Of a stretch of 64,000 bases of DNA, positions 1 to 64,000 are shown piece by piece (the first letter of the stretch is position 1; the number at the start of each line of letters is the position of its first letter). The stretch comes from Octopus sinensis (lineage: Eukaryota): the NCBI RefSeq assembly GCF_006345805.1, contig NW_021833742.1, forward strand, positions 103,424 through 167,423, read 5' to 3'. The position numbers and the translations under genes are program-made. The notes below the pieces were generated by a model, which saw nothing but the letters and a program-made list of their open reading frames with translations, had not been told where the DNA came from and searched no databases.

Positions 1-95
1 ATAAGTAAAATATAACAGCAAATAATCAAAATCTTGTAAAACCACAACTCCAGAACCCATAAAAACTATATCTAAGTCTAAAAAATACAAACTTA

Positions 96-417
96 CAAAA
101 AGCGAGCAGCTGGCTTAATTAACTTTTTCCAAAAATTATGAGCTAATTTGTTTTTTCAATTATCATTGATTTCTATTGTTATAAACTAAAATTACCACAC
201 ATGATGTTTCTAATCCAAGTTTGTATTGGGCTCTAAGTTTGTCTTGGGCTCTATTCAAAAAGCGAGCAGCTGGCTTAATTAACTTTTTCCAAAAATTATG
301 AGCTAATTGTTTTTTCAATTATCATTGATTTCTATTGTTATAAACTAAAATTACCACACATGATGTTTCTAATCCAAGTTTGTATTGGGCTCTAAGTTTG
401 TCTTGGGCTCTATTCAA
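96..417. repeat. Tandem duplication, ~160 bp x2
   Basis: The unit caaaaagcgagcagctggc...gggctctattca starts at 96 and again at 256. The copies differ by one T. Confidence 0.9.
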
Positions 418-720
418 GCTTTGATTGTAGATCAAATTTCCTTTTTTTGAATTTTAAATCTGAATATGAGTACCATTTTTCTTAGTTTACAGAATCTTTC
501 TCCGCCTATGTTGAGGCAGTTTTAAAAAATCCACATTATTTAATGGTAATTAATGTATTTTTATCCTTTATTTACTGTTTGAGTCAAATGAAATTAATAA
601 ATTCAAATTCAGCATAAGAATCTGATCAAATATGTCAATTTAGAATAGTATGCTAGAATAGTATGTTATTTATTCATTTGTTTCAATTTGCCTTATTTTT
701 TTTTAATTTTTGAAATTCCT

Positions 721-764
721 GGGAATTAATTTAGATTTCCTGGGACCACTGTTGAGAACCGTTG
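721..764 (-). mobile_element. hAT (Buster-like) terminal fragment, inverted
   Basis: The reverse complement caacggttctcaacagtggtccc matches the TIR and subterminal motif at 1754-1797. Confidence 0.55.
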
Positions 765-901
765 ACTTACCTTCATAGAAATTAAAAAAATAATAGGGAT
801 ATTTGATTAAAAATGGCAAGATTAAAATAATTAAAAATTATGAAAGAAGTTTAAATTGATATATCAATCAAAATCAACGATTAAGAAAATATCCCAAAAA
901 T

Positions 902-1520
902 CTAGGTATTAGTTACTAAAAAAATAACTGTAATAATACAAATGAGAACTCCCGCGGCAATACAATATATTTTATATTGTTTCAGAAAGACAGCCAATGC
1001 TAATTCAAATGGCTAAAAAATAATTAAAAAACTTGATGAACGTTGTTTAATTAAAATCAATAATTTACTTGCTCACATTTAAATTTAAAATATAATATAT
1101 ATATACATTTAAATTTAAATTTAAAATTCCTCCCAAAATTGTTTCTACTGGTTTTTTCTGGAATAAAAAAATTGTGGCAATTAAGACCAATGAATATATG
1201 CAAAAAAGGCATGCCTTAAACTATTCAAAATTATTATTTCCAATTCATCATTACAGAAATGTAGCACAATTGTTTTTTTATTCCAATGCAATACAAAATT
1301 CCAGATATAATTCCTATAATTCCTACTACTCCAGCAAAAAGAAGCATGAGTGCGATGGTTTGTAAAAAACTATTTATAACATTTTCAATTACATACTTTA
1401 ATAATACTGGTCCTAAATAGAAGCCCAGACCGGAAATACCCTATTTTAATAAAAATAGTTAAACTTTACCCCTAAAATGATTATATTTGTTGCAATTACT
1501 AAAATTTGAAAACAGGCCAT
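902..1520 (-). CDS. Small four-TM, tetraspanin-like protein (5 exons)
   Basis: GT-AG splicing gives MACFQILVIATNIIILG|GISGLGFYLGPVLLN|FLQTIALMLLFAGVVGIIGIISGILYCIGIKKQLCYIS|FKACLFCIYSLVLIATIFLFQKKPVETILGGILNLNLN|PFELALAVFLKQYKIYCIAAGVLICIITVIFLVTNT*. There are four hydrophobic segments, and TM1 has an Asn as in tetraspanins. Confidence 0.6.
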
Positions 1521-1753
1521 TTCTACAAAAGTAAAACCGATTTTTTTTATTTTTGGATATTTAAATGAGTGGTTGTAAAAATGCTTTTAGTTCCAAACAA
1601 TTGGTTTTCTTAATAACCTCAATTGTATTATATTTCTGACGTGGGCGATTAATGTTTAACAAACTATCTAAACTTATCTAATAGTATAATATTTATTTCT
1701 AGAGATTTTGTCATATTTGATCATTGTATTACCGGGATTATTGGTTTTCTACA

Positions 1754-2654
1754 AAGCGGTTCTCAACCGTGGTCTCCAGAATATGTTTAGTGGTCCCGTG
1801 AATTTTGAAAAAAAATATATCAAAGTTAAAACTAATTGTGTAATTAAGTATAAACCCAAAACATTGAAATTAACTTGATTTGATTATACGTCACAAATAT
1901 TCTGTACACCCAGGAAATTGTTGCTGACATGAATATTTTAAAATCAAAAGAACAAATTTGATTCACAGCCAAACTTGGGGATGTTATAATCCCAAGTATC
2001 TAAAACAAATCATTTTCAATGATTATTTGCAAAAAATACTTTCCTTTTGAAGACCTAATTCCAAACTGAATCGTTCAACATTTTTTCATTTCATTTAAAG
2101 AATATTAGAAACTTAATTTTCAACAGAGCTTGATTGAAATTCAATGTAAACAGTCTGCTCAGATTATTCTCAAATGCACTTCATTATTAGATTTTTAATA
2201 TTCTCATTAATAATTATTTTATTTTTAAATGTCAGATGGCAAAAGAATTTACCATTTTGAGTAAAATTACATTTAAGTCGATACTTGCTTTTAACATTAC
2301 TTATCACTATGAAATGGCGATGTTTTTTCTGACTTTTCTAAAAACAAAATATAAAAATAGACTATGGTTACAAAATGATATGCGAGTAGCTTTGTCAAAG
2401 ATAAAGCCCGACATTAAGTGAAATTATTCTGAACAAACATGATAAAAAATCTCACTGAATTACTGTTAAATTGTCTGTTATTTTCATAATGTTAATGTTA
2501 TTTTTATATAATAGATAGTTAAACATATTTAAACCTTCCTCTGACAAAACTTGTGCACCAATAGCAAAAAAATGTTTATTTTATTTAAGGTAGTGCCCAC
2601 AAAATTTTATAGTGCAAAAGTGATCTCCAGTCTGAAAAAAGTTGAGAACCGCTG
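1754..2654 (+). mobile_element. Degenerate hAT (Buster/ZBED8-like) element
   Basis: TIRs are aagcggttctcaac (1754) and gttgagaaccgctg (2641-2654). The ORF at 2236-2421 resembles the hAT C-terminal dimerisation region (LKTKYKNRL..NDMRVALSKIKPDI). No matching TSD. Confidence 0.75.
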
Positions 2655-3344
2655 GTTTAATAATAATTCACTCAGAAAAAAAAGTTTAAATGACTACACT
2701 AAATGTGGTAAAACATCGCTGTCACGCTTAAAAATCAATAATTTGTTTTCTGGGAAAGTTTCAATTATTCTATTTTGAGACTTGGTTTGTTCAAACTGTG
2801 AAAATTGTTTTTTGTATTTATATAAAAATGTTTATTTGAAGTATAATTTGATAAATAATCAATTACTGAATTGCACCACAACATATGATTAATAGTTTTG
2901 CTATTGAACTTGAAATTTAAATTTGTTTCAAAAATAGCTCCTTATTGGCATTATCATCCAAAATTAAAAATATTGTTGTTACGTGTTGTTTTTTTCAAAT
3001 AATATATAACTATTAAAAAATTTTTGTTACTATTAAATTACTATTAAAAAAACTATGTCAAAATGAGATAATGAAAACTATTTGAATTAATTAATATGAT
3101 GCAGAATCAAAGAAACTTCTACACTATTTTTATATGCCAGTTTTAATAATATTTTTTAATGTTATTGTACCTAAATAACCACACAGCCGACCAATAATCT
3201 ATTTGTAGGTTACACCGTCATTCTTAAAAAATTATATTTATTGTGGTAAGTGTGGTTTTAAAACAATCAAACTTAGCAAAATTTTTGAAAAAAATAATTA
3301 ACTGAATTGTTATTATCAAATCATTTATATGAGTAATTAGTTCC

Positions 3345-3715
3345 ATCCTCTGCTCTGCAATAAGTATGGCTGGAAGCGGTCCAGAAAGCTGCGAACCCAT
3401 CGAGTTTGATCGTTGTGTGAGAACTCCAAGGTGTTCATTAAGATGGATACACCCATACGCACCTTGATTGTTGTCCAGCACAACAAACCCTATATTTTAG
3501 TCCACGATAAGGTCACCGGGGAGATCGACCGTTTGCAGACAGTGGAAGTGGAGAAAAGGAGGAGGTATGACCTCCTTGCAAACGAGCTAGGACCGAGCCA
3601 GAGAAGAGGGGGAAGAAAGGGAAGAGATGCGTGGAGTGCTATCCTCTGCTCACTTCGGAGGCTCTGAACTTAGTTAGAAAAATTACTTAGTTAATTAGTT
3701 TCTTTTTAATAAATA
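3345..3715 (+). mobile_element. R4-like (RLE) non-LTR retrotransposon 3' fragment
   Basis: CENSKVFIKMDTPIRT..QHNKP.ILVHDKVTGE..VEVEKRRRYDLLANELG and the 3' end gctcacttcggaggctctgaacttagttag both match the element at 23195-24135. Confidence 0.85.
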
Positions 3716-3832
3716 ATTTGGAGTTTTTTTTCATGTCTAAATGTTCAAATAAATTAAAAATTGTTTAAAAATTGTGGATAAAAAATATTAATAAAAAATA
3801 GTTTCCGGCCAAATTTAATTGTAATAATTACT

Positions 3833-4316
3833 GGTACTTTTGTCGAAGTGGTCGCAGTTTTTTTAGAAGATAATTAAAATTAATTAATTTTTTTATAAAT
3901 TCTGAAAAAATAACGGTACTTTTGTCGAAGTGGTCGCAGTTTTTTTAGAAGATAATTAAAAATAATTAATTTTTTTTAGTTGAAAAATAGATTATTTAAT
4001 TATAACCCTCTATCAATAATTTAAATGGTTATTAAAATTATTTAAAAATTTATTTAACCAATTTAGTCATTTTAGTACGCGGCATCCAAATTCCAGACTG
4101 TAGAAGGAATTTATTTGAAAGGATATCCATTTTGCAGAAAATGCACTGCATCCTCCTTACTTATTGGGAGCTGTCGGAATATAAATTAGTAAAAAATTTA
4201 ATAATATTTAAATTATTGATAGAGCGACTTAAATAAACTATAATATATTCCACCTCAAAAATTATTAGATTTTTTAAAAGGCCTAAAAAAACTGCGACCA
4301 CTTCGACAAAAGTACC
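3833..4316. mobile_element. MITE with 34-bp TIRs and 8-bp TSD (Merlin-like)
   Basis: TIR ggtacttttgtcgaagtggtcgcagtttttttag at 3833, with its reverse complement ending at 4316. TSD taattact at 3825-3832 and 4317-4324. The left end is tandemly duplicated at 3915. Confidence 0.85.
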
Positions 4317-4334
4317 TAATTACTCATAGACTTT

Positions 4335-4440
4335 ATTAATAAAAAAACTAATTAACTAAATAATTTTATAAGTCCAGAACCTTCGAAGTGAGCAGAGGAT
4401 GGGATACACTTCCTGCATACACTTCCTTCCTCAGTATAGA
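4335..4440 (-). mobile_element. R4-like retrotransposon 3' terminus
   Basis: aaaaaactaattaactaaa...agtccagaaccttcgaagtgagcagagg is the reverse complement of the family 3' end. Confidence 0.7.
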
Positions 4441-4786
4441 AAGCAATTTCTCTCTTCCAAAATGTGTCCTCATATGTTCAGTCTAAACTAATTATATAAA
4501 AATCACCTCGATAATTTTTAGTTTAAATTCCTTTGCTTTTTGGGGGAAAAAGCGTAGCCTCTGGTTTTTGTATTTTTTTAAAAACTATTCATTCGTTTTC
4601 AAAAATTAACTATTCTGATAATTTTCTGTATCTTTTTTTAGATTTTTCAAATCGGTCAATACAAAATAGATTTAATTGAAATTTTTTGATCTCAGCAAGT
4701 TCATCTTTATTAAGTTAAAGGAAAACCATTTTTGGAAAATTAAATAACCAAAACAAATTTTCAGGCTGGAGATCTGTCAAGCGCAC

Positions 4787-5030
4787 AAATGCCGCTGTAA
4801 GAGAACTGTTGACGAGTACGGTTTTGCGCCTCTCGTTTTCCGTCAGAGTGCTGGTCGTGCCCCTCGTTACAGTGAACTCAACGCAATCATTCAGCGAGCT
4901 CTCGCTTCCGCGGGTGTCCCGTCAATCCTCGAACGGTTGGACTGGATCGAAAAAACGGCAAACGCCCAGGCGGTACGACCACCTTCCCTTACGAGCAAGG
5001 GAAATTTCTTATTTTGGACTCGACCTTAAT
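4787..5030 (+). mobile_element. CRE-like retrotransposon RLE fragment
   Basis: Translates (with a frameshift) as KCRCKRTVDEYG...SAGRAPRYSELNAIIQRALASAGVPSILE..GLDRKNGKRPGG..FPYEQGK, homologous to the ORFs at 20710 and 46140. Confidence 0.75.
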
Positions 5031-5277
5031 TGCATATTTTGGCTGCCATTTTATTTATGAGACTCCGATAAAAGAGCCAATTAAAATAAATTCTTATTGA
5101 TAGATTTTGTGAATCAAACTTTAATTAAATGATTATTTAAACTCTGGAGACTTTGTAAATTTCAAATTTATGTTTTAATTTATGCAATTTTAATTTCTTA
5201 ATTAAGAAAAAAATTTCAGAATCAGCGTATAAATAACCTATTATCGGAAAAACACATTTTCCTATAGAAACCATACA

Positions 5278-5771
5278 ATGATGATTGTTTTTTTATTTCT
5301 CAGATCAATAATTTGTATTTTTATTATTTAGTATAAAAAGGTTCTTCATTGAATTTTAATGTAATTTTGGAGGAATCAAATGATCTAATTTGCCAAAAAT
5401 ACATTGCCACTTCTTTAGAAAATAAACAACGCTTTTTATTAAAGTATAAAAGAGAAGAGACTGGCTGGTTCGTATATGAAACAAACCATAAATTTATTTT
5501 TATTGGAAATAATACAAATAAAATTGGGGCTTTGGGAACCGGAAACTATATTATTAGAACAACAAAAGACCATATAGAAACTGCATCTGTATATGGTTTC
5601 GTGGAAAATGGAATCATTTGGGGAAAACTTAAGCCAATGGTTAAATTGGAATGCCTCAACTATGTCGAAAAATCTTTTCCTAAAAAAGGTGAAAAATAAT
5701 AATTTTATTTTCTAGAAAATATTGGTGTATTGATATCCGTGTTGTTCGTTGTGGTACTCTTCTATGACTGA
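5278..5771 (+). CDS. Uncharacterised protein with signal peptide and C-terminal TM (3 exons)
   Basis: Two 27-nt GT-AG introns join MMIVFLFLRSIICSS to ORF 5349-5699 and then to ENIGVLISVLFVVVLFYD*. Confidence 0.55.
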
Positions 5772-6139
5772 ACACCCAAACCAAAGTGCCGGAACTAGCA
5801 CGGAAACTGTGAAAGAAAGAAATATTGTTGATCGATCATTCCAAGATGTACAAAAAAAATTCTTCATTCCAAAGCAGAGAATTCCAACAAATTTTTTAAC
5901 AACCTTTCATGTAATTACTTGTGGTTTGATCATATAATTTAAATTCTTAAAAAATCTTTAACAAGCTCATATTATCCTAATTTAAACCTTTGCTGTTCAA
6001 ATTTGTCTAATGGTGTCATAGTTATAACTACTATGATTTAAAGATTCTTCTAAAATGATAATTTTATTTAGGATTTCTAAAAACTATAAAATTTTTAAAC
6101 CACACCTGAGAATTTCGAAACATAAGAGAAAAGTTCCCA

Positions 6140-6250
6140 CACTTGCCACACACACGATACGACTTTCTTAACCATTGTTTTCCAACTTCCGTGATTTTGG
6201 GGCTGACTGCTGAGTTCTTTCAGGCCATCGCAGTTGTTTAGGTCATCTTT
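6140..6250 (-). mobile_element. RTE-like retrotransposon 3' fragment
   Basis: ttcccacacttgccacacacgatac...ccatcgcagtt is nearly identical to the 3' end of the element at 51004-51567. Confidence 0.6.
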
Positions 6251-6370
6251 AAATATGTAAAAATATTTTAGTTTTATCCAAACCTACTTTAAATGTATGT
6301 TTTTTATTTTTAAATCTAATTAATTTGTTAATTTTACCTAATAGCATGTTTCTATAGTAAAACCATAGAA

Positions 6371-7433
6371 ATGAATCGAGAAACTATTGAGGGGTTAATC
6401 TTTTAAAACAAACTTTACAGTGAAATCATCAATACATTTGCCAAAAGGAGAATTAATGCTATAGAAAATCACTTGGGTAGATTATGCACTTCAATAAGCT
6501 ATTATGCTCAAAAATTGACTAAGATGAGGAATAGAGGTTAAAATTTTTTTTTCTGTTGAATTCATTAGGGGATGAAATCACAAATGAACTGATGAACTAC
6601 GCGAAAGGAGAAGCGTCAAATCCAACAGAAAAAATCGCCTATGAAAAATTTTATGAGAATTTTGCCTCGATTCAAGACTATAAGACTACACATGTTATTT
6701 AATCAATTAATTAATTAGGCTGAAAGATTGGTTTCAAAAGTTATTGAACCTTTGCAAAAATATAAAAATATTTTATCAGTCTCAAAAGTTAGTAAATTAA
6801 TTTTTAAAATTTTGTAGTCTCAAATTGCTAAAGATCTTCGCAATAAAAATAAAGAACGGAAATTAGTTGACAAAGTAACTGATAACACATTACAATATAA
6901 TAATGCCGATAAAGTAATTTTTTTAAACAATTCAAGTACGAAAATAAACTTTATCAAGCAAAAATAAAATCTTCAGCATCGACTTTAAATATTCACCGAA
7001 CATTATTGGACTTGGAAGAAAAAAAAATTCATGATCTCAAAGTAATTTTAAATTATTTATAGAATAGGAAATACTTAGTAACTTCATTATGACAGAACTG
7101 TCTTATAGTACAAGTGTTATCGAATATCTTACAAATTGCTATAACAACTTGAAGATTATAGATCCCAAATTGGATTTTAATGTAAGTTAAAAATGTAATT
7201 TTAAGCATTTTGAAAATGAATTAAGAGGAAATAACGAAGTAACAAAATCTGATTCAACGAAAAGAGAAAACCCGAATGACACTCTACGAACAACACCATC
7301 ATCAATACCTATTAATCAAAAATACGGTTCCAATGTCGATAGGGAAGATGACTATGATGATACAGATGAAGAAACTGAAGAAGAATCAGAATATGACGAG
7401 ACAGAAGATTTGACCTTAAAATACAAGAGATAA
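6371..7433 (+). CDS. CIBAR1: CBY1-interacting BAR domain protein (FAM92/CIBAR), ciliary transition zone; 8 exons
   Basis: The spliced protein MNRETIEGEIINTFAKRRINAIENHLGRLCTSISYYAQKLTKMRNRGDEI...FASIQDYKTTHAERLVSKVIEPLQKY...LEEKKIHDLKEILSNFIMTEL aligns by eye to FAM92 (KHFGELC, DYRQAEVERLEAKVVEPL). Acidic tail. Confidence 0.8.
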
Positions 7434-8077
7434 AATTTTAGTCTTCAGATTTAATAAAATATGGACTTCCTCTTTATTCTATCAAATATTACAATATTTA
7501 GAAAATTAGGTTCAGAAGATTCATTCTTATATAAAAAATTTCTTTTTTTCAATTATCTCCACTTTGACGAGTGTTCCACACTGCGTCATTTTTGTTGAGA
7601 ACCAATATTTTAGTTATTACGTCTTGGAAACATTTTGAAGAATTTTCTTATCCTTGAAGGTGATTACATAAGTCACCTTCCAAACATATTCCTCGGAAAA
7701 GTAAAGTCTTTGCAAGCTGATTTCATGTGTACATTCAAATTCATAAGTATCTTTCTGATTAATTTATCAATTGCTTCAAATTCACAGGGTTCAGAAACAA
7801 CGAGGCCAATATAGTAATTGCACCGTGATAGAGCATGTTCATTGATTGCTCTAAATAAATTGATTGAGCTTAATTTAGTTTTCGTCGATCCATGGACAAA
7901 ATAGTTAATTATCGTGCACTTTGTTAACGGACTGTTTAAAAATTCGATTTCTTGTGATTCTTGACAATGTCGCTTAGTTCCAAGCTGGCACTGTTATCAA
8001 ATTGTATGTGTCGGTATATATTGCAATTTTTTCATTCACAAAATTTGTTATCAGTTTGTATAAACATGGCATACATA

Positions 8078-9550
8078 CAGCGATACAAATAAAAACGAAA
8101 CACTCATTTTCTCGATTTTTTTCTATTGAATGATTGATTTATTTTAACAAAAATAGAATTTTTAAAAGACAAACATAACTTTAGCCTTTAAAAAAAAAAA
8201 AAAACAACTTATATTTCGGACCGTAATTAAATCCAGTTTTGTCCAAACAAAATAAAAAAGAGAACAAAACAAAATAAAAAGAGAACAAAAGAGTTTTTTT
8301 AACCATTTTTTATTTTATTACACGTGTTGATTCTTGTTACATGGTTTTACAACTTACATTACAAGAAAAAGCAGAAATTATTACGTATTATAAAGTCGGA
8401 AAGTAATATCGGGAAATAAGAAATTTGACCGGAAGATCTCTGAGTGCCATCTCGAGAGTCATTCGAAACTTCACCATGAATGATTCCTTCCAGAGAAAAA
8501 AAGGCTCAGGACGAAGATTTAAACTTAACTCTGATGATCTCGGAATAATTCAACGTGAACAAAAAACTGACGTTGATTTCAATTCCGTAAAATGTTCGGA
8601 AATTTTACGTTTTGAAACGGGAACTGCTGTCACATCACAGACAGTGAGGAACTATTTGAAAAGACTGAACATATCGACGTTTCAGCCTACGAAAAGGTCA
8701 TATCTATCGAAAAAACACAAAAAGACTATACTTTCTCAGTGCATTAAGTGAAACATGTTGCCGAATGTGTTCTGGAATCGAGTTATCTTTAGTGATGAAT
8801 CGAAATTCAATCTATTTAATCCCGATGGAAGAAAATTTGTCTGGAGAAAAAGGGGACAAAGGCTTTTAAGCAAAAATGTTACTACAACAGTCAAGTTTGG
8901 AAAAGGGAACGTAATGGTTTGGGGCGCATTTACATCGGAATGTTTTTCGGAACTTGTTTGGATAAAGGGAATTATGAATGGGAACTTATATGTAAGTATC
9001 TTGGCGGACTATTTGTTGCCTTTTTTGGAGAAAACCGGAATCCGGTCTCCAATTTATCAGCAAGATAATGATCCAAAGCACACATGCAAGGTGGCTAAAG
9101 ATTTTTTTAATGAACACCAAATTGAGTTATTACAATGGCCTCCTTAAAGTCCCGATTTGAATCCAATCGAGCACGTGTGGTCCTTCATGAAACATAAAAT
9201 AAAAGGGACTGAATTTAAAAAAGAGTGACCTATTTGAGGGATTAAAAAATATTGGAATGATCTTTCAATAGAATATGCGACATCCCTTGTTGGAAAAATG
9301 CGGAACAGAATTTTAGACGCAATTAATGCTCAGGGGGGTCATACTAAATTTTGAACTACCATTGTTCTCTTTTTTATTTTGTTTGAAAAAATTTGGTTTA
9401 AATACATATTAAAATCTTTGACGTTTGGATTTTTGTAAAAGGCAAAAGTTAAGATTATAGCTTGAAATTCGATTTTTTATTAAAATAAATCAATCATTCA
9501 ATAGAAAAAAATCGAGAAAATGAGTGTTCCGTTTTTTATTTGTATCGCTG
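8078..9550 (+). mobile_element. Tc1 DNA transposon, full length
   Basis: TA TSD at 8076-8077 and 9551-9552. TIRs cagcgatacaaataaaaa... are near-identical over ~70 bp, with an inner repeat caaacaaaataaaaaagagaacaa at both ends (IR-DR type). Confidence 0.95.
8341..9354 (+). pseudogene. Tc1 transposase (DD34E), inactivated
   Basis: Motifs FSDESKFNL, VMVWGAF, QQDNDPKH and WPP*SPDLNPIEHVW. In-frame stops at ~8404, 8749 and 9145, and a frameshift near 9220. Confidence 0.9.
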
Positions 9551-10471
9551 TATAATCGATCAATAGTTTGCTTGGAGTCAATCGAGTTTACTTTCTTTGA
9601 GATCAGATATGTGATTGATTGCGGGTGACTATTCCGTTAATAATATCTCTGATTTTTTGAAATAGGAATTTTTGAAGAGAAACCAATTTTTTGATGAAAA
9701 AGTTGTATGCAAAATCACATCCTGGAGCCTTCCAATTATAAAGGAATTCAATTAGTTTTGGTATGAATTCGTTATTTATATTGGATTCATGGTGCTCAGC
9801 TCCAGTAACTCTTTTATTCACTCCAAAACTTAAATCATTTTTATCCTTTTTTTTCCAAAAGTCCATCCAAAATTTGAGACGGTCAGATGTGTCGAAACAA
9901 TCAATCTGATCATTATCAGAATTAAAATGTAGCTTTCTGTAGAACGACCTTCAATTCAACTTAAAATTCCGATTATCAATTCCATATTGTCGTCTTGAGT
10001 CTAGAAAAGACAACTTTTTGTTTAAGATTTGAATCTGATTTGTGACCGTTGTCGTGATTCTTTTAAATTCCCCCTTTTTGGATTTTTTTGTAGTTTTAAG
10101 AACGTAAAATGTCAGTGACCTTCTTTTCTTTGTCTTTAATTGTAGAATATATTCTTTTCAGTCAAAGACTCAATTTTATTTTGGATTTTTTGTTTCCAAT
10201 TCGAATTAATTGGATTTCTCATTGTAATTTGTTGATACACAAATTGAACGGAATATATCAGAGTTGAAATATCCTCAGTAATTTCATTTTTATTCACAAA
10301 GACGGAAGCAAGTTTCTTTAATTTATAAATTGATTTCTTTTTCAAATTTGGAATAAAAATAAGTAGACATGAGTGGCAAACCTCCTCTGGGGACTCGTTT
10401 AAGGCGTCTTTTACACAAATAAATAAAGATGACATCCATTCTCCAGAGTTGTATGAGTCGCGGGATGGGAA

Positions 10472-10700
10472 TCAAAGTTGAAGGTGGGGTCCATTATTGT
10501 AATTGCGTGAGGCATCAAGATGACCATGAACAGTCGAGTCCACAATTTCTTGAATTCCATTTATTTCTATTTCTGTGTAGATTACACAAGAGACGAATCC
10601 GATCGTGCCCAAACATTTGCATGGGTTGACAAGAGGACTTGCATTTCCCCACCACTCTGGCAGATTCTGCAGCAAACTGACGAGACTGACGAGGTTTGAA
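10472..10700 (-). other. Partial RING-CH (RINGv/MARCH-like) zinc-finger module
   Basis: Adding one A to the AAA run at 10644-10646 gives SSVSSVCCRICQSGGENASPLVNPCKCLGTIGFV. The His and final CxxC are absent. Confidence 0.5.
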
Positions 10701-11229
10701 GACTCTGAAATATATATTTACGGAAACCAAACCATTTATAGATAAAGTTTCTAATTCCTTTTGATTAGTTGATGGGAATGAATTTTTCAGACTACGAAAA
10801 ACCAACTATTCGTACAAAAGAACAATACTACTTTTAAATTAGAAATTTTTTATACCTAAAAAACAGTTATTCATAACTTTTGATTTTGATTTCCTTTATT
10901 GAAATGGATACTACGAATATTTTATTAAAAAAATAAACATAGGGTTGGTCCTCCTGTATGCTTATCAAAATTCCCGGCGACTTTGATCTTCTAATGACAC
11001 AACTTCAGTTTTTGTGGGAAGGTGGTACGGTTTGGGCTGCCAAAGCAAACAAGAATCGCTTGCTAAAACATTTAAGAAAACCTTAATTTATTATAAATTC
11101 TTATGCCACCATGAAACGTTGCAAAAATTGATTAGGTGTTTAGTTTCAAATAATTTGGATTGTTATATGCTGAAAATATCGAAGTGTTTGGAGGTGACTG
11201 ACTATACCATTTCCATGTAACTGATAATA

Positions 11230-12050
11230 GTTTAAGCTAAATGGAAAAACTTTTGCATTTTTCAATAAATCTTTCTAAAAATTGAAAACGATATTCCTTA
11301 TTGATTAAATTCCACGAAGTCATCACTTAATAAAACAGCTCTTTTTTCAGTAATGTTTTTTAACATCGGCTTTTACTACAGACCAGAAATGTTCAGTAGG
11401 ATTCACGATGGAACTTTAAGGATGCAATCTTAAAAATTTGTAAATATGAAATTCCTTTTCTAATACAATTTTTTAAATACTATAATGGCAAGGAACGTTA
11501 TCCAGAACAACTACATGTTTGTAGATCTTTTAAACATTTTTAAAAAAATGACATTATCCATTCAATTGGTTTTTTTCGACAAAATGCTTCTCTTTTAGCT
11601 TCATAATGTATTAATCAAAGCAAACCAATACAATCATTTGTTTTTGAATTTGCCGCAGCACCCAGTTCCACTAATTGATTTCTTCTCAGATCGGGAGTAG
11701 GCAAATTAGCACAATCATTTACACAATTGATCAGGAATCAACAGCGCAATTAAAAGAATTTGCGTAGTAATGTTAACTATTTATTCAAGTTTTTTGTGAA
11801 ATTACAATTTATTTTATGGTATCCTTTTTTACGAATCTTTTTTATTTTTTCTTTTACTTAGAAATGTTGACTTCTTTATTCTAATTAAACTTCCATAATT
11901 GCTCTCCAAATAAGGTAACAATATTTTTTTACTTTTCAATGGTTAGTACTAATTTTTAAGCAAAATTTTTTTCTTTAAAAACGGCAAAATCTGAATATCA
12001 AGGTTAAAATCTATGTCAAAAGAGTAATAAGATAAATTGTGTAGCGAAAT
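11230..12050 (-). mobile_element. IS630/Tc1-family transposase remnant
   Basis: Degenerate VVLDNVPCH and LRLHP*SSIVNPTEHFWSVVKADVKK motifs. Confidence 0.55.
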
Positions 12051-12336
12051 GGCTCTCGAAATTTACTGTCCTTTTAGTCCAATAAGTATATATGGTACAA
12101 AATCCTTATGACGGGGAAACCCAGTCCTTTTGTTTGCAGTTTGATTAGAGTTGAATTAGTCCATATTTTTCGAACCATCGCCACATAGATCGTGTCTCTT
12201 AGACCAAACGTCGAGCCCCCTGGATTTGAAAGTAAGTGTAAAAACAAACAAGTCGTTAATACGACAAAAAATATGTCGTTTAGCTTTTTTACAGACACAT
12301 AAGAGCTTTTATAAAAACAAATAGATAGAGAAAATA

Positions 12337-12973
12337 TTATTTCGAAGTAATATATGCCAATAGAATAATACATACTGAAGAAAAAAGAGTGATGATAATT
12401 TTATTAGTCACTCTTGCATGTTCAATCCAGCCAATCACGGAAATTGACAGAGAAGTTATTTTCGCGACACCGTCAACGCGTCTTCCAATGCGTTTCAAAA
12501 GGTTGTTTTGGTCATATAGTGAATCAAGAGACGAACGACTCATATTTTCAATATTTGTCAAATTAACTTCGATTGTTTTATATGTATTATAAGATGATGA
12601 ATAATTTCCGAAGCCGTTCATTTGATTATTATCAAAATTGGACCAGTTTTTGTCGTTATTCTTTTTACTAAAATGGATTTTGAACTAAGTACGTTATTTG
12701 GTTGTTCTTAAGCGTATTAAAGTTCATCTTAAGAACGTTTAAATCTGTTTTGAACTGTTGAAAAACAGATAACCACGTCTCATGTGACTGAAGTCTTGTG
12801 TCTTTTAAATAATGTGACATTTGTATAGAAATATCATCTAATTCTTTAATAAATGACTTTTAAATAAACAAAAATTTATGAACCTCAATGGAACTGGCAT
12901 TGCAATTAGGACTGTTTAACTCCCTGATCACATGCTCCTTTAAACATTCACTTTTCTTATATAATTTATCCAT
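12337..12973 (-). CDS. GOSR2: Golgi Qb-SNARE membrin/GOSR2 (3 exons)
   Basis: MDKLYKKSECLKEHV...SLDSLYDQNNLLKRIGRRVDGVAKITSLSISVIGWIEHARVTNKII followed by a C-terminal TM. SNARE motif and tail anchor. Confidence 0.75.
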
Positions 12974-13056
12974 TATTCAGTTATATATTACCACCCACAA
13001 AACAAGGTAGCATAATAAATATTTTAAAAATGAATAAATTTTTAACAAATAAAAAA

Positions 13057-15458
13057 TCAATCATTAGTTCGATTCAAATATAACTTTAAAGCGAAAAAAG
13101 CAACAATTCTAAATAAGACACAAAGAATGCAGAGGACGGCAAAATTCGTATAAAACTCAATATCCAGAGCCCCCATATTTTCCAAAACGTCGTGGCCAGT
13201 GGGAAACATACACCTCTGAGAATCAACACACTGCAGCTTTCCTCTATCAAATCCATACAATGTCTGAATCACTCCCAGAAATCCATATCTAAATAAATTG
13301 ACTATTATCCCAAATAAACAGATAAATTTTTATATCTTTGATAAATAAAAGAATACCTGATAATAGATAAATAGGAGAACCACCGTAAATAAGCAGGAAT
13401 CGAGTTAACTGGAATGAAATATCCAGAAAAAAGAAGCATAGGGGTAGTCATAACAGGTGCTAAAAACACCCCGGTCTAGACTATAGACCCAAATAAACAT
13501 ACTTCCATGGAACAACCAGCACCAATCAACAGACCTAAAGACTGCGACACAAATCCAGTCAGAACACAAATGGTAAGATACAATATAAATCGAAATCCAT
13601 CACTCGACTGTGCAGTCATCCAGTATATAATCGTCCCGTACATTACTGGGAGTATAATCTGCAAATATACCAAAACATTTCAACCTGTAGAGGAGTATCT
13701 GCAAATGTCTTGGCCATATAATAAGAGAATAGTCGATACCATGAATTCAACTGCTCTCTTACTAATATTTCCCGTTCAAGTGGAACTATAAAATTAATCA
13801 AGAAAGTTACAAGATAGCACAGTAGGCATGAGGGAGAGATACATTATAAACATAATCGAAATGAATTGTAAAGAAGAATTCATCAACGTTGAGTCATTCT
13901 TAGTCCCCACATTTAAATAAAGCAGTCCAACTACTATGGCCAATCCTAAATGGGATATCAACCGAAGACGAGTCAGTGACTGAAATAATAATTTGATTAG
14001 ATAAATTAACCGAATCTCTTATCGAACATTTTGTTGTTCTGATCAAAAGAATATAAAATTGATATATAAAAGATGTAGAAAAATGTGGAATTTTCTAGGA
14101 ATATTACTAAATTGTATAACATTTGGCCACATTTCTGAATGAATTGGAACTTGACTGTTAGAGTAGACGTTCGTTTGATTCCTGCTGTCATTAAAAACTG
14201 TGCGACGGTGAGCAGCTAATAATAACTATAAAAAAGTAACACCAAATTTTCTAGATTCTAATTCCTGGGCCTCAATTAAGGGATTAGTTGGGCCACAATC
14301 TCCAATCGCCACTTCAATGACTAAATTATACAAATAAATCCCAATAAACTATAATCGGCTGGATTGTAATTTGAAGGGCAAACAAATCCATGAGATGCAA
14401 AAAAATTATCAAGACACGTATTTTGTCCAGAATATAAAACTCTCCCATTTGATAACAAAATAAGCTAATTCATCACCAATCATTCAAAAATAAAAATTTA
14501 AATTATTATTTACATACAGCTAGACTATTTTTAGAGTATTTAAATAGTAAATAATTAATATTTCACCTGATCAAAAAGCAAGAAAGGCCTTGTGCTAGGC
14601 TGGTGAATTGTGCAAATTACAGTGTGGCCAAGCTCTGCCAAATATTTGAGTAATTTAACACACTGATAAGTCGAAGAACTATCAAGACCACTATCCACAT
14701 TAAATTAAGTATCTTAACCTGGTTGGTTCGTCAAGAAATAGAACAGCTGGGTCTGAAATAAGCTCCTGAGCTATAGCCAATCGCTTTCTCTGACCACCCG
14801 ATAATTTTGAAGCATTTACACGAAGACAATTCCCCAACCCCAATGACTCAACAATATCCATAACCTATTTTATATAAAAAAACAAATTTAGATATTACAC
14901 GGGAGTATTTGTTAGCTTCTGAAATATGATGTGGCAATTTTAGTTTAGCAGCAAACATCATTGACTCAAAGACAGTCAAATTTGGGTGTAGTTTGTCATG
15001 TTGCATTATATATGATGACAGCGACTTGAATGTTCTCATATTCCGAAGTCGGCCATTTATACAAACTTCACCTCCGGCAACTTGAGATCTTTTTGCTTAA
15101 ATATTGAATTTTACTTGTAGCCGGAAAGGATATTCATAAGAGAAGACTTTCCCGCCCCGGATGGTCCCATGATGACTGTAAGTTTCCCATGTTCGATAAC
15201 ACCACTCATTGGATATAAAATTGTTTTGCTTGCTAATATAAGTATTAGTAAAATAAAAACCATCTCCACTGCGGACAATATAGCTTAAATTGTAATATTG
15301 AATGTCAATAGTTTTGTGATATCTTAAACTAGATTGGCGTAAATCTGAAGAATGTCTTTCGATGGATTGAGAATTGATGGTGGGACTAATATTCAGTTAA
15401 GAAAATTTATTTACTGGTCGGTATAAACCTCTAGTTGTGTATTTTGTCGAACATTCAT
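13057..15458 (-). CDS. ABCG half-transporter (ABCG1/4-White family), multi-exon
   Basis: Walker A GPSGAGKS, signature [15 protein letters not shown], Walker B LFLDEPTSGLDS, and ICTIHQPS, followed by a TM domain. An open frame was traced across GT-AG micro-introns. Confidence 0.9.
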
Positions 15459-15784
15459 AATAATCTAATCAATAACTAAAATATGTTTTATAATCTATTT
15501 TTTATCAAATAAATAATTAATGTTTTTAAATTAAAAGAAATAGAATTATTCAGAATTGTAACAGGATCATTATTTATGTTAATAAAATTTTGGAAACAAT
15601 TATGAATTATGAAAAGATTTAATGTCTTCATAGACTAACAACATAAAAAATATAGTTATGCTATAAAATGAATTATTGACGGAATATAAGCCTTTAGAGA
15701 CATTTTTAAGCCCGATTGACTTACGTTACCGTCTTGGTATTTAGTTACGATTTTCTTGTGTCTTCACACAAGAAAAAATTTGGG

Positions 15785-16000
15785 TTCTGGAGCCCACTGG
15801 TCTTGATCACGGAGACGGCAAATGTCCGGACGGAATGACGGTTTCCTCATTTAGCTAGGAAAAGTGTCTCGTATGGGGTGTTACCTGTGCGGACACTTTT
15901 GCTCTGGGGACCGTTACTCTGTCTGCGTCGTGTCTCACCGGCCGAGGAAAAAAACGGAGGAAGTAGGCTATCCGCGGTGCGGCCACTGGCGAATTCTGAT
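15785..16000 (+). mobile_element. CRE-like RLE fragment
   Basis: Translates as VLEPTGLDHGDGKCPDGMT..FS*EKCLVWGVTCADTFA. Confidence 0.75.
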
Positions 16001-16473
16001 TTTCAAAATTAGCAGTTATTGTCAAGGGATATGACAAATTGTAAAATCTTTAATTTCATGTAATTTATTAAGATTTTTTTGAATAAAATTCGATTTAGAT
16101 TTAAAATTTGGGAGTTCAAAGTCAACACGAATCCGGAAGGGCTGATCTATGGCATATATTTAGTCAATAGTTATTAAAAATCGTTTGAGAGCATGGTTAT
16201 TGAGCACAGACATGCCATCAAAATCGACAACTATATCGATCAAATTATCCGAACAATTAATATTTTTATCGTTAGAGGAGATAAACTAGAAGTCGCTGGA
16301 GGAGTAGAATTCTTTATTACCATACAAAGAGGGGAGATATTGAGATATGGCGGGTCAACAGTGTTTTGGCATTAAAAGACAAGAAATATTAATTCGTATA
16401 TACAAATACTGATTCGTTTTTGAAATTTTGTATTAATCATACAGCTCAAAAAAAGATTTTATTTAAGAATCAT

Positions 16474-18634
16474 TTAATTAAAGTATGAGGACGGAACATT
16501 TGATTTTCCTTTAGAGCTTGGACTAGGAAGCATTCCCGGCGCTCTCATTATATTCGATGGAAAATAAGGAACTGGAATTGATTCTTGTATCTTTAAAAAT
16601 TCATTTTCTAGTTTCTTCGATTCATTTTTGAACGATAACATTTGATTTTCCAATTCACTTGATTTAAAAGTGTTATCATTTGTATTTGTGAGTTTTTCAG
16701 TTCTTTCTAACTAATTGCATTGAATAAGTACATAGATACAGATTTATTTTCGACTTGTTTATTATAGCGAATAACTTGATGTGATACTTGCATTTCATTT
16801 AACTGTTTATGAAGCCAAGCAATGACATTCTGAGATGTTTGTTCTTTTTCTGTTAGTTCGTCGATTCGGTTTGTCTTTTCACTCAACTCATGGTGGATTT
16901 CTTTGTTCTAAAATATATTTATGAAAAATCAAATTAACTATATTTTTGATTTCTTCTAATTCGTTTTTATTCTGTTTTAATTCATTGTTTAGATTCTCAA
17001 TCTTCAATAAATTTGAAGCATTCAGATTTTTATTTTCTTGTAGTTCAGTCTCATATGTTCGCACCTATTAAAAACGTAAATTTCTAATTAGTGATAAATC
17101 AAATTGCTATTGAAAAATTTAATGAGATCGCAATTTTTTAAATCATTTTAAAAACCTTTGATGCCAAATGTTTGCAGTCTTTGTTCATTTTTTTAATTAT
17201 TTCATTAGATTTTGTAATATCATTTTCTCTTTCTGTCAATTTATCTCTAATTTTTATCATCTCATTCGCAAGTGATCTCATTTCTTCATTCAGAGAGCAC
17301 TTTAAATATTTTTAAATAAAAAACCCGCATATCACATTCTTCCTCCAATGCACATTCAACCCGCCTATTTTTGGTTTTCTCAAAGTTTAAACAATCTTCT
17401 AATTCCTCGCACTTGATTCGCAATGAACTCATAGCTTTTTCAGTTAAATGTCTGTTTTCTTCGAGGTCACAATTTTCTTTTCGCGCCCGTTTTAAGTCAT
17501 CAGAATATCGAACACTTTGATCCTCCAATAGTTTATTCCGAGTGGTTTGCTCATTGTATTTTACTTCAAAATGGCAATTTGTTTCAACTAATTCCTGTCG
17601 GTCGTTATTGGATGACAGTAATACTTTATTTGTGTTTTTAAGTTGCTCTATTTGTTCTTCATAATGTTTAATTTGTAAATTATTTTCCTCGACTATTGTC
17701 TTTTGATTTTTATAAAACATTAATTCTTTTTCTTTTAATTTCTATTTAAAATAACAGAAGTTAAATGGAAACTGTTTCGCTAGTTTCTTTGAGTTGGTTG
17801 ATTTCTTTTTTAGTATTTTCTATTAATTTTAATTCGTTTATTTTTGCATTTTCTAGTGCTTCTTTCAACTCAATTTTTAAATTGTCGACTTTCTATAAAA
17901 AATTACAAATCAAAGTTTAATGAAAAGAAAAATTATGTTAATAACCGATATTAGGAGTGTGCATTCATCTGAAAATTTGGTTTGATTAATCTTATTTTCT
18001 TCTTTTCTGAAATTCAAGTTTTTCTACCAATAAAAACGAAAATAAAACTTCAGAAATTTCGATACTTTCTACTAAATGATTTATGAGAGTTTTATCATCA
18101 GCTTTTTGTAAATTTAGAGCCAAGTGAACGAGGACTTTAAAAGGGTTTTTTTCGACGATATTCAATTCTGCATATTTTGAATCTCTTGCTTCAATTAAAA
18201 ATAGAGAAAATCTATTTAGCTATATATTTCTAACATATATACTTCGTTTGCTCTTCTGTTTGTGGTAAACAGCATTTCAATAGGTCTACAAATTTAGATG
18301 GGAATGTCGCGAAATCTACTAACAGAGCTTGGTTTGCTTTATCCTACAGTATTACAAAAATTAAAAACTTTTGAAAATCATCGTCCTTAATTGTTAACGA
18401 ATAAAGAAAGGCATAATCACCTCTTCTAGTCAGTTTAACACCTAAAAATGCGATTCCATCTTTAAAATGTTGTTCTAGTTTGACGTGAATTTCGCCTAAT
18501 CTAAATGAAAGGTATGCAGTCATAATATATTAATACAATGGATCGCTGTCAGTTGTATTGTGAAAGTATAACTCTGTGTTAATATCTTTGGAAAATAGAC
18601 ACTTTGTAAATTCGACCATATATTCGGTTGTCAT
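16474..18634 (-). CDS. SASS6: Centriolar cartwheel protein SAS-6
   Basis: Head domain YAFLYSLTIKDDDFQK..LLVDFATFPSKFVDLLKCC and LNIVEKNPFKVLVHLAL, then a long coiled coil ending NVIAWLHKQLNE. Confidence 0.9.
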
Positions 18635-18986
18635 AGATTAATAATTTATTTATTAAAAGTAATAAGTTTCAAGAACAATACTGTATATAATATATTATTT
18701 AGTTTTATTTTTAAACCGGAAAATCATATCTTTTTTACATCCTTTCTAATAGTTTAAAAATTCATAACATTAGATAATTTTATTCTTTTTTCAAGTACTT
18801 TCAAGTACTTTTAAAGAGACCATCTTAAAATGTCTTTCCTAAGATAAAAATTTCTTATTTAAAAAATTTAAATTGATGGGACATACATTTTGAAACATGG
18901 AAGTTTTAGTTGTTTGATCATGATTTATCAAAAGATATTAAAAATCAATTTATTTTAAAATTATGTCAAAGTTTGAATGATTAAAA

Positions 18987-19251
18987 TTAGTTACGATGGT
19001 TAATACGATATTGAATTATTTCTTCATCGACAATACGGTCATTGTATTCCATTAAATTCATGTCGTAAAGAATAAAACTCATTGGTAGAAAAAACAACCA
19101 TCCAATTGCAGAATAATGCAGAATCTTTTCCTAATTTGATAATTATTAAAAATATAATTGCCGGCAATGAGATATTAAACATTCTGGATTTGTAGCGATG
19201 CCCAAAACTCGGTTTAACAATTTTTGAAAATAACCGAACTCGTCCCAACAT
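18987..19251 (-). CDS. Small single-TM protein with mitochondrial-type presequence (possibly COX8-like)
   Basis: A 31-nt GC-AG intron (19131-19161) joins MLGRVRLFSKIVKPSFGHRYKSRMFNISLP to EKILHYSAIGWLFFLPMSFILYDMNLMEY...INHRN*. Confidence 0.45.
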
Positions 19252-19334
19252 TAAACTAAATTTATGATATTAATTAATCATTTAAACAATAATATTAGTT
19301 TATAATAAATAATATAATAGTTTTCATACGTGTC

Positions 19335-20275
19335 ATGGCAGTTAAAGATTTAAACACGATTTATCTATTTGACGTGGACGGGACACTGACCCCTCCAAGA
19401 AAGGTAACCTTAAATATGTATATCAAATCACAGCCAATAGAACAAGAAATGATTTCTATTTTGTCACAATTAAAAGAAAAAACAATTACTGGAATTATTT
19501 CTGGCTCAACATTACCAATGATTAAAGAACAATTAGGAAATAATGGTTAGTCAAACTTTTAAAATATTTTTCAGTTTTAAACGATTTTTGTTATGTTTTT
19601 GTGGAAAATGGTATTCAAGCCTATAAAAATGGGAAAATGATTTCATCCAACGTATTCTACTATTTAGATCAATTTTAGATAATGAGGGACCATATAGGAC
19701 ATGAAAGATTCGATTTATTTGTTTCCTATGCCGAAGATTATCTTTCTAAGCTTGATCTTCCGTTTAGAACGTAAAATTTATATTTATTTGTCTTAGGGAT
19801 GTTTTTGTTCAAATTAGAGAAGGTTTAATCAATTTAGCTCCACCAGGTCGTTTATGCAGCGACGAACAAAGACGTTTATTCAGTGAATATGACAAGGCAA
19901 TAATATTTATGTAATTTTAGATCAATTCTGTAAGAGAAAATGTAATTTTACATTTAAAAGAAAAATTTGGAGATTATGGTCTAACATTTTCAATTGGTTT
20001 TTCATATTTTATAATTTTAGGTGGACAAATAAGTATAGACGTATTCCCATGTGGTTGGGATAAAAGCTATTCTCTTACGATTTTAGAACGAGAAAATTTT
20101 AAAAATATTCGTTTTTTTGGAGATAAAACATATCAAGTTTTAGTTTGTATATATTTTTTAAAAGGGGGGAAATGACTACGAAATTTATTCAAGTCCAAAG
20201 ACGGAAGGATTTTCGGTTTGTGATTGGAAGCAGACAATACAGATCTTAAAACAAGATGATTTCTTATCGTTATAA
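19335..20275 (+). CDS. PMM2: Phosphomannomutase (eukaryotic HAD family), 8 exons
   Basis: [39 protein letters not shown] and [16 protein letters not shown]. Seven introns of 24-30 nt. Confidence 0.97.
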
Positions 20276-20709
20276 TGTTTTTTTGTTTTAATTACGATTA
20301 TTTAATCTTAGCAATAAAAACTGTCAATTTTGATTAGATTTTTTTACCATTTGTCAAAATGGTTTTAACGCCTAGTATGCATACTTTCTATGTATATAAA
20401 AATAACTTAGATTCGTTATTGAATACGTAATTAGTATTTAAAACTAATACTATTTCAATTTTTAAAATTTGAAGAAACTTCATTCATTTCCTATAACATA
20501 AGTCTCTACAACAAATTGAGGAGCAACAATGTTGGAATCAAGATCATATTGTCCATAGTGGACAAGAGATTGCAGTTAGAGAGCTAAAAAGTGGCTCAAA
20601 ACGAAAGATAAAAATTAATATAGCCAGCAAATTTTAAATAGTTTAATTCTGACTCTAATTTTGTTATAATTTATTTTTAAAAAAATCAACAATTGCATCA
20701 AAAAAAAAA

Positions 20710-21615
20710 CTATCTATTATGAACTGGCTCGCAGGATTGAAAGACAATTCCCGCGTAAAACAGCCAGCGAGATCCTCTGAATGAGGAATATAAATTCCCT
20801 CGGATCTCTGGAGCGGTGGGTGCACAAGCGGCCAAGTTTCTTGAGATGGGCAAGCGTCTTGGCCCAAAAACACAGGAGGTTTCGACAGCAATTGCCCAAA
20901 AGCAAAATCGATCGAGTAAGTCAACATATTTCGATAGTTTTGAAAATTCGGCCTTCTCGGCCGACAAGCCGGGACGACAAGCCGTAGCATTTAAGGCACC
21001 CTTGGCGAAGGAGTCGGAACAGGTGACGTCCCAAACGAGCTGTTTCCCGGATTCAAAAGCGAACAGCGTACAGCCGTCCGGACGTTTTGCATCATCAAGA
21101 ACAAGGCCCGTCGGTTCCAGAATACAAGGGAAACCAGCTCTTTCCAGAGCTTTCTGAATTAGACTGTTGATTTCGGTGTGCCGAGGAAATCGGCCGGCGC
21201 TCATTCGACAAGACAGAGGATGTAGACCAAAGGCGTCAACTTTATCCCCACAACGACATGGGTGAGGTCTGCAGACAGGGAGTCCAAGGCGATTACAGAT
21301 ACCCAGACGGAGTGAATCCCTATCGAGGACAGTATCCAAAAGCGGAAAAGGGAGAACATTCAGCCAGGAGCCTGAGTATGGCTGACAGACGGATCGGAAA
21401 CAAGCCAGTCTGTGTTGGTCGAGGAGTGGTTCCATGTCAGTAGAAGAACGACGGCAGAGAATTTTGTCCCAGTCTCGCTGAGAAGAGACATCGGAAGGGA
21501 CCTCAGAGAAAGGGAAGGGATTTATTTTTGATTTAAAGATCAGGTACTCAAAGTGATTACTTCTTTCTGATACCCTAGACAAGTCATATGGCAGACACAG
21601 TCTCTTTTCGCTCAA
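20710..21615 (-). mobile_element. CRE-like non-LTR retrotransposon, 3' portion
   Basis: SGSWLNVLP, CRCGDKVDAFGLHPLSC..GRFPRHTEIN, EPTGL..DAKRPDG, WDVTC.D, KY..L and AVETS (zinc knuckle plus RLE). One frameshift near the end. Confidence 0.9.
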
Positions 21616-21629
21616 GCACGAAAATGAAG

Positions 21630-21910
21630 TGTTTGATTCCCCAACTCGGCGTTTGCTTTGTCATTGCTTGATTCTGTTTCAACGAGAGACGACAATGCTT
21701 TTTAATGTTTTCTCTATGAATGTACGAAAACGTCCTTCACTAATGTTCAACAACTTGAAGTATCCCAAAAAGTTTGAAGTAATAAAACCATCCCATTTAG
21801 ATACATTATGTGCTTACTTTTGCTGATAGTTCATCTCTAATTCTTTAGAAAGGAGATCATATTTCTTTTACTTTTCAACCTCCACCTGGTGGAGATTTTG
21901 AGATTTTTCT
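21630..21910 (-). mobile_element. R4-like RLE remnant
   Basis: QVEVEK*KKYDLLSKEL...WDGFIT...IEKTLKSIV. Confidence 0.65.
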
Positions 21911-22729
21911 CTCACTTTAATTTTAAAAATTTTTCTAAGCAAAAAAAATACTCTTTATTATGTGTTTATTAATGAAAACTATTTAAGAATAACTTCATCA
22001 CCAATTAAATTCCGAATATTTCATTTCAATTAAAAAGAACAAATTAATTATTTGTTGAATAAAAATAGAAAACATATTGTGTATAACGCGATTTAAAAAG
22101 ACATTATGAGACTTAAAAGACGTTTTATTTTGTTCTTGCTAATTCACTAAATTAGAAAATTTAAACTTGTATGGGCAAGTTTAATTTTGAAATAGACATG
22201 AATTAATAACACTAAATTTGAATAAAATGCACCTTGTTTTAAAAAGTTTTTTTATTTTTTATTTGAAATCTAATTTTTAATTTTTCTTTAGAGTCAAACT
22301 AAATCTAGAGTTACAGGATATAAAATTAGAAAAAGACGGTCACCACAATTCTGAAGAGTCTTATTGATTTAACGTGAATCTGAAAACTTATATTTTTGTC
22401 TACAAGTCTGTAGTGGGGCCAATATCATTATATAAGCGCAAAAGTTGGACGTTCTCTGATGAAAGTAAAGTATTTTCAACTTGTTGACAAGACAGTGAGA
22501 TATAAATTGAAATTAGCTTTCAGAAAGAGGATTGACACACCATTGACTAAGTCAGAAAAAATTTCGGCGTACTACCTCAATAATTTAATTGAAGCGCGAA
22601 GAAAAGCTTTTTACTTAAAACAGAATTATAAAGGTAGAATCAAAACTGCGAAAAGACAGACAAGCGTCACTTTGCAATTAAGATTTTGAAATCCCATTAG
22701 ATCAGTTTTTATTTATAAATGTTATAGTC

Positions 22730-22925
22730 GGTCGTCGACCCAGGCTTCGCTTCTAATCGCGCTGAAGATGAAAATCCGGAATTACGGTCACCTCTCTAGT
22801 CTTATTTTTACGCCCATCGCCGTTGAGACCTCTGGGGTTTTTGGGTCCAAGTCGCTTTGTTTCTCCAAGTCGCTCCGGCGGCACGAGAGGGGGTGCAGAC
22901 CTTTCGCGTTCACCATATCACAACA
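22730..22925 (-). mobile_element. CRE-like remnant
   Basis: DMVNAKGLHPLSCRRS...GLNGDGRK. Confidence 0.65.
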
Positions 22926-22934
22926 CATGCGTTG

Positions 22935-24590
22935 ATTTTAACATCAAACAAATTTACGGAAAGGCCAATAATTTTCGGGCTCAAAGAATTGTCAAAAATT
23001 TAGTCAAATTTATAATCAGGAAGTTGTTAAAAATGATGGAAAATAGTGATAAAAAGTGGAGTGATAAATTAGAAAATGCTGTGTACAGTTATAACACATC
23101 TGTCCATTCATCTTCTAACAAAAGTTCCTCCGAAAGATATCAAGGAATAAAGAAAATGAATTCAATAATCCATGGTTATACATATATCACATAAAAAAGA
23201 AACTAATTAACTAATTAATTTTACTAACTAAGTCCAGAGCCTTTGAAGTGAGCAGAAGGTGGCACTCCACGCATCTCCTCCCCTTCCTCCTCCTCTTCTC
23301 TGGCACTGTAGACCTTCGAGAAGGTGCAGTCCAGCGCCTCTCGCTGACTAAACGTCAGGAAAGGGTTGGATCGGCGAGCATCAAACGAGACACTTTCCAG
23401 AGTCCGCTTAAGAACAGTTGACTGTATATAAGCCTGTAGAGACTTATCTACATCCAACTGTCTTAAGTACCGCTTGTGGTATTTGGTGACCAGTCCATCC
23501 CATGTCATCACACACGGGATGACATGGACTTTGCACTGGTGCATAAGTCCTAGCTCGTTTGCAAGGAGGTCATACTTCCTCCTTTTCTCCACTTCCACTA
23601 TCTGCAAACGGTCTAGGCACGTGATGCCCACCTCCACGATAACAATCTCCCCGGTGACCTTATCGTGGACCACAATGTCGGGTCTGTTGTGCTGGACAAC
23701 AATCGAGGTGCGTATGGGGGTATCCACCTTAATGCACACCCGCGAGTTCTCACACACCGATTGAACTCGATGGGTTCGCAACTTTCTGGACCACCTCAAG
23801 CCATACTTATTGCAGAGCAAAAGATGGAAGGACCTCACCACCTCGTTATGCCTCCATGTGTAATCATGGTAAAGCATACTCCCGCACTTCGTGGCTAAAT
23901 GGTCAACGGTCATTGCCTTACTCTTACAGTGGTTACACTGTTTCCGTTGACCATTAAAAAAGTTTCTATCCTGCAAATATGAGAACAACCCTTCTGATTG
24001 GGGAGAGTTATTCCCATATTTCAGCCACGTAGATGACGACGATACGTCAATGTGCGGGTTGTCCAGGCTGCTAAATAGAGTCTTGTGAAGGACTTTTAAG
24101 TTGATCTTTTTAATTAAAGACTCCTTGGAACAAATGGAAGATTTTGTTAATTGTTCGACTCCAGAATCTATTGAAAAATTATTTAATTCGATTTAAACTC
24201 TATATCTAGATTATTCCCAGTCAGACAATTTGTTTCTAACTGCAAGGAGATTCAATTTCAAAATTAACCTAATTGATAAAAATTCAAGTTATTACAAAGC
24301 TATAAACAGGAGAATGAATGTTCATAATAGTAAGTATATTTTTAGCATGAGAATAAAGCACCAGTTACAAACATTAATAAATAAGTTCGGGTTAAAAAGG
24401 ACTTTGGAACAAATCCTTCATTGCGACTGGATAAGTTTGAGTCTTCGTATTATTCTGCTGCAGAAATAATTAATATTTTATCGAATAATCGCGTTGAGGT
24501 AGTTTTAAATATTTTATTTAATAGATAAAAAATTCGAAAGGAGAAATATCTACTGTGCTAATGACTAGACTAAAAAAATAGTTAGCTGAA
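22935..24590 (+). mobile_element. Decayed Ginger-type integrase, split by an R4-like insertion
   Basis: 5' part: IKQIYGKANN..AQRIV..WSDKLENAVYSYNTSVHSS..ERYQGI. 3' part: SSYYKAINRRMNVHNSKY..KKDFGTNPSLRLDKFE..LSNNRVE|IKNSKGEI..TRLKK. Both are homologous to the element at 27011. Confidence 0.7.
23195..24135 (-). mobile_element. R4-like non-LTR retrotransposon, 3' portion with open RLE domain
   Basis: ORF 23224-23988: CNHCKSKAMTVDHLATKC, HNEVVR, HNRPDIVVHDK, VEVGIT and EKRRKYDLL (CCHC plus PD-(D/E)xK). T-rich 3' end. Confidence 0.9.
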
Positions 24591-25355
24591 TTTTATTCTT
24601 TGTAGTTTTAATAAAATGAAATCAATTGGAGTTAATCCTAGTTCAAGGCAACAGGCTGCCCATAGATATCGCGTGGCCCATGTGTATAGTATAATTTAGA
24701 TATTGATCGGTTTACAATAACAAATAAATTGCGTTCAGTTAAATTTCGATTAATTTTATATTATTAATCAATTTTTCTTTCAGATTTCTATTCTGAATCA
24801 CGAATTGTCTCAAGAAATAACAAAAAATATCTTACAAAATTATTTTGACAATTAATTAGTAAATATCAATACATTTTCAAGAAAAAGTCTATTTATAAAA
24901 TTAGGTATTTGATATTTATGAGACATATCGGGAAACCGGTAGAAGTAAAAAAACAACAAATACAACAGAAGGTTAGAAGTAAAAAATGTCTGTTTTAAGT
25001 TTTCACATTATTTACGATTATTAGCGATTTTTCTCTTTCTTACGATCGCTTTTAAACCAATTTAAAATATTATTAATAAACACACCGCAAAATAACGTTA
25101 GTAGAGTTATCTTACTTGTGCCACCCTTTCCTGGATGCGTTTTGTTAATCGCTTCCAAGTCCCTCTGTTCCTCGGGTGCTCGATTTAAAATAAACGTTTT
25201 TTAATATTAAAATCAAAATTATTCATAATGAATTATTTAAAATAATATTATATATAATATATTATTTTGCGGTTTTTATTGGTATTCCTGCACGTATGTT
25301 ATTTTATTAGTCTTTTATCTGATTCTGTTATATGCTTATTCCAATTAGTGTTAAA

Positions 25356-26755
25356 ATGACAAAATTGCTTCAAGAACTCGTCTTTATATTTATAGCAATA
25401 GAATTACTCATTTTCAAAGGTAACTTTATGACACGAAATTTTGATGTTATTATTTTTATTGATTTTTAATTCCCTAAGTATTTAGTCTGCCCGTTATTTA
25501 CGAAAATACAAGTTCGAATTCTACGGGCATACAATCGGAACTGATTTTAAATAATAAAAGGTATTTCTATTATTGATTTCAGTTATTTCAGAGATTATTA
25601 TGACATGTCCGACAATAACAAATATTTCGAGTCAATACAATCTGATTATGCGTCAACGAACAATAATACAATTAACCCGTTTGTTTGTATGACCCTCATT
25701 TTGTTAGACCGACATTGAATATTTCAAATTTGAATATCAAAGGAATAGATAACAATAACTCAGTTTCTATTAAATCGAATGGATTAGTACTTTCAACAAT
25801 TATTAGAAGTACTAAAGAAATGAATTTTACTACAACACATCAAAAAATTGTTTCTGAAAATAATTATACTAATCAACGATCAGTGATTGTCAAAAATCGC
25901 AATAATTCTAGAAATTATACAAATCAATATTTTCTGCCGAAAGGAGAAAATTTAAAAAATAACACTCCTGATCAGAATACTAAATCTTCTACTCATTTTT
26001 TAAAAAATGGTGAAAAATCTAGTGAAATTATATCTACAAAGAAAGAAAATAATAATGTTACTAAAAACTACACAACTCAATCGTCACCTATGCCAATTTC
26101 TCAGACACGTGCAAATAAAACCCAAATTATTACTAAATTTAATATCAATGATTCGAAAAAAATTTCGAATAGTGGAAACAACACAAATAATTTTTTGAAT
26201 CCGGAATTTTCAAATGGCCTTAGTAATTTGACAACTCAAAGTTTGAATGCTTCTAAAAAGAAAAATGAACATGAAAAATCATCCAAATTATCTTCAAATA
26301 CAACAGTTTTTTACACATATAATAATATTTAGATTACTTCTAGTAAACCAAGTATTCCTCAAAAAGAAAAATCAACCAGCAGATCCACTTATATTTCAAA
26401 AAACAGCAGAAAGACTATAAATAATACAAGTACACATGCAATCTTCTCAGAGGATTCAAAAAAACTGACGAGCAGTAACGCGGATTACTACAATATGTTA
26501 TTTTATGATATAAAGGGTACAAAGAACATTATAATCGGAATCACTATATCACTAGTCTTGTTAACAGGTAGTTATTATATCGTGATTTTGTATTTAATAG
26601 TCTCAATTTTGAGTTGTTTGAAATTTCGTAAGCATGTTTCGACTTTATTTATACGTAAAGGACATTATAATCCTCGGAGAGCAGAAAATGATGCTTCCGC
26701 ATTCAATGATATTGGATTGCATCCAATGTTTGGACGTCGAGAACGGTTAGTTTAA
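25356..26755 (+). CDS. Mucin-like type I membrane glycoprotein (N/S/T-rich)
   Basis: Hydrophobic N-terminus MTKLLQELVFIFIAIELLIFKVFS, a low-complexity ORF 25685-26332 with many NxS/T sequons, the TM IIIGITISLVLLTGSYYIVILYLIVSILSC and a short tail. Some junctions are uncertain. Confidence 0.6.
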
Positions 26756-27010
26756 AAACATAAATTTGCTGTAAAATATTTTTTTAATACCTTTCTATTA
26801 TTGCTTTTGATTTTTAATAATCGTTAATTCGAATAATACAGTCTAGGTAATAAATCAATAGTGAATTAAGTTTTAAAAATTTAATAAACGGATTTGATGT
26901 TTGTTTCAAAAAATAATCAAAAATACAAAAAATCATTATAGAAACCTTATTGTAAAGCGGGCTTTTGCATACAGGCCAATATGTTAAAAACTTTTTTTAA
27001 CGTTCTATTA

Positions 27011-28616
27011 TGTCGCGAGCCGAGCGCGCGACCGAGCACTAGACGCGACCAATCAAATTTACTCAATGTCAATCAATGTCAAAATAACTTATTTTATTGA
27101 TTAGATCAAGGACAATTATTATTTCTGACTGTTATAACTTCTTAAGTCGTTTGGCATGAACTTTCATTACTGATCCATCACTATTTTCCACATTGACAAA
27201 ATTGTTAGACAATTTCGCAACAATAGTGAATGGATCCCCGTATGGATGTTCAAACCTGGTTAATCTCAAGGAAGGATTTGTCCCATAATCTTTTTGAATG
27301 CGAACCTTTTAAGTAATTATAAAATAAATACAATGTCTCCAATGTTTAATTCATATTTAGACACATGCACTCCCATCTTCCTGTTCATTCTCTTATAATA
27401 TGGAGAATCCAAGTTAACTTTTGGGAAGTTGAATTCGAATTCATCTTTAGTTGAATTTAAAACATTTACTGTTAATTTCGGGAGTGTATTGAAGTTCAGC
27501 TGCCTCAACATCAGTATTTCCTAAAACAGTATTGAATCCAGGAATTCCACGATATCTCTCAAAGGGGCTAACGCCTGCAAAAAATTTAAGACAAATAATT
27601 CACCTGTAGATGAATGAGGTGTTTGATTGTACAAAAACACAGTCTTTCTTATGTGTTTTACCCACTCTTTGGTGTCATCCAAACTCATAATTTTTGAAAG
27701 GCTCCTTGTGACCGTCTGATTAAATCGTTCAACAATTCCCTGACTCTGGGGATTGTTTGGTCTTCCATGTATTTGTCGAACACAAAACTCTTCACATACT
27801 TTTGTCACATGAGAATTTTTGAATTCTGTTCCGTTGTCTGATTGGAGAAACTTGCAGGGACCAAAATCCATAAAAATATCATTCAGATTATTCGCCACCT
27901 CTACTCCACTTTTATTTTTAAGATTCCTTGTAAACGCATATTTCGAATATACGTCTATTACAGACATTAACCAAGAAAAATCATTGTTTTCATTTTTAAA
28001 TCTACAAAATAAGTTAATTTTATACCGTTTAAGATCAATTAAATCTACTTGAAATCTTTCATTAGGTAAATCAGCAACAATATGAGTTGAATCATCATAT
28101 TGTTTTAGTGGAACTGAAAATTTGCAAATATTGCATTCTTTAACAACTTGGCGAATGATCTCTCTTCTCAATATAAAAAATCTTTGCCTACATAAGGCTT
28201 CCAAAGCATTATGTCCGCAATGATTAGCTTCATGAATCTCACGTGCAATTAATTTCATCTCTTCTAAGCTCGTGGAAGCAATTACGAGCTTGTGTAGGCC
28301 GTTTACATCTTTAAGATATAGTTTCCCCTCTTTAATTAGGAAATTTTCTGCTTTCTTTTTGAGTCGATACTTCTTATGTTTGGAAAGATCGACCTCCTCA
28401 TTATTGAGTATAGATCTTAGGAAATTATATTCATCTTGATCTTTTACAAACAAACGCTGGCCCGACATAACAAAGTGTAGACAAAATTATGCTAGCGTGG
28501 ATAATATTTTATCTGGGTGAGTATGGTACGCCGGCAATTAGACTGACAGGTGGATGACAGGTATGACAGGTGTCAAAGTCGCGTCTAGCGCTCGGTCGCG
28601 CGCTCGGCTCGCGACA
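27011..28616 (-). mobile_element. Ginger-type (Ginger2/TDD-like) DNA transposon, apparently intact
   Basis: TGT...ACA ends, 39-bp GC-rich TIRs with one mismatch, and 5-bp TSD tatta (27006-27010, 28617-28621). Confidence 0.93.
27132..28468 (-). CDS. Gypsy-like integrase transposase, 410 aa, 5 exons
   Basis: HHCC (HEANH..CNIC), DD35E (QVDLID, QSDNG, IVERFN) and a GPY/F-like PYGDPFTI. Introns at 28002-28025, 27575-27603, 27445-27469 and 27306-27331 give a 1233-nt stop-free CDS. Confidence 0.9.
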
Positions 28617-28832
28617 TATTATTTGCTAATGTTCGGCCTGTCTCTCTTAATATCAGCAGATGATTACTGAATTACAGTATCCCTTAGAAGATAATTGAAT
28701 AAAATAGTAAACCCAAATGGAAGAATGGTGGATCCAGTAATGAAGAATTTTGTAATTAATTTGTTGACTCATGTGATGAAAATTTGAAAATCTCAATACT
28801 GGATATACTTAACCAAACCATTTATTAACTAA

Positions 28833-29035
28833 CTAGTTTAACAGCTCGTTTCGCGACCTAGCTCCTGTGGAGAGCCTTTTTTATTAAACAACTATAAGTT
28901 TATGTAAATATATTAAACGACCTAGTTTTATGTAACCCTAATTTTATGTACGCCTGTTGATAAGCAATGTTTGATGTCCGTCCTTCCTTGACATATATAA
29001 ATAAATTTTCTCTTCTGCCTACCCTTGAACAGTCT
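28833..29035 (-). mobile_element. Helitron 3' fragment
   Basis: The reverse complement matches 42960-43166 (gggtaggcagaagagaaaattt...caggagctaggtcgcg) and ends CTAG|T. Confidence 0.8.
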
Positions 29036-29039
29036 ATCC

Positions 29040-29650
29040 CATGTCATCACACACGGAATCACATTGACTTTACACTCATAATTCTTCCTCTTCCCGACTT
29101 CCATTCTTTGCTAACGATCTAGGCACGTGATGCCCACCTCCATGATAACGATTCCTTTGGTAATCTTATCGTGGACCACAATCCCGGGTTGTTGTGCTGG
29201 ATAACAATCGGGATTAGTTATTTTTATCTTTCAGTTACGTTGATGAGCTGATCTTTAATCAGGGATTTCATTTGAAGTTTGATCAATTCCTTTACATTAA
29301 CCTGAGTAGTAACTTAGCCGAAATCTAGTATTTTATGGTCCATAGGTGTGTACCACGAAGTTTTTCAACAACAAGAATGGAAATTCTTCTTTTGGATACA
29401 TTTGATTCACTCCACAGGGTCAGGGTCTTGTGCATTCTAGTAAGAATTCGCTTATTTAAGTGGATGATGTTACTCACTCTACGTCATAGCTGGTCGCTAG
29501 ACAAGTAAAATCTCTCCTTGTTGGTTTCTAACACGTGGAAATAATTCTCTCTGACAACAAGATCTATTCCATCGTACTCACTCGGCTCGAATTTGATCAA
29601 GCCAACGTAGTAATTTAGTAGTAAGATTGCGTATTTGTTCAGGGCACGAA
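29040..29650 (-). mobile_element. R4-like remnant
   Basis: Matches 23500-23700 (catgtcatcacacacgg, ctaggcacgtgatgcccacctcc) and carries LLNYYVGLIKFEPSEY..ERFYL. Confidence 0.7.
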
Positions 29651-30534
29651 ATAAATTTCTAAAATGTAAACTTTAATTTCTTATTAAACATTAAATCATT
29701 TACTCAATATTAATTCTGGAGCGGATCATGTATAAGCTAAAAGATGTAAACCAGTCTGTTTAGATTAACTAAAATCTGAAATTATTTGACAGGAAAACAG
29801 CTATGATAATTTATTTTTATTAAAATAATTCAAACGGTAACACTATCTTAGATGGAGATCATATTCTTTGTTTTTTATTATTTTTTAAACATCTCATCAC
29901 AATTTAAAACAATAGAATATTGTTTCAATGCGTTTTTTAGAGCATTACAAACAAATTATGTCAATCGAGCTTCGTCTAAATACAACATGCCTGAGATATT
30001 GATGTATTATTTATACCAACTGATTCAAAACATCTTTTTGAAAAAGCAAAGGAATTAAATTTGTGTTTATTTTGAAAATAATAGCAATGGGCCTGTTTAT
30101 GTATGTGAAAGATTTTGGAATAAAAAGAATAGAAATAATTATAGAATCTAGTTCTTTTATGATAAATAGTTATTATTTTAATTTATCACGAAGATATATG
30201 GGCTGAAAAATTTATAGTAGTTTTGTTCGAAATCAAAAATCGCGGAATAAACTATGGATTTAAGCAATGCTGTTAGTAGTGTTTTTTTGTGAAAGTTTCT
30301 TGATTCATTTAGGTAAAAATTTGTTTTATAAATTTAGAGTTTTCAATGAACAAGATTTATTTTGAGAATTTTCGGATAATGTGTACCTCGGGCTTTTTGT
30401 TTTAAGATTTTTCAATACTATTTTTTTAGTTCAACATTTCATCTTAATTAAATGATTATTCAATTATTATTAACAATCATTATTTTATTTTTGTAATAAT
30501 ATGTTTAAAATTATATTAGTATCCAAGAAACCAT

Positions 30535-33500
30535 ATGAAGGTTTAACTTATGTAAAAATGTTTTAAATAGTTCCTTTTTGATTTAAAACAAGATTCTAAA
30601 AAATCAAGTGTTAAATTTTGTTGGCAAAGGTTTAAAGAATTATATCTTTCAGTCATCTGGTAAATTTAATTTAATTTTAAAATTAGTGATCATCATACAA
30701 TCAAAATAATAAATCGTTTCGGCGAAACTTTCAAAGAATTCAATTTTCCTGAGTATTTCTAATTTTTTTAGATTAGTAAAATACAAAATATTGCATGGAG
30801 CCCAAATGGGTCTTATTTGGCAGCAATCTTTTCTATAAAAAGTCTATTGTTTATTTGGTGCGAGTCAACAAATAAAATTTACAACATTGAATCGAGTTTT
30901 ATGTAGAATATATTCTGTATTATTTTTCAAGTGACGGTCTCTCATGCATTTCTTGGAATAAAGATTCTTCTTTGTTAGCTTGTGGATCAATGAAGGGAAA
31001 TTTAATGATATATAATTTAGTGACGAAAAAGTTGTCATGTTTTTTAAATTAAATATTTCGATAAAATTAATATTTTAGGAAAATTCCATTGCTCGGGAAA
31101 CATATGAAATCGATTATCTGTGCAGTGTGGAATTCCAACAATATTTTAGCTTTAGCTTCTGAAGATAAACGAATTTCAATTTCCAGTGCTGACGGAAACA
31201 CTATAAGAGAAATTGCAATTGAATTTATTCCAACGAATATGAAATTTTCAAAAATGAAGTCTGCAAATAAATTTGATCCAACGGAAAATTTTGTAAGAAT
31301 TAAATGTTATATTTTTATGTAGTTATCCTTAATATCCAGGAAAAACATAATATACATGTTTGATGTAAATTCAGACGATCTTCCCCTGGAAATTGTTTTC
31401 CAGGAAAAATATGGGAAAATTGTAGATTATGAATGGTGATTTGTTATTGGGATAATTTTTATAGGTTTGGAGATTGTTATATTGTAGTAGCTTTTCATAA
31501 TGGAGTTATTGTAGTAATTTCAACATATATAAAAGAAATATATAAAGTTAATTCATTTTAAATTAAACATAGGAAATCGCAAAAACATTTGTTTTTAATT
31601 CAAAAAAATTGACAAATTTTGCAGTTTGTCATCCAACAAATAGAATCGCAATAACTTCAAACCAAAAGTAATAATAATTTTCTAGCATAAATTGAGATTC
31701 ATTTAAGAATTAATTATTGTCATTTAAATTAGTTTAGAAATACTTTCATTGGATGATATAAAAATAATTAAGCAAAACATACGAATTCAAAAAGTGACAA
31801 ATATTGAAACACTTGAATGGTCTTCTAATGGTTCTTACCTTGCAATTGGAGATTCGGACGGAACTATCTGTGTCTATTTATATAAAATTCCTGTCTTATA
31901 TGGAAAATGTAAATCAAAAATTGCCTTTATGTCATCAATTGCAGAAATTACTGTGTTTAATACAACTGACATAGTATGATGTAGTAAACTTTTTTTACAT
32001 TAGAATAACAAATGTATTATAAAATCTGTACTAGAACCGTCTTTTTTGGATATAAACGACTCTATGATTGCTGTTGGAATGAACAACAAAGTTGTTTTTT
32101 ATTCAATGGATAAGAAAAGTTTTTTTTATTTAATTAAAATTTTGGAGATTATCCTGTTGTTTTGGAAAATGATTATATCGAAATAATAGAAAAATTAAAA
32201 ATTAACAATAGCTTCATCGTTATTTTTTTTGAAGGGAAATTAAGACTTAACAAAGTATATTTTAACATACTTATTTTAATTTTTATGTGAAAAAAATAAT
32301 TTTTAGATTGAACAACAAGGAGAATTTGTTGATCTCACATTCCCTACACCTGATTGTACCGATGATATAATTGATTTTTTTCTTACAGATGATTTACTAA
32401 TATATTACACTGTATTCAATATATTTCGTTATAATATTTTAATAGAAAAATGCAGTAAAATATTTCTCTTTGACGCAATTGGCACCATCTATCACGATGA
32501 GACACGATTCGTCGATTTTAAAATTTTTCCCTTCGATCGATGGTCACTGTGGAATAATTTACGACTCGAATTTAATTTATCAATTTTTTTCTCCGATTCG
32601 AGAAACTCGGGAAAAAATTAATAACTTTATTACTGATTGTGAGGAGATCATCTGGAATCTTTATAATCAAATATACATCATACTTGCCTACAATAAGAAT
32701 GATTGTGCTATTTATGTGAAAGATCCTTTATCACTTAAAAGTATAGAAATATTAATATAATTTGTATAGAAATTGATATTACTTTGATTGAAACATTTCC
32801 GAGATCAATTAGTAGTATTCCAATTTGTTTTAATGGGACAACTTTAATAAATCTGACATCAGCAGGAACGATTGAGACAGAACAAATTGAAAATTTAAAT
32901 AATTTCTTTGATAATAAAGTAATTTATTATAAATTTCTCAATATTCAAGGTTATTTCAATTTCAGATTCATTGGTTAAAGAGTAATAATTATATATATAA
33001 TTTAGACAAAATGAAAATGACGAAAATCATTTTCAAAAAGTGATAAATCAGTTAATTGAAAATGGACAAGTTTCAGATGGTAAGCATGTATTTCTTTTAT
33101 TTATTATAATAAATTATTCTAATATCTATCCTGGCTAATCAATTATTTTGATTAAGTCAATCTCGGATTACTATTTATCAAAAAAATTACTGTTAAAATA
33201 TAATTTTAAAGCCAAAAACTATGCGATTAAAATGGGAGATTTGAAAACAGTGCTGGCTTTAAGAACCATCGAAGTATATTTTATATTAACAAAATATTAG
33301 GACTTAAATGATAAGAATCTAATTTCAGGATATCTGCTGATGATTTTAAAAAAATATGATTTGGCGCAGAAATATTTTCTTAATTCTTCATATCCAATGG
33401 CTGCTTTAGAAGTAGTTTTAAAAAGAAAATTTAAATAATTAAGATGAGAATTGATTTAATGCACTGGAATGAAGCGATGTCACTCGGAAAATCTCTCAAT

Positions 33501-35590
33501 TCAGATGTTTGTAAATTTATCGCATATGAATATGCCGAACAACTTGAGCTCACTGGAAACTACTCAAAAGCAATTGATTACTATCGCGATGCACTGGAAA
33601 TGGTCAAAGAGACTGCTTTTGAAGAAAAATCTTTGGCAGGGCTAGCTCGGGCATTGCTGAAAAGTGGAGACATTCAATCGTTTATAAAATGTTGACTATT
33701 TTAGCGGAACTAAAATGGCATTCAAATTAAAAAACCCAGAAAATCAAATTTTGTGTGGTCTTATTTTCGAAGAATTAAATGTATAAAATAACTATTTATC
33801 TAAATTAGATCTGGAAAAGTGCTGGACTGCTTTTCGAGGCCGCTGGAGAATTTGACAAGGCTGCTGAAATTTATGTAAAAGATAATTTATGGTAATCTTT
33901 CTATTCCTTATAATTTTTTAGGCATAAGATTTCAAAAATAAAAAACAAAATCAATTCTAAAAAGATTTTATTTGAACTGGGTAGAATATATGAAAAGAAT
34001 CACGAATTTGGAGAAGCAGCTTTAACTTTTCAGCAAGCTGGGGATTCTATTCGAGCAATTAAGTTAACATTATTTTAATATTTTTTTAGAATTTTGTTAT
34101 ATGAATTAAATGATTCTGAAAATGCAATTAAAATTGCCAGAAAAGCCAATTCTAGCGAAGCATTCAAAATGATAGCAAAGTAAGAAAAAATAAATTTTAC
34201 TACGCTAAACTAAATGAAACTTTATATTTAAAGATTTTTTGAAAAACTTGGAGATATTAAAACTGCAATAAGATTCCTTGTAAAAACAAAATGCTTCCAA
34301 AAAGCTTTTCAATTAGCTCAAACTCATTATCAAATGGAATTCTTCGGAACTTTAATTGGCTTGTTTTAATTTTACTTATTTAAGGTGAGTTTGAATCTTG
34401 TGAACTTTATTTTAATATTGCTGAATATTTTACTTCTCAGAATAACTTTTTAATGGCTGGAAAATTTTTTGGAATGGGGAAAAATTATGATAAAGTATTA
34501 TTTTTTATGAATGAATATGTATTAGGCACTAAATGTTCTTTTAGAAAATCCTAATTCTCAAACTCTAGATCTTGCAGTAAATCTTGCTGTAAAAACAGAC
34601 AGCGAAAGCTTGCATGCAAAAGTAATAGAATACTTTGAAAACGATGAAAAAGTATTTTTAAATGATATCAAAATTAAAGAATACGTATTATTTGATTAAA
34701 CTATTTGTTAAATTGAAAAATTACTCAAGAGCAATTATTTTGGCAAGATCCTTAGCTAACACAGAAATAAAAAATGGTATATTTAGATTTCTATAAAACA
34801 GGAAATTACAACAATGCGATGAAAATCTTTCTGGAAGTCGCAGTCCCATTAAATAATGAGGATCGGGAACTTTCTTATGATTTGCTAAACGATATTTATA
34901 TTCTTCAGTGCTATCAGTTGGCAAAAGTTTTATACAAATATATAAAATACTAGCATTATATAAAATTGGATCAACATGAACTAAGCTCACGACTTTTAAT
35001 GAATGTGATAAACAATATCGAAAAATTTTCTTCTCGTAAAAATGTGAATAATTCCTAGATTCTTTCCAAATTTTGAAAACTACTCTAATTGAATGCTATC
35101 GTTCAGATTTGGGAGACTATACCTCTGATATTTACACAATTTTATTAAAGCCACAATATTTAAATAAAATGGACGACAAATTTAAAGCAAAATTTAATAG
35201 CATTAAGTAAATTATATTTACCTAAAAATTGTAGTAAAAAGAAGGCTAAAAAAAATAAAGAAGATATTTTAGCCCCTTGCCCATTTTGTAATCAATTAAT
35301 TCCTTCAATGGAGATAAGCTGCAGACAATGTAAAAAACAACTTCCATTTTGTATTGCTTCGGTTTTTATTAGTATTTTAATATTTTTATATGAATATCAG
35401 GGGAGGCATATGAATCTAGATGATTGGTCAAAATGCCCAAGTTGTAATTTTCCAGCAAATATAAAAGAATTTAAAATGTTTATTTTATGTATTAAATTGA
35501 AGTTTTGTCCATTCCGAACAAAAATGTCCTATGTGTAATTCACCTTTGAATCAAAGTGACATTAAATTGTCATCACCAACTATACACTAG
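30535..35590 (+). CDS. WDR19: Intraflagellar transport IFT-A subunit WDR19/IFT144, many micro-introns
   Basis: MK|FLFDL..FCWQ, KIPLLGKHMKSIICAVWN, AALEMRIDLMHWNEA, and C-terminal CPFC..CRQCKKQLPFCIASGRHM..DWSKCPSCNFPA..CPMC. Confidence 0.95.
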
Positions 35591-35689
35591 TTTTTAATTC
35601 AATTCAGTAGTTTGCAATAACTTTTCGGATTTAAATAATAAATACACGTTCTATACAATTTTCCAAAAATTTATCCTTTGTATAACTAA

Positions 35690-37330
35690 ATTAAGACGAC
35701 TCCAGCAAATTGGAAGTCCGCCTCAGAACAGGAGACATTAATGATTTCGGTCTTCGTTGCACCGAGAGGCCGAGGGCAGCCAGGGATAGGAAGATGTGTT
35801 CGAAACCCTGAATTACGTGTTCAGCACAGCCACCTAATGTGGCATCATCCAGATATTATAGATTGAAAGGAGAGACAGCAAGTCGAGCTGCCTTATCAAT
35901 AGTTATCACGAAGAAAAGGGGCTCAAGCGGGTCACCTTGTTGCATGCCAGTCTGCAAGCGGATGACCTCATTTCCATACACGAGACAACTCTCCAAACCG
36001 TATGTAAGTAAACGAGATGGATTATTTCCGGGGCTCATCGAGAACATGATTCCAAAATAGCATCGCACACTGTTGAAAGCGTTGGTGATGTCCAGCTTCA
36101 ACACGGTGAAATCAGTGGTAACAAGTTTGCCCATGGAGAAAAAACCCCTCGTGACGTGGATAGCTCCTTCGCAGCCTCCACCGACTTGGGTAGGTGAAAG
36201 CTTGGTCTCGATTCTAAACCCTCCTGGCTAAGACATTGTTGCAGAGCCTTCTGAAGTAGTTCCTAACCGTAATTGGCCAAACTTTATTGGAAAGCGTGTA
36301 GGTGGGCAGCAAAGAGAAGATGCCTCACAAAGGGTGGGATCCTTCCGTCGATGATCCTTCCAACCAGTTTGGTGATTGAATTCAAAAGGCGCGAACCAGA
36401 TTGACCGGTGATCGCTGATGTCATGTCCTTGATATGCCTCAGCCGAAGACCGTCAATTTTCCCGCAACTACTTGCTCCAAAAGATCTGACAAAATTTCTT
36501 TCTCAGTGAGGAGTTTCGGGGAGCATCCAAGGCCTTGGGTCTTCGGGGACCGGCAGATGCTTTGACCTCAGCAAAGTTGAAGTCCCTGGAGTAATCTCGA
36601 CAACAGAGTTGCCTGAGCATAAGACACGGGGGGTGCTCTCACATCTCCTTTGAGAAGCTTCTGATTCACTTGCTTGATTATCCTAGCATCTTTTCCGTTG
36701 CCATTTTCGCACGAATCGACCTTCCTCTGAGAGAAAAGGGAAAGGTAAAACAAGATTGTCGCATTCCTCACCGAAAAAGACTGCCCAGGACTTAATGGCG
36801 GACGTTATTCCCTTGTCGTCATTGGTCGCCTCGTGTTTGTTTTCAAGGACGAGAGGTGCAAAGATTAAGTTATGAAACGAAGGGAGGTCGTCTTCGAAAG
36901 TGACTGTTTCCGAAATAATTTGTACGAGGCAGGAGCACCCGTCAAAGGTGCTTCTTTGGAGATGTAGAGAGAGATCTCTCTTGTGCTACGGAGGAAGTAC
37001 AGGGACAGAATGAATTCATCAGTTGAGAGATTGTAACAGGAGGTAGTAGTACGAGCGGGTCGCTGATTTGAGCCAGCTCCCTTTGAATTAAAGAGGCAGC
37101 GGGCACAGTGCAATGTGCCCAAAACACTTGTAGTCGCCTTAGACAAAAATACACAGCTCAGATGGAAATGGCCATTACAGAGGATGCAGTGGATTCCCCA
37201 TTTGCGGGGGTTTGTCACGAGGCACGACTGGCATGCGGCCGGGCAATGAGTAAACAGCTCGGGTTTCTTCAGAGTTAAAGTTTTTCCGAAGTTCTTCATA
37301 TATTTCCCACAGGGCGCAGTGTTAATTTTG
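35690..37330 (-). mobile_element. CRE-like retrotransposon, 5' region plus RT, degenerate, with N-terminal PHD finger
   Basis: LKLDITNAFNSV, TGMQQGDPLEPLFF and WYLDDATLGG, plus GCEGAIH. ORF 36865-37299 has a C4HC3 motif (CQSC..CILC..HLSC..CARC). Confidence 0.85.
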
Positions 37331-37486
37331 TTAATTTAGTGCACACTCAAAAAAGAAACTTTGTTCTTTTTTGTTTTCTTGATATTAGTTTTTAGGTTTT
37401 TTTACTCTTTTTTATCTACAATAATTCAAATATATTTTTTTATGTTCTAAAATAAAATGAAAAATTAAAAACCATGCCAACAAAAA

Positions 37487-38502
37487 ATGGATTTGACTAT
37501 TAGACCTCATATCCGTACATTTACATCACAGGTTTTGTGTGGAAATTGGTATGAAGAAAAATGTCTCATTAGAGTACTAAATTATTTATTTTCAATATTA
37601 TAGGATAATATATCAGAATATATTAAAAAATATGAAAACGGAGATCTTTTATGTCAAAAAAATGAAAAAGTGAGGTCATTTCTAGACTTGCCCGTTAATT
37701 TTTTTTGAAATAATTTTAAGATTAAAATGGAACCTTCAACAGATGACTTTATTCACATAGGAGATAAAGTAGTTGTTATGAATTCGGAAGCGAAACAAAT
37801 AAGTTCAACATTTGAAGAGCAGGTTCCAGAAAACCTATGTTTGTCATTTTCTCCTCATCTGAACGAATCGGGCATATCCAAACAAATTTCGATCATTGTT
37901 CAATGATCGCCAGTCAACAAATTAATCTGCGAACTCCGAAGAATGTTTTTGTAATTAAAAGGTCGTAATTTAATTAATTTTTGATGATAATGTAGTGGCT
38001 TTTGCTTAAATGAACAAAGCGTTGGCGAAACTCTAAACTATGGTCAATACTTTTCAATCGAAACTTCTTTTGAATCTCTTAAAAATGTTGAAAGCTTATA
38101 AATTTTAAATTTTAGTATTACATTGGCAGTGTTTGTAGCTCAGATAGAAATTACGTGACAAAAAAAAGTCGAAAACCAAAAGCTTATCTTTATGACGAAC
38201 GAAGCTTTTCTACTAACTTTATGGTTTTACATCGGAATCCGCAGTTAAGATTTGAATTCGAAGGATCGCCTGTTAAAGTAAAATTGTAAAAATTTTTTTA
38301 AGAAAAACGATGATATAATTCTTCGAAATTGTCGTAATGGCCTTAATCTATGCATTGAACCTGAAAAATCGACGTATCTATTTTTTATTATTATTATATT
38401 AGATCTTATTACGAATTTGCAAATGAAATTTCTTGTAATTCAGTTTATGACGTTCATAAAGCGGAAAAAGTCTGTAATCTTTGGAGATTTATTACTACAT
38501 AA
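37487..38502 (+). CDS. CFAP161: Cilia- and flagella-associated protein 161 (one apparent frameshift)
   Basis: VLCGNWYEE, DDFIHIGDKVVVMN, GETLNYGQYFSI, HRNPQLRFEFEGSPV and YDVHKAEK..NLWRF. A 1-nt deficit near 37877-37890. Confidence 0.8.
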
Positions 38503-38959
38503 AATAACAGAATATAATTTTTACTAACATAAAATTAAATGAAATAATCTTTGACTACAAACTGAAGTATTGAAATATATAACTGTCAATTTTATGATAT
38601 TAGCAACAAAACACGATAAATATCAATTAGGTTTACTTTAATAGGAATTTATTACTTGAAAAACAATTTTTAAGAAATACGCTGTACTTTAGATCAACCA
38701 AATAAAATTCGAATTTGGCTCAATACTTAATTGCATATTCATTTTGTGGTTTATTTAAAGAAAAGAACTAAAGGGTGTAGTTTTTGTCTTTCAAAAATAT
38801 ATTTGTGAATATTTTTTTTAATTTTTGGTTTTTTGACAAAAACCTGCTATTCTTTAAATAAACAATTCTGAATAATTTTCCTACAAATGAAGATTTCTTC
38901 AAATCAAAAACAATATTTTTCATTTCAATTTTTTAATTTTGAGATTATTTTTATAATTT

Positions 38960-39280
38960 ATCAAATGTGTGGACTCTCTCTCGCCTCAGAACCTGCTGAT
39001 GTCCGCATCCGCCTCTGGATCTATTGCCACAACCGCGGAATGCAAAAAGATGCGGAAGTACTCCTCACTTATGGAAAAGTTCCAATTCCTCCCATTCGCA
39101 GTTGAGACTTCCGGTTCCTTGGGCGGTAAGGCAATCAGCTTCGTTTAGAAGATCGGGTCCCGCATGTCTGCTCACACAGGCGACGCCCGCGAATCAAGAT
39201 GGTTTTTCGAGCGGATATCCCTCGCAATAGTACGGTCTAATTCTTTCTCGATCGCGTCGGCTTCCCGTCCATGAAGTTTA
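38960..39280 (+). mobile_element. CRE-like 3' fragment
   Basis: AECKKMRKYSSL..FLPFAVETSGSLG..FERISLAIVRSNSFSI*. Confidence 0.8.
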
Positions 39281-39388
39281 GTTTCGGATTACTTTTTTTT
39301 TATTTCTGTAAACTATTAAAAAAATTTATCAAATTTACAAAATATATTTTTTATCTAATTAAAGTTCAAATTTTTATTTTGTGCTAAT

Positions 39389-40860
39389 ATGCCTTTATTG
39401 TATGAAAATTAAATTTTTAATCTATAAGAACAATTCCATCTATTGAAGAAATCAAATCAAATGCAATATTAGAGTTTTCTAAAAAATTTAAAACTCTCCC
39501 GAAAATAGTATCAGTTGCTCCAGGCAGAGTAAATTTGATTGGTGGACACATTGACTATAATGACGGTTTTGTTCTACCAATTGTATTCATATTTTACAAA
39601 CTATAGGCAATTTCTCTTGCTACTGTTATCGTTGGCTCACATTCTCACAACGGATCCAGTTCAATTACGACATTATCACCAGATATTAGCGAACCACATT
39701 TTGTTACATGTTCTGATCTATCTCAATGGTTTTCTCCTGGATATCCAAAATGGACAAATTATATTAAAGGAGTTCTTGTGAACTTTAAAGGTTTTTATGT
39801 ATATTATCAATGCATTTTATTTTTTAAAATTAAAAATATTTTTGATCACTTGTTATTATTTTTTATAATTCTAAAACGCATTTTTTCCGAGAAAAAGCAT
39901 ATTTTGTAATTTAGATTTTGCACGACCTTTTAACCTTGTCGTGGCTACTTCTATTCCAATTGGAGGCGGATTATCTAGCTCTGCTGCCCTTGAAGTCGCT
40001 TCATACCTGTTCTTTGAGCAACTCTTTTTAAATTCCACTAAAGAACCATCCTTGCTGTCCAAAGCACTTGTTTGTCAAAAAGCAGAACATAATTTCGCGG
40101 GAACTCCTTGTGGGATCATGGATCAACTTGTATCTTTTTGTGGAAAAGAAAATCACGCAGTTTTTATAGATTGCCAGTATGATTTAGTAGAGCCATTATT
40201 TAGATCTTGTGAATATAATCTAGCATCATTTCCCCAGAAAGATATAAGTATATTAGTCATAAATTCAAATGTCAAACACGAATTAGCTACTTCAGAATAT
40301 TCTTTCAGATTATCTCAATGTAAACAAGTTCTTTCAATTCTTAATATATCATCGTTTCGTGATTTCGAGTTACATCATTTTGATAGTTTGAATTTTTATT
40401 AAACATAGTGTTAAATGATTATCCTGATTTGAAAAAAAGAGCAAAACATGTAGTAAGCGAGATTGAAAGATCTAAAAAAGCTTTTGAATCGTTAAAAAAT
40501 GGCGAAATATATGAATTGGGAGAATTGATATGCAATAGTCATATCTCACTCAAGTTGTTATGGATAAATACTTTCTACTTTATATAGAAACGATTATGAA
40601 GTGTCTTGTGAAGAATTGGACTCTTTACAAGAAATACTCAGTTCAGCTGAAGGCGTTTATGGCTCTAGAATGACTGGAGGGGGATTTGGGGGTTCACTTG
40701 TAGCAATTGTCAATACTCAAGTAGTAGACACTGTTGTGGAAAGTATTGATGTATATATCTGTATATTTATTGACGTTAGAAATTTTACAAAGGTATTGCG
40801 ACTATAATGTCAGTTTCTCCCTCTGCTGGAGCTCATTCTTACACTCCTGTCGATATGTAG
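39389..40860 (+). CDS. GALK1: Galactokinase (GHMP kinase)
   Basis: [42 protein letters not shown] and [12 protein letters not shown]. Confidence 0.95.
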
Positions 40861-41004
40861 AGAGATTTATTTTTATTGGTTTCTAATTTTTCAATAATCA
40901 CTCAAACTAATGTTATTAATTGCAACATTAAAGCTATCTTAATAATAAAATGGTATGGTGTGTGTCTGTCTGTCTGTCTGTCTGTGTGTGCACACCAACT
41001 TCAA

Positions 41005-42085
41005 ATTGGCAATACGATGTCCTCGACTTACATGATGAGGTCCTTAAAACCTTCCCCCCAAAAAAAATTAAAAAAAATTTTTCTGCGTTTTGGTCAAAAT
41101 GAACAACTACGATGTCCTCGACTTACATGATGAGGTCCTTAAAACCTTCCCCCCCAAAAAAATTAAAAAAAATTTTCTGCATTTTGGTTAAAATGAACAA
41201 CTACAATGTCCTCGACTTACATGATGAAGTCCTTAAAACCTTCCCCCCCAAAAAAATTAAAAAAAAATTTTCTGCATTTTGGTTAAAATGAACAACTACA
41301 ATGTCCTCGACTTACATGATGAAGTCCTTAAAACCTTCCCCCCAAAAAAATTAAAAAAAATTTTCTCTGCATTTTGGTTAAAATGAACAACTACAATGTC
41401 CTCGACTTACATGATGAAGTCCTTAAAACCTTCCCCCCCAAAAAAATTAAAAAAAATTTTCTGCATTTTGGTTAGAATGAACAACTACAATGTCCTCGAC
41501 TTACATGATGAAGTCCTTAAAACCTTCCCCCCAAAAAAAATTAAAAAAAATTTTCTCTGCATTTTGGTAAAATGAACAACTACAATGTCCTCGACTTACA
41601 TGATGAAGTCCTTAAAACCTTCCCCCCCAAAAAAAATTAAAAAAAAATTTTCTGCATTTTGGTTAAAATGAACACACTACAATGTCCTCGACTTACATGA
41701 TGAAGTCCTTAAAACCTTCCCCCCAAAAAAATTAAAAAAAAATTTTCTGCATTTTGGTTAAAATGAACAACTACAATGTCCTCGACTTACATGATGAAGT
41801 CCTTAAAACCTTCCCCCCAAAAAAATTAAAAAAAAATTTTCTGCATTTTGGTTAAAATGAACAACTACAATGTCCTCAACTTACATGATGAAGTCCTTAA
41901 AACCTTCCCCCCCAAAAAAAATTAAAAAAAAATTTTCTGCATTTTGGTTAAAATGAACAACTACAATGTCCTCGACTTACATGATGAAGTCCTTAAAACC
42001 TTTCCCCCAAAAATCAAAAAATTATTTTCTGCATTTTGATTAAAATGAACAACGCGAATGTCCTCGACATTCATGATGAGGTCCA
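41005..42085. repeat. Tandem array, ~94-95 bp x ~12
   Basis: Unit aacaactacaatgtcctcgacttacatgatgaagtccttaaaaccttcccccc...ctgcattttggttaaaatg. Twelve tgtcctc cores counted. Variation is mostly in homopolymer length. Confidence 0.95.
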
Positions 42086-42305
42086 TTAAACCTTCAAGGC
42101 AAAAATCTCACGTATTAAGAATATCCTTGATGAAAACGACAGCGAGAATATTAACAATGATGAACTCCCAATTATTCGCGATAAAGAAATTGAATTCATC
42201 CTATGTTTTTCTCTTTAAAATTAAATGCATATATCATTATCGACCATGAATCAAAATTAAAGCTATTATCATATTTGACTTTGACAGAATGTGCAATCAC
42301 AGATT

Positions 42306-42510
42306 GCACGACTTTGAATAGAGTGTGCAATTAACAGATTTTGAAAAACCACTTTGATAGTTGAAACCACATTAGCACAATCATTAACACAATTTACCAC
42401 CAATTGACGCACGACCTTGAATAGAGTGTGCAATTAACAGATTTTGAAAAACACTTTGATAGTTGAAACCACATTAGCACAACCATTAACACAATTTACC
42501 ACCAATTGAC
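42306..42510. repeat. Tandem duplication, ~103 bp x2
   Basis: gcacgac(t/c)ttgaatagagtgtgcaattaacag...ccaattgac starts at 42306 and at 42409. Confidence 0.85.
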
Positions 42511-42871
42511 AGCGCAATCAGAAGATTTGCGTAAAAATATTAACTATTTACTTGAGTTTTTCGTAAAGATAGAATTTATTTTCGGTATGCCTCTTTTCCT
42601 AAACTTTTTTATTATTCAAAAATAATTTTTTAAATAGATAACCGAAGGAGGAAAAACGAAGCTGAAGAAAAAACGGTCAGCTTAATAAGGTAATTAATTA
42701 AATTTTTTTGTGTGTCGCTTTCTTGCCTGCCGCATTTCCGCCTGCCGTATCTCCCCCTGCCCATTTCCGCCAGTAAAAAATAAAAAAAGAAAAAAAAGGA
42801 AATTACAAAGGAAAAATGAAAAAATTAAATATAAAAAAAAATAAACCACAAAAAATGAAAAAAAAGTTGCA

Positions 42872-43054
42872 ATGACAATAAACAAGGCCCAGGGACAGTC
42901 ATTAAAGGTAGTTGGGTTATTTTTAGAGAGTGAGTGCTTTTCACATGGACAGCTGTATGTGGGATGCTCGAGGGTAGGCAGAAGAGAAAATTTATTCATA
43001 TATGCCAAGGAAGGACGGACGACAAACATCGTTTATCAACAGGCGATAGAATAG
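42872..43054 (+). pseudogene. Helitron PIF1-family helicase C-terminal fragment
   Basis: MTINKAQGQSL..VGL..FSHGQLYVGCSRV..TTNIVYQQ. Confidence 0.9.
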
Positions 43055-43279
43055 GGTTACATTAAACCAGGTAGTTTTATACATCTACATAAACTTATAG
43101 TTGTTTGATGAAACAGGCCCTCCGCAGGAGCTAGGTCGCGGTGAGCGAAGCGAGCTGCCGAGCTAGTAATTCTAATAAAAACGTGATCGGACAATTCTTT
43201 TTATTAGGAACTTCCGCCCGACTGCTGACCAGACTTCTAAAATTTCACCGTTTTTTGACCATTTTTTTTGAAAGTAAAT

Positions 43280-43440
43280 CTGCCGGATGAATAGATAACT
43301 TTCGTTCCCTCATCCTTCTAAACACCTGTGGAAGATGTCTAATCGTCTTTAATCGAATCAAAGACTCAACGGACGAATATTTTGCTCATAATCAAAGTGA
43401 TTTTAGGACGAGAAAGTATACGACTAAAATAATGTGATTG
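43280..43440 (+). mobile_element. Non-LTR RT remnant
   Basis: FRSLILLNTCGRCL..RIKD..EYFAHNQSDFR resembles the first RT motifs. Confidence 0.45.
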
Positions 43441-43779
43441 CAAAGTTTTTTAGATCATTACTCAGTCACGTTGACTTAAATCCTGTTATCTAAAATAAGA
43501 GTTTTAGTTGGAAATTATTTATCTCGAGATTTCTCACGGAACACCTAAAGAAGATTTACTATCTCTTCTATTTTTCTTAATATATCTAGAATCTACATTA
43601 TGGAACCTCTGGAAGCATCACAATGACAAAAACTTGAAAATACATACCCTGATGGTGTCGATTTTTTACTAAAAAATTAATAGTAAAAAATTAAAAATTC
43701 GAATTTATTAAAATTAGTTAACTATATTTCAAATAAAAATATATTATTTATCCCGCTTGATATATCGATTTTGTTGTGC

Positions 43780-45724
43780 ATGTTTTTTTAAGTTTTATTA
43801 TTTTGATAGGAGTAAAAGACAAAGAGTTGGTTTTGATTTACATGAATTGGAAGAATGGGAAGAGGATGTTGAATTTACTCAAGAAATTGTCAACCAGTGC
43901 ATAGAGTCAGAAAAACGGAATAAATCTCAACCTCATTCTGTATTTATTAACAAATTTAATATCATAAAATTATATTAAACATAACAATTTAGAATTTGAT
44001 TGTTTCCATTGACAAGAATAGTCAAGAAGCTCATCTACGTGCTCTTTCTCGAGAATTGGAAATGGCAAATGTAAAGACCGAACTACTGGAAAACGAACTT
44101 ATTTGTTACGAAGGAAAAGTCAGAGAAATGCAGGGAAAACTTCATCATCTTCAGTCTGAGAAAAGCCGAATAATTTTTGATAATCAATCTGAGCGGTGTC
44201 TAATAAATATAAATCAATAGAAAACGTTTATTTAAAACAAATGAGTCATCTATACAAGCATCACTTCAACGTGAACTCGAAACGACTCGAGATCAATTAA
44301 AATTCACTGAACGTGAAGTTGAAGAATTGAAACGTATTAGTTTGGAGAGACGCCAATGTGAATACGTGACAAGTTCATTTAAAAAGAATTCATCTGTTTG
44401 TGAAGAATTTTGTCAGACTTTAAATTTTCCTGATTTTGGCAGATTATTTAAGGGTTTTGAAGGTGGTTTTTATTTTTATAATATTTATTACGTTTATATA
44501 AATAAGCAAACTAGTTTTGTTATAAAAATACTTTTTATGTTTTCTGTATTTAGAAGAGGGGAATGGGGAAATAGAAAGTTGTTTATTGTTGTGGATATCT
44601 AACAATTTTGATTATTCTACAATGGCTTGGGAAATATCGAAAATTTTGGATAAGGAAAGAATTTCAGTTTCACAAATAGTCAGTGATTTTGGCAAATTTT
44701 CTGCAAATCCAAAGTCTGTAAATAACTTTAAGGCAGTTTATTCCCATGTTTTAATGATGCTGGCTGGAAATGTTTCTGCACTTTTTATTAATCAGTCTTA
44801 TAAATTTTCCTTTGCCAGCGAAGGTGAATTTTATTCTTTTGAAATTACTTGTTTGCTTAATTCACTTGTACAAATGTATAATCATCCTGGACATGTATTT
44901 ACGCCAACATTCAGTTTGTCAAAACACAATATTCTAAAAATCCTTCAACTTTTAAAACAAATTTTTGATATTTTTAATTCTTCAAGAATTGTTTACGACA
45001 AATTTTCCATTTTTATTAAAAATTCCCCTCAGCAGCACATGGATTGTTGTTTTCTTATTTTTATTCTCTTACTCTATTTTCCACGTTCTAATGTTTTTTA
45101 TGTGAAATTATTATTTTAGAGCAATTTGATTGATCGATATTCAATTGATATAATATCCATGATATTTCCCATTTTTTCACAACAGGAAATTTTTGATAGA
45201 AAGTTTTAAACTGAATTATTTATAGTTTAGTTATAATTTGTTAATTTCTACTATTTTACAAGTTCGAATGACTCAGGAGAATTCCAACCAGACATTAGTA
45301 TACATTATTTTAAAAATTTTTCCTCTCATGGATTTTTGGACTGCTTTTTGTGACTGCCGTGTTAAATGCTCTCAGAAGGGTTTGTTTTTGTGAAAAAAAA
45401 CTTAGCTTTTTATTGTTGTTTGTTAGGAAAACTATTTCAGTTTTTGGAACGTAACTTGATAGAATTCAAATTTGATTTCAAAAATAATTTACAATTGTGC
45501 AATGCTGTCTCGTTTTTAGCCCATAATATACCCTCTGAAGGTGATTACACGTGTCGATACAAGCTCCTATCACTGCTATCCTGCCTATGTCATTGGTTAT
45601 TGAGTTTCTGTTTATAATTATTTAGTTTGGAAGAAATTAGCGTGATAACAAAGTCCACAGCTCACAAGGACAGATTTTTGACCGTTTTTAAAAGAATTTT
45701 AACTCGAAATTTTTATATTTTTTA
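43780..45724 (+). CDS. ATRIP: ATR-interacting protein-like (acidic N-terminus, coiled coil, helical C-terminus)
   Basis: EEWEEDVEFTQE, then LLENELICYEGKVREMQGKLHHLQSE and RDQLKFTEREVEELK, which resemble the ATRIP coiled coil (EEEVLIKNGEIKILRDSLHQ, QSELQFKDAEMNEL). The 3' exons are uncertain. Confidence 0.6.
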
Positions 45725-46139
45725 ACAATTGTTCTTTTTCTTAGTTTTAACTATTTTTATTTTTTCACCACGATTTTCTAAAATTTTGAGCTTGTCAATT
45801 CATAATCAAAAAATATAATTTTTTTGAAATCGCACTCGTACCATTAGAAGAAGTAGATTTACCTGAATTACCCTGTGAACCGTTTATTCGAGGATATTTT
45901 TGAACTATAGCATCTGAGGAAAAAGAAAAAATATTTGTTTGGAAAGAGATCTATTTTTAATGTTTATTCGTACTTTTTTATTTCTATTTTAATCAAAAGA
46001 AATTTCTAGGATTCCATCGAAAGAGTTTTTTTCTTTGAATTTTTGAAAAGTAGATCCAATTAATTAGGGTTAGACATAATTTTTTACCTTTTTTTTCTAA
46101 CAATATTTTTAATTATAGAAAAGAAAATGGAACAGGAAG

Positions 46140-47134
46140 TCAGCTACTAGCCGCAGAGAGAATAGAGAAACTGTTCCCCCTAAGTACGGCTATTGAGACG
46201 CGCTCAAAAAGCCGATTGACCTCGCGGGGGTCGTTTCTAATCTTCCCGAGGTGACGGCCTCTCTCGGTGAGAAAACGTAGCGTGGCTGGGCCGAATGTGC
46301 CTGATGTTTCGACTGAAACGGGCACAAAGAGGAATCTGTCGGCGAGCGAGGCGTACTTGTCTTTCTTCCGGGTCTCTGCCCTCCTCGCCGCTGTGCCAGC
46401 TTCGATCGCGGACGCGAGAAGGCATGTTGACGCAAAAGTGTCAGAGCATGTCGCGTCCCAGACGATCGCTTTGCCGCACTTGAACGGGAAGAGCGAGACG
46501 CCGTCCGGCCTCTTGCCATCGCCCCTGTTAAGGCCAGAGGGCTCCAGCTGGCACGGGATGCCGGTTGCCTCGAGCAGACGCTTTATTATGGAATTAAGCT
46601 GTCCGTGCCTGGGGAACCTCCCAGGGCATTTGCGGCAGGAGAGCGGGTGTAGACCTTTGCGGTCTATATGAGCCCCGCAACGGCATTGGTGAGGCTGGCA
46701 AATGTCCAAGCCGAGTCGGAGAGATATTCCGATTCTTAAACAGTCTGGGTCCAGGAAGGTTCCAGCTGCAGGGGAAGGATAGGCGTTGATCCAGGCGCCA
46801 GTCCGTGGAGATGCTCCAGACAACAGACAAGCACGCCGTTGTTGGTCTCCGTGAGACAGTAAGTACCGGAAAGACTGAGAGCTGCTGCTGACTCCGTCCA
46901 CTCGCGCATAAGGCATAGGTCAACGGGAGTTTTTAGTCCGCAATCTGTCCACAACGATGTGCCGTATGAAAGCTCTGAGTCCGTGAGCGATCCAGAGGGA
47001 GGAGGAAGGATCTGGACTACGAGAGGCATGCATCGGTGAGAGGAAGAAAGAAAGCATGGCAAGGAGAGGACCGAGGGGGCTTGGAATCCGAGACCCCCGT
47101 GCCTGATAGGCAGGATAGCCTGTTTCCAGCCCAT
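46140..47134 (-). mobile_element. CRE-like retrotransposon, 3' portion
   Basis: LPIRHGGLG, TGAWINAYP, CRCG..GLHPLSC..GRFPRHGQLN, DGKRPDG, WDATCSDT, KY and VSVETSG. One frameshift. Confidence 0.9.
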
Positions 47135-47689
47135 TTCGTCAAAATGTACAATTTTTACCTTGTACCTTTGAGTTATATTTTTAATATTTTCATTCTTTAC
47201 TTATTTTTGCTCGTGCTTTCTGAATCACAGTTATTGTAGTTAGATCAACACTTTTCAGTTTTCAGACTAAAGTAGAGTAGTATGTTTATTTTAGATTAGT
47301 TTTACACAAATCAGGCACTGCCTCCTGTATTGTGGTAATACCGATTATATTTCCACTCATCTTTTTAAATTTTAGGTTCTAATTTTATATAAAGTCTTTT
47401 CCTGTTTTACTTTTTTGCAAGTTTGTCATTGTTATTAGCAAAGTAAAGTCTTTCAAATTATCGATAAATTAGGGGAATGGAAAATTCCATAATTTAATCA
47501 ATAATTTTGAAATATTTATTGGAAACAACCGAATTATTAAATTTTATCAAAATAATATTCAATTCTTTTTTGCTTCTTTTTGATTTTTTTGATTTTTTTA
47601 ATCACAATTGCTGTAAAGACCAGATTTTTTTAAAATTTTATGTTTATGAAATTGACAGTTCTTATACAGGACTATTACTGCACACTGAA

Positions 47690-47870
47690 GTTAGAGGCTG
47701 AAACGTCTCATACGCTTGGACCATCAACTCTTTGTTTCTTTATTGAGAGGCCGCAACCTCGGAAGATTTAGAAACGACCCCCGCGAGTTCAACAGGCTTT
47801 TTGAGCGTATCTCAATAGCCGTTCTTAGGGGGAACAGTTTCTCAATTCTCTCTGCGGGTAATTTTTAATC
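47690..47870 (+). mobile_element. CRE-like 3' end, inverted relative to the 46140 copy
   Basis: gaaacgacccccgcgag..tttttgagcgtatctcaatagccgttcttagggggaacagtttctc matches the reverse complement of 46150-46250. Confidence 0.8.
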
Positions 47871-48099
47871 GCCTTTTGGTTTGTTTATTTTCATTACCAT
47901 TCTAATAAATGTCATTTAATAAAAAATAAGGACGACATTCTTTTCGTTATCAATGTTTTCAAAAAAAATTTTTCAATATCGCCTTCGATTTATAATGGGT
48001 AAGTATCTCAGTTTCATACGTTTTGATGCCTTCGATTTATATTTCGACGTGGCCGATTAATTCGTTATTTAGCAAATTTTTAATTTATTAAAAGTTGTA

Positions 48100-48730
48100 C
48101 GAAACACAAGAGAGATAAACTAGATGAAGGTTTTACGAAACACTTGACCAGCCTCGCGAATACTAAACCCATTCACTCGGATAAACTTTTTCTTTCGCAA
48201 CACCCTAATAATGTTAACTTTATTTTTGACGCCCTTAAATAATATTTAAAAAAAATATTTGTTAAAAACTTTTTACCAAAAAATATGATGTAACGGCAAT
48301 TTTGCTGACTCAAAAATACATAAAGTTCCTCGTGTAATTCAATCAGACGATTTAAAACCTTGCCTCTTGACAATGTCTAACTTCAGTGTGCAGTTATAAG
48401 AAGTGAGAGGTGTAATATATCTCTACAAACCCTGCATCTTTAAAATGCCATTGCAAAGCCAAGTTTATCCCCAACTACTTTTCATTGAAGTGTGAGTCCT
48501 CTCAATTCCCAACTCATCCGAAAACAGTGAAATACAGCAATATTAATACACGTTCTCTTGAATTTAGTGAATATATATTTAAATTCGCGTTTATTTTAAT
48601 TTTTTACTCGTCCTAAATACTTATACGACCCGTTTCAAGTTTAAAAGCACGAAGTTACAATTGGCTAACAAAGTCGTAGACAACAGTTAAAATCTTTTGA
48701 CAGTTTAATGCCATTCAAGATTTAATATGG
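48100..48730 (-). mobile_element. hAT (ZBED5/FAM200-like) transposase remnant
   Basis: LHTEVRHC..SRGKVLNRLIELHEELYVFL. 48390-48730 is repeated at 60525-60870. Confidence 0.7.
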
Positions 48731-48879
48731 CAATGGTGCTTTATTTTAAATTGAATATACATTGATTAAATACAATGAATAATAATCGCTTTTGTGATTA
48801 TTCTATTTCCTAATAAGAAATCATGTTGGATGATGTTTCTTTGAAATATAATCAAAAGAAGGAAACAATCTCTTTCCCG

Positions 48880-49200
48880 ATATGATGGACAAAGGCTGGA
48901 GTCCTCGGTGAGGCGAGAGATCACCATTTTTGTTGAGTTTGGACTATTCCACCGTCTTTCTTTACGAATGTACAAAAATGTGGAGAAAAAAGAAGGTACC
49001 TAGAAAATAGGGCGATATCTGCGGACAGGATCCGGTTGACCAAAGCAGTGGAGAGAGTTCCCAGTTTCGGCTACAGAAAGGGGTGTGAGATCCTTGATGT
49101 GCCAAGGCCCTGCATCTGCTCTTTGCTGAAGATTTAATGACCAGAATTATGTCACAGGTGTCACCGGTGGTTCCAGATTCTTGTCCCTCAGTATTAAGAG
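48880..49200 (-). mobile_element. CRE-like RT remnant
   Basis: RPWHIKDL..ALVNRIL..FVKKDGGI in mixed frames. Confidence 0.6.
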
Positions 49201-49406
49201 AGTATCAATAGATGGCTTCATTTTAAATTAATTTTCAAATAAAAAACATTTTTCTGTTATTTTACCAAGTTTTTTAAGTGATTTTATAAAGTATATTGAT
49301 ATTTACATTAATCCTATAAAAAACAATAAACAAACTTAAATTTATGAATTATTTAAATCCCGAAAAATTAAGAAAAATATTTAAATTATATTAAGATTTC
49401 GACCAC

Positions 49407-50635
49407 TTAACGAGGAGGGATCATTACCTTGTTTTGAATTGCTTTAAAACCCAAAGACTAATATGTAATAAAAAGTAAAGTACCTCAAAGTAAGGGTGAA
49501 TGATTATCTCTGTGACTCCTTTTATTGAATTTCCAAGACGTTTCTTTGGATTTTTTTTCAAAAGCTAAAATAAAACAATTATTAATTACTTTATGGAGTA
49601 TATCATAAGTTATAAAATCTACATATTGTGGAAAACGAACTTTTGAACAAAGAATTTTTTTACGATAGTTAATTCCATAGAATGGGTACTAAATCAGTAG
49701 AAAACACAATAATATACTTTTATGAATAACATTTTATACAAACAGACGCCAAATGCCCAAAAATCGACGGATCTTGTGTATGGAATGCATTTGATGATTT
49801 CGGGAGCCATATAGTATGGGGTCCCGTCGCATTGGTTATTTTCGGAGTCCCATTCCATGTTTGGTTTTGAAATTCCAAAGTCAGCGAGTTTAACATATCC
49901 GTCTGAGCACAGTAAAACGTTTTCAAGTTTTAAATCACTGTCAAATTATAAAATTGAATGTACCCGTGAATTATGTTATTATTGTGAAGAAACGACAGTC
50001 CTAGTAGAATACACGCTCCATAGAATCTACATAGCTCAACAGAGATACGATTCTTTGAAACCAACGATAGTAAATCTCCTTTTGAAGCGTATTCCATTAC
50101 AATATGGGTATGGTTCTACAAGTTTTATGAAGAAGGATACTCGAAAATAATAAAATCCATGCAAATGCAACACAAAATTGTTTCTCAACGAAGTTGCTAA
50201 ATTTAGGACATAAATTTCGTTGATTATATTCGTATCGGAAATTCCAAGCTGGTCTAATTCTATTGTTTTGATGGCGTAGTATTTTTTTCTTAATTTACAT
50301 TCATACAAGGCAACCTACAATATATACCTAGCACAATGAAATAAATATTATAATATATTTAATTTATACATCTCCAAAAATTCCTCTTCCAAGATCTCTT
50401 ATTTTCTTAAAATCGGGTATGTCTTTTCTAATAAATAATAAGAATTGAATCGTTTACTCTTTAGAACTTAATGAACTGTTTTTTAGAGATTCGATTATTT
50501 TTGAAATTTTTGAGTAAATATAGCTATAGTTGAACCAGGGATCGTGATAGAATGAGTGGAATTTGTGTTCTTGATCAAAATAAACTGTTGATGGAATGCA
50601 CCCCTAAAATATATTTTAAATAACTTGCATACCAT
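49407..50635 (-). CDS. AGC-group Ser/Thr kinase, MGC N-terminus, non-RD
   Basis: M|GCIPS..LGRGIFGDV..YAIK..INEI..MEYASKGDL..HGDLKLEN..LADFG..GTPYYMAPE..DFWAFG..NPKKRLG..HPYF..VMIPPR*. Confidence 0.85.
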
Positions 50636-51003
50636 TTTGTTTTTTTGTTAATGTCGCATTTTTCTTTTATATTAAGAAGATTTTTTTTCACGTACATTGA
50701 CTAATATTTTTCTTTTCTTTTATTAGTCAAGAAATTTTTTTCAAAATAATTTAAACTTACCTATAAAATTAACTTTAAATAAATGATATTTAATTATTCA
50801 GAAAAGTTTAAAATTAAAGGCATCAACTTTTTTTGTCTAGCATGGAATTATAATTTTTTGAAATATTAATTATTATATGACAAATGAACAATTAGTTAAA
50901 TTCAACAATTAATAGCATATAAACAAAGAATTATTTCCAACTATGTCCAAAAAGATTCTTCATGAGATTTCGTTTTTTTGAATGAATTTTAAATTTGCCA
51001 AAT

Positions 51004-51567
51004 TATTATTATTATTAGCACTTCCCGTAGGAACATAAACAAGGAAAGGAAAGAGTTATATTCCCACACGTGCCACACACGATACAATCTTCTTAACCAT
51101 CGTTTGCCATCCTCTGCGGTTTTGTGCAAGCCATCGCAGTTCGTCTAAGTCCTCGCATTTTTTCAAGGTTTTGCCAACGTGTTTCAGATCGTGTTCCAGC
51201 GCAACCGGCAGTGTTGTGCGGGGACGTCCGCGAAACTTTGGGCTATCCGAGAGAAAGTACTCTTCCATGGCCTGGTAAGCAGGTGAGGACGGGTCCATTC
51301 TCAGGACGTGTCCGAAGAGCCTCCAGCGGCCATCTATGATGTCCTGGCTGACTGGCACCGAGTTACTGAGTTTGTAGAGCGATGAGTTGTTAATTTTCTT
51401 AGGCCAATGCAGACCATTTAGGACGCGAAGCTGTTTTCTGTGAAACGAGTCAAGATTCTTTAGTTCGGTGTCAGAGATGCCCGGTTTGACAAAAGCGTAT
51501 TGGTTGAGGTGGCGACGTACCTCTCTTGCACAATGTCTAAAACACACACAGTACAACCGGACAGACT
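51004..51567 (-). mobile_element. 5'-truncated RTE-like LINE with (TAA)n tail and 11-bp TSD
   Basis: TSD atttgccaaat at 50993-51003 and 51568-51578. The empty site is at ~59463-59473. ORF 51056-51556 has RWRLFGHVLRM and RGRPRTT. Confidence 0.9.
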
Positions 51568-52216
51568 ATTTGCCAAATAACCAAAAAAATATTGCATCCA
51601 TAACTTGCATTGACAAAAACGGGATTACAGGAAAAATGATTTATATTCTTAAAGAAAAACTACCCTTGAAAAATCGAAATACAATTTGGGATGCTAAAGT
51701 AAGTGATAACAGAAAAGGTTTAATGACTGGTACTAATTACCAGGAATAATGTCCAACATGTTATTAAAACAGCACGAAACTCCACCCAGATTCAATTACC
51801 ACCATATTATTATAACATCTAGACTCCCAGGCAATAAAAACTATAATACTCATGTTTAATTTATCAATACAAGCACCATTCCGGAATTTAGAAAAGTCTT
51901 ATATAACGATTTGCAAACCAAACAAAACTCATAGCAAATGGTAGTCTTGCCGGTTTATTTATATTCTTTGTGCTTATATTTTCAATTTTTGAGTTAAGAC
52001 ATTTTTTTGTGATTTTTTCACAACTTTTAGGATTCCAGAAAATTCCAGACTCGATGAGTAAAAGATCAACATTGACTATACATCACCTGTGTACAGTTTA
52101 AATGTCAGATAAATTGGTAAGAAATGATGAAAGTAGAAGATAGTTTTTCCTGTCTTATAAGTTTTTTATTGAATTCATGACATCCCATCCGAAGATCCAT
52201 TTATATTTGGAATTCG

Positions 52217-52340
52217 TATGTGGTGGGATTTCAATGACGCTTAACTCGTCAAACCCTAACGGAGCTCCCGGCACAGCCAGCCGCTGGGAGTTGAACCCGA
52301 GGCCGAGAAAGTTGCTAGCAGATATCGAATAAGGTAGTTA
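52217..52340 (-). other. GC-rich SINE-like segment with a B-box-like motif (second copy ~59950-60070)
   Basis: The minus strand contains gggttcaactccc. No convincing A box or cloverleaf. Confidence 0.3.
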
Positions 52341-52699
52341 ATTAAATGACAGACTTGTGAACTATTAATAAAATGAGTTTGATTTATCGTTTGTCGTTTC
52401 ATTTGATTTAAAAATTATCTTTTTTACATCTGGAATGATTAGAAAGAAACTAATTAACTATTTAATTTCCCCAGAACTATTCATTGGAGACAAACCTATT
52501 TCCTCTTCGCGTACCCAGAAGATCCTTGGCGTAGTTTTCAAATTCTTAATAACTTTCTCAAGTCACGTGGAGGAGGCTCTAGTTAAAGGTCTTCGGAAGT
52601 GGAACGTCTTGAAAGCGAAAAATTATTATAAATACGGCCCTCAAAGGGAAATTATTTAAAAATGAGACCCCGGAAGCGAATTGCGTATGACACCCCTGA

Positions 52700-53790
52700 A
52701 TTAGTCGTTCTCTCTCAAATTTATGTTTCAATACTGTGTCACATGACAATTCTATCAATTTTTCCTTTTCAAAAGTTTTAAATAAAAATTCATAATTTTC
52801 TTCATCAATAAATGGCTAATATATCCATGTGAACGTTTTACAGTCGAGATCTTTAAAATAATTTTGCAAAATCTTTCAACAAACAATCCAAATGTTTAGC
52901 AAATTTGTTTTTGCTTGCTTCAATATTTACCATGGGACAAAAAGTATTTAAAAGTAGAAACATGTCATAGATATTTTTCGTTATATTGGATTTCCATAAC
53001 TTGAATTTTATAATGAATGCTTTTACTTTGTCTTTTTGAGTGAATGAATGGAGTTGTGTTCTCTGCACTAATTGATTCAATTTCACAAAAATTTGAGCCA
53101 AATAGGCAAATTTGACAATAAAGTTATCATTCCTGAACAATTTTGCATCTTCAATATCATTTTCATCAATAAAATCTGCAACTTGATCTTTGAGCTCAAG
53201 CACCATTTTTGCACAAGATACCCAGCGGACCTCACAATAAAATAAAACTGATGAAACCAACTGATCCAAAAGAATTTCAGATATGTCATCAATTCTTTAT
53301 CTGTAAGCGGTATTTGCCGTAATTGTTTGGCATAATATTCGCCAAGCATTGCTTCAACCCTATCAATGGCTGGTTGCAAAATTAGAGTTTCTCTGATATT
53401 GTACGGTTTTTTACATTTTCCAATTTTGCAGGAAACTTTGTACGTAACTAATAAAGCATTTGATGAGACAAAAATAATTTTTTTATAACGTTTCGATTTG
53501 GTTATCCTATTCCTCTAATTTTATTTAAGAATTCTTCAGACTTATTGACATATTCATGATGTATCGTTTCAAAAGGTCTTTTTAATTTTGTTGGCCTCAT
53601 ACTATCTGATTTAAGAGTTTTAAAACAAAGCAAACAGTATTTCCAAGGAATCAACAATAATACGCGTGAATTCTAACAATAAATCAGATGGACAATATTT
53701 TCTTATATTAGGAGTCGCAATAATTATATTCCAATTATTTTGACCATTTGAACCACCGTCAATATCTTTATTATTCGTAAATTTACATTT
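52700..53790 (-). mobile_element. hAT (Buster/ZBED5-like) transposase remnant, copy A
   Basis: LFYCEVRWVS, KFAYLAQIF.KLN and KVKAFIIKFKLWK, plus SDSMRP.KL. Confidence 0.8.
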
Positions 53791-53854
53791 TTTTCGATAT
53801 GATTTTTTGTCAATTTGATGTTTGAAAAAACTATACTAGTTTGAGATAATTATA

Positions 53855-53970
53855 CAGTGCGACCTCGAATTGGGGAAAACCAAGTAGCGGGGAAACCCTC
53901 TTTTTTGAAGAAAACCTTGCTTTTGGGGAAATATTTTCGCCATGCCTATAAAATAAGATGATTTTTGTAA
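53855..53970 (+). mobile_element. pogo-like element left end
   Basis: TA|cagtgcgacctcgaattggggaaaaccaag, the same end as the element at 62594. Confidence 0.7.
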
Positions 53971-53999
53971 AAAATATCTGAAAACAATTGGCATAAGTT

Positions 54000-54488
54000 T
54001 AATATCTTTTCTATTTGCAATTCAATCGTATCGTATAAATAGAAAACGGACTGTCATTAATTCAGTTACCAATTCTTCTTTGGCCAATGAAAAAATTGCA
54101 TTACATATTACATCTTTAGTTTTCGTTCTAGCCGAAGTGAAAATGGGTTGAATAGAATAGATATTAATGTTGAAGAACAGTCGGAAATATGGAGCGCAGT
54201 GTGATATGCAAAGACTGCTTCTTTTGCAGTAAGTAGATAGTTTTTGCTTTTAAGAAATGGTTAAATGTAAGTATTTTGAGCTGCTGTTCAGATTAAAAAT
54301 ATTTTTTCTTTTTGACGGGAAAGGCATCACAATTCTTAAAGAATGTGCAATATTAAATTTCAAAAATTCAATATTATTTTTATAATTGTATAGTTGGCCA
54401 CAATTCCATATTACTAAATAATAATAAATATGATAATACGGGACATTCCGGGACAAAGTTCCTTTATCCAGGACAGATGGTAAGCCTA
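54000..54488 (-). mobile_element. hAT (Blackjack-like) 5' remnant
   Basis: The end taggcttaccatctgtcctgg..gtcccgg resembles TAGGGTGACCA-type TIRs. Remnant DCSSTLISILF and LAKEELVTEL. Confidence 0.5.
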
Positions 54489-55268
54489 ATTAAAGATATT
54501 TCAAAGCAAGATTTATTTTTTAATCATCCAGTCATCTAAATTATGTGTTAGTTTGTCTTTCTCGATGGTTCTTAGTAACTATTTCTAGCTTATCAACATG
54601 TTCACTTTTTGTTAAATTCCCAACGTCATTTTTGTATTATGGTGGATATCAGAATTTTTCCAACATGAACATTCTGAACTTTTACAATAGTGTTGAGTGT
54701 TTCACTTTATAAAATACACATAGTTTTTAAAAAATGCATATTTGTGTAATGTACAATATCTTTGAATAATATCAGGAACCAAATCCTTAATACGAATAAA
54801 AGTCCTGATTAATGACAAATCATCACAGGTTCACTATCAGTACATATAGATCAAAATTTATCACTTTGGATTTTATTCGTCTTCATAGAAGTGTCAAAAA
54901 TATTGAGGATTTCCTCTCAAAAAGTGTCTCAATCTACAAACAAAATAAAAATTAGAGATCTATTTGTTTTAGGTTAAAATTACAACATATTATGCTTCTA
55001 ATCTCAGTTTATCTTGGGATTTATTATACGAATCCAAGCTTTGGCTGCGAATCAAATTTCGTTCTTATGACTAAAAAATTCATGTGAGCAACAATTTTCT
55101 GAGTGTTCAGACTCTTTTTGACTCCTATGTTAGAGGGGTTTAGTGGATTGTTTCCCATAATTCTATGGAAAATTATGCATTTTTTCCTTATTTCATTATT
55201 TGAGGCTAAATTTTATTTAATTTATTTAAAAATAGAATACTATATTTAAATTAATAATTAAAATTAAT

Positions 55269-55517
55269 CTAATGATTTATTGCAAGTTCAGTTAGCAGGT
55301 AGTGTTTGACTGTTAGATCAGTGACATGTTGGTTGATAATATCAATGCATAACTGTTGATTGTCCCTCGATTCCCCCAAGGACTCGATCAGGGACTCAGC
55401 GTACTCCAGCCATACACAATTGTGGCAGCAGGACCCACAACATAATTCTGGATTGGGGAGAGGAGGCAGTTTTATAGACCCACACATAAATCTCATTCCA
55501 TTACGAATTATGCTCAT
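55269..55517 (-). CDS. OXLD1: Oxidoreductase-like domain protein 1
   Basis: PPLPNPELCCGSCCHNCVWLEYAE..IINQHVTD..VKHYLLTEL matches the Oxidored-like motif P.P..CC.SGC..CVW. Confidence 0.8.
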   Translation of the reverse strand: MSIIRNGMRFMCGSIKLPPLPNPELCCGSCCHNCVWLEYAESLIESLGESRDNQQLCIDIINQHVTDLTVKHYLLTELAINH

Positions 55518-57299
55518 TTTGTATTACCAATGTCCCACATCAACTATTACAAACAATTTTAGAAATACAATTTTTTAAACAAATTTATTATTATTAAAAC
55601 CAAAATCATTGTCAAAAACATATAACTAATCAATCAGGTGATGAAGGCATATTACTATCGTAAGTCATGCCGAGGATTTTCTGGGATTTTTTAAAGCGAA
55701 TTCCAAGTTGTTTAGATATAAGTTCACCACCATTTTCCCAAGCTTCCTTGCTGAAGTCATAAGCGTAGTGACTGATTTTGCAGGACTAGTTAATGGTCGA
55801 TTTAGCAAACTTTCGAGATCGATAGTACGATTAAACTTGAAAGGAAATCTCTACTTTCAAAGATTAACTTAAAAGTCAAACTTTTTTTTATTAAAGCGGA
55901 AAAGGTATGATCTGAAGGATAGTCGATATTATTCTTTGTTTGATGGGACAGACTTGTTTAAAGCCTTATTTGCAGTGGACTGTTTTTAGGAAGAATTTGG
56001 ACAGTATCTCTTTATGTTTTTATTTATTATAAAATTGTATTTAAACTACACACTTTTTTTAAGGGTGTCGTCTCTCCTTTCTTTATGAAATCTCCTTAAA
56101 AGTGGCAACAATTAGTTATTCGTTTGGTTCTTTTATAGTTTGTCAGATTCTTGATTGAATTTTCAAAATTTTTTCCCGATTGGTGTAGCTGATTGTATTT
56201 CCCCGCACTGAAACAGGCGTAACTAATCGTAAGTTCCATTTACTGCCCATAGATGGTTTGGCGAGTGGCAAGACTCGTCCACTCTGAATTTTTGAAGAAC
56301 TTTGAGTATGTTGAGTTTCTTCATACATCTTGTGATCCGATTACAGTTGGCTCTCATTATTTTTTGAATCCCTAAATAATTAGTTTTTATAAATTCAAAA
56401 ATAAATTATTTTAGTTATATTATAATAAAAAGATTTCAAACATAATATAATTAGATAACCGTGTCACTGTTCGTATTTCGTGTTGTTGTTCCACATTGTT
56501 TAATTTATTTTTCAAATTTTATTATATTATTATATTGAAAGTTTTTATTTTTATTAAAATTGATTAAATATATTGTCCACTTATAGAATTTCTTATAATA
56601 TTCGATATTCTGTAAGTGAATTGGCTTTACTTTCACAATAGTTTAATCTTTTTTATTTTAATCATTTTATATCTTTGTGATATTCTACACAACCATTTTG
56701 TTGTCAATTTTTATTATAATTTTACTGCATGAGTGAATGACCTCTTTTTCTATTTTAATTCTGTGTTATTTATTTTTTCCAGATACTCTATCATATCAGG
56801 GAAATTTTTTGTCATTTGGGTCAGTGTCGTTTCATTAAATTATTTGGGCTTCGAAATTGATTTCTTCGTTGAATTCGTTTTTCTTTTTTAGCCATTTTTA
56901 ACTTATTCCCAACTATATCTTTTCAAATTTATTTTCCAGAACACTGAAAAATTTTTCGATATTCATTTCACTTCCATGGGTTATGAAATTGGTGTATAAC
57001 TACATTCGTTGGCCTATTTAATGGTGAATTCTGGTTATAATTTTTCTTATATTGATATTTCCGGGTATAATCTGTTAGCTAAATTATATGAATTAATTAA
57101 ATCAGTAAAAATTGCAAAACGGCTGCGTGAATGGGTCTGCGAGATCTCTAATGTTCCAAGTATTTAATTAATAGTGGATTAATCGAGCTATGATAGTCCA
57201 ATCTCGTAAAGTAAAATGTGATGGTAAAATTACTAAAATCAATAAATCTTATCTTGACTTTTGTTAAGTCTTTATTTATTAATAAACAAGAGAAAAATC

Positions 57300-57570
57300 T
57301 TAATTGGCAGATAGCCAGAGAATTGCCTCTGACTATGGCCATAGATATTCGTTTGGTTAAATACCGGTACTCACACGGATTGCCGGTAACCTTTTCGATT
57401 AGTGAGCCGCTGGAGTAGGGTCCGAGTAGAAGGCACCTGTATTCCTGACGTCTCAACAGCCAGGGGAACAAACACTCTGCCAATTCCGATTCCAGCGTAT
57501 TTCTCACTCTTTCTCTTCTCAGTCCGTTCAGACGGGGTTCTCGGATTTTTGATAACTTGATAATCTGATT
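57300..57570 (-). mobile_element. CRE-like 3' remnant
   Basis: EKYAGI..FVPLAVETSG and LTKRISMAIVRGNSLAI. Confidence 0.7.
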
Positions 57571-57699
57571 GGAAAAGAAGTTCTATCTTAACTTGAACTG
57601 TCAAGAGTTCGATTTATTTTTTAACATGATAAATATTCTAAATGTTGAAAATTAATATAAATTATTCTTTTAATCCTTAAAAAGAACAGAAAAAGTAAC

Positions 57700-58455
57700 T
57701 CAAAGAATAGTCGGGAGCCTGATGGTCAGTTCAGGCGCACAAATGTTGCAAATATTCGAATCCAATGCAGGAATGCTGTTGACCACACATTTAGAGAAAT
57801 ATCTTCTCCCTGCACTGAAGCGAAAATGAAATATAAATCAAAAAATAATTCACATTTTTTTAATCAAATCCTCCTCCAATTGTGACACATCAGAACCGTC
57901 GCTACAAACGGCACCAAACTCGACAGAATCTCCTAAAAAATCTTAAAAAGATTATAACCAATAACTGTCTTTGTACCAATTCCTTAAGTCATATTATTAT
58001 AATATTCTCTAAATACTATAAAGTTCAGAATCAAACTTAAAATATAATTCCCTCAAATCATCAAAACGTCCCAGCAACTCATCAAAACCAATCCCAATAG
58101 TAGATGAAACACAAACTGCCTGAAACAAAACAATCTTTAAAAATACCTCAATCGTCTCATTAAAATGATCAAGAACCGAATCAAGTGACGTAATGAGGTT
58201 AGATGCATGTGATGTATCTTGGTCAAGAGCTTCCCAGTAAACAACAGAGTTTCTTATCCACTCCAAGACGACTCCAGTGCCATCCAAATCACACTGAAAT
58301 TCATCAATATGTTTAGACCTTATTTAAACAAAGTAATAACGGCAAATTAAATTTAAGCATTGAACAGGTGTAGAGCATGTTGACCATAAAAGTAACTGGG
58401 TCACGACCACGTTTGAATCGGTGATATACAACACCACCGTGGGAAATGATGATGC
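57700..58455 (-). CDS. GPN1: GPN-loop GTPase 1, 3' exons only (one apparent frameshift)
   Basis: ASSFPTVVLYITDS / RDPVTFMVNMLYTCSML..LPLLLCLNK|CD..LEWI..EALDQDTSHASNLITSL..VLDHF..|AVCVSSTIGIGFDEL closely follows GPN1/XAB1. The 5' exons are not in the window. Confidence 0.8.
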
Positions 58456-58474
58456 CTGTAAAATATTAATATCT

Positions 58475-58700
58475 GGGGAGACAGAGAGTCGCCTTGGAGT
58501 ATACCACGTTCTATATTAACAGTTCCTGGCTGTTTTTTCCCAATCTCAGAGAGACTTTCCAGTTTTGAATAATTGACATAATAAAACTAGTTATCAAAAT
58601 AAGCAATCCAGAGTTTTCCAGGATTTCAACAAGAAAGTCATGACTAACTGAGTCAACTGCCTTATCATGAATTTTATGGAATAACATCCCATATTTATTC
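58475..58700 (-). mobile_element. R4-like RT fragment at the GPN1 acceptor
   Basis: KAVDSVSHDFLVEILE..WKVSL..NIERGILQGDSLSP. Confidence 0.7.
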
Positions 58701-58707
58701 TAAATTT

Positions 58708-58877
58708 AAAAATTATTATATTGATTCAACAAATTATTATATTGATTCGAAAAATTATTATATTGGTTCGAAAAATTATTATATGATTCGAAAAGTTATT
58801 ATATTGGTTCGAAAAATTATTATATGATTCGAAAAGTTATTATATTGGTTCGAAAAATTATTATATTGATCCGAAAA
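58708..58877. repeat. Minisatellite, 20-21 bp x8
   Basis: Unit aaaa(a/g)ttattatat(t)g(a/g)ttcg. Confidence 0.9.
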
Positions 58878-59129
58878 CCCTATATAAAAATAGTTGGTGT
58901 TGGGGGGAAGATGGTTACCTTAAAATCGTAAGAATCGCTTTCATTATCCGATTCTTGGTTAATTAACTAAAAATGAGACATCTATAATTATAATTTTAAA
59001 TCGCAACTGATGTTTATTGATGCCAGGATGATGTTTTACTATTGTTTTGGATCCACATTTTTGGTCAATACCAGTGTCTTACTAGGCAGAAGACATAACA
59101 TATTCAGTCCTGTAAGGCACTCCTTCGTC

Positions 59130-59365
59130 TACTTAGAAAGTTGGTGATCAATAGTTTGAGCTTTCCTAGAAACTTGTTTTAAATTACTTTCCTAAATAGA
59201 ATCTTCCTCAAAACTAAGTCGAAAGCTATGTCTATATCGACGGAACAGAGTTAATATAATTGATAAATTGCCTTCTTTCATCAGAAGGTCGGCAGTCGGC
59301 AACTCCAGAGAGAGTTCGTTGAAGGGGAGTAGAACCTCTCGGGCAACATTTTGGTATCAACAATT
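59130..59365 (-). mobile_element. Non-LTR RT remnant
   Basis: DIDIAFDLV..KLLITNFLSRR. Confidence 0.45.
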
Positions 59366-60169
59366 AGTTAAATTCAACAATTAATAGCATATAAACAAAG
59401 AATTATTTCCGACTATGTCCAAAAAGATTCTTTATGAGATTTCGTTTTTTGAATGAATTTTAAATTTGCCAAATAACCAAAAAAATATTGCATCCATAAC
59501 TTGCATTGACAAAAACGGAATTACAGGAAAAATGATTTATTTTCTTAAAGAAAAACTACCCTTGAAAAATGGAAATACAATTTGGGATGCTAAAGCAAGT
59601 GATAACAGAAAAGGTTTAATGACTGGTACGGATTACCAGGAATAATGTCTAACATGTTATTAAAACAGCATGAAACTCCACCCAGATTCAATTACCATCT
59701 TATTATTATAACATCTAGACTCCCAGGCAATAAAAACTATAATACTCATGTTTAATTTATCAATACAAGCACCATTCCGGACTTTAGAAAAAGTCTTATA
59801 TAACGACTAGCAAACCAAACAAAACTCATAGCAAATTAAGAAATGATGAAAGTAGAAGATAGTTTTTCCTGTTTTATAAGTTTTTTTTATTAAAAGCGGG
59901 TGTTGAACGCTAGGAAATTCATGACATCCCATTTATATTTAGAATCCGTATGTGGTGAGATGTCAATGACGCTTAACTCGTCAACCCCTAACGGAGCTCC
60001 CGGCACAGGCAGCCGGTGTGAGTTGAACCCGAGACCGAGAAAGTTGCCAGCAAATATCGAATAAGGTAGTTAATTAAATGACATACTTGTAAACTATTAA
60101 TAAAATGAATTTTATTTATCGTTCGTCGTTTCACTTGATTTAAAAATTATCTTTTTTTACATCTGGAAT

Positions 60170-60345
60170 GATTAGAAAAAAACTAATTAACTATTTAACT
60201 AAGTAATGAGGCTTCAGACTAAATAAGGGGTGTCACTCTACAGATATCTTTTTTTGGCCTTTTTAAATCTCTGAGAAAATACAGTCGAGGCCTCTGGATG
60301 ACTAAATGTCAGGAAAGGACTGGATCGGCAAGCATCAGATAAATT
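60170..60345 (-). mobile_element. R4-like 3' end
   Basis: aaaaaaactaattaacta and gactaaatgtcaggaaagg..ggatcggc match 23195-23380. Confidence 0.65.
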
Positions 60346-60524
60346 TTAAAAAGTCTTAAATAATACCGAAAACTTAAAAAACACTTTAAAAAATCGCCAA
60401 ATACGTCTTCGTCGTCTAAAAATCGGTTTTCGAAACATTAGTTTGTGCACCATTTTTGACGTATTTTTTCGCGACAGGAAATTCGAAAACTATTATTCGT
60501 CTTTATTATCATTTTCAACAACGT

Positions 60525-60870
60525 GGCAGTATAAGAAGTGAGAGGTGTAATATATCTCTACAGACCCTGCATCTTTAAAATGCCATTTCAAAGCCAAGTC
60601 TATCCCCAACCACTTTTCATTGAAGTGTGACTCCTCTCAATTCCCAACTCATCCGAGAACAATGAAATACAGCAATATTAATACACGTTCTCTTGAATTT
60701 AGTAAACATATATTTAAATTCGCGTTTTAAATTTTTTACTCGTCCCACACACTTATACGATCCGTTTCAAGTTCAAAAGCACGAGGTTACAGTCGGCTAA
60801 CAAATTCGTAGACAACAGTTAAAACCTTATGACAGTTTAATGCCATTCAAGATTTAATGTGGCAACTGGC
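60525..60870 (-). mobile_element. hAT fragment, copy of 48390-48730
   Basis: ataagaagtgagaggtgtaatatatctctaca...gccattcaagatttaat is shared. Confidence 0.8.
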
Positions 60871-61109
60871 CTATGTTAGACTGGCGAACAAATGTACGTG
60901 ATCCCAATACACTCAACCAGGGACTTCATCCTCGCTCGGTGTTCTATCCACGAGCCCACACAAGACCGCACCGGGTGGCTCATATCCAAAATTGTATTGG
61001 AAAAAAGATGTCAATCATCCGGAAGTACGTCTAAGCACGACTAAAAGATGGTAATTACATATTTAGATTTCCTTATTTTTGGTTTTAGACTAAATAAATG
61101 CGGCCCTCA

Positions 61110-62200
61110 ATGGGAAATTATTAAAAACAAAGCTACTGCGTTTGACACCCCTGAATTAGTCGTTCTCTCTCAAATTTGTGTTTCAATACTGTGTCACATG
61201 ACAATTCTATCAATTTTTCCTTTTCAAAAGTTTAAAATAAAAATTCATAATTTTCTTCATCAATAAATTGCTACTATATCCATGTGAACGTTTTATAGTC
61301 GAGATTTTTAAAATAATTAGCAAATCAGCAAATATGTTTTTGTTTGCTTCAATGTTTACTATGGGACAAAAATTATTTAAAAGTAGAAACATTTCATAGA
61401 TTTTTTTCGTTATGTTCGATTTCCAAATTTCAATTTTATAATCAATACTTTTACTTTGTCTTTTTGAGTGAATGATTACAGCTGTGGTCTCTGCACTAAT
61501 TTATTTAATCTCACAAAAATTTGAGCCAAATAGGCAAATTTGACAATAAACTTATCATTTCTGAACAATTTTGCATCTTCAATGTCATTTTCATCAATAA
61601 AATCTGCAACTTGATCTTTGAGCTCAAACACCATTTTTGCACAAGATACCCAGCGGACCTCACAATAAAATAAAACTGATGAAACCAACTGATCCAAAAG
61701 AACTTAAGATATGTCATCGATGCTTTATCTGTAGACGGTATTTGCCGTAATTGTTTGGCATAATATTCGCCAAACATTGTTTCAACCATATCAATGGCTG
61801 CTTGCAAAATTAGAGTTTCTCAGATATTGTGCAGTTTCTTAGATTTTCCAAATTTTGCAGGAAACTTTTTACGTAGCTAATAAAGCATTTGATGAGACAA
61901 AAATATGTTTTTTTAACGTTTCCGTTTGTTTATTGTATTCCTCTAATTTTATTGAAAAATTCTTCAGACTTATAGACATATTCAGAATTTATCGTTTCAA
62001 AATGTATTTTTAATTTTGATGGCTTCATACTATCTGATGTAATTGTTTTAAAACAAAGCAAACAGAGGGATATTTCCAAGCCATCAACAATAATACGCGT
62101 GAATTCTAATAATAAATCGGATGGACAATTTTTTTTATCTTTGGAGTCGTAATAATTATATTCCAATTATTTTGACTATTTGAACCACCTTCAATATCTT
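61110..62200 (-). mobile_element. hAT (Buster/ZBED5-like) transposase remnant, copy B
   Basis: CLLCFKTITSDSMKPSKLKIHFET and LFYCEVRWVS. Confidence 0.8.
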
Positions 62201-62438
62201 TATTATTCGTAAATTTTCTTTTTTAACCACTCGAAAATTTATCCATGTTGAACCTATTTAAATTAAATTTTTGTCAGAATATAATCACGATTTTTATATA
62301 AATCTAACTTAAAAAAAATATTTTTGAGAAGTGTCTCCCTTGACACAAGTCAAAGCTGAGTCTAATCCACAAGACGACTGTTAAGATAGTCTCCTTTTTT
62401 AATCTGAGACGGTATTGTTTCAAATTCCTGAGAGCCTA

Positions 62439-64000
62439 CAGTGGGGCAAAAAAGTCATGGAACGCTTGCATATTTTGATTAAATTTAATAATTCTCTACT
62501 AAAATAATATCAAAAATTGTAGTTTAAAAAGAAATTAGAAATATAAAAAATTTTAGATTAATTGTTGAAAAAACTAAACTTGAGATATTTATACAGTACG
62601 ACCTCGAATTGGGGAAAACCAAGTAGCGGGGAAATCCTCTTATTTGAGGAAAACCTTGTTTTGGGGAAAATATTTTCGCCATGCCTATAAAATACGATGA
62701 TTTTTAATGAAATAAACCCCCTACTGGGGAAAACTAAATCAAAATGAAAAGATTAGAATTTAAAAAGATATACAGTCGGGTCATAAGGATAAAATGAGTT
62801 GTGAAGGATTTAACATCTCTAAAAGAATCCTATACTAAAAAAGAAAAGGGAAGGAATCCTACCTCAAGGCTACATAACATCCGAAGGGACAATTGGATAC
62901 GAATTGAATGCCTAGGTTTACGAGATTTTTCGTTATCTCAGGTCAAAAGGTTTCCCAATCAATGGGCCAACCTTACAGCTTATTACATGTAAAATTGCAT
63001 ATAGAAATTGAAATCACGATTTCACTGTTTCTAATGGATGACTTTACAGATTCAAGAAACAATTCGACATAAAATTCAGAATTTTACATGGAGAATCACG
63101 ATAAGCTGATAAAGGATGTGCGGAAAACTTCCGATCGACTTTCAATGATTAAAAATAAAAATTGTAGTTATTCGTCTCTGTTATATTATTAAGGTAGGAT
63201 ATCGAACAGGAGAGACCTAAATTTAATGAAAAACCTTTTTTTGAAGAAAACCTCAAAATTGGGGAAAAATTTCTCCAATTCGAGGTCGCACTGTACTGCC
63301 ATAATTAACGATTTTTATGTAAAATCAATTTATTGAAGTAAAAAAGTCATGGAACGAAATCGAATTAATATTTAGTTGCGTTTCTTTTTGCTAGTAGCAC
63401 TGCTTCAAATCATTTGACATTCAAATAGACTAGTATTTTCCCTTTGTTCATAGCAAATTGCTTTTGTGAATATTTTTTGGTTTCCTTGAACCAAATTTTA
63501 TTTTAAAAAATTTTACCTAAATGTTGATTGGATTGAGGTCTGGTAATTACTTAGTTTCCAAAGCATTTATTTTGTCCCTTAGTAACCATTCAATAGTCAT
63601 TATGGAATGTTCATTATTGTATCAAATTTAATTTAGCGACCGAACGAAACGAATATTCTTCTAGGATTTCGCCATATTTTATTCAATTCGTTATTCTATC
63701 TATTACAAATAATTCACTGATGCCTGATGATAAAAAACAGCCACACAGCACGATGCTTCTTCCCCTGTCCTTTATGGTAGGTATGGTGTATTTTGGTTAT
63801 TTGTCTGATTGGATTTACGCCAAATTGAAGGCGTGTAATTCAGTCCAAAAAGTTGTATTTTTTATTCGTCCGACCATAAAATATTAATTATGAATTCATT
63901 TTCTTTATTTAAAAGATATTTGGTCTTTTTAATTCTTGCAGAAATGTGAATTTTCAGAAATATTTATTTGAAATTCATGAAAATAGTTAATTAAAATAAG
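62439..64000 (-). mobile_element. Second Tc1-family remnant, running off the window
   Basis: TA|cagtggggcaaaaaagtcatggaacg, with an inner repeat aaaaaagtcatggaacg at ~63340. Minus-strand GRSIVLCGCFLSSGISEL and PQSNQH. Confidence 0.65.
62594..63293 (+). mobile_element. Non-autonomous pogo/Tigger-like element nested in Tc1
   Basis: TIRs cagt(a/g)cgacctcgaattgg and ccaattcgaggtcgcactg, with a TA TSD on both sides. Confidence 0.85.

What the first reader, a model, noticed from the sequence alone, without database searches (positions are those of the whole stretch)
27011..28616. Apparently active Ginger-type DNA transposon whose integrase gene has four host-sized micro-introns
Seen: TIRs with 1 mismatch in 39 bp, a perfect 5-bp TSD, and a 410-aa HHCC/DD35E/GPY-F-like integrase that is stop-free only after removing introns of 24, 29, 25 and 26 nt. 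The 24-nt intron is in-frame and stopless, so it is invisible in the ORF track, and its removal restores the DLIDLKRFKNENNDFSWL spacing. Established: Ginger elements use Gypsy-like integrases and can have introns. Inference: the element is adapted to, and dependent on, the host micro-intron spliceosome. That would limit its host range and allow regulation by splicing, as with the P element; retaining intron 2 or 3 gives a truncated core, a possible repressor.
Basis: partly seen in the sequence, partly recalled or inferred. Interest (0 to 1): 0.75.

Follow-up and report, generated by a model that had tools for sequence, protein, structure and literature searches.

The report
Compact integrase transposon with four micro-introns
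This is an intact-looking 1.6-kb "cut-and-paste" DNA transposon of the Ginger (retrovirus-type integrase) kind, in the genome of an animal with ultra-short introns; its transposase gene carries four such 24-29-nt introns that its relatives in other hosts lack, which is a tidy but not revolutionary case of a mobile element taking on its host's gene architecture.

Summary
Window 27011-28616 is a 1,606-bp element with 39-nt GC-rich inverted ends (1 mismatch), TGTCG...CGACA tips and a perfect 5-bp duplication (TATTA). On the minus strand it encodes a 410-aa H2C2 + DD35E integrase. The frame stays open only after four GT-AG segments of 24, 29, 25 and 26 nt are removed.

After removal, the protein lines up without gaps at the junctions with intronless full-length relatives. 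A galactokinase gene in the same window has introns of 23-34 nt (plus one of 124), so "host-sized" is correct.

The host is a divergent animal that uses the standard code. It is probably a myxobolid myxozoan or a dicyemid.

The element belongs to a large, poorly annotated clade of 1.5-1.8-kb elements. Named members are microsporidian "Gag-Pol" proteins. The clade shares TGTCGCG tips and 5-bp AT-rich duplications, which is most like Ginger2/TDD; that placement is not proven.

A dead second copy, 3-5 kb away, shares one intron position, lacks another and has an extra one. This points to intron turnover within this host.

Current activity, dependence on host splicing and P-element-like regulation are untested inferences. 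I rate it a new member of a known kind, of moderate interest.

The parts
27006..27010 (.). Left target-site duplication, TATTA
   Evidence: Read directly from the sequence. It is identical to 28617-28621.
27011..27049 (+). Left terminal inverted repeat, 39 nt, GC-rich, starting TGTCGCG (TGTNR-type tip)
   Evidence: The same TGTCGCG tip is present in the relatives L001 and L004.
27050..27131 (-). 3' untranslated / subterminal region with a TCAATGTCAA x2 repeat
   Evidence: TGTCA repeats also lie inside the other end; a role as binding sites is inferred only.
27132..27305 (-). Exon 5, including the TAA stop at 27134-27132. Encodes the C-terminal small beta-barrel domain (VRIQKDYGTNPSLRL...KRLKKL).
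   Evidence: The AlphaFold model of relative P0001 shows a beta-barrel at the homologous region.
27306..27331 (-). Intron 4, 26 nt, GTATTT...AAAAG, phase 0
   Evidence: A 26-nt interruption sits at the same position in the dead copy B.
27332..27444 (-). Exon 4
27445..27469 (-). Intron 3, 25 nt, GTAAAT...TAAAG, phase 1. A 19-nt alternative donor at 27463 also keeps the frame.
   Evidence: The relative L007 is uninterrupted here.
27470..27574 (-). Exon 3 (SPFERYRGIPGFNTV... and the variable linker)
27575..27603 (-). Intron 2, 29 nt, GTGAAT...TGCAG, phase 1
   Evidence: It is absent at the same site in copy B and in L007.
27604..28001 (-). Exon 2: most of the catalytic core (D164, D203, E239)
28002..28025 (-). 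Intron 1, 24 nt, GTATAA...TGTAG, phase 2, in-frame and without a stop. If retained it adds YKINLFCR.
   Evidence: The Pfam rve score improves when it is removed (vs 79).
28026..28468 (-). Exon 1: N-terminal extension, H2C2 zinc finger (H79, H83, C112, C115) and first catalytic Asp (D142)
28469..28577 (-). 5' untranslated / subterminal region with three GACAGGT repeats (TGTCA on the inward-reading strand)
   Evidence: any function is inferred only.
28578..28616 (-). Right terminal inverted repeat, 39 nt
28617..28621 (.). Right target-site duplication, TATTA
22920..23170 (+). Dead relative (copy B), catalytic-core end. The catalytic Glu is replaced (IVKNL), and there is no interruption at the intron-2 site.
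24250..24580 (+). Copy B, C-terminal part. It has a 26-nt interruption (24357-24382, splice dinucleotides lost) at the intron-4 site. It also has an extra 26-nt GT..AG intron at 24498-24523. It is split from the core by a LINE-like insertion at 23.2-24.2 kb.

Best explanation
The region is an autonomous-looking cut-and-paste DNA transposon of the Ginger superfamily, whose members encode transposases related to retroviral/Gypsy integrases. Its features are closest to the Ginger2/TDD group. It has inserted at a TATTA site in the genome of a divergent animal with ultra-short introns.

Its single gene encodes a four-part integrase: an N-terminal extension, an H2C2 zinc finger, a DD35E catalytic core and a small C-terminal beta-barrel. 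By analogy with retroviral integrases, this protein would bind the TGTCG...CGACA ends, cut the element out and join it into a new target with a 5-bp stagger.

The gene yields the full 410-aa enzyme only after the host spliceosome removes four GT-AG introns of 24-29 nt. Relatives in other hosts have no introns at these sites. A second, dead copy nearby has a partly different intron set. The introns were therefore most likely gained, and turned over, while the family lived in this micro-intron lineage.

Shown: the anatomy, the homology, the intron positions and their match to host intron size.
Inferred: that the introns are spliced, that the enzyme works, and that the element can still move.
For: Anatomy:
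- TIRs, tips and duplication.
- Spliced 410-aa reading frame.
- rve, rve_3 and Integrase_H2C2 above their cut-offs.
- Sequence matches to MMTV, HIV and Ty3 integrases.
- The model of relative P0001 shows N-terminal extension, zinc finger, core and C-terminal barrel. Its best structural matches are PFV and Ty3 integrases.

Homology:
- Full-length relatives at 37-47% identity are single uninterrupted ORFs on 1.5-2.9-kb contigs.
- All residues invariant in that alignment are present in the window protein.
- TGTCGCG tips and 5-bp AT-rich duplications recur in independent relatives. TATTA occurs in Dictyocoela muelleri L001 and TTTTA in L004.

Introns and host:
- The host galactokinase gene has seven GT-AG introns of 29, 24, 124, 27, 23, 34 and 29 nt. 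Its spliced product matches human GALK1 end to end.
- Across the window, ORF-joining AT-rich GT..AG segments peak at 25-34 nt.
- Copy B shares the intron-4 position, lacks intron 2 and has an extra intron.
- The closest relative, L007 (54% identity), is uninterrupted at intron sites 1-3.

Literature:
- Definitions of Ginger1 and Ginger2/TDD: PMC2836005.
- Among the 51 animal genomes compared there, median intron lengths below 30 bp were found only in myxobolid myxozoans and Dicyema: PMC13644364.
Against: - No transcript data, so splicing is not observed.
- Only one intact copy is visible. The TIR pattern is absent from JGI metagenome contigs, and the host genome could not be searched. Copy number, polymorphism and activity are therefore unknown.
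- In a rough neighbour-joining tree the family forms its own clade. It does not nest inside the KRBA2-like (Ginger2-derived) group. No Repbase Ginger1, Ginger2 or TDD reference sequences were available.
- The C-terminal domain resembles a GPY/F module by eye. Ginger2 is said to lack that module, so assignment to a subgroup is uncertain.
Confidence: 0.85

Rival explanations
1. Splicing-regulated transposon. Stage- or tissue-specific retention of intron 2, 3 or 4 would yield truncated integrases that repress transposition, as with the P element.
For: Retention gives proteins of 307, 322 or 357 aa. These keep the zinc finger and catalytic core but lose the C-terminal domain. Very short introns are inefficiently spliced in microsporidia, according to PMC13644364.
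Against: There are no expression data of any kind. Frame-breaking introns with premature stops are the normal state of introns in any gene, so truncation on retention is not evidence of regulation. Such transcripts would usually be degraded rather than translated.
Confidence: 0.12
2. Domesticated or fixed single-copy integrase gene that is no longer mobile.
For: Only one intact copy is seen in 64 kb. Ginger-derived host genes are known (GIN1/2, KRBA2, SCAND3, Imagin; PMC2836005, PMC3575427, PMC12863088).
Against: Both TIRs are retained almost perfectly and the 5-bp duplication is intact. Domesticated genes normally lose both. The element sits in a repeat-rich, gene-poor stretch next to a decayed relative.
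Confidence: 0.07
3. Decaying pseudogene. The four interruptions would be frameshifting insertions, not introns.
For: No transcripts were examined. The neighbouring copy B and the relative L007 do carry true frameshifts and lost catalytic residues.
Against: All four segments begin with GT and end with AG. All lie within the host intron size range and are much more AT-rich than the exons. Their exact removal restores frame and colinearity with relatives. There is no other stop or frameshift in 1,233 coding bases.
Confidence: 0.04
4. Fragment of an LTR retrotransposon pol gene, as the NCBI name 'Gag-Pol polyprotein' on the microsporidian relatives suggests.
For: Integrase domains are shared with Gypsy/Ty3 and retroviruses.
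Against: The ends are inverted, not direct, repeats. The whole element is 1.6 kb, with no reverse transcriptase, RNase H, protease or gag. Relatives are likewise 1.5-1.8-kb TIR-bounded units.
Confidence: 0.02

Closest known systems
[quoted passage not shown]
   Same: - TIR-bounded cut-and-paste elements with TGTNR tips.
- A single H2C2 + DDE integrase-like transposase.
- AT-rich targets and a 5-bp duplication, as in TDD-4/5.
- No OTU/Ulp1 domain and no YPYY motif.
- KRBA2-like proteins (Ginger2-derived, PMC3575427) are the best named hits outside the element's own clade, at E about 1e-25.
   Different: - Much smaller: 1.6 kb against about 2.8-3.8 kb for the listed examples.
- 39-nt GC-rich TIRs.
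- The C-terminal domain looks like a GPY/F module by eye.
- The rough tree puts it in a separate clade.
- It carries four micro-introns.
Microsporidian 'Gag-Pol polyprotein' elements (Dictyocoela roeselum, D. muelleri, Nosema granulosis) and many unnamed 1.5-2.9-kb contigs in public assemblies
   Same: - Same clade, at 37-47% identity over the full length (54% over the fragment P0011).
- Same domain order.
- Same TGTCGCG tips and 5-bp AT-rich duplications, including the identical TATTA in D. muelleri.
   Different: - Those genes are uninterrupted single ORFs, while the window element has four introns.
- TIR length varies (213 nt in D. muelleri).
- The hosts are fungi-related parasites, not an animal.
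Ginger1 DNA transposons (Hydra and others)
   Same: - Integrase-type transposase, TGTNR tips and TIRs.
- Some carry 1-4 GT-AG introns (PMC2836005).
   Different: Ginger1 makes 4-bp CCGG/CCGT duplications. It carries a C-terminal OTU or Ulp1 protease domain and a YPYY motif. None of these is present here.
Drosophila P element (splicing-controlled transposase; from general knowledge)
   Same: A DNA transposon whose transposase needs intron removal. Intron retention would give a shorter protein.
   Different: The transposase family is unrelated. For the P element, tissue-specific retention and repressor function are demonstrated. Here nothing about expression is known.

Membership tests
Ginger superfamily (integrase-encoding cut-and-paste DNA transposons) | Terminal inverted repeats (not LTRs) flanked by a short target-site duplication | tested here: met
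   39-nt TIRs with 1 mismatch, and 5-bp TATTA on both sides.
Ginger superfamily (integrase-encoding cut-and-paste DNA transposons) | Termini follow the TGTNR ... CA pattern of Gypsy LTRs | tested here: met
   TGTCG...CGACA. The same tips occur in relatives L001 and L004.
Ginger superfamily (integrase-encoding cut-and-paste DNA transposons) | A single transposase with H2C2 zinc finger and DDE (DD35E) integrase core; no RT, RNase H or gag | tested here: met
   Pfam rve, rve_3 and Integrase_H2C2 hits; no other domain. The only long ORF in the element is the integrase. PDB matches are to retroviral and Ty3 integrases.
Ginger2/TDD group | 4-bp (metazoan) or 5-bp (TDD-4/5) duplication at an AT-rich target | tested here: met
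   TATTA here, TATTA in L001 and TTTTA in L004.
Ginger2/TDD group | Lacks the YPYY and GPY/F motifs | tested here: inconclusive
   No YPYY was seen upstream of the zinc finger. The C-terminus reads ...RFEHPYGDPFTIV..., a GPY/F-like layout by eye. It has no significant similarity to chromoviral GPY/F modules and no Pfam hit, and most relatives lack the G-P.
Ginger2/TDD group | Groups phylogenetically with Ginger2, TDD, KRBA2 and SCAND3 integrases | tested here: inconclusive
   KRBA2-like proteins are the best named outside hits. However, a rough NJ tree of the core domain places the family as its own clade. No Repbase reference sequences were available.
Ginger1 group | 4-bp CCGG or CCGT target-site duplication | tested here: not met
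   The duplication is 5 bp, TATTA.
Ginger1 group | C-terminal OTU or Ulp1 protease domain | tested here: not met
   The protein ends after the small C-terminal domain at residue 410. There is no such Pfam hit even at E up to 1.
LTR retrotransposon (Gypsy/Ty3), as the relatives are named in NCBI | Direct long terminal repeats, with gag, protease, RT and RNase H | tested here: not met
   The ends are inverted, the element is 1.6 kb and only an integrase is encoded.
Host-type spliceosomal micro-introns | GT-AG boundaries and a length within the host's intron size range | tested here: met
   All four are GT...AG, at 24, 29, 25 and 26 nt. The host galactokinase introns are 23-34 nt plus one of 124. 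The window-wide peak is at 25-34 nt.
Host-type spliceosomal micro-introns | Removal restores the frame and colinearity with intronless homologues | tested here: met
Host-type spliceosomal micro-introns | Spliced transcripts exist | not testable with these tools
   No transcriptome of the host is reachable.
Currently active transposon | Several near-identical copies, insertion polymorphism or observed excision | not testable with these tools
   The window holds one intact copy and one dead relative. The TIR is not found in JGI metagenome contigs. The host assembly is not searchable.
P-element-like splicing regulation | Stage-specific intron retention producing a repressor protein | not testable with these tools
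   Only the predicted truncated products could be computed.

The most novel reading that the evidence does not exclude
A transposon family that is intronless in its many relatives elsewhere has gained at least five different ultra-short introns since entering an animal lineage with 22-30-nt introns. Copies differ in which introns they carry. If so, these elements would be a natural record of recent de novo intron gain and of the minimal signals needed for micro-intron splicing. They would also be confined to micro-intron hosts.
Probability: 0.45. Interest if true: 0.55.

Novelty: new member of a known kind. Interest (0 to 1): 0.4.

Why it matters
The element shows a mobile element taking on one of the most extreme gene architectures known in animals. 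Relatives without introns are available for comparison, so the four insertions can be dated and studied as intron gains.

It also gives features to a large clade of compact integrase transposons: TGTCGCG tips and 5-bp AT-rich duplications. Databases currently label members of this clade 'Gag-Pol polyprotein' or 'InsO transposase'.

If the introns are spliced, the element is a simple test object for how 24-29-nt introns are recognised. The element also cannot make full-length transposase in hosts that cannot splice such introns, which bears on horizontal transfer among parasites.

None of this changes what is known about how Ginger elements work.

Tried and rejected
- Ciliate hypothesis (Paramecium-like code, TAA/TAG = Gln). 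Rejected: the integrase and galactokinase exons contain no in-frame TAA/TAG, the gene ends at TAA, and galactokinase is animal-type.
- Host identification by exact-protein look-up of three window ORFs. Nothing is on record.
- The first galactokinase homology search, using a single exon, returned only short fragments and was uninformative.
- Rfam and tRNA scans of the window found nothing.
- The TIR search in JGI metagenome contigs found no match.
- Other TGTCGCG sites in the window have no further TIR similarity, so there are no additional copies or MITEs.
- The unfiltered window-wide scan for ORF-joining GT..AG segments was too noisy, because of overlapping ORFs in GC-rich LINE fragments. It gave a peak only after restricting to AT-rich segments.
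The closest relative, P0001, was modelled instead.
- Cluster names for ten top family representatives were uninformative: 'InsO family' or none.

Full report

Yes. The region 27011-28616 is bounded by 39-nt inverted repeats that differ at one base. A 27-nt terminal pattern occurs only at these two positions in the 64-kb window, and none is expected by chance. The tips read TGTCG...CGACA. Immediately outside them TATTA is repeated directly, at 27006-27010 and 28617-28621. A 5-bp match at fixed positions has a chance of about 0.002 at this base composition.

The longest plain ORF is 315 aa on the minus strand. Removing four GT...AG segments gives one open frame from ATG 28468 to TAA 27134-27132, encoding 410 aa. 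The segments are:
- 24 nt, 28025-28002
- 29 nt, 27603-27575
- 25 nt, 27469-27445
- 26 nt, 27331-27306

The segments are 12-24% GC against 35% for the coding sequence.

**2. Are the four segments introns?**

All the sequence evidence says so. No transcript evidence was available.

The spliced protein aligns over its full length with relatives at 37-47% identity that are single uninterrupted ORFs. At junctions 1, 2 and 4 the alignment is gapless:
- DLIDLKR|FKNENN
- HSSTG|VSPFERY
- NIGDI|VRIQKDYG

Junction 3 lies in a variable linker. Its removal is still needed to reach the conserved YYKRM...VH.SKY block. The closest relative is a 54%-identical fragment from a JGI metagenome. It is uninterrupted at sites 1, 2 and 3. 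The Pfam integrase-core score rises when the in-frame 24-nt segment is removed (43.4 to 46.8 bits).

One caveat: a 19-nt alternative donor for intron 3 also keeps the frame.

**3. Are they host-sized?**

Yes. A galactokinase gene in the same window (39389-40858, plus strand) needs seven GT-AG introns of 29, 24, 124, 27, 23, 34 and 29 nt. Its spliced 393-aa product aligns end to end with human galactokinase (E 1.7e-96). One of these host introns (27 nt) is also in-frame and stop-free, so that property is not peculiar to the transposon.

Across the window, AT-rich GT..AG segments that join two open frames peak at 25-34 nt. Control dinucleotide pairs do not show this peak, except the one-base-offset TG-GA pair, which has a smaller peak in the same bin. 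An unfiltered version of that scan was too noisy to use.

**4. What is the host?**

- The genetic code is standard. There are no in-frame TAA/TAG codons in the integrase or galactokinase exons, and the gene stops at TAA.
- Galactokinase is animal-type. It is only 44-48% identical to sequences from many phyla, with no close relative.
- A 2026 comparison of 51 animal genomes found introns this short only in myxobolid myxozoans and Dicyema japonicum (PMC13644364).
- The window is 31.5% G+C. Henneguya salminicola is reported at 29.1% with a 27-bp median intron (PMC13644364). D. japonicum is reported at 36.7% (PMC6736024).

I therefore infer a myxobolid-like host. This was not confirmed. Exact-protein look-ups of three window ORFs found nothing on record.

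**5. What is the element?**

The protein has an H2C2 zinc finger (H79, H83, C112, C115) and a catalytic core with D142, D203 and E239. Exactly 35 residues lie between the last two. rve, rve_3 and Integrase_H2C2 score above Pfam's cut-offs. It matches MMTV, HIV and Ty3 integrases by sequence.

The spliced protein itself could not be submitted for modelling. A model of the closest full-length relative shows four parts:
- an N-terminal extension
- a zinc-finger helical domain
- an RNase-H-like core
- a disordered linker followed by a small C-terminal beta-barrel

Its best structural matches are prototype foamy virus and Ty3 integrases. The element contains no reverse transcriptase, RNase H, protease or gag, and its ends are inverted. 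It is therefore a DNA transposon, not a retrotransposon fragment.

**6. The family**

A profile of ten relatives finds 1,171 representative proteins at E <= 1e-30. Many are full-length proteins of about 400-470 aa on contigs of 1.5-2.9 kb. Named members are 'Gag-Pol polyprotein' of the microsporidia Dictyocoela roeselum, D. muelleri and Nosema granulosis.

- In D. muelleri the element is 1,796 bp with 213-nt TIRs. It begins TGTCGCGCG and is flanked by TATTA, the same duplication sequence as here.
- A JGI metagenome copy ends ...CGCGACA and is flanked by TTTTA.
- Logan contigs of 1,606 and 1,653 bp end inside GC-rich TIRs.

The family traits are thus TGTCGCG tips, GC-rich TIRs and 5-bp AT-rich duplications.

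**7. Which Ginger group?**

By the published definitions (PMC2836005), the TGTNR tips, the H2C2 + DDE transposase, the AT-rich target and the 5-bp duplication match Ginger2/TDD. Ginger1 is excluded by the CCGG/CCGT 4-bp duplication rule and by the missing OTU/Ulp1 domain.

KRBA2-like proteins derive from Ginger2 (PMC3575427). They are the best named hits outside the family (E about 1e-25). However, a rough neighbour-joining tree places the family as a separate clade, and I had no Repbase references. Subgroup membership is therefore inconclusive.

It has no statistical support, and most relatives lack it.

**8. A second copy and intron turnover**

A dead relative, copy B, lies on the plus strand at 22920-23170 and 24250-24580. 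It is split by a GC-rich LINE-like insertion and has lost the catalytic Glu.

- Its C-terminus is 72% identical to the D. roeselum protein over 40 residues.
- It has a 26-nt interruption at exactly the intron-4 position. The flanking exon sequence is conserved, the interior is not, and the GT/AG dinucleotides are lost.
- It has no interruption at the intron-2 site.
- It has an extra 26-nt GT..AG intron. Removing that intron restores the LSNNR...KK ending at the length seen in relatives.

Together with the intronless relatives, this indicates that introns were gained, and possibly lost, while the family resided in this host lineage. This step is an inference.

**9. Mechanism and what remains open**

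By homology with retroviral-type integrases, the enzyme should bind the TIR tips, process and cut the ends, and insert them with a 5-bp stagger. Subterminal TGTCA repeats inside both ends may add binding sites; that role is a guess.

Retaining an intron has these predicted effects:
- Intron 1 adds eight residues within the catalytic core, six residues after D142.
- Introns 2, 3 and 4 give proteins of 307, 322 and 357 aa without the C-terminal domain.

Whether such forms exist or act as repressors is unknown. Whether the element is active is also unknown. The intact frame, conserved residues, near-perfect TIRs and perfect duplication are compatible with recent mobility. However, only one intact copy is visible, and the TIR was not found in JGI metagenome contigs.

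**10. Verdict**

The structural interpretation is supported, and the regulatory and host-range ideas are untested. This is a new member of a known kind of element, in an unusual host. Its useful side-result is evidence for intron gain in a transposon. Interest is moderate (0.4).

Noticed in passing
window 22920-23170 and 24250-24580 (+): A second, dead member of the same integrase-transposon family. It is split by a LINE-like insertion, has lost the catalytic Glu, and has a partly different intron set from the intact copy.
   Followed up: yes
window 39389-40858 (+): An animal-type galactokinase gene with seven GT-AG introns of 29, 24, 124, 27, 23, 34 and 29 nt. The spliced 393-aa product aligns end to end with human GALK1.
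   Followed up: yes
window 20713-21660 (-), 23227-24192 (-), 46143-46919 (-), 51059-51565 (-), about 38980-39230 (+): GC-rich (37-43%) ORF fragments with motifs typical of the C-terminal parts of non-LTR retrotransposon proteins. Two of them are 48% identical to each other. They stand out from the roughly 30% G+C background, so the window is repeat-rich and gene-poor.
   Followed up: partly
window 41013-42095 and 42306-42510: A 95-bp satellite with 11.4 copies at 94% match lies just downstream of the galactokinase gene. It is followed by a 102-bp unit repeated twice.
   Followed up: no
L003:4001-4963 (ENA ERZ25039529 contig_57512): A 320-aa member of this eukaryote-type integrase family (44% identical). 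It sits among GcrA, FUR, TsaD-family and NifU-type genes on a compact AT-rich contig that looks alphaproteobacterial. This could be a transfer into an endosymbiont or a misassembly. No TIRs were found around it.
   Followed up: partly
window 27070-27090 and 28537-28570: Short direct repeats containing TGTCA, read inward from each end, lie just inside both TIRs. They echo the TGTCG tip and are candidate extra transposase-binding sites.
   Followed up: no
L001:2288-2292 / 4089-4093 and window 27006-27010 / 28617-28621: The Dictyocoela muelleri relative and the window element are flanked by the same 5-bp duplication, TATTA. A metagenome relative (L004) has TTTTA. This suggests a family-wide preference for T/A-rich pentamers.
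   Followed up: partly
L007:1-1112 (JGI 3300026616): The closest relative (54% identity; contig 27% G+C) has two single-base frameshifts but no interruption at intron sites 1-3 of the window element. Its organism is unknown.
   Followed up: partly
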